Source of the DNA: Deltaproteobacteria bacterium
GTDB lineage: Bacteria > Desulfobacterota > Desulfuromonadia > Geobacterales > Pseudopelobacteraceae
Direction of reading: 5' to 3'
Assembly: GCA_030654645.1 (NCBI GenBank)
Contig: JAURXC010000378.1
Location: forward strand, 1 to 30,318
DNA length: 30,318 nucleotides
Under the pieces are notes generated by a model, which worked only from the letters and a program-made list of their open reading frames with translations, made no database searches and was not told the DNA's origin. This document shows, in pieces, positions 1-30,318 of this stretch. Position 1 is the stretch's first letter, and every line of letters begins with the position of its first letter. Made by a program: the position numbers and the translations under genes.

Positions 1-1949
1 TTGATATCCGGCTGCTCATCAGCGCCGGGTTTTTGGCAGTATTCAAACGGTTCGGTCCCGGCGATATAGAATTCCTCTCGGCTGTCGGGGCAGTCCGGGC
101 TGGCCAGTTTGCCGCTGACAGGGTCGATGGAAACAGAAACCACCGTATCCGGCCTGGGGAAGTCAATTGCCGGTTTGGACGCCAGTGCCTTGCGCATGAA
201 CCGCTCCCATATCGGTGCGGCGGCAGCCCCACCGGTGAAGCCTTTTCCTCCCGGCCGGGGCTTGTCATATCCAACCCAGACGCCGGTGATCAGCTGTGGC
301 GTATAGCCGACGAACCAAGCATCGCGGTAGTCGTCGGTGGTGCCGGTCTTGCCGGCCGATGGGCGTGCCCGGCTGAATTTTTTCAGATTTTTGGCGGTAC
401 CATAGCTCATCACGTCTTTCAGCATCTGGGTGGTTACGAAAGCCGTGGCAGGCGAAATGGCCGGATGGACTACCGGAGGATTCTCGACCCAGCTGTGGCG
501 CTTGCTGTCATAAATGCGGATAATGGTTCGCGCTTCGGGCCGCTGCCCTCCGCCGGCCAGCGGCGTGTAGGCCAACACCAGGTCATTCAGCGTGACCTCA
601 TCCGTACCCAGAGCCAGCGAGAGGCCGTTCTCTGTCCGTAAAGGCAGCCCCATCCTGGATGCAAAATCGACGAAATACGGAACTCCAATCTCGTTCAGCA
701 GCTTTACCGCGATCACATTGTTGGAATAGGCCAGGGCCTGACGCAGGGATAGCTCTCCGTACTGCTCCCGTCCATAGTTGAGCGGTTTCCAGGTTTCGTT
801 GTTGCCGCGATCGTAAACCACCGGTTCATCATCCCGAACGCTGGCCGCGGTAAGGCCCTTTTCCAGCGCCGCTGCATAGATCAGCGGCTTGATCGCCGAA
901 CCGGGTTGCCGCCTGGCGGCAAAGGCTCGGTTATAGCCGCTCTGGGTGGTATCGACTCCCCCCACGGCGGCCAGCACGTCGCCGGTGGCTGGATCCAGGC
1001 AGATCAATGCTCCCTGCAGATTGGGTGAAATCCGTCTGGCCCCTTCACGCAGGGCCTGCTCGGCCTGTTTCTGCAGGTTCAGGTCCAGCGCCGCTGTAAC
1101 TTCCAGCCCCCCTTGTTCGACAATCTCGGTTCCATAGCGCTCGATCAGCTTGCCGCGAATATGTGCCAGGTACTGGGGCGCCTGCCCCGGTTTGGTGACC
1201 GCCGGCGGATGGGCCCGCAACGCCTGGCGCTGCCGGGAAGTGATCATGTTCAGTTCCTGCATCCGCTTGAGGACCACGTCCCGCCGTCCCGTGATATTGG
1301 CGGCTTTTCCCAACGGATTGTAACGGGCCGGATTTTTCTGCACGCCGGCCAACATCGCGCATTCGGCATCGCTCAACTCCTCCGGGTTTTTGTCGAAATA
1401 AAGCCGCGAGGCCTGGGCAATGCCCCAGGCGCCGTTGCCATAGTAGATCTCGTTGAAATACATCTCCAGGATCTGCTTCTTGCTGTATTTCTGTTCAAAT
1501 TCCATTGCCAGGCGGGCTTCCTCGAACTTTCTTTCGAAGGTTTTCTCGCCGGACAGATATCTGTTTTTGATCAACTGCTGGGTAATGGTCGAACCACCTT
1601 CAGCCAGTCTCCCCTTGACCACATCCTTGACCAGCGCCCGGGCGATCCCGCGCATGTCGATCCCGCCATGTTCGTAGAAACGGGTGTCTTCCACCGCCAC
1701 CACCGCTTTTTGCAGGAAGGCCGGGATACGTTCGATCGGAACCCAGTATCTCTTTTCCGGCAGGATTCGGCCGACAAAGCGCTTGTGGTTGTCAAAAACC
1801 TTGATGGAGGCGTAGCCGGCAGGCAGGATGGGAAATGTGGCAAAGTTTTCCTGGGCGGGTGTTGCCGAGACCATGGTAACGAGCAGCAAAAGTGCCAGCA
1901 GGATTGAACAGGGTAATAATCTATGATTGGAGTAAATCAGAAAACGCAC
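1..1949 (-). CDS. Penicillin-binding protein 1A family (transglycosylase/transpeptidase), 3' end runs off the window
   Basis: Absent from the ORF track because no stop lies in the window. Manual translation from GTG 1949 gives a signal/TM segment, EDTRFYEHGGID and GGSTITQQL transglycosylase motifs, then SxxK (GSAIK), SxN (SNN) and KTG transpeptidase motifs. Confidence 0.95.
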   Translation of the reverse strand, partial: MRFLIYSNHRLLPCSILLALLLLVTMVSATPAQENFATFPILPAGYASIKVFDNHKRFVGRILPEKRYWVPIERIPAFLQKAVVAVEDTRFYEHGGIDMRGIARALVKDVVKGRLAEGGSTITQQLIKNRYLSGEKTFERKFEEARLAMEFEQKYSKKQILEMYFNEIYYGNGAWGIAQASRLYFDKNPEELSDAECAMLAGVQKNPARYNPLGKAANITGRRDVVLKRMQELNMITSRQRQALRAHPPAVTKPGQAPQYLAHIRGKLIERYGTEIVEQGGLEVTAALDLNLQKQAEQALREGARRISPNLQGALICLDPATGDVLAAVGGVDTTQSGYNRAFAARRQPGSAIKPLIYAAALEKGLTAASVRDDEPVVYDRGNNETWKPLNYGREQYGELSLRQALAYSNNVIAVKLLNEIGVPYFVDFASRMGLPLRTENGLSLALGTDEVTLNDLVLAYTPLAGGGQRPEARTIIRIYDSKRHSWVENPPVVHPAISPATAFVTTQMLKDVMSYGTAKNLKKFSRARPSAGKTGTTDDYRDAWFVGYTPQLITGVWVGYDKPRPGGKGFTGGAAAAPIWERFMRKALASKPAIDFPRPDTVVSVSIDPVSGKLASPDCPDSREEFYIAGTEPFEYCQKPGADEQPDI

Positions 1950-1969
1950 GGTTTTTCTTTCCGTTTCCG

Positions 1970-3208
1970 TTACAGAAACTCTTCGAAGTAATCCAGGTCC
2001 TTGTGAAAGGTTTCTTCCAGCCGCCAGAGCGAATAGAGGGCGATGGCCAGACAGAGTGAACCAACCATGATCGCTCCGGTTTGCAGGCTGTAACCCTTCC
2101 GGAAAAACTGGAACAGCATGGTGATGGGAACCACCATGCCCCGGACGAAATTGGGCACCGTGGTTGCCACGGTGGCGCGCAGGTTGGTCCCGAACTGTTC
2201 GGCGGCAATCGTAACGAAGATGGCCCAGTATCCGCTGCCGAATCCGAGAAACGCGCAGATCGTGTAAAAATGCGCCGGAGTGACCCCGGAAGCAAGGAAA
2301 TACCAACCGATGCCGGCTATTGTGATCAACAGGAATATGCCGACCACTTTTCGCCTGCTGCGCAGGAACTGGCTGAGCAGGCCGCTGGCCAGATCGCCGA
2401 ACACCAGTCCCAGGTAACAGAACATGACCGCATTTCCGGCGGCAACCGTGCCGGTTACGCCCAGGGATTTGGCGAATTCCGGCGAAAAGGTGATCAGCAC
2501 CCCGACCACGAACCAGGTCGGTATCCCGATCAGGATCGAATTGAGATAACGGCCGAACCGTTTACGATCGGTGAACAGGGATATGAAATTACCCTTGCTG
2601 ACCGTGGCGCTTTCCATCTGCCGAAACATGCCGGATTCTGCCACCTTGAGCCTGGTGATAAGCAGGAGCAGTCCCAGGACTCCCCCGATAAAGAACGCGT
2701 TGCGCCAGTCGAAAGCCTTGGCCACGAAGTTGGCCAGTATGGCGCCGGATACCCCCACCGAGGCGACGATCATGGTGCCATAGCCCCGCACGCTCTGGTG
2801 CAGCATCTCGGCCACCAGCGTGATCCCCGCTCCCAGTTCCCCCGCCAGGCCGACCCCGGCTACAAAGCGGAGCAGGGCGTAGGCCGGCAACGAAGTAGCC
2901 ATGCCGTTCAACAGGTTGGCAATGGAGTAGATGAAGATCGAGGCGAACATGATCTTGAGCCGCCCCTTGCGATCCCCCAGGATTCCCCAGAGCACTCCTC
3001 CCACCAGCATGCCGGCCATCTGCATGTTGAGCAGGAACACACCCTGGTCGATCAGCTCTTGCCCCTGCAGGCCCAGAGCCTTGAGGCTCGGCACCCGCAC
3101 TATGCTGAACAACACCAGGTCGTAGATATCCACAAAGTATCCGAGAGCGGCGACGATCACCGGCAGGGAAATAATCGAACAGCTGGAAATTGTCTGCTTC
3201 TGTTGCAT
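1970..3208 (-). CDS. MFS transporter
   Basis: 412 aa with about 12 hydrophobic segments and MFS loop motifs (GILGDRKGR, GLAGELG, AEQFGTNLRAT). Confidence 0.92.
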   Translation of the reverse strand: MQQKQTISSCSIISLPVIVAALGYFVDIYDLVLFSIVRVPSLKALGLQGQELIDQGVFLLNMQMAGMLVGGVLWGILGDRKGRLKIMFASIFIYSIANLLNGMATSLPAYALLRFVAGVGLAGELGAGITLVAEMLHQSVRGYGTMIVASVGVSGAILANFVAKAFDWRNAFFIGGVLGLLLLITRLKVAESGMFRQMESATVSKGNFISLFTDRKRFGRYLNSILIGIPTWFVVGVLITFSPEFAKSLGVTGTVAAGNAVMFCYLGLVFGDLASGLLSQFLRSRRKVVGIFLLITIAGIGWYFLASGVTPAHFYTICAFLGFGSGYWAIFVTIAAEQFGTNLRATVATTVPNFVRGMVVPITMLFQFFRKGYSLQTGAIMVGSLCLAIALYSLWRLEETFHKDLDYFEEFL

Positions 3209-3423
3209 GAATGACCTCGTATGCCGGAGGAATCAACGTGTCTCAACCATGTCAGGGTGCAGGATAGGCAAAGAATGGCGGAAAGTCAAACCGGACGGCA
3301 TGTGTATGCAGCGTTTCATCGCTGAAAACTGGCCGCCCGCCAGCAGGTGATATGGCTCCTGATGAGGATAATTGTATACATTTCCGGGTTTTTTACCGTA
3401 AAAACTTTACACATGAGTAATGA

Positions 3424-3432
3424 TGGTATAAT
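3424..3432 (+). promoter_or_regulatory. Possible extended -10 promoter (TGGTATAAT) for the TonB-dependent receptor cluster
   Basis: TGn-TATAAT about 50 nt upstream of ATG 3483; no well-spaced -35. Confidence 0.4.
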
Positions 3433-3482
3433 CGTATAAATACTTGTTAATTTGATGCATTGTCATGAAAGAGGGGCAAACC

Positions 3483-5621
3483 ATGAACAAGATAGCATTG
3501 ATTGCATGCCTGCCTTTGATTGCCGGCCTGAATATGAACGGCAATGTGTCGGCGGCGGATCTGCCGCTTGCCCCATCTGATCCGGTTATGGCACAGAACA
3601 GTCTTTCCGACAAAAAAGAGTTGTTGATGTTCTTCGAGGAGCAGGACCTGGTTACAGCCACCAAGCGCCACACCACGCTGCGTAAGGCTCCTGCCATAGC
3701 CACGATCATTACCGCCGACGAGATCAGGAACATGGGGGCGCGCAACCTGCTGGACGTGCTGAAGATGGTGCCGGGCCTGGGGGTCTCGATCAACGAAATT
3801 GGTCTTGGCATGATCGAAGTGCGCGGGGTCAGATCATTTGTGAGCGAAAAAATACTGGTCATGATCGATGGTCATTCCCTGAACAAGAACATTACCGGGA
3901 GCGCTTTTTTCACAATCAGCGAAATGCTCCCAATGGAAAACATACGCCAGGTGGAGGTGGTGCGGGGGCCCGGTTCGGCCCTTTACGGCAACAGCGCCTT
4001 TTTGGCCACCATCAACATCATCACCCGCAATGCAGTGGAGATCGACGGCCTGGAACTGAAGGCCGGTGGCGGTAGCTTCGACAGCTTCAAGGGTAACCTG
4101 GTCGGCGGTAAGGCTATTGGCGACAAGATGACGGTTTCCGGCAGCCTGGATCATTATCAGACCAAAGGCCCCAAGCTGACGGTTGAGGCAGATTCCCTGA
4201 GCGGCACCCCCTTTTCAAAGGCGCCGGGCACTCCCGGCCTTGATCTCAAACAGACGGACATTTTCCTGAAGATTGGATATGGTGACCTCTCTTTTCGCGG
4301 TGGATATCGAACATTAAATAAGGATTTATTCATCGGTTTCGGGTCTGCCCTCACCGACAACAATTACGTTGATTACGACATCTACTGGGGAGAAGTGGCC
4401 CATGATCTGCGCCTTGCTGATGGGCTCTCCTTGAATCTGAAGCTCTATTACGATCATATTGAACAGAGCACGAACGTTAAAATATACCCGAACGGCTACG
4501 CTTTAACCATACCGACGGTTCCGCCAACGGTATACACCTACACCAACGGCATGATCGGCAGGCCGCTGTTCAAGAATCGTACCTTGGGTGGTGAACTGCA
4601 GCTGAATTGGGACGTGTTCACGGGGAATCATTTGATTGCCGGGGTCTCTTTTGAGGAGTTGCGGCAGTATGATGTCAAACAACTGGCCAACTTCAACCCC
4701 CTGACCGGCACTCCTCTCGCTTCCGTGCAGGAGGTTGCCAACTGGAACAGGGATACAGCCCGCCAAATCTGGGCTCTCTACCTGCAGGACGAATGGCAGC
4801 TGCCTGCCCAAGTGAATCTGACAGCCGGTCTGCGCTATGACCATTACAGCGATTTCGGCGATACCGTCAACCCACGCGTTGGCCTGGTTTGGAGTTTGCT
4901 TGATAACACCGAACTGAAGCTGCTCTACGGGCAAGCCTTCCGGGCGCCTAATTTTCAGGAACTCTACAACATCAACAACCCTGCACAGCTCGGCAACCCT
5001 AATCTCAAGCCGGAGCGGATTGAGACCTATGAGGCTGGTCTGGCCTGGCACCTCAACCGTTTCTTTGCAGCCGAACTGAATTACTTTTACAGCATGATCG
5101 ACGACCAGATCGACGTGAACCCGACAACGGCCCCAGCACCTACCTATGCCAATATCCGCCAGTCCGAGACTCAGGGGATCGAACTGGGAGTGAACGGTTC
5201 CTGCGAGGCCGGCCTGAACTGGAAGCTGCACTACACCTGGCAGGACCCGCGTAACGCTGATACCGGCGGACGTCTTCCGTATGTTCCGTCGCACCGTGCT
5301 TCTGGTAGTATCAACTATGCCCCGGTAAAATATCTGAATCTGCACACCGACCTGCTCTGGACCGGTCCGCGCCCGCGAGACAAAGGGGACAGCCGTCCGG
5401 AGATGCCAGCATATGCCACCGTCGATCTGGCCGTGACATTCAGGAACTTCTACAAAACCATGGAGATTCAGGCCACCGTGCGAAATCTTTTCGATGAACG
5501 CTACAAGGACCCGGATACTTCCGGAGGAAATGTCAACATTGCAGGTACAGGGCCGAAAGTTCCCGGAGATTTTCCCCGGGAAGGTATTTCCGGGTTTGTG
5601 ACCGCATCGTACAAATTTTAA
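3483..5621 (+). CDS. TonB-dependent outer membrane receptor
   Basis: Signal peptide, plug motifs (IITADEIRNMGARNLLDVLKMVPG; IRQVEVVRGPGSALYG), barrel strands (LTAGLRYDHYSDFG, RNLFDERY) and C-terminal Phe. Start placed at ATG 3483 after GAGGGG; the ORF track starts at 3465. Confidence 0.95.
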   Translation: MNKIALIACLPLIAGLNMNGNVSAADLPLAPSDPVMAQNSLSDKKELLMFFEEQDLVTATKRHTTLRKAPAIATIITADEIRNMGARNLLDVLKMVPGLGVSINEIGLGMIEVRGVRSFVSEKILVMIDGHSLNKNITGSAFFTISEMLPMENIRQVEVVRGPGSALYGNSAFLATINIITRNAVEIDGLELKAGGGSFDSFKGNLVGGKAIGDKMTVSGSLDHYQTKGPKLTVEADSLSGTPFSKAPGTPGLDLKQTDIFLKIGYGDLSFRGGYRTLNKDLFIGFGSALTDNNYVDYDIYWGEVAHDLRLADGLSLNLKLYYDHIEQSTNVKIYPNGYALTIPTVPPTVYTYTNGMIGRPLFKNRTLGGELQLNWDVFTGNHLIAGVSFEELRQYDVKQLANFNPLTGTPLASVQEVANWNRDTARQIWALYLQDEWQLPAQVNLTAGLRYDHYSDFGDTVNPRVGLVWSLLDNTELKLLYGQAFRAPNFQELYNINNPAQLGNPNLKPERIETYEAGLAWHLNRFFAAELNYFYSMIDDQIDVNPTTAPAPTYANIRQSETQGIELGVNGSCEAGLNWKLHYTWQDPRNADTGGRLPYVPSHRASGSINYAPVKYLNLHTDLLWTGPRPRDKGDSRPEMPAYATVDLAVTFRNFYKTMEIQATVRNLFDERYKDPDTSGGNVNIAGTGPKVPGDFPREGISGFVTASYKF

Positions 5622-5707
5622 TCAATTTCATAATCCAGCTTTCCTTTGCGTTATCTTGGGCTTTGAGGTAAATTCATTTCTTTTTTTTAAGAAAGTCCGG
5701 CCGAAAA

Positions 5708-6661
5708 ATGCCTGTTGCAGCATTTCAACTTATTTTAGGAATCCCGTTGGTGAAAGTCTTCTTTTTACATAGATGCTTCCGTTTGCTCTTTTGCCGATAT
5801 CCACTTGTCGCTGTGCCGTTGTTTATTTTCCTGTTGTTGCTCTCATCTCCGGCCTGGGCCGCAAAAGTTCTGATAGTAGGAGATATTCAATACGCGCTGG
5901 TGGCCGATGTGGCTGCGGAGATCCAGTCGGCGGTGCGGGCGCAGGTCAGGGAATACGCGACTTCAGAAGTCAAGGGGCGTCTCGGTGCGGTAGTTGAACG
6001 TGAGAATGCGCAGGTCGTGGTTGCGCTGGGCATGGACGCGCTGGGCGAAGCGCTGCGTCTGCCCCCGTCGATCTCCGTGGTATATGGCCTTGTCATCGTA
6101 CCTCCAAGGAGCGGCAGGCCAAACGTTACCGGAGTTTACATGTCTCCGCCGGTCAGCGAATATGTCTCGACTATCCGGCGCTACCTTCCCGGGATAACCA
6201 GGCTTACGGTGTTGGGGAGCCAGGACATGATCAGGAGCCTGTTTGCCGGCGACTCTGCCCTGGTTGCCACTTATCACGTCAGCAATTCATCCGAACTGGT
6301 CAATGCCGTCAGTCGGATTACCGATTCCAGAGCGTTTTTGCTGCTGCCGGATGCCAATCTGCTGACCGCCCAGGTCATGTCCAGTGTCTATCTGCACTCA
6401 TTCAGGAAAAATATCCCGGTGCTCGGCATCTCGGAAGCAAATGTCAAGCAGGGGTCGCTGTTTGCATTCGTGTTTGAACCCAAAGCGGTCAGTCGCCAGA
6501 TTGGTGAGAAGGTGCAGACTATTCTGAATGGAATGGAAGCCGGAGAAATTTCCGCGTCTCCTCCCAGGAAATACAACCTGTTTATCAACGGCAACACGGC
6601 CAGGAAAATGGGGATCAATCTCCCCGATGAGATGTTGAAGAAAGCAAAGAAGGTCTATTGA
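5708..6661 (+). CDS. Periplasmic ABC-type substrate-binding protein (ABC_sub_bind-like), no permease nearby
   Basis: Signal peptide ending AWA-A; LLLPDANL, SFRKNIPVLGISEANVKQGSLFA and INGNTARKMGI segments are typical of this family. True start may be GTG 5750. Confidence 0.8.
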   Translation: MPVAAFQLILGIPLVKVFFLHRCFRLLFCRYPLVAVPLFIFLLLLSSPAWAAKVLIVGDIQYALVADVAAEIQSAVRAQVREYATSEVKGRLGAVVERENAQVVVALGMDALGEALRLPPSISVVYGLVIVPPRSGRPNVTGVYMSPPVSEYVSTIRRYLPGITRLTVLGSQDMIRSLFAGDSALVATYHVSNSSELVNAVSRITDSRAFLLLPDANLLTAQVMSSVYLHSFRKNIPVLGISEANVKQGSLFAFVFEPKAVSRQIGEKVQTILNGMEAGEISASPPRKYNLFINGNTARKMGINLPDEMLKKAKKVY

Positions 6662-9138
6662 TGAAACCCGTATTGCCCATTAGCGATATAAATATGAATA
6701 ATGCAAATCCGGCGTCCGAGCCGCCGCGGAACGGGTTGACAGGCCGCCTGAAAGCGCTGATACCGCTGACTTTCAGGGGGCAGGCGCTGCTGTTTCTTTT
6801 TCCGCTGATAGTTATTATTTCAGCTGTTTACACGATCGAATCGGTCCATACCGAAAGACAGATCCTGAGAAAAGAGATCCTGAAAAAAGGGGAGACCATC
6901 GCCACCATTGCAGCCCGGAATTCGGAACTGCCACTGCTTTCCGAGAATTTTGAACAGTTGAGGGGAGCGGCCCTTTCGGTGATGGCAATTACAGATGTCG
7001 CTTTCGTCGAGTTTCTTGACAAACATTCCAAGGTGTTGCTGCACGAAGGCATAAAACACAACCGTAAAGCTACCACATCGATTGATTCCGGCAAGATGAC
7101 CGGATTTTATGAACATGGCGATGTTTTCGAGTTCATTGTCCCGGTCATCAGCGTCAAGGCCGCCGAGGAGCTTTTCCTGCTGGAGGGTATCGGTTCCGCA
7201 CCGACTGTCAGGGAACAGGTCGGTTGGGTGCGTATCGGCTTGTCCAAGGAGGTGATGAGCAGATCCGGACATGAGATCGTGGTGCGAGGTGCTATCCTGG
7301 CCGTACTGTTTTCAGCGGCCGGAACTCTGCTGTTATACCTGTTCATTACCGTTTTTACCCGCCCTCTGTATACCTTGATCAACGCGGTCAAGGAGGTGCG
7401 GGATGGGGAGCACTCCGAAGTGAAGGTTCTCTCTCCCAAAAGTGAAATCGGACGACTTTCCTCGGAATTCAACAGAATGAGTTGTGCAATCAAGAAACGT
7501 GAGGAAGAGCTTCAGGAAAATGTGCTGGAGCTTGAAATGACTCAGAACGAACTTCAGGAAAACGTGCTGGAACTCGAGATGACCCAGAATGAACTTCAGG
7601 AGAATGTTCAGGAACTGGAAATGCAGATTGAGGCTCGCGAAGTGGCCGAACTGGAACTGATAAGGTATCGCGATCATCTTGAGGAACTGGTTGCGGTGCG
7701 GACAACAGAACTTACGGTTGCCAAGGAACAGGCCGAGTCGGCCAGTCGCGCCAAGAGTGACTTTCTCGCCAGTATGAGTCATGAACTGCGCACACCGCTG
7801 AATGCGATCCTCGGTTATGCCCAGATTCTGATACATGACGAGAATCTTTCCGATATCCATCGTCAGCAGTTGGGAATCATGCGCGGCAGCGGTGAACACC
7901 TGCTGACATTGATCAACGACATACTGGAGGTGGGCAAGATCGAGGCGTCCAAGATGGAAGTCGAGAGCCTGGTTTTCGATCTGCCCGCTCTTCTGCGGCA
8001 GGTATTCAACCTGACCAAGTTGCATGCCGAAGAAAAGGAACTGCAATTTGAATATGAAGTCGACAGCCAGCTACCGACTTACGTGCGGGGTGATGAACGC
8101 AAGCTGCGCCAGATACTGCTGAACCTGCTCAGTAACGCGGTAAAATACACCCGCAGGGGCGGGGTTACGCTGCGGGTGAACTATGATCCGACGGGTGCCG
8201 GGCTGTTCCGTTGCGAGGTGGTGGACAGCGGGATCGGGATTCCCTCCGACAAACTGGAGGCAATCTTTGAGCCGTTTACGCAACTGGTGCATGACCGACA
8301 GGTCAGGGAAGGCACCGGCCTGGGACTGAACATCACCAAGCGCCTGCTGGAGCTGATGCATGGCAGGATCTGGGTTGAAAGCATCCCTGGCAAGGGGAGT
8401 ACCTTCCGGATAGAGGTTGAGTTACCGGCCCTGGTGGATGATGAGGTTGCGCTGGAGAAAACCGATTGCCATGTTACCGGCTATTCCGGCCAACGAAAAA
8501 GAATTCTGGTGGTTGACGACAATGTCAGCAATACCTCGATGCTGATTTCACTGCTGGAACCTTTGGGGTTTGATCTGAATACCGCCCAGAACGGCCGGGA
8601 GGCTTTGCAGCGTGCGGAACAACAACATCCCGACCTGGTGCTGCTGGATCTGGTGATGCCGGAAATGAACGGTCTCGAAGCGGCAAGGTTGATGAGGGCA
8701 AACCGGGAATTGGCCGGTATCAGGATCATCGGCGCCTCGGCTACCGTCACCGATGTTGCCTACAAAGAGTCTTTCGTGGCCATTTGTGACGATTTTGTGA
8801 CCAAACCGATTCGTGTGGATCTGCTGTTGGAAAAGATCGGCAGTCTGCTCGGGATAGAGTGGGATAGCTCTTTGCCGGAAAATGTTGGTGTTCAGTGCAT
8901 CCGGACCGTTACGAACCGTGAAGAGGCTTTGGTGGCCCCACCCACGGCGGAAATCGAAGAGCTGCATGAACTGGCCTTGATGGGCGACATGCAGAAAATT
9001 GAGAAATGGGCCACCGATCTGGAAGCCAGGGATCATGCATACGGCTGTTTCACCGGAAAACTGCTTGAACTGGCGGCGGGATTCAAGACCAAGGCCATTC
9101 TGGCGCTGGTGGAACAGTATAGAGGAGACAGGAAATGA
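6661..9138 (+). CDS. Membrane hybrid sensor histidine kinase (TM-periplasmic-TM-HAMP-coiled coil-HisKA-HATPase-REC-helical tail)
   Basis: H-box FLASMSHELRTPLNAILG, N-box NLLSNAVKYT, G-boxes DSGIGI and GTGLGL, receiver VVDD...LLDLVMP...KP. ATG overlaps the upstream TGA (TGATG). Confidence 0.95.
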   Translation: MKPVLPISDINMNNANPASEPPRNGLTGRLKALIPLTFRGQALLFLFPLIVIISAVYTIESVHTERQILRKEILKKGETIATIAARNSELPLLSENFEQLRGAALSVMAITDVAFVEFLDKHSKVLLHEGIKHNRKATTSIDSGKMTGFYEHGDVFEFIVPVISVKAAEELFLLEGIGSAPTVREQVGWVRIGLSKEVMSRSGHEIVVRGAILAVLFSAAGTLLLYLFITVFTRPLYTLINAVKEVRDGEHSEVKVLSPKSEIGRLSSEFNRMSCAIKKREEELQENVLELEMTQNELQENVLELEMTQNELQENVQELEMQIEAREVAELELIRYRDHLEELVAVRTTELTVAKEQAESASRAKSDFLASMSHELRTPLNAILGYAQILIHDENLSDIHRQQLGIMRGSGEHLLTLINDILEVGKIEASKMEVESLVFDLPALLRQVFNLTKLHAEEKELQFEYEVDSQLPTYVRGDERKLRQILLNLLSNAVKYTRRGGVTLRVNYDPTGAGLFRCEVVDSGIGIPSDKLEAIFEPFTQLVHDRQVREGTGLGLNITKRLLELMHGRIWVESIPGKGSTFRIEVELPALVDDEVALEKTDCHVTGYSGQRKRILVVDDNVSNTSMLISLLEPLGFDLNTAQNGREALQRAEQQHPDLVLLDLVMPEMNGLEAARLMRANRELAGIRIIGASATVTDVAYKESFVAICDDFVTKPIRVDLLLEKIGSLLGIEWDSSLPENVGVQCIRTVTNREEALVAPPTAEIEELHELALMGDMQKIEKWATDLEARDHAYGCFTGKLLELAAGFKTKAILALVEQYRGDRK
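7507..7623 (+). repeat. 42-bp (14-aa) tandem repeat, 2.8 copies, ELQENVLELEMTQN
   Basis: Units start at 7507, 7549 and 7591. Units 1 and 2 encode identical peptides and differ at 7 synonymous positions. Confidence 0.95.
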
Positions 9139-11171
9139 TTGCTGATGTGATTCCGGTTATGTCAAATGGGCACAAACCCGTTATCCTGACGGTCGATGAC
9201 GATCCCAACAATCTGTCCGTAGTGCGCGACTGTCTTGTCGGCTGCAACTATACCATCCTGGTGGCGGAGGATGGTGAAAGCGCCGTCCAAAGAGCCGACT
9301 ATGCCAGGCCCGACCTGATCCTGCTCGACATAATGATGCCGGGGATCGACGGTTATGAGACCTGCCGCAGATTGAAAACTCTGGAGAGCACCAGGGAAAT
9401 CCCGGTGATATTCATGACCGCGCTGGCCGAAACCGGACACAAGGTGAAAGGCCTTGAGGTGGGGGGAGTGGACTATATCACCAAGCCTTTTCAGCGGGAG
9501 GAATTACTGGCCCGTATTTCCGTGCATCTGCATACTCGCGAATTGACCAGAAGACTTCGGGATGCGAATGAACTGTTGGAAACCAGGGTCGAGGAACGGA
9601 CCGCGGAACTGGCGCAGACTATTGATGCATTGCATGATGAAATCATGGAACGCAAGCGGGCCGAGGAAGAGCGGGTGCGTCTGGCACGGGCTATCGAGCA
9701 GGCTGCCGAGGCGATTTTCATGTCCGATGCTCAGTGGGTCATCACCTATGTGAATCCCGCATTCGAGCGAATGACCGGCTATAGCAGGGATGAGATTATC
9801 GGAAAGCACACCAGGATTCTCAAGAGCCATACCCATGAAACAGGTTATTACCATCAGATTCGTGAAACACTGGGCAGCGACAATGTCTGGTCGGGGCGCC
9901 TTACTACCAGGAAAAAAGACAGCTCTTTTTTTGAGGCTGATACTACCGTTTCCGCCGTTAAGGATTCAAAAGGCGCCATAATCAACTATGTAAGCATACT
10001 GCGGGATGTCACTCACGAACTGAAACTGGAACGTGAACTGCGCCAGTCGCAGAAGATGGAGGCGATTGGCACGCTGGCCGGTGGAATAGCCCATGACTTC
10101 AATAATATTCTGACGGCGGTGATCGGTTATACCGAGCTGGCCCAGCATAAGCTGGCAAAGGACGATGCCGCGGCGCGCGATCTGGAGCGGGTCCAGGAGG
10201 CCAGCTCACGCGCCAAGGATCTGGTTAACAGGATTCTGACCTTCAGCCGACAGAGCGAGTATGAGCGAAAACCGGTTCAAGTGGCAGCCGTGATCGACGA
10301 GGTCTTGAGTCTGCTGCGTTCCACCATTCCAAGCACTGTCGAGATACACCGTCACATTAACACGGCTACGAATGGGGACACTGTTCTGGCCGATCCGACC
10401 CAACTCCATCAGGTGTTGATGAACCTGGGCACCAATGCGGCTCATGCCATGCGTTCCCATGGTGGCATTTTGAGCGTGTCCCTGTCGGATTACGATGCTG
10501 ACGCAGCGTTTGTATCACTTTATCCAGATCTGGCGCCGGGACCGTTTGTGCGGCTTACGGTCAATGACACCGGCCATGGCATGGAAGCCTCTGTAAGGGA
10601 ACGGATTTTTGATCCTTATTTCACGACCAAGAAGGTGGGTGAAGGCACTGGAATGGGGCTGTCGGTGGTGCAGGGAATAATCAAGAACCATGGCGGCGCC
10701 ATCAGTGTCTTCAGCGAGCCGGGACAGGGAACCACCTTTAATGTTTTTCTGCCGAAGATCGTCGATGAGATAACGCGTGATGTTAATTCGAAAGAAGCAT
10801 CGTTCCGCGGAACGGAGCGGATCCTCTTTGTGGATGACGAAAAAGTGCTGGTGGATTTGGGGCAGTACCTGCTCCAGGAACTGGGATACCGGGTTACCAC
10901 TGAAACGAGCAGCCTGGAGGCGCTGAAATGTTTCCACGCCAATCCGGATGCGTTTGATCTGGTGATTACCGACATGACCATGCCCGGATTGACCGGCAGG
11001 GAGCTGGCCCGGCAGCTGTTGTCGATCCGTCCGGATATTCCGATTATCATGTGTTCCGGGTTCACCGAGTTCATTAATTCGACTGAGGCCAGGGAAGCCG
11101 GTATTCGGGACTTTTTCATGAAACCGTATGTGGCCAGCACCATGGCCAAAACCATTCGCAAGGTTCTTTAG
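9135..11171 (+). CDS. Cytoplasmic hybrid kinase/response regulator (REC-coiled coil-PAS-HisKA-HATPase-REC)
   Basis: N-terminal REC (VDDD...LLDIMMP), PAS (YVNPAFERMTGY), H-box GGIAHDFNNIL, FTTK..GEGTGMGL, C-terminal REC. ATGA overlap with the upstream kinase. Confidence 0.95.
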   Translation: MIADVIPVMSNGHKPVILTVDDDPNNLSVVRDCLVGCNYTILVAEDGESAVQRADYARPDLILLDIMMPGIDGYETCRRLKTLESTREIPVIFMTALAETGHKVKGLEVGGVDYITKPFQREELLARISVHLHTRELTRRLRDANELLETRVEERTAELAQTIDALHDEIMERKRAEEERVRLARAIEQAAEAIFMSDAQWVITYVNPAFERMTGYSRDEIIGKHTRILKSHTHETGYYHQIRETLGSDNVWSGRLTTRKKDSSFFEADTTVSAVKDSKGAIINYVSILRDVTHELKLERELRQSQKMEAIGTLAGGIAHDFNNILTAVIGYTELAQHKLAKDDAAARDLERVQEASSRAKDLVNRILTFSRQSEYERKPVQVAAVIDEVLSLLRSTIPSTVEIHRHINTATNGDTVLADPTQLHQVLMNLGTNAAHAMRSHGGILSVSLSDYDADAAFVSLYPDLAPGPFVRLTVNDTGHGMEASVRERIFDPYFTTKKVGEGTGMGLSVVQGIIKNHGGAISVFSEPGQGTTFNVFLPKIVDEITRDVNSKEASFRGTERILFVDDEKVLVDLGQYLLQELGYRVTTETSSLEALKCFHANPDAFDLVITDMTMPGLTGRELARQLLSIRPDIPIIMCSGFTEFINSTEAREAGIRDFFMKPYVASTMAKTIRKVL

Positions 11172-11241
11172 AAGGACAGCCGGTTGGAGTTCCTTTTAAA
11201 CCTCGCTTCAGATTTTCACTGCAGGAACCGCAACCTGCCCC

Positions 11242-11961
11242 TTATTCTTCCTCCTTACCGGAACAATTGTCGCCCCCAGTCATTTTGTCATACCACCCCC
11301 AGGGGTTTTTGCGTTTGATCCAGACCGGTATCACGAACAGCAGCACCACCAGCGCAAGCCCCAGTGAAATCTGCAGCAGGATGCCCCCGGTGAAAAAACT
11401 CTTGCCATAGTAGTTGAGGATGATGGTGCCGGGCGTCATTCCTGCCAGCGTGCTCAGAGCGAAGGAACGCAGTGTCATTCGGGTCAATCCGGCCCCGTAG
11501 CTGACCAGGGCGAACGAAAATACCGGCTCCAGGCGGGCAACGAGGACTATACAGGCCAACTGGCGTCGGGCGATGCGGTTACTGAAGGTGATGTCGCGCC
11601 GCAGGAGCCGGGTGATCGCCTCGCGTCCCAGGCTGCGGGCCAGGAGAAAACAGGCGATGGCGCCCGCCTCGGACCCCAGCAGCGCATAGACCGTGCCCCA
11701 GAAGGGGCCGAACAGCATGCCGCCGGCGATGTCCAGCGGCGCATTGGGAACCACTGTCACCACGATGGCGATCACACGCAGAAGCATGTACACGAGCGGC
11801 GCCAGCCAACCGGCCTGTTGCAGGAAACCTTCGATCCAGGCCGGATCGAACAGCTCCTGCGGGGTTTTGCGCCAGACGATTACAGCCAGCGCCACCAGCA
11901 GCACCACCAGGAGTGCCGCCTTGCCGACTTCCAGGATTTTGTGCTTGTCAGACGGATACAT
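11242..11961 (-). CDS. TVP38/TMEM64 (VTT/DedA-like) family membrane protein
   Basis: GGMLFGPFWGTVYALLGSEAGAIACFLLARSLGR and SYGAGLT motifs. Start moved to ATG 11961 (GGTGGAAG upstream). Confidence 0.88.
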   Translation of the reverse strand: MYPSDKHKILEVGKAALLVVLLVALAVIVWRKTPQELFDPAWIEGFLQQAGWLAPLVYMLLRVIAIVVTVVPNAPLDIAGGMLFGPFWGTVYALLGSEAGAIACFLLARSLGREAITRLLRRDITFSNRIARRQLACIVLVARLEPVFSFALVSYGAGLTRMTLRSFALSTLAGMTPGTIILNYYGKSFFTGGILLQISLGLALVVLLFVIPVWIKRKNPWGWYDKMTGGDNCSGKEEE

Positions 11962-12153
11962 CTTCCACCCGGATGCGGGGCCGTCCCCGACTGTGATTGG
12001 TAAAGTGACGTTTGCAACTATACCACTTGAGAAACAGTATGGCATAAGTTTAATCAGGCAGCAGCATCTGCTTACGTATCTATCCCTTGACCGGAATACA
12101 AGTCGGACTTATATTTTTACCGCTGCACATCTATCAACGAGAGGTGAACTGAC

Positions 12154-12954
12154 ATGGCAATGGACGTGGTTGATTATGAAATCTTCGGTTCCGAGATGCA
12201 GTATGTGGAGGTGGAGCTGGATCCGGGCGAGGCCGCCGTGGGCGAGGCCGGCGTGATGATGTACATGCAGTCCGGCATCCAGATGGATACGGTTTTCGGC
12301 GATGGTTCCCAGCAGCAGGGCGGTTTCATGGGCAAACTGATGGGAGCTGGCAAGCGGCTGCTGACGGGAGAGAGCCTGTTTACCACCGTATTCCATAACG
12401 AGAGCAGCGGCAAACGGCGGGTTGCCTTTGCGGCCCCCTATCCGGGGAAGATCATCCCGGTCCATCTGTCCGATATCGGCGGCACCCTGATCTGCCAGAA
12501 GGACTCTTTTCTCTGCGCCGCCAAGGGGGTCTCGCTCGGTATTGCCTTCCAGAAAAAACTGGGGGTGGGGCTGTTCGGCGGTGAGGGGTTCATCATGCAG
12601 AAATTGGAGGGTGACGGCATGGCCTTCGTGCATGCCGGAGGTACCCTGAAGGAGCTGGTGCTGGCGCCCGGTGAATCGCTGCGGGTCGATACCGGCTGCG
12701 TCGTGGCCTTTCAGCCGTCGGTCGATTTCGACATCCAGTTCGTCGGCAAGATCAAGTCGGCCATCTTCGGCGGTGAGGGGCTCTTCTTCGCCACCCTGAC
12801 CGGTCCCGGCAAAGTCTGGCTGCAGTCCCTGCCACTGTCGCGCCTGGCCAACCGCATCATCCTCTCGGCCCCCGCCGCCGGCGGGCGTTCCGCCGACCAG
12901 GGCTCACTGCTGGGAGCCGGTGTGCTGGGTGGTCTGCTGGGCGGCAATGACTGA
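12154..12954 (+). CDS. TIGR00266/AIM24 family protein
   Basis: [33 protein letters not shown] repeats and [11 protein letters not shown]. Confidence 0.92.
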
Positions 12955-14041
12955 GCAAACGTTTGAGGGACGGCTCTTCGGGCCGGGGTTGCCGGGAGCC
13001 GGAGCCGAGGCCGTGGGGAGTTGGGACGGGCAGGGGCGCTTGCGCGTAGTTGTGGAAGTAACGCCACGCACCGAACTGCTGGCCGAGAACCCGGCCATTG
13101 CCGCGGCCGGCTTCAACGCCGCCTCGCTGCGGATTACCTGGGATGGTGATGCCGGCGCTTATGCCTTTGTGATCGAGAAGGATGCCGCCCTCACTGCCTG
13201 CGGCGTTTCGGCCCCTTCCGGCATCGCTGGCCGCATCTTGTCCGCCAGAGGGGCGCGGGGACGCCTGGAGAGGCGTTTCAGGTTCGGCGGAGTGCTACTG
13301 GCGCTGTTCCTGGCGCTGCCGCTGATATTGATCGGCGTTTTCCTGTTGAACTCCGACCGTGTTGCCGACTGGGCGGTCAAACGCATCCCGCACGAGCAGG
13401 AGGCCCGGCTGGGCGACCTGGTCCTGGCCCAGACCCGCCTGCGGATGAAGATCCTGGACAGCGGTCCGGCCGTTGACGCGGTCAGCGCCATTGGAAGCAA
13501 GCTCACGACCGGATCGCTCCACCGCTACCGCTGGTTCGTTGCCGATCGTCCCGATGTCAATGCCTTTGCCGCTCCCGGCGGAGTGGTGGTCGTCTTCAGC
13601 GGCCTGATCCGCTCCGCCGGGTCGGCCGAGGAGCTTGCCGGTGTTCTCGCGCACGAGGTGGCCCATGCCGAACTGCGCCACAGCCTGAGGGGCATGGTCA
13701 AAAGCCTCGGACTGCGCGCGCTGGTCTCGCTGCTGACCGGAGATGCTTCCGGCGGCGTCTTTGCCGACGCGGCCACCAGGCTGACCGAACTGCGCTTTTC
13801 GCGCGAGGCGGAACGCGAGGCCGATGACGAGGGGCTGCGGCGACTGGTCAAGGCCCACATCGACCCGAACGGAATGCTCCGTTTCTACCGGAAGCTGGCC
13901 AGTGAAGGCCGGCCGTCTCCCCCGCCGCTCCTCTCGACCCATCCGGCAACCGGAGAACGCCTTGAACGTCTGCGCCGTGAAGTGGCCGGACTCAAACAAA
14001 AATGGGTGCCGCTTCCAATTGATCTCACTTCGCTGAAATAA
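12947..14041 (+). CDS. M48 family zinc metallopeptidase
   Basis: [21 protein letters not shown] (HEXXH), [10 protein letters not shown] and STHP..ER motifs with one TM segment. Start ATG 12947 overlaps the AIM24 3' end. Confidence 0.93.
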
Positions 14042-14100
14042 AGGCGGACCATGTGGACTCTTTTATGTTTCAGTGACAAAAACCTTTAATTTCTTTCGTA

Positions 14101-14136
14101 AAAAAGGCCTCCGTTTCCGTAGGCCTTTTCATTTTC
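14101..14136. terminator. Probable bidirectional intrinsic terminator between convergent M48 and PEP-CTERM genes
   Basis: aaaaggcct / aggcctttt stem with A- and T-rich flanks. Confidence 0.65.
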
Positions 14137-14156
14137 AGATGGATTGTTGAAAAACG

Positions 14157-14786
14157 TTACTTTCCGGACCTTTTTCTCCAGAGAGCGAAACCGCCAAGTC
14201 CGGCACCGAGTAGTATCAATGTTGAAGGTTCCGGCACAGGAGAGGGGATAGCGACAATGTAATCCTGATAGCCTGAACCGTAACCTGATGGAACGTTGCC
14301 GGGGCTTACGGCTAGTGAGTAACGGCTGAGGTCGAATGCGCCGGTGTTTATACTGGCCAATAATCCATTTACGGTGCTTTCCAAAGCTGGATTGGGATTG
14401 TTCCAGGTGAAGTCAGTCCCCATGACTGTTTCCCAGATTGCTACCTGAACGGCGGCTGCGTTTGATGAATTGCTCAGAGAGAACAGGTATGCCGCTCGCG
14501 CATACACTGAATTCGGGTCTATGGCTCGGAGGTCATATGCCTGTGTAGTTGTTGGCGCCCATGCAGGATCGACACAGAAGCCGTTGACGACGTCTGCCCC
14601 GTTGATTTTGAGCTGATAGTATCCTGCCAGGACATTATATGTGCCATTGATCGGAGACCCGAAAGTCCCGTTTATGACCACTGAGTTATTAACACCTACT
14701 TCGTTTAGAGTAATCGGTATTGCAAAGGCGATTCCGGACATGGTCACTATCGAAACCAGAACAATGACAGACAATAGACGTTTCAT
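14157..14786 (-). CDS. PEP-CTERM sorting-domain surface protein with a putative thioester domain
   Basis: Signal peptide; C-terminal VPEPSTLILLGAGLGGFALWRKR; internal FCVD, VQVAIW and YQDYI motifs. RBS GGAGG precedes ATG 14786. Confidence 0.93.
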   Translation of the reverse strand: MKRLLSVIVLVSIVTMSGIAFAIPITLNEVGVNNSVVINGTFGSPINGTYNVLAGYYQLKINGADVVNGFCVDPAWAPTTTQAYDLRAIDPNSVYARAAYLFSLSNSSNAAAVQVAIWETVMGTDFTWNNPNPALESTVNGLLASINTGAFDLSRYSLAVSPGNVPSGYGSGYQDYIVAIPSPVPEPSTLILLGAGLGGFALWRKRSGK

Positions 14787-14829
14787 AAAAAATCCTCCAA
14801 TGTGCAAAATTTAGCATTTGCAGGATAAA

Positions 14830-14845
14830 AGCATGAAGTGTGCCG
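14830..14845 (-). promoter_or_regulatory. Sigma54 (-24/-12) promoter of the PEP-CTERM gene
   Basis: Minus strand CGGCACACTTCATGCT: GG and GC are 12 nt apart as in TGGCACnnnnnTTGC. Confidence 0.75.
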
Positions 14846-14950
14846 TAGTAAACATGGCCGGAAATTCTCAAGGTAACTATCTGATAGGATAGGAAATAAG
14901 ATTGGATAAAAGTGTTCGTTCCCGATGGGTTACGGGGTTGATTGAAGTTG

Positions 14951-14967
14951 TGTAAAGAATGTCGACA
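14951..14967. promoter_or_regulatory. Enhancer-binding-protein UAS (TGT-N11-ACA), probable PEP-CTERM box
   Basis: TGTAAAGAATGTCGACA, centred about 115 bp upstream of the -24 element. Confidence 0.65.
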
Positions 14968-15094
14968 GTATTGTTGTCCCCATAAACCCTGTTATGTGGG
15001 CGAGGATTCAGCTGCAATTTACTATTCTAATAGAAAGCTTTCTCAAGTTCGAACATCTCCCGGCAGCAGAGCGGGCTGCCGCCGGATATAGTTA

Positions 15095-16003
15095 CTACCA
15101 CCAGCGCCAGAGCGCCAGGATCAGTACGATCAGAAAGACGTTCACCAGGTTCATGTAGGCCATGAAGAAGAATACCCGCTCGTGGAGCGGCGACGGGCGT
15201 TTGACCCCGCTTACCAGATGTCCCACCACCGGCAGCTTTTCCAGCAGTTCGGCGCCGTGGGGCGCCTGGGACAGCACCTGGCTCAGGTCGCACCCGGCCT
15301 GGTGCCTGCCCATGTGATTGCCCTGCTTCCATAAGCGGCTCTGTCCGGCATCGTAGATCGTTCCACGGTAGGCGAACAGGGCCGGCCGCCCCTCCTTGCC
15401 GTCGCAAAGGCCAAGTTCTTCGATGCTCATCTCCCCGCCGAGGACCGGTTGCGCCTCTCCGCTACTCTTCCTCCTCAATCGCGGTCCGATCACGGTAACC
15501 ACGAAGGCGGCCGAGGTGACCATCACCAGGTAGAGGGAAATTTTCACCAGCAGCAGGATGCCGAAGCGGGACTGCAACAGCAGTTCGGGAGAGTCGATCC
15601 GAAAACGGGTCAGGATGACGCCGGTGATGCCCATTACCACCATGGAGGCGATGCCGACCCGCATTTCTCCGCGCGGCAGCCCGCTGGATGCATAGGCCGG
15701 CTTGAGCACCAGGTGGACGTAGAGAATGGTGCCGAACCAGAGGAAGGCGGTGATCATGTGCAGGTAGCCGACGGCAAAGCGGAATGCCTTGGCGGTTGCC
15801 GACAGGGGCGGCTTGGGTGTGGTTTTTGTGAGAGTGTCGCCAAACTCACGGCCGGCTTTGGTGAGTTCGCCTCCGCCGGCAGGATCAACATGGCAGGCGG
15901 CGCAGTCGCGGCCGGTTTGGTTGGCATATTCCTCGGTGGCAACTGCCGTCAGCGGACAGGCCAGCGTCAGGATCAATACAAGCTGGATCAGTAGTCTGTT
16001 CAT
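15095..16003 (-). CDS. Membrane protein fusing a periplasmic monoheme c motif, a CopD-like TM region and a cytochrome b5-like domain
   Basis: Signal peptide, CAACH, 4 TM segments, then EELGLCDGKEGRPALFAYRGTIYD..HMGRHQAG.DL...APHG, and a terminal TM segment. Confidence 0.8.
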   Translation of the reverse strand: MNRLLIQLVLILTLACPLTAVATEEYANQTGRDCAACHVDPAGGGELTKAGREFGDTLTKTTPKPPLSATAKAFRFAVGYLHMITAFLWFGTILYVHLVLKPAYASSGLPRGEMRVGIASMVVMGITGVILTRFRIDSPELLLQSRFGILLLVKISLYLVMVTSAAFVVTVIGPRLRRKSSGEAQPVLGGEMSIEELGLCDGKEGRPALFAYRGTIYDAGQSRLWKQGNHMGRHQAGCDLSQVLSQAPHGAELLEKLPVVGHLVSGVKRPSPLHERVFFFMAYMNLVNVFLIVLILALWRWW

Positions 16004-16211
16004 GGGATTGATATAGCGAGTGTCCGGCCGGATGTCAACGGTTGTGCGCTCCGGACCTGCGGGGCAGTCGCCTGGAAGATGGCGCCGGCCGGCTTGCGGG
16101 GTGGTGCGGCGCCTGTTTTTAATGTTTGCAGCAGGCCAGTAAGAGACTAAAATGGTCTTGTACTCAGGATTCTATCCTGATCGCACTATCGATTAGTCCG
16201 GAGGTGTTACC

Positions 16212-16625
16212 ATGACATCATTTATGTCTAAATACAGTGCGCAATGTTATGCGCTGATGCGGATCGTGGCCGGCTTCCTGTTTCTGTGGCACGGCTGCCA
16301 GAAACTGTTCGATTTTCCGGTCGGCATGCCGCCCGGCGTTCCAGCCTTCATCACCTATGTTGCCGGGCCGATCGAGCTGATCGGCGGCATCCTGGTGATG
16401 ATCGGCCTGTTCACGCACTGGACGGCCTTCATAACCAGTGGTCTGATGGCATTCGCCTACTGGATCGGGCATGGAACCAAGGCGCTGCTGCCGCTCCAGA
16501 ATAATGGTGAGCTGGCGGCACTGTACTGCTTCGTATTCCTGTTCATCGCCGCGCAGGGGGGCGGCATCTGGAGCGTTGACTCTCTGAGGGCTGGCGGCAG
16601 CCCCGGCGGTCCGGGCAAGCGGTGA
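16212..16625 (+). CDS. DoxX family membrane protein
   Basis: LMRIVAGFLFLWHGCQKLF, IELIGGILVMIGLFT, NNGELAALYCF and GGGIWSVD motifs. Confidence 0.9.
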   Translation: MTSFMSKYSAQCYALMRIVAGFLFLWHGCQKLFDFPVGMPPGVPAFITYVAGPIELIGGILVMIGLFTHWTAFITSGLMAFAYWIGHGTKALLPLQNNGELAALYCFVFLFIAAQGGGIWSVDSLRAGGSPGGPGKR

Positions 16626-16664
16626 CGGGAGAGATGAGAGAAACTGAAGATGATATTCAAGGGT

Positions 16665-16693
16665 AGGGGCGGCCGGATGGCCGCCCCTTTGTT
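16665..16693. terminator. Intrinsic terminator between convergent DoxX and VOC genes
   Basis: Perfect 10-bp stem aggggcggcc-ggat-ggccgcccct followed by TTGTT. Confidence 0.8.
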
Positions 16694-16698
16694 ACGGG

Positions 16699-17082
16699 TT
16701 ACATCGGCAGATAGGTGATTACCGAAAACATGACTCCCTGCGGGTCCATCAGTGCGGCGAAACGCCCGACATTCGGAATGTCGGTGGGAGGCATCAGCAC
16801 CTTGCCCCCCAGTTCTTCGGCCTTGCGGGCGGTGGCGTCCACATCGTCAACCGTGATGTAAATCCCCCACTGTGGTTTTATTTCGCCGTCGCAGCATTGA
16901 TTCGACATGATCCCGGCCACCCGTTCCTCGCCGACTTTTGCCAGGGTATAGGACATCCCCTCCACCGGGGCCAGTTCGGTGGTCCAACCCAGGAGTGCCG
17001 TATAAAATTGTATGGCCCCATCCACGTCGGTGGTGGCAAGTTCGGCCCAACTGAAAGCGCCTTGTTTAGATATATCTGACAT
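16699..17082 (-). CDS. VOC (glyoxalase/bleomycin resistance) family protein
   Basis: FSWAELATTDVDGAIQFYTALLGW, WGIYITVDDVD and GRFAALMDPQG motifs. RBS AAGGGG precedes ATG 17082. Confidence 0.92.
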   Translation of the reverse strand: MSDISKQGAFSWAELATTDVDGAIQFYTALLGWTTELAPVEGMSYTLAKVGEERVAGIMSNQCCDGEIKPQWGIYITVDDVDATARKAEELGGKVLMPPTDIPNVGRFAALMDPQGVMFSVITYLPM

Positions 17083-17351
17083 GGTTGATTCCCCTTTCGT
17101 GGCTATTGAGCGATTATCTCGCATATCCTCATTTTAGACTTCCTCCCGGCGTGTGCCAATAAATAAAATCAGGGGCTTCCGCCCCTGCCGACGCGACTGG
17201 AATTGAAAAAAAGCCGCTTTCCTGGTTTTTGGACAATTCCGCTTTTGGCAGTATTTTCCCGTGATCGCTCGCAGGGAGAGGGAGTATAATTTAGGTAGAA
17301 GTAGTAGATCAGAACGTTTGAACACGACTGACTGAAAAGGGAGGTGCCTCC

Positions 17352-17513
17352 ATGAAAATCATGACTGTTGGAACCATGATGCCTCGTCGCCGCACAAGCA
17401 TTGCCATGAAAACGTTATTGGGCAAAATGCATCGCATGATGATGAACCACAATGTGCATGTCATCACCCATCACGGAAAAACGATGTTGGGCCGCAAGGG
17501 GCGCAAGGCCTGA
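17352..17513 (+). CDS. Small (53 aa) basic Met/His-rich protein, not in the ORF track
   Basis: MKIMTVGTMMPRRRTSIAMKTLLGKMHRMMMNHNVHVITHHGKTMLGRKGRKA; strong RBS AAAGGGAGGTG; TATAAT at 17285-17290. Confidence 0.6.
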   Translation: MKIMTVGTMMPRRRTSIAMKTLLGKMHRMMMNHNVHVITHHGKTMLGRKGRKA

Positions 17514-17581
17514 AATGCTGATTGCGGAATTTCAAACCCTGCCATTCATGAAAGCCGGCTCCATGTATTCACTCATGGCGG

Positions 17582-17610
17582 TTGACTCGACGGAGGATGT
17601 CTTATATATT
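17582..17610 (+). promoter_or_regulatory. Sigma70 promoter for the riboswitch leader
   Basis: TTGACT-N17-TATATT ends about 20 nt before the aptamer. Confidence 0.65.
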
Positions 17611-17630
17611 TGTCCCCGCATTTCAAGCAA

Positions 17631-17716
17631 GGATAACCGATAAGACTAAACCGCCCGCGAGGGTGGGGCGGAAAGCCCATTGGGTCTCACCGAGACAGCC
17701 GGGATGCCGAAGTATC
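17631..17716 (+). ncRNA. c-di-GMP-I (GEMM-I) family riboswitch, GEMM-Ib variant predicted to sense 3',3'-cGAMP
   Basis: ...AAGACTAAACCGCCCGCGAGGGTGGGGCGGAAAGCC...GGGTCTC..GAGACAGCCGGGATGCCGAAGTATC matches the GEMM-I layout (GNRA-type tetraloop on P2, receptor on P3). A at 17645 is the position equivalent to Vc2 G20. Confidence 0.9.
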
Positions 17717-17739
17717 ACAGCCGGCATCCCGGTTTTTTT
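17699..17739 (+). terminator. Riboswitch expression-platform terminator
   Basis: 11-bp stem ccgggatgccg / cggcatcccgg plus a T-tract; the 5' arm lies inside the aptamer. Confidence 0.85.
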
Positions 17740-17778
17740 ATATCGGTATGCCGGATCCAATACGAAAGGGAGATGAAA

Positions 17779-18060
17779 ATGAACAGGAGCATGAATCTGA
17801 AGAAGCTGGCTATCGGTGGTGTTGTCTGCGTGCTGGGCATGGCGGGTATCGTTTCGCCATCCAACGGGGCTGTCGGGGTCGATGTCAGCACCCCCAACGT
17901 ACGGGTGCAAGTCGGTACCCCCGCACCACCACCTCCGCCGCAAGTGACCGTGATAGAGCGCGAGCGAGTGATCGTCAGGGAAAAAGAGCGGAACCACGAC
18001 CAGGGAAAACACAAGGGGCACTACAAGAAGAATAAGAAACATAAGAAACACGATCATTGA
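17779..18060 (+). CDS. Small secreted protein with polyproline linker and His/Lys-rich tail
   Basis: RBS AAAGGGAG, signal peptide (KKLAIGGVVCVLGMAGIVSPSNG-A), PAPPPPP, then HDQGKHKGHYKKNKKHKKHDH. Confidence 0.8.
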   Translation: MNRSMNLKKLAIGGVVCVLGMAGIVSPSNGAVGVDVSTPNVRVQVGTPAPPPPPQVTVIERERVIVREKERNHDQGKHKGHYKKNKKHKKHDH

Positions 18061-18101
18061 CGGTTTGAACGTTTTAAAAATAATCAAACCTGACGGGTAT
18101 C

Positions 18102-18131
18102 GGGCAGCCTTCTTCAAGGCTGCTCTTTTTT
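18102..18131 (+). terminator. Intrinsic terminator after the riboswitch-controlled gene
   Basis: gggcagcctt-cttc-aaggctgctc stem followed by a T-run. Confidence 0.75.
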
Positions 18132-18336
18132 ATTGACGGATCGGGTAGCAGCTCCGGATGCCGCAGAAATCAGTTTCCAATCTTACGCTGACTTGGTTTA
18201 TCTGCTTTCAATGGGAAGAGGCCACTAAAATATCGACGCAGAAACAGTCTGATTTTTCTGGTTTTGCTCACGGTGTTGATTGTTGTAGTCATCTATATAA
18301 ACAACAGATGACAATGGATGTTAGAAATATATAGCC

Positions 18337-18365
18337 TTGACATTATATAGTGTGTAAACTATTTT
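18337..18365 (+). promoter_or_regulatory. Sigma70 promoter of the TA operon with an embedded palindrome
   Basis: TTGACA-N17-TATTTT; ATAGT-gtgtaa-ACTAT overlaps the spacer and -10 (candidate antitoxin operator). Confidence 0.55.
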
Positions 18366-18383
18366 TTTCTTAAGGAAAGAAGT

Positions 18384-18731
18384 ATGGCGTGGAAAATATT
18401 AACGGTTGAATGCTTCGATGAATGGTTTCTGGGCTTGGATGCTTCGGAGCAGCAAGATGTGCTGGCCTCCTTATTGGTGCTTGAACAATACGGCCCTACT
18501 CTAGGCAGGCCACATGTTGATAGTCTCAAAGGAACTGACCAGGTAAAGAACCTGAAAGAACTTCGCGTACAACACAAAGGCAAACCGTATCGGGTCTTTT
18601 TCGCCTTTGATCCTCTCCGCCAAGCCGTGATGCTGTGTGGTGGTGACAAGACCGGAAATAAACATTTTTACAAAACTATGATCCCTGTTGCAGAGCGTGA
18701 ATTCCTTAATTATCTGCAAGAACTGGAGTAA
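18384..18731 (+). CDS. Type II TA toxin, RelE/HigB (Gp49-like) family
   Basis: GPTLGRPHVDSLKG, LKELRVQHKGKPYRVFFAFDPLRQAVMLCGGDKTG. Confidence 0.92.
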   Translation: MAWKILTVECFDEWFLGLDASEQQDVLASLLVLEQYGPTLGRPHVDSLKGTDQVKNLKELRVQHKGKPYRVFFAFDPLRQAVMLCGGDKTGNKHFYKTMIPVAEREFLNYLQELE

Positions 18732-18734
18732 GTT

Positions 18735-19037
18735 ATGGCAAAGCAACTTTCGGAATTAATTAAAAAAATAGACCCTGCTGTGGTGGCGGCAGCACGTGTT
18801 CAGGCAGATCAGGAAATTTTTGAACTTCGTCTTGCACAATTACGTCAAACAGTGGAGATGTCGCAACATGATTTGGCGACTGCACTTGGAATATCGCAAC
18901 CCTCCGTTGCCAATCTGGAAAAACGCGGTTACGAAGTGAAAATCTCTTCTCTCAAACGGTACATTGAGGCGCTTGGCGGTAAACTGTCTCTGGATGTAGA
19001 GCTGTCTGATGGCCGGCATATTGGTATAAACGTTTAG
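18735..19037 (+). CDS. Type II TA antitoxin, XRE/HTH family
   Basis: LAQLRQTVEMSQHDLATALGISQPSVANLEK...YIEALGGKL; starts 3 nt after the toxin stop. Confidence 0.92.
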   Translation: MAKQLSELIKKIDPAVVAAARVQADQEIFELRLAQLRQTVEMSQHDLATALGISQPSVANLEKRGYEVKISSLKRYIEALGGKLSLDVELSDGRHIGINV

Positions 19038-19080
19038 CGCTGATTTCCTTGCAAATGAAGAAGACAGGTTAATAGGTCGT

Positions 19081-19410
19081 ATGCTCAGGTCATTCGATGT
19101 ATCCATACGTTGGGAAATATGCCAGCTGTATCTGCTGCTCATCTTTGTCGGTTCATGGGTGGCGATGACCTGTAGCGCCTACAAAAGCAGGAAATCATCC
19201 GGAGAGACGTTGCGCAGCTTTTTGGACAGATGCTCGCTAAGCGACTATGTCGTCGGCACCAGGAGTGTGACAGGCCGGATCGGCATATGGTTTTGGGTAT
19301 TTGTCATATCGTTGCTGTTATTTGTTGTGGCAAGCATTCAGGTCTTGTGCGGTAATTTTACTAACGCGGGGGTGAAATTTGATGGCGATCATCTCTGGCC
19401 GATTTTGTAG
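19081..19410 (+). CDS. Hypothetical two-TM membrane protein
   Basis: 109-aa ORF with two hydrophobic segments; no recognised family. Confidence 0.4.
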   Translation: MLRSFDVSIRWEICQLYLLLIFVGSWVAMTCSAYKSRKSSGETLRSFLDRCSLSDYVVGTRSVTGRIGIWFWVFVISLLLFVVASIQVLCGNFTNAGVKFDGDHLWPIL

Positions 19411-19550
19411 CAACTCATGATCATCCGCTGTACCAGGGTGCTTGCCGCTATACTGCCACCCTTTCTCTGACACTATCCTCCCCCTTATCCCCGATATATC
19501 TTGCCGGGAAATTGCCACGAAAGAATTTATCCTAAAAAAGGCATTTACTC

Positions 19551-19712
19551 ACGCACCAAATGTAGGCGCTTCTAGGCGACGACGCAACGAACGCGATGAA
19601 ATTCAAATACTTAAGAAGATTTGTGACCACACCAATCTGGTGAATGATATTATCGTTTAACTGCCTGATTTTACGTTGCGTCGTCGCTTGGATGCGCCTA
19701 CTTTTGGTGCGT
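19551..19712. repeat. 39-bp imperfect inverted repeat pair (19551-19589 and 19674-19712) around an 84-bp spacer
   Basis: 35/39 identity between the left arm and the reverse complement of the right arm. Confidence 0.9.
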
Positions 19713-19843
19713 TCGTCGCGTGAAACTGCTTTTTCTAGACATAATGGCTGTCAGTAGAAAATAAGCGACCTGCCCCTTGTAAACGTGGGTTATGTTGTGA
19801 ATGCGAAGTTCACCACACAGAGCCACAAACAAGGAGGCAGGTC

Positions 19844-20953
19844 ATGAAAAATCGTATCACATTTGTTGGTCTTGATGTGCACAAAAACTCCATCGATGTT
19901 GCCCTTGCCGATTCCGGACGTGATGGGGAGGTCAGAAGCTACGGCACGATTGGCGGCGATCTTGATTCGCTTCACAAGGTCGTTCGCAAGTTACAAAGCA
20001 CAGGTACTACGTTGCGTTTCGTCTATGAAGCCGGCCCCTGTGGTTATGAAATATATCGTTCTCTGACAAATCAAGGTTTCGACTGTATCGTGGTTGCTCC
20101 ATCACTCATCCCAAAGAAAAGTGGTGATCGAATCAAGAATGACCGTCGCGATGCCCTGAATCTTGCCCGTCTTCACCGGGCAGGAGAACTGAAAGCAATC
20201 TATGTTCCTACTGAGTTTGATGAAGCCATGCGTGACCTGACCCGTGCCAGAGAAGATGCGGTCAAAGCACAAAGAGTGTCCCGTCAGACCCTGTTATCGT
20301 TTCTTCTGCGTCACGGACAGCGTTACAACGGTAAATCGAACTGGAGTCTGACTCACTATAACTGGCTGGCCGACATCAAGATGCCACACCCGGCACAGCA
20401 GATTGCTTTCCAGGAATACGTTCATGCCGTGAAGGAACAGACCGAACGGGTACATCGCCTTACAGGGCAGGTCCAGGAACTGGTGTCTTCCTGGAAGCTG
20501 GAACCGATGGTGAAAGCCTTGCAGGCTCTGCGCGGTGTTTCTCTGGTAGTTGCCTCGACCACTGTTGCCGAGCTTGGTGATCTTACCAGGTTCGACTCGG
20601 CAAAACAGTTGATGGCCTATTTGGGACTCGTTCCCAGTGAGCACTCCAGCGGCGCCACAGTTAGGCGAGGCGGCATCACCAAAACCGGCAACGGCCATGT
20701 TCGTAGAGTGCTTATTGAGGCAGCAGACTCCTACAAGCATCCGGCGCGAGAAACACGAACACTTCTGACGCGATTGAATGGTCTTCCACATGAAGTTCGG
20801 AAAATCGCCTGGAAAGCTCAGGTTCGTCTATGTGGTCGTTACCGAAAGCTGATGGCTCGAGGCAAATCCCGAAACAGCGTCGTAACGGCTACGGCCCGGG
20901 AACTCTCCGCGTTCATGTGGGCGATAGCCTGTGCGATTTTACCGGCTTCATAG
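19844..20953 (+). CDS. IS110 family transposase (DEDD recombinase)
   Basis: VGLDVHK (D), YEAGPCG (E), IKNDRRDA (D,D), YLGLVPSEHSSG (catalytic Ser loop), GGITKTGN; RBS AAGGAGG. Confidence 0.97.
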   Translation: MKNRITFVGLDVHKNSIDVALADSGRDGEVRSYGTIGGDLDSLHKVVRKLQSTGTTLRFVYEAGPCGYEIYRSLTNQGFDCIVVAPSLIPKKSGDRIKNDRRDALNLARLHRAGELKAIYVPTEFDEAMRDLTRAREDAVKAQRVSRQTLLSFLLRHGQRYNGKSNWSLTHYNWLADIKMPHPAQQIAFQEYVHAVKEQTERVHRLTGQVQELVSSWKLEPMVKALQALRGVSLVVASTTVAELGDLTRFDSAKQLMAYLGLVPSEHSSGATVRRGGITKTGNGHVRRVLIEAADSYKHPARETRTLLTRLNGLPHEVRKIAWKAQVRLCGRYRKLMARGKSRNSVVTATARELSAFMWAIACAILPAS

Positions 20954-21009
20954 TTTCAAAGAGCAACAAGTTCATTCAAGGAGGCCAGCGGGCCAATAAC
21001 CGACAAACA

Positions 21010-21204
21010 TCCCAGGACAGAGCCAGAGACGCGATCACGTTCAGGAGAACCCTCGATCATCCTATGTGAATAAGGCGCAAGCCGAACTTCCGCTTTTAGA
21101 GCGAGGCAGCTCCGCGACGAAGCCAAGTCATGCGGTACCCAACCCGCGTATATCAGAGTGATCAAACGTCGCCACAGGATCCCGTCTCTGATTGTGTCCT
21201 GGGA
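21010..21204 (+). ncRNA. Putative bridge/seek RNA in the IS right non-coding end
   Basis: 10-bp closing stem tcccaggaca / tgtcctggga encloses about 195 nt; contains ATATCAG (21150-56), identical to the element's right junction. Confidence 0.7.
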
Positions 21205-21331
21205 AACATACTGAACAACAAAACCTTAAAAACAAGGGATGGATCTGTATTCCCTTATTGACTACTGACAGCCATATCAGGTTAAAAGATTCAAATGTTA
21301 ATACGTCCTGGAATCCGCTTGAATCGGCGCC

Positions 21332-22030
21332 CTACTCGGCGTCCGTTACCTTGCCATCCACAAGCACCACCTTTACATCCCGGTACACCAGCACGGTCTT
21401 GCTTCCGAGCAGGATCTCCTTTTCCGGGGCTCCAAAAATGGCGACGACTTCATCCAGCGTCTGCCCGAGCCGGATGGTCCGGGTCGCTCTGCCATCGGGG
21501 GCGCGCCGCGCCTCTTCCTCTGTCCTGAACCAATGGGCGATATCGTTGATAACCTGCCTGGAACTGACCCCGGCCAGCCCACCGTCATACCGGAAGCGGG
21601 TGGTCGCCTGCAGTGGTGTCGGTCCTCTGGTGCCGCTGCCGGTCACGACAACGGTCTTGACGGTGAAGAGGTTCAGTTCCACGTAGTCATCTCCGCTCGA
21701 TATGCCGTACAGATAGAGCTGGTCGCCCACCTTCAGAGAGCCGTCCAGGTTGCCCCCCAGCGGCAGCCCGCTCCCCCCGCTTGCGGTTATCCGGCCGCCG
21801 GCGATGACATTCGGCTTGAACAGTGCCGAGGGCTTGTGTTTCCTGAGACCTTCCTCCTGTACGATCAACACGGAGCCGATCGCCTTGAAATCGCCGAAAA
21901 AGCCGGGAACCGTGTAGCGGTAGCGGGCTTCGAGTGCCGACTTGATCTCGTCCCTGGTAACGGCGAATGAGTTCACTGACGGGAGGAGAAGCAGCAGACT
22001 CAGGAATGCAAGAGAGTAACGGCAACGCAT
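21332..22030 (-). CDS. Secreted hypothetical protein with C-terminal SmpA/OmlA(BamE)-like motif
   Basis: Signal peptide ending SFA; C-terminal IRLGQTLDEVVAIFGAPEKE...YRDVKVVLVDGKV. Confidence 0.75.
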   Translation of the reverse strand: MRCRYSLAFLSLLLLLPSVNSFAVTRDEIKSALEARYRYTVPGFFGDFKAIGSVLIVQEEGLRKHKPSALFKPNVIAGGRITASGGSGLPLGGNLDGSLKVGDQLYLYGISSGDDYVELNLFTVKTVVVTGSGTRGPTPLQATTRFRYDGGLAGVSSRQVINDIAHWFRTEEEARRAPDGRATRTIRLGQTLDEVVAIFGAPEKEILLGSKTVLVYRDVKVVLVDGKVTDAE

Positions 22031-22085
22031 GGGAAAGCCCCCTTTTCGTTTAACGGGCAGAATGTCAGGAAATCGCACGACCCGC

Positions 22086-22376
22086 TCAGGTTTTCGGTTC
22101 GGTACGGGTAATCCTGGTGGCCAGGTTCAGGCCGAGCAGGTTGCGGGCCTCCACCATCGCATTAGTATAACCACCCTTGACGGCATCATGGATCACGTTG
22201 GGCTCCCCCTCTTCATCCCAGGGCCAGCCGGTCCGGACAATGGTAATCAGCAGTATCTCCAGCTCGTCGGCCTTCTTGGTCAGCTCGGCATATTCATTAT
22301 CCAGTTCAGCCAGAAGTGACAGGTCTATTCCTTGCGCCTGCAGATTGTTTTTGAGTCGTGCCAGTACGTTCGGCAT
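22086..22376 (-). CDS. Hypothetical protein
   Basis: ORF with a helical/coiled-coil pattern; GGAG RBS precedes ATG 22376 (track start TTG 22463). Confidence 0.6.
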   Translation of the reverse strand: MPNVLARLKNNLQAQGIDLSLLAELDNEYAELTKKADELEILLITIVRTGWPWDEEGEPNVIHDAVKGGYTNAMVEARNLLGLNLATRITRTEPKT

Positions 22377-22578
22377 TGTGCCCTCCGGATAGCGGCGGGA
22401 ATTCCAGAAGGACTCCCGGTCAGCTTGATTATTTTGTAAAGCGTGTATAGCAGATTTCAGCAAAAGGCTCCAACGCTGTCAGTGGAGCAGCAAAAAATCA
22501 AAAAGCAAAAGGCTGCTCCGGCAGCTTTCTCGCGGCGGCTGCCGCTTGAAGCGGCGGAGGAAAGGGACTTCTGGGCCC

Positions 22579-23550
22579 CTACGGCTTCGTGGCGGTAAAG
22601 ATTGCCCGCAACGGCGCCGGGTGCCCCTCTGCTGTCTTCTCGTTGTCATCCGGATCAAGGAAATCCGCCAGCGACTCAAAGTGCATCCACTCCGTCGCGC
22701 GCTGCTCCTGACAGCTGGTGCGGGTGGCATCGACACAGGCAATATCCCTGAAGCCACAGCGCGTAAGCCAGAGGGTCAGCGCCTTGATGGAGGGGAGAAA
22801 CCAGACATTGCGCATCTTGGCGTACCGTCCCGGCGGCATGAAGACCGTCTCTTCCCCACCTTCGACAATCAGGGTCTCCAGAATCAGCTCTCCACCCGGT
22901 CGCAGACACCCCTTCAACTCCTGCAGATGGTCCAGAGGAGAACGGCGATGGTAGAGGACCCCCATGGAGAAGACACTGTCGAAACAGGCCAGATCAGGAG
23001 GGACATCCTCGATGCCGATGGGGATGACGTGATGCCGGGGATCGCACAGGTAGCGCTGCATCACCTGGAACTGCATGACCGATACCAGAAAAGGTTCGAT
23101 GCCGAGAACGAAATCGGCGCCGGCGCCCAGCATGCGCCAGCCGTGGTAACCGTTGCCGCACCCCACATCCAGGATTCTGCGCCCGGCCAGCGGCTGAATG
23201 TGGGGCAGCAGGCGTTCAAACTTCCTGTCGGAGCGCCACTCGGTATCAATCTCAATGCCGAAGAAATTGTAGGGGCCCTTGCGCCAGGGGTGAAAGGCCA
23301 TAAGTTTGTCAATCAGCTCTTCGCGGCTGACCTGGCCCAGATCAACGCCGGAACCGATGGTGACATCTTCCTGCAGAGATATCCGGGAAGGGTGCAGCTC
23401 CGGCAGTGCCTGCAGCGCGCCCAGCCAGCCCGGCATGCCGCCGTAGCGCTCCATGAGCCGGCTCTCCGACAGGGTCGTCTGCAACTCTTCGGCCCAGCGT
23501 TCCTGGCCCATGACGGCAAGCTGCGGCAAGAGTGAGTCGTACCAGTTCAT
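22579..23550 (-). CDS. cmoB: tRNA U34 carboxymethyltransferase CmoB
   Basis: [61 protein letters not shown]; ATGA overlap with cmoA. Confidence 0.96.
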
Positions 23551-24281
23551 TTCAGCGCCACCAGAGAGGCGAAATTGAAACACTGGAACCAGAGTTCGGC
23601 GGAAGAAAAGCCTGCTGCCTGCAGTCGGGACTGATGGCAGGCGAGGGTCTCGGGGATCATCACCTTTTCCAGGGCTGACCGCTTCTGGCTGATCTCCAGA
23701 TCGCTGTAGCCGTTTGCCCGTTTAAAATCGTGATGCAGCTCTTCATGGAACAGCTGCCGCTCCGGTTCGCTGAAGGTGATCTTCTCGGAGAGGATGAGCA
23801 CTCCGCCCGGCCGGAGTCCGTCATATATCCGCTGGATGAGCGCCAGCCGCTCTGTGGGGGGGACGAACTGCAGGGTGAAGTTAAGGACCACGACCGAGGC
23901 GTTTTCAATGGCAACCTCCTGGAGATCGTCACAGATCATGGTCACCGGCACGGTCGGCATCAGGTCGAGCGCCAGCAGTTCACGGCCGCGCTCGATCATC
24001 GCCGGAGAGTTGTCCACGGCAATAATCCGGCAGTCCGGCTGGGTAATCCGCTGACGCATGGCAAGACTGACCGCCCCGAGGGAGCAGCCGAGATCATAGC
24101 AGTGACTCCCGGCCTGGGCGTATTTTGCCGCAACGATACCGATATTGGAGATGATCAGCCCATAGCCCGGGACCGAGCGCTGGATCATGTCGGGAAAAAC
24201 GGAGACAACCCGTTCATCGAATTTAAAATCGATCAGTTCCTGCAGGGGCTCAGCGTAGATAGAATCGTTTTTTTTGATCAC
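23547..24281 (-). CDS. cmoA: Carboxy-S-adenosyl-L-methionine synthase CmoA
   Basis: [65 protein letters not shown]; RBS AGGAG before GTG. Confidence 0.96.
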
Positions 24282-24382
24282 GGTCTCCTGGTCCTTTTCA
24301 AGCTGCTGTTCGAAAAAAAGAAGATAACGGGTTTGCTACAGAACAGAAACCCCTTTTTTGCAGGCCCGGCACGTGCCGGGGG

Positions 24383-25672
24383 TCACTGCTGCCACTGCTG
24401 CAGGGTGGTGCGAATAATTTCGAAATAGCCCGGCTCCCGCACGACCTCCTGATATCCCGGAACGGCTCCCACCCACTTGCCCAGCCGGACGTTGCGTTCC
24501 CGGGTGAGATAAAGGGTGGGCAATCCCATCAGGGCCGGTCCGTCCATGCCGGCAGTGGTCACGCCAATCTGCCCCACCAGTCCGTGGCGGCATCGCAACT
24601 CTTCAAACAGATGCAGTTGAGCCCGGCGCATGTCCGGCCCCTGGAAGAGCGGCTCTTTCCAGCAGAGGGCCAGGTTGACTGAGCCTGGCAGCACAAGCTC
24701 TGCGGGAACAGCATCGCCGAAAAAGATGGGTATGAGCCTGGCATTCACAACCAGTTCGGAAAGCTGACGCAGCTCATCGAAACAGGTATTGCGCCGGGCA
24801 TCGTGGTCACCCGTTCGAACCCAAAGCAGTACCTTCTGTTCCGGTCTCCCTCCCACCTTGCCATCGATCCATGATCGTAAGGAAGCCGCTGGCGATTCGT
24901 CTCCCAGGAAGGCGGAACGCAGGGTGTGCTGTGCTCCTGGCGCATCGGCGCGAAAAGCCGCGGCGATGATATGGGTCAGATGCTTGGGACTCGCCGGACG
25001 GGACCGATAGGGGCGCAGAGATCCTTCCAACCCGGCAGAGCAAAGAAAGCTTCTGGCCGGCACTTCCTGGGCAGCGCCGGGCCTGATCTGGATGGAAAGG
25101 CCGGCAAACAGTGCCGCAGCAGTCAGGTACCAGCCTTCGCCAAACGAAAAACCGGGATCAGCATGGAACGTGTAGGCGCGGTTTCGCTCCAGGACTATTT
25201 TCCGGGCGGCGATTGCGGCATCCTCAGCCCTGCGGGCAATCTCTTTCGCTCTGGCTGTATCAAGGAGCCGGGCAAAACCTGCGGCCGCCAATGCCGCCTC
25301 TTCGGCAGTGCATACGATCTCCTCGACACGATGCCAGCCGTCTTCGCAATCTTCCAGCGTGGGTGCCCGCTGGGAACCGCGCGAGAGCTGCCCGGCGCCA
25401 TAGCGCGCATCCTCGGCCCGGGCCCCTGAAGCCTGAACCAGCAACCACTGGAGCAACGGCTCCTCTCGACTTCCCACCCCGTTGTCCAGCGCCTTGGTGG
25501 CCACCTGAACAACCTGCTCCAGCCGGGAGCGATACTCATCGCGCACGCCGGGCAGATGCAGCGTTCCCTGCAGTGCGGTGGCCTCAGCCAGAAGAGAGCC
25601 GGCCCATTGGGTGAGCTCCCCGCTATCATTTTCGTTATGGAACAGCATTGTCACAGCATCTTCTTCGACCAT
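24383..25672 (-). CDS. Hypothetical protein: helical N-half and Rossmann-like C-half
   Basis: Long ORF with coding-like composition. Start uncertain (25753, 25672 or 25648). Confidence 0.75.
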   Translation of the reverse strand: MVEEDAVTMLFHNENDSGELTQWAGSLLAEATALQGTLHLPGVRDEYRSRLEQVVQVATKALDNGVGSREEPLLQWLLVQASGARAEDARYGAGQLSRGSQRAPTLEDCEDGWHRVEEIVCTAEEAALAAAGFARLLDTARAKEIARRAEDAAIAARKIVLERNRAYTFHADPGFSFGEGWYLTAAALFAGLSIQIRPGAAQEVPARSFLCSAGLEGSLRPYRSRPASPKHLTHIIAAAFRADAPGAQHTLRSAFLGDESPAASLRSWIDGKVGGRPEQKVLLWVRTGDHDARRNTCFDELRQLSELVVNARLIPIFFGDAVPAELVLPGSVNLALCWKEPLFQGPDMRRAQLHLFEELRCRHGLVGQIGVTTAGMDGPALMGLPTLYLTRERNVRLGKWVGAVPGYQEVVREPGYFEIIRTTLQQWQQ

Positions 25673-25730
25673 GTTTTCGGCGCGAGCGGCCCGTCTATTA
25701 TCATCTCCACCAGACACTTGGCTACATCCT

Positions 25731-25890
25731 TCATAATTCAGCCAGTTCAGCAATAGTCAGATCGGACAGCGAGATCACGGCGGTTTCCCTCTGCGGCGGG
25801 GACTGCATCGGTTCAGGAACAGCCGCTGCTGCAGCGCTTCGTCATAAAATGAAATGGTCTTTTCCAGCAGAGCTGCAAGTTCTGTCAACA
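25731..25890 (-). pseudogene. Duplicated 3' end of the wHTH gene plus a 15-codon stub of its partner gene
   Basis: Translates LTELAALLEKTISFYDEALQQRLFLNRCSPRRRGKPP*, then an overlapping GTG ORF MISLSDLTIAELAEL*. Confidence 0.8.
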
Positions 25891-26826
25891 TCCGGCGCTC
25901 CGAATACCCCGGATGAACCGGCCGACAGCGGCGAAATAGGCCTCCAGGTTGGCAGGCAGGATCGTGTTGTGGTCGCCCCGTTCAAAGACCAGCAGCCGTT
26001 TCGGCTCGTTGGCCCAGGCATGCAGGCGTTCGGCATGAGAAACCGACACCAGGTCGTCGTTGCGGGTATGCATGATCAGCACACGCCCCGTGAATGAGGC
26101 GATTTTTTCCTGCTGGTCGAAGCAGCGCTGCACAGAAGCCCGCAACTCTTCGGTAGTCGCACCGACCTCGCGGGGCTCGATCCGGACCAGGATCCTTTCC
26201 AGCGGATCGGCCAGACCGCTCTCGATAATCAGACCGGCTGCCCGGGGATAGCGGGCGGCGCCGTGCAGGGCGTACAGCGAACCGAGGGAGCGGCCGAAGA
26301 AAATAAGCTGCTCCTCCGGCACACCGCTGGCGGCCACGATCAGCTCCACATCCTCCAGCATGGCGGCCAGCGCCGGCACACCGCTGGACATGCCGTAGCC
26401 GCGGTACTCGGCCAGCAGCAGATTGGCCCCCAGTCCGGTGATCCGCTCCTCGAACTCCCCCAGGTAGTCGGCCACGCTTTCGCCATTGCCGTGGAAATGG
26501 ATAATGGTCGGGGCACCGTCATGCACACGGCAGTAGCGGCAGCCGAGCCGGAAACCGTTGCCCTCCACGAAGAACGGCTCTTCGAAGCGGTTCGGCCAGG
26601 GATAGAAATAGCGGCCGGAAAGTACCGGGTGGTCAAGAAACTGATCGCTCATGTCCAGGGAAGCTGTCATAACCTCTTCGTCCTCCTGCACCGTAATCCA
26701 GTAAGTCTGCTTGTGGAGGGAGCGGCTCAGCCCGGCCAGTCGCCCTTCCGCAGCGCTCAGTTCCGGATAGCTGCCTACCGGAAAGCGGTTGCCGTTATCA
26801 TCCTGGCGCCAGAGTTCATACCTCAT
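25885..26826 (-). CDS. Alpha/beta hydrolase, in frame with an upstream 52-aa small domain
   Basis: IIHFHGNGE, EYRGYG, FGRSLG nucleophile elbow, HTRNDDLV, GDHN. Internal RBS GAGG precedes ATG 26670. Confidence 0.88.
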   Translation of the reverse strand: MRYELWRQDDNGNRFPVGSYPELSAAEGRLAGLSRSLHKQTYWITVQEDEEVMTASLDMSDQFLDHPVLSGRYFYPWPNRFEEPFFVEGNGFRLGCRYCRVHDGAPTIIHFHGNGESVADYLGEFEERITGLGANLLLAEYRGYGMSSGVPALAAMLEDVELIVAASGVPEEQLIFFGRSLGSLYALHGAARYPRAAGLIIESGLADPLERILVRIEPREVGATTEELRASVQRCFDQQEKIASFTGRVLIMHTRNDDLVSVSHAERLHAWANEPKRLLVFERGDHNTILPANLEAYFAAVGRFIRGIRSAGC

Positions 26827-26829
26827 CTC

Positions 26830-27222
26830 TTACCGACCCAAGATGACGAAGCTGCCGCCTCGCAGCTTCTGCTCCAGCCATCTGCCAAGCCGGAGCTTCA
26901 ACAGCCTGCGGCTGGCAGGGATCAGAAAAAACAGGCCGATGAAATCTGTGAAGAACCCGGGGGTAAGGAGCAGAATCCCCCCAGCCAGGATGAACGCGCC
27001 GTCGAGAATATGTGCGGCCGGAAGACGCCCGGCAGCCAGTTCCTGCTGTATCGCAACAATGACACTGAACCCCTGTGATCTGGCCAGCCAGGCGCCAGCC
27101 ATGGAAATGGCGACCAGCATCGCCACAGTCGGCAGTGCACCGATCACCCGGCCGATCTTGATCAACAGCCAGACCTCGATGATTGGAACAATGGTAAAAA
27201 CCAGGAAGAGCCGAAGAAACAT
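26830..27222 (-). CDS. fxsA: FxsA family membrane protein
   Basis: VPIIEVWLLIKIG, ARSQG, GGILLLTPGFFTDFIGL motifs. Confidence 0.9.
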   Translation of the reverse strand: MFLRLFLVFTIVPIIEVWLLIKIGRVIGALPTVAMLVAISMAGAWLARSQGFSVIVAIQQELAAGRLPAAHILDGAFILAGGILLLTPGFFTDFIGLFFLIPASRRLLKLRLGRWLEQKLRGGSFVILGR

Positions 27223-27305
27223 GGAAATCATCCTTTGCAACTTCTATGGGGAATTCGAAAAAGAAGGGCGTGTGCGGATTGACAAAATAGCGGTTCTCTT
27301 CCGTG

Positions 27306-27433
27306 CGGACAGCGAGATCACAGCGGCTTGCCTCGACGACGGGGGCGGCGCCGGTTCAGCAGCAGCCGCTGCTGCAGCTCTTCGTCATAAAACGAGAGCG
27401 TCTTCTCCAGCAGAGCTGCAAGTTCTGTCAACA
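27306..27433. repeat. 128-bp direct repeat (other copy 25763-25890), 110/128 identical
   Basis: Ungapped base-by-base comparison. Confidence 0.93.
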
Positions 27434-27647
27434 GAGGGTAGCGCGGGTTGAAGGTGTACAGACGGGTGCGTCCCGCCAGTCGGCTCGCCAGGACGCCGCC
27501 CGCTTCCAGTTTGTCCAGCTGCTTCTGGATCGGCGCCAGCGAACTGTTGTAGAAGGTGGCAATCTCACGCGCATACCCCTCTCCTCTGGCATTCAGGAAG
27601 GTAAGGACCCGCTCGCAGTTGATGGAACCGACAAGTGCTTCGATCAT
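27318..27647 (-). CDS. Winged helix-turn-helix DNA-binding protein (probable orphan antitoxin/regulator)
   Basis: EGYAREIATFYNSSLAPIQKQLDKLEAGGVLASRLAGRTRLYTFNPRYP; basic tail RRRPRRRGKPL. Confidence 0.8.
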   Translation of the reverse strand: MIEALVGSINCERVLTFLNARGEGYAREIATFYNSSLAPIQKQLDKLEAGGVLASRLAGRTRLYTFNPRYPLLTELAALLEKTLSFYDEELQQRLLLNRRRPRRRGKPL

Positions 27648-27672
27648 GATTTTGATCCGCAATACTTTATTG

Positions 27673-27700
27673 TAGGTCACATGACCTATATTATAAGTCA
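27673..27700. promoter_or_regulatory. Overlapping palindromes over a TATAAT box upstream of the wHTH gene
   Basis: TAGGTCA-ca-TGACCTA (27673-88) and TGACCTATATTATAAGTCA (27682-700); minus-strand TATAAT at 27690-95. Confidence 0.55.
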
Positions 27701-27881
27701 GTATATCAGTGAGTAGCGGTTGTCAAGGAGAGAGTGGGCTGACTTATGATAACCGCCATTCTTTGCGATGTTCGGAACGTCTGGGTGGGCGTTGCTTGCT
27801 ATGTTGCTAATTGTGGCAATAGAAAAATAACAAGCAACGTTACGCCTTCCTACGCGATATCAGTCGCTTATATGGTGTAAA

Positions 27882-28172
27882 TCAACCAACAAACAACGTC
27901 CCGTTTTCGTAGTAAAGATTATAGAATTGCGTCAGGTATTCTTTGCCATCGGCGGCAGTATGTGCATATTTTGCACGAACTGAATCTTCCTCCAGTTCCC
28001 CCTCTTTGAATACATTGCGCAGATGCTTGGTGATTACTGAACGCTCCCTGCCGAACAGTTCCGCCATCTGATCCTGGGTCAGCCAGACGGTTTCATGGTC
28101 AAGGCGAACTTCAAGGGTAGCCGCCCCATCAGAACTTTGATAAATGATTATTGCGTTATCTGTTGTGGTCAT
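27882..28172 (-). pseudogene. Truncated RhuM-family protein (N-terminal about 86 aa only)
   Basis: IIIYQ..DG...EV....ETVWLTQDQMAELF...VITKHLRNVF..GEL aligns with the intact RhuM at 28953-29975; homology stops after FYNL. Confidence 0.85.
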
Positions 28173-28410
28173 GCGTGTACCTCTTGGAATCCGGCCATGC
28201 TGCTGGTTTGGCCAATGTGGATGATCCGCCGCCAGTAGAGGTTGAAGAGTTAGTTCAGCTCCACCAGATAAATGTTTTCAGGCTTCATAATTCATTCTTC
28301 ATAATTGCATTCTTGTGCGGAGCCTTGCGTTTGGTGGCGTTGCTCCCCATCGCGCCGGGGGCGCGGTTGAGGGAGGCGAAGTGCTTTATGTAATTTGTGA
28401 AATTGATCAT
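28170..28410 (-). pseudogene. Degenerate 5' relic of a putative HNH restriction-endonuclease gene
   Basis: MINFTNYIKHFASLNRAPGA...TKRKAPHK, then after a frame break LVELN*LFNLYWRRIIHIGQTSS. Family assignment is from recall of APHKP-type N-termini and is unverified. Confidence 0.5.
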
Positions 28411-28420
28411 TGATTCTTCC
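28301..28420. repeat. 120-bp direct repeat (other copy 30199-30318, reaching the window end), 105/120 identical
   Basis: Ungapped base-by-base comparison. Confidence 0.93.
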
Positions 28421-28529
28421 AACTGGCTTTCAATATCAGGGCAGTTTCAACTTGGCATCTTGGAAGCCAGGCCCGATCCCAGGCCCTGCCCCAAATGTCC
28501 AGAAGTCAATCATGACCCCGCAGGTTTCC

Positions 28530-28844
28530 CTATGCCGCCTTCAGCATCTGCACCTTCTCCAAAACTTTTTGATAACGCCGCTCTGCATGCCACAGATCAA
28601 ACGCATTCTGGGCGTTCAGCCAGAACGCCGAAGAATTGCCGAACAGTCGCGAAAGACGCAACGCCATGACCGGGCTGACGGCACGACGGCATTGCAGCAG
28701 TTCGTTGGCCGTCTGCCGCGACACCCCCAGCGCCGCAGCCAGTGACGTAACAGTAAGACCGTAGTCCGGCATGAAATCCTCGCGCAACATCTCCCCCGGA
28801 TGGGTAGGGGAAACGGTTCTTTTATCGCTGTTTGATATACTCAT
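28530..28844 (-). CDS. higA: HigA family antitoxin
   Basis: PTHPGEMLREDFM, LAAALGVSRQTANELL, MALRLSRLFGNSSAFWLNAQ. Confidence 0.93.
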   Translation of the reverse strand: MSISNSDKRTVSPTHPGEMLREDFMPDYGLTVTSLAAALGVSRQTANELLQCRRAVSPVMALRLSRLFGNSSAFWLNAQNAFDLWHAERRYQKVLEKVQMLKAA

Positions 28845-28856
28845 CTTGTCACCTTG

Positions 28857-28946
28857 TTAATGATAGTCGGTTATCTCCACGTCATAGGCATCGCCGTCTG
28901 CAAAAACAAAACAGATACGCCATTGGTCGTTGATCGAGATCGAGTG
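28857..28946 (-). pseudogene. higB: 3' remnant of higB toxin
   Basis: HSISINDQWRICFVFADGDAYDVEITDYH*, the HigB C-terminal signature, lies immediately upstream of higA with no start codon. Confidence 0.88.
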
Positions 28947-28952
28947 CGCTGG

Positions 28953-29975
28953 TCATGGTTTCTTTTGCTCCAACAATCGTTTCTCCAGCTCTTCCAGAGC
29001 TTGCAGATCCTCTTTATCAGCGGCCAAGGCTTCTTCGGTTTTGCGCTTTTGGTCAAATTTTTCATACCGCTGTTCGGCGATTTCCTTGACCACCTCGGCC
29101 TTTACTTTTCCGGCATGGGTCAAGATCTCATGCTCATTGAACGACAGAAAGGCGTCGAGTTTTTCCGACCACTGTTCCATGGTGACGGTCTTGCGTTGTC
29201 GGGCCTGCCGTTCAGCATAATCCAGATACATGGTGACAATCTCGTTAAGGTCTTTAATCTCATCGGCCTGCAGATAGTTCTTGGCAGTGGCCACATCCGG
29301 CTTGCGGACAATGGAACCCTGCCAAGAGGTCAGCCCCATGTTGGGTAGCTCCGTATTACTGCGCGATTCGATCAATTCTGCGGCGGTCTTGCCGCTAATG
29401 GCCCAGAGCATTTTGTTCTGGACCTTCTTGAAAAACAACTGGGCCAGCTCGGAGCTTTTGTCATAATCGATGGCGGTGGTATAGATATCGCGGATTTTCT
29501 GGTAAAAACGCTTTTCTGATGCCCGGATATCCCGGATGCGGGCCAACCACTCGTCAAAATAGTCCCAGGTATCGGCTTTTTTCAGCCGTTCATCATCCAT
29601 GGCAAAGCCTTTGATGATGTATTCTTTCAAGATGCTGGTAGCCCAGATGCGAAACTGGGTGGCACGCTTGGAGTTGACCCGATAGCCTACGGCGATGATG
29701 GCGTCGAGATTGTAATACTTGACCGTCCTGGTCTGCGTTTTACCCGGTATCGCACCGTGGACCGTGGTATGTTCCAAAATGGAACTTACCACATGCTCAT
29801 CCAGCTCAGCGCTGTCAAAAATATTTTTCAGGTGTTTGGTGATTGCCGGGCGTTGCACACCAAAAAGTTCAGCCATTTTCTCCTGGGTCAGCCAGATGGT
29901 TTCATTCTGCAAGACGGTGTCAACTTTAATGTCACCGTCGGGAGTGGTGTAGAGGATGATTTGGGATTCGGTCAT
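28953..29975 (-). CDS. RhuM family (virulence RhuM-like) protein
   Basis: YNLDAIIAVGYRVNSKRATQFRIWAT..LKEYIIKGFAMDDERLK, RIRDIRASEKRFYQKIRDIY, AKNYL motifs. Confidence 0.92.
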   Translation of the reverse strand: MTESQIILYTTPDGDIKVDTVLQNETIWLTQEKMAELFGVQRPAITKHLKNIFDSAELDEHVVSSILEHTTVHGAIPGKTQTRTVKYYNLDAIIAVGYRVNSKRATQFRIWATSILKEYIIKGFAMDDERLKKADTWDYFDEWLARIRDIRASEKRFYQKIRDIYTTAIDYDKSSELAQLFFKKVQNKMLWAISGKTAAELIESRSNTELPNMGLTSWQGSIVRKPDVATAKNYLQADEIKDLNEIVTMYLDYAERQARQRKTVTMEQWSEKLDAFLSFNEHEILTHAGKVKAEVVKEIAEQRYEKFDQKRKTEEALAADKEDLQALEELEKRLLEQKKP

Positions 29976-29991
29976 GCTGCACATCCTTTGA

Positions 29992-30090
29992 TTAGAATGG
30001 GTCGGTCGAGATCAGACCAGCCACGGCGGCCCGCTCCAGTTCCAATTCCTTCTGCACGGAGCTTATGAAGATTCGCTTTTTTGTGTTCAT
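29992..30090 (-). pseudogene. 32-codon 5' stub of a DUF4062-domain gene
   Basis: MNTKKRIFISSVQKELELERAAV matches the xIFISSxxxELxxER start typical of DUF4062; stops at TAA 29992-94. Confidence 0.65.
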
Positions 30091-30198
30091 GCGGACTACC
30101 TCTGACCCTGCCCCCTACAGCACTTGGACAAAGGCAATTGTAAATTCAGTGAGTTATAGAGCGTTAGTCGGCAAATCAACAACGTCCCGCTGCCCCCT

Positions 30199-30308
30199 AT
30201 AATTGCATTCTTGTGCGGAGCCTTGCGTTTGATGTCCTCTGTTCAGGTCGCGCCGGGAGCGCGGTTAAGGGAGGCGAAGTGTTTGATGTAAATTGTGAAA
30301 TTGATCAT
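30199..30308 (-). pseudogene. Second 5' relic of the putative HNH endonuclease gene
   Basis: MINFTIYIKHFASLNRAPGAT*TEDIKRKAPHK with an in-frame TGA; diverges from copy 1 shortly after APHK. Confidence 0.55.
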
Positions 30309-30318
30309 TGATTCTTCC

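Follow-up and report, generated by a model that had tools for sequence, protein, structure and literature searches.

A probably decaying edge of a defence and toxin-antitoxin island at the end of a Geobacteraceae MAG contig

Gene fragments and intact genes on the minus strand

The window analyzed here is an entire contig of 30,318 nt from a Geobacteraceae MAG that is 66% complete (G000). We found that the minus strand of positions 27249-30318 carries two HNH 5' fragments, a DUF4062 start, RhuM, a higB tail, higA, a RhuM-Doc start, a wHTH gene, and its partner as a stub; all gene pieces listed in a first-pass annotation of this DNA were thus recovered. The common orientation of these pieces is real and is shared by the neighbouring core genes down to position 21332. 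The same annotation had reported that no integrase was in view, which is correct but trivial, since the window comprises the entire contig, which stops at 30318, inside a repeated HNH fragment, so that sequence past this position is unreadable. No continuation of the array was found on other contigs of the source MAG. PADLOC matches were obtained for RhuM (PDC-S05), RhuM-Doc (PDC-S23), the wHTH gene (PDC-M05A), and HNH. Additionally, an intact counterpart of every fragment was found in relatives.

The outermost piece, HNH endonuclease 5' fragment A (30199..30318, minus strand, as are all features described below), has its ATG at 30308, contains an in-frame nonsense change (TGG to TGA), runs off the contig end, and breaks after 'KAPHK' into a truncated copy of the dispersed repeat E3. 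It is 88% identical to 28301-28420 (fragment B), which is part of a second HNH relic (28193..28422) composed of codons 1-36, a 44-nt filler (28306-28263) representing half of the E3 heptamer-repeat palindrome, and HNH codons ~62-87. Uninterrupted HNH genes of 325-348 aa are present in relatives. Since fragments A and B have one derived breakpoint and the E3 filler in common, they are copies of a single older relic; the identical relic type also occurs in G015, G016, and G034, and HNH fragments with E3 were found in other genera as well. Judged from these sequences, the HNH truncation is an inherited one that did not arise at the present site. At two further loci (L077 and L079), related HNH-fragment and E3 junctions lie upstream of a 456-aa gene, and the HNH breakpoints differ. 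A conserved 77-nt segment pair that had been considered as a tRNA gave no tRNA or Rfam match and is the conserved 5' part of the HNH gene.

Adjacent to fragment A lies repeat R (29992..30197), which consists of a 5' end resembling the dispersed repeat E2 (GGGGGCAGCGGGACGTTGTTGATTTG...), a promoter-like leader, 32 codons of a DUF4062-HATPase_c_4 gene, and a stop; these codons (29992-30090; PF13271, E 2.9e-4) are the DUF4062 start. The RhuM gene that follows is intact (28953..29984, 343 aa; PF13310, E 6e-110; PDC-S05, E 2e-140). The unit of R, DUF4062 stub, and RhuM recurs in two genera other than the source genus, with 89.6% identity over 1195 nt in G217:C19 and 92.9% identity over 1254 nt in G083:C56. 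As it is already joined there, the stub arrived fused to RhuM and was not truncated at the site. The repeated capture and truncation that had been proposed for this locus is therefore supported neither by the stub nor by the HNH fragments with their common origin. The 5' end of RhuM is 99% identical in G006, where it stands in a different context and the hydrolase region is only ~82% identical. The motif 'ATGACCA' after RhuM was considered as a remnant of an HNH start; the same RhuM 3' end adjoins an R repeat in G083.

The last 31 codons and the stop of higB (28857..28952; PF05015 profile positions 64-91) follow the RhuM TGA in frame. This tail retains HigB codons ~65-95, and an intact HigB in G016:C56 ends in the identical sequence. 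Intact higB-higA pairs are present on that contig (98% identical) and also in G018 and G015, and homology begins near 28947. While higA is intact (28530..28844, 104 aa; TIGR02607, E 5.8e-30), only the tail of HigB precedes it in place of the intact HigB that lies directly upstream of HigA in a HigBA system, and no HigB was found elsewhere in the recovered source genome, which is 66% complete. By its sequence, the locus is a remnant with an orphan HigA and not a working pair; orphan antitoxins are documented as remnants of degraded pairs (PMC7354431).

The fragment at 27882..28172 (96 aa; PDC-S23), which ends at E2, had been described as a RhuM start. The fragment is indeed present, but it is the N-terminus of a RhuM-N + Fic/Doc protein, whose intact counterpart in G016:C15 has 354 aa and contains PF13310 and PF02661. 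Compared to G015, the fragment has a 219-nt internal deletion.

The wHTH gene is intact and includes a promoter (27318..27735; coding part 27318-27680, 120 aa, PDC-M05A-like), together with a 14-nt palindromic putative operator (AGGTCATGTGACCT). Its head is ~95% and its tail ~79% identical to the G015 copy, which identifies it as a recombinant between paralogues. The partner stub (27249..27321) comprises 5 codons, a 193-nt deletion with 0-1 nt of microhomology at the junction, and ~20 codons, the 3' half being missing. The partner is intact in G003 and G037 (181 aa, with a weak DUF2204 nucleotidyltransferase match), and in G026 its catalytic region has been deleted in frame. Outside the range covered by the first-pass annotation, a second wHTH tail of 38 codons is followed by the first 15 partner codons and half of E3 (25725..25890). 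This segment is an 86% repeat of 27306-27433; an intact wHTH gene occupies the position of the tail in G015, and the junction between the hydrolase stop and the tail shows TG microhomology. The segment is fused to the leader of the conserved 456-aa gene, the true ATG of which is near 25672. The 456-aa gene is widely conserved and has different neighbours elsewhere; it was rejected as the wHTH partner, the true partner being the 181-aa nucleotidyltransferase-like gene. Likewise, 'CTGGTGGAG' upstream of the 456-aa gene, considered as an HNH relic, is native leader and present in genomes without an HNH fragment at this place; only the AATTATGAAG part of this upstream region derives from a repeat.

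Dispersed repeats at junctions and block order in close relatives

Three junctions at the locus are plain deletions with a microhomology of 0-2 nt, and most of the remaining junctions sit on small dispersed repeats belonging to three families, E1, E2/R, and E3. An origin of the breakpoints in microhomology deletions, which had been named as a finding that would undo the original interpretation, thus applies to the three junctions. The pieces do abut at short shared motifs, as had been remarked; these are parts of the dispersed repeat families and not private junction signals. E1 is a palindromic element of ~60 nt (27787..27842; consensus GGGGGACGCTGCTTGTTATTTTTCTATTG...CAAGCAGCGTCCCCC), which in G016 is also found between cmoB and fxsA. 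Next to it, the left half of E2 (27849..27908) represents a MITE-like element of ~115 nt with the terminal inverted repeats CGGGACGTTGTTTGYTGGTT. Copies of E2 were found in G015, G016, G010, G009, and G043 as well as on contig C286 of the source genome, and full inverted E2 pairs in L064 and L055. E1 and E2 were jointly matched in 17 of the 58 genomes of the genus, with up to 12 matches per genome, mostly to E1. Of 239 genomes of the order, 62 contain the E3 motif, in up to 32 copies (reversed control: 0). E1, E2, and E3 are multicopy, have palindromic or inverted ends, and lie at unrelated loci, features that define MITE/REP-like repeats.

The multicopy families of the Geobacteraceae are palindromic or tandem hepta/octanucleotide repeats, often arranged as inverted pairs; they occur between and even inside genes, and some are accompanied by insertion sequences at a constant spacing (Aklujkar et al. 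2009, 2010; PMC2700814, PMC2996986). E1-E3 are similar to these in kind but match no named family, the comparison with named Geobacter repeat families being based on the supplementary text of PMC2700814. Repeats at rearrangement junctions of a defence island are not described in PMC2700814 and PMC2996986. The flank repeat of the IS1111 element (19551-19712) showed by eye no resemblance to E1-E3.

The comparison with G015 and G016, two MAGs that are 94-98% identical to the source in shared blocks, revealed the same blocks in different order and state, always co-oriented. This agrees with the earlier description of the locus as a variable hotspot, and a locus identical across strains, which would have spoken against it, was not observed, as both content and order differ. 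Core-like blocks (fxsA-hydrolase and 456aa-cmoA-cmoB) are permuted among the close MAGs and never inverted; duplication followed by deletion could generate such a co-oriented permutation. PDC-M21A/B occupy the same place in G015.

As the block order is based on G000, G015, and G016, all of which are MAGs, some junctions could be assembly errors. More generally, a chimeric contig joining strain variants at repeats might have produced false fragment junctions, and it fits such an artefact that the contig terminates in a repeat and that the three MAGs differ in block order. However, independent assemblies repeat key junctions, namely HNH'(B)-RhuMDoc'-E2 in G015, R-DUF4062'-RhuM in G217 and G083, and HNH'+E3 in G016 and G034, and the hydrolase/wHTH-tail and partner-stub junctions have no common k-mer able to mislead an assembler. 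We therefore consider an artefact quite improbable.

Integron searches and the distribution of repeat R

Like sedentary chromosomal integrons, the locus is composed of small units in a common orientation, most of them with a single gene and many with toxin-antitoxin or defence functions, and their content and order vary among close relatives. It could hence be a degenerate integron cassette array with integrase and attI past the contig end, all the more as true integron integrases with attC arrays occur in the same order (G034, 341 and 338 bits) and an IntI fragment is present at a contig end in G003 of the same genus. However, none of the genomes G000, G015, and G016 has an IntI match that reaches the 265 bits set as cut-off for the TIGR02249 profile. 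The best match in G000 (C334, 130 + 87 bits) is without the IntI-specific insert and adjoins an IS91-type transposase; given the contig end at 30318 and a MAG completeness of 66%, this result does not prove absence of IntI from the organism. A canonical attC is an imperfect R''-L''...L'-R' hairpin with AAC...GTT. Our heuristic scan recovered the true attCs beside IntI in G034 as a positive control (about -0.6 kcal/mol per nt) and detected no compact attC-like hairpin in 27.2-30.3 kb, where it gave two long diffuse hits inside coding sequence. This upholds the initial statement that canonical attC sites are absent. A covariance model built from 6 G034 sites had only 3 base pairs and was too weak to be used. 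Moreover, the inter-gene spacers at the locus are other repeats (E1-E3 and R) without an attC fold, no attI was found, the genes have their own promoters and promoter-like leaders, and core genes are interleaved. The integron reading is thus largely refuted already and strikes us as very improbable. Neither a tRNA in the window or in related arrays nor an Rfam match was found, and the Pfam scan identified no integrase among the window ORFs; with no tRNA/tmRNA and no tyrosine integrase in the window, the locus does not have the features of a tRNA-targeting genomic island.

The distribution of R raises another alternative. Its 5' end is sharp and conserved (GGGG..GGGACGTTGTTGATTTG) and at least 8 copies have unrelated DNA upstream of it, while the 3' ends of R vary (codons about 10, 20, 32, 33, and 66). 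In G217, G083, and G172, genes of four types are preceded by R copies, and these genomes contain co-oriented arrays of R-DUF4062, R-RhuM, R-YhcG, and R-160aa. The cassette-like appearance noted in the first-pass annotation thus has a parallel in other genera, where co-oriented arrays contain the repeat with the DUF4062 gene start before various defence genes. A sharp 5' end combined with variable 3' ends is a signature of one-ended mobilisation. These data are consistent with a repeat-bounded cassette exchange, in which E2/R, and perhaps the HNH start with E3, would mark the 5' boundary of single-gene defence cassettes that an enzyme from another locus moves or captures in one orientation, resulting in integron-like arrays without attC or IntI. 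The occurrence of 115-nt E2 elements bounded by terminal inverted repeats points in the same direction, as do the 90-93% identity of R and RhuM between genera and the 99% identical RhuM 5' end in another context in G006. Candidate enzymes would be a one-ended/rolling-circle transposase, a Y1 (IS200/RAYT-like) transposase, or an IS110/IS1111-type recombinase; the source genome encodes two Y1_Tnp ORFs as well as a tyrosine recombinase together with an IS91-type transposase, and the window itself contains an IS1111-type element. On the other hand, no transposase or recombinase was found in or beside the examined arrays. In addition, R carries DUF4062 coding sequence, unlike a MITE, a conserved fold, hairpin, or covariation was not detected among the R copies compared, neither target-site duplications nor a conserved target were observed, and several junctions are simple deletions. 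We consider such an exchange unlikely, if worth keeping in mind. It is likewise doubtful that the single defence genes of Desulfuromonadales, among them RhuM, the YhcG/DUF1016 nuclease, and DUF4062-HATPase_c_4, are cassettes with the promoter-bearing E2/R repeat as 5' boundary, whose capture, duplication, and exchange in a fixed orientation would depend on an enzyme encoded at another locus. If true, the sharply bounded R/E2 repeats before different defence genes in several genera would indicate that anti-phage genes are exchanged by a cassette mechanism not yet described.

Rhs/CDI orphan-module arrays consist of co-oriented units downstream of polymorphic toxin genes, in each of which a short conserved part of the main gene is retained; homologous recombination can take place at this part, and displaced fragments are left behind. 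By analogy, the co-orientation and the conserved gene piece in each unit may liken the present arrays to them. In contrast to Rhs/CDI, the conserved piece is a promoter with first codons and not a core-to-tip junction, and the genes that follow are complete, unrelated, and unfused. One-ended capture by ISEcp1, ISCR, and IS91-type elements is characterized by a constant element end and variable distal ends; the adjacent DNA is mobilised in a fixed orientation. R would be analogous in its constant end and variable distal ends, but no transposase is attached to R/E2.

Decay of a defence and toxin-antitoxin island

The locus contains clustered candidate anti-phage genes that vary between close relatives, as expected for a defence island. 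The clustering of RhuM, Fic/Doc, HNH, HigBA, AbiE-like, and DUF4062 genes resembles known defence islands (PMC3710099, PMC7354431), and RhuM/Doc are associated with restriction islands (PMC3710099). High turnover in close relatives and the loss of toxins with retention of antitoxins are further similarities. Unlike in known defence islands, repeated gene-start fragments (HNH' and DUF4062') precede unrelated genes here, and seemingly core blocks are permuted without inversion. We conclude that the locus is probably the edge of a high-turnover defence/toxin-antitoxin island that is decaying and was cut by the assembly at a repeat. It is mostly ordinary, the odd feature being that gene-start fragments recur before different defence genes in related genomes.

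For this decaying island, we infer the following order of events. The units, i.e. an HNH type-IV-like nuclease, higBA, RhuM, RhuM-Doc, the wHTH gene with its nucleotidyltransferase-like partner, and a DUF4062 protein, would have been acquired as ready-made modules. Homologous recombination, presumably of the RecA type, and segmental duplication between diverged module copies (78-90% identical) would keep the orientation and could move whole blocks. The small dispersed palindromic repeats E1, E2/R, and E3 would have been inserted and recombined upon, and simple deletions with little or no microhomology would have removed further sequence. Finally, selection might tolerate or favour a broken toxin or nuclease. 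Since an antitoxin or repressor cannot be lost as long as the toxin works, it would outlive the toxin as an orphan. The surviving antitoxins and regulators correspond to the expected order of toxin-antitoxin decay, and no special mechanism is needed. Overall, the locus may serve as a clear natural example of the decay of a defence/toxin-antitoxin island, in which toxins and nucleases are the first to be lost while antitoxins and regulators remain, and breakpoints are supplied by small dispersed repeats and diverged gene copies. It also provides a warning that an array of apparent fragments may be inherited as ready-made modules and not made on the spot.

Some observations count against decay. 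The core-like blocks are permuted, always co-oriented, between MAGs that are 94-98% identical in them, and as the source MAG is 66% complete, a recombinase or cognate toxins may have been missed. The sharp 5' end of R looks more like the end of an element than like a random recombination product, and gene-start fragments recur before different cargo in several genera.

Composition of the array and intact counterparts

The window is the entire contig C382 of a MAG of 2.73 Mb (411 contigs, 66% complete). All gene pieces claimed in the first-pass annotation were found on the minus strand by ORF listing, direct reading, and profile searches: a 5' fragment (A) of an HNH endonuclease gene (30318-30199), the first 32 codons of a DUF4062 gene (30090-29992), an intact RhuM gene (29984-28953; PADLOC class PDC-S05), a 31-codon higB tail (28952-28857), an intact higA (28844-28530), a second HNH relic (B; 28422-28193), a RhuM-type start of 96 aa (28172-27882), an intact wHTH gene (27680-27318; placed by PADLOC near PDC-M05A), and a stub of its partner gene (27321-27249). 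This set of genes is characteristic of a defence island, and the presence of RhuM and RhuM-Doc (PADLOC class PDC-S23) agrees with the link described between RhuM or Doc genes and restriction-modification loci (PMC3710099). The TGA that ends RhuM (28953-28955) shares its reading frame with the higB tail, and one read-through would give RhuM plus 31 HigB residues, which is probably meaningless. The contig end at 30318 falls within a 120-nt repeat (30199-30318 versus 28301-28420, 88% identity), and no continuation of the array was found among the other contigs of the MAG. We attach little probability to an assembly artefact as the source of the arrangement.

Relatives carry full HNH genes (325-348 aa), and the related MAG G016 has an intact higB-higA pair with 98% identity immediately after an intact HNH gene (contig C56) as well as a whole RhuM-N plus Fic/Doc protein of 354 aa (contig C15). 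The wHTH partner is intact in G003 and G037 (181 aa, nucleotidyltransferase-like), while an in-frame deletion removes the catalytic region in G026; a DUF4062-HATPase_c_4 protein of 522-554 aa occurs in G217, G083, G172, and G025. The rest of the recovered genome yielded no intact gene for HNH, HigB, Doc, or the partner, which makes higA and the wHTH gene orphans on this evidence. Such orphan antitoxins are widespread, and the usual interpretation is that they are remnants of degraded pairs, possibly kept for a role in anti-addiction (PMC7354431). Decay is expected to remove a toxin before its antitoxin. In the related MAG G015 (contig C55), an apparent tRNA 3' fragment (…GGTTCGAATCCCTACCTCTCCGCCA) follows intact higBA (locus L016, ~15100-15300; locus L062, 1501-1588) and a full tRNA-Ser(CGA) lies ~2.4 kb past it, hence higBA may sit in a tRNA-linked island there.

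Deletions and dispersed repeats at the junctions

As had been proposed, pieces abut at shared motifs: the junctions carry three families of small dispersed repeats, E1, E2, and E3. Three breakpoints turned out to be plain deletions with 0-2 nt microhomology. A second wHTH tail (25890-25763) is fused to the hydrolase stop codon with TG microhomology at a site where G015 has an intact wHTH gene. The partner stub carries a 193-nt deletion (0-1 nt microhomology) and has also lost its 3' half, and the RhuM-Doc fragment lacks 219 nt internally compared to G015, in which the gene itself ends abruptly at E2. The higB tail starts within a few bases of 28947, as judged from three intact relatives.

E1 is a palindrome of ~60 nt (27842-27787, minus strand), preceded by the left half of an E2 (27908-27849, minus strand), a whole element of which measures ~115 nt and has terminal inverted repeats (CGGGACGTTGTTTGYTGGTT). 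Counted together, E1 and E2 gave matches in 17 of the 58 genomes of the genus, with at most 12 matches per genome, mostly E1. E3 is a palindrome of heptamers, (T/G)(T/G)ATGAA; a 22-nt probe (AATTATGAAGGATGAATTATGA, at most 2 mismatches) hit 62 of 239 genomes of the order, with up to 32 sites per genome, compared to none for the reversed control. In relic B, half an E3 stands in place of HNH codons 37-61; E3 halves also make up the end at which fragment A is truncated and the stretch at 25740-25725, immediately upstream of the conserved 456-aa gene next to the array. This accounts for a bipartite motif: one part is E3, and the other, CTGGTGGAG, was rejected as an HNH piece, because it belongs to the leader native to the 456-aa gene, which genomes lacking an HNH fragment there also have; it only resembles HNH codons 62-64. 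Geobacter genomes contain many inter- and intragenic multicopy families, palindromic and of tandem hepta/octanucleotides, some with insertion sequences at fixed distances (PMC2700814, PMC2996986). E1-E3 matched none of the families named in the supplementary text of PMC2700814. At locus L156 (G037:C33, 160-560), a small gene that runs on the opposite strand is flanked by inverted E3 heptamer-repeat arms; its product was recognised by eye as a four-helix bundle of the '23S rRNA intervening sequence' type. If this identification is right, E3 may form the terminus of a small mobile unit.

Inherited fragments, block order, and competing explanations

Repeated local truncation had been suggested for the array. 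HNH fragments A and B are instead copies of one relic, as they share a derived breakpoint (…KAPHK/NAIM…) and E3 filler with the copies in G015 and G016. G034, which belongs to another family of the order, has the same relic ahead of a RhuM gene, its left breakpoint differing slightly. The relic is thus old and was copied. The DUF4062 stub belongs to a unit consisting of repeat R (30197-29995) and RhuM, found in genomes of two other genera, G217 (contig C19, 89.6% identity over 1195 nt) and G083 (contig C56, 92.9% over 1254 nt), with the same "STDPF-stop" end. Judged from these copies, two of the truncations, the HNH relic and the DUF4062 stub, arrived ready-made.

R comprises a promoter-like leader and the first 10-66 codons of the DUF4062 gene; its 5' end (30197-30146) is sharp and a diverged E2-like sequence, its 3' ends vary, and no conserved secondary structure was found in it. 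In these other genomes R heads different genes in co-oriented arrays (DUF4062 body, RhuM, YhcG/DUF1016 nuclease, a 160-aa gene). The order in G217 is R-DUF4062(full)-R-RhuM, and recombination between two R copies of such an array would yield the R-RhuM of the window. Tandem G-rich decamers (GGGGCTTAAC…, GAGAGGCGGGGTCA…) directly before several E2/R copies (L057, G009:C70; L196, G083:C56) resemble protein-binding-site arrays.

The intact wHTH gene is a recombinant of paralogues: its promoter and first 82 codons are ~95% identical to the G015 gene, its tail only ~79%, and it is the orphan copy at 25.8 kb that has the G015-type tail. Comparison of content and order among the three MAGs, whose shared blocks are 94-98% identical, revealed permuted blocks in a single orientation: HNH'-RhuMDoc'-E2-fxsA-hydrolase-wHTH-456aa-cmoA-cmoB in G015, HNH'-RhuMDoc-higB'-456aa-cmoA-cmoB-E1-fxsA-hydrolase in G016, and …E2-E1-wHTH-stub-fxsA-hydrolase-wHTH'-456aa-cmoA-cmoB in the window (primes denote truncated genes). 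Such permutations would result from a duplication with later deletion, or from blocks being excised and inserted anew via direct repeats.

An integron has little probability. Within the order, G034 has genuine IntI genes accompanied by attC arrays, and our heuristic scan recovered these attC sites as a positive control; at 27.2-30.3 kb it found nothing comparable, in line with the reported lack of canonical attC sites. No integron integrase exceeded the cut-off in the window's MAG, G015, or G016. The best match in the window's MAG, on another contig (C334), is a 251-aa tyrosine recombinase (130 + 87 bits against the integron-integrase model) that lacks the IntI-specific insert and precedes an IS91-family transposase gene, the two together spanning 3650-5531. 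The window yielded no tRNA genes or Rfam families, and the related arrays no tRNA genes.

The proposed hotspot of capture and truncation is partly supported: the array is real, hypervariable, and co-oriented, but repeated truncation at this site is not supported, and two of the truncations were imported. We consider ordinary decay of a defence island the probable explanation; it would proceed via dispersed repeats, recombination between paralogues, and deletions, and most features of the array follow from it. The exceptions are the sharp R/E2 5' boundary before different defence genes in several genera and the block permutation with conserved orientation. A repeat-bounded cassette mechanism driven in trans seems unlikely to us.

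The region upstream of the 456-aa gene

The 456-aa protein is conserved from Desulfuromonadales to Myxococcota, with homologues in Pelobacter sp., Geobacter sp., Geobacteraceae, Pelotalea, and Trichlorobacter, and has no Pfam or PADLOC match. Its ORF call (24383-25753) is overlong: conservation begins at the ATG near 25672 (MVEED…), and the 27 codons called ahead of it are debris of the junction (partner head, an E3 half, and leader). In relatives, the gene is preceded by HNH, wHTH-partner, an epimerase, or directly by a wHTH-type promoter, and this diversity marks a hotspot. The wHTH promoter of the window (TTGACA…TATAAT; 27690-27735, minus strand) holds a perfect 14-nt palindrome, AGGTCATGTGACCT. 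The same type of promoter with the palindrome lies directly before the 456-aa gene in Trichlorobacter thiogenes and a Geobacter MAG (L084, L111), so that one promoter/operator module would drive different genes in different genomes.
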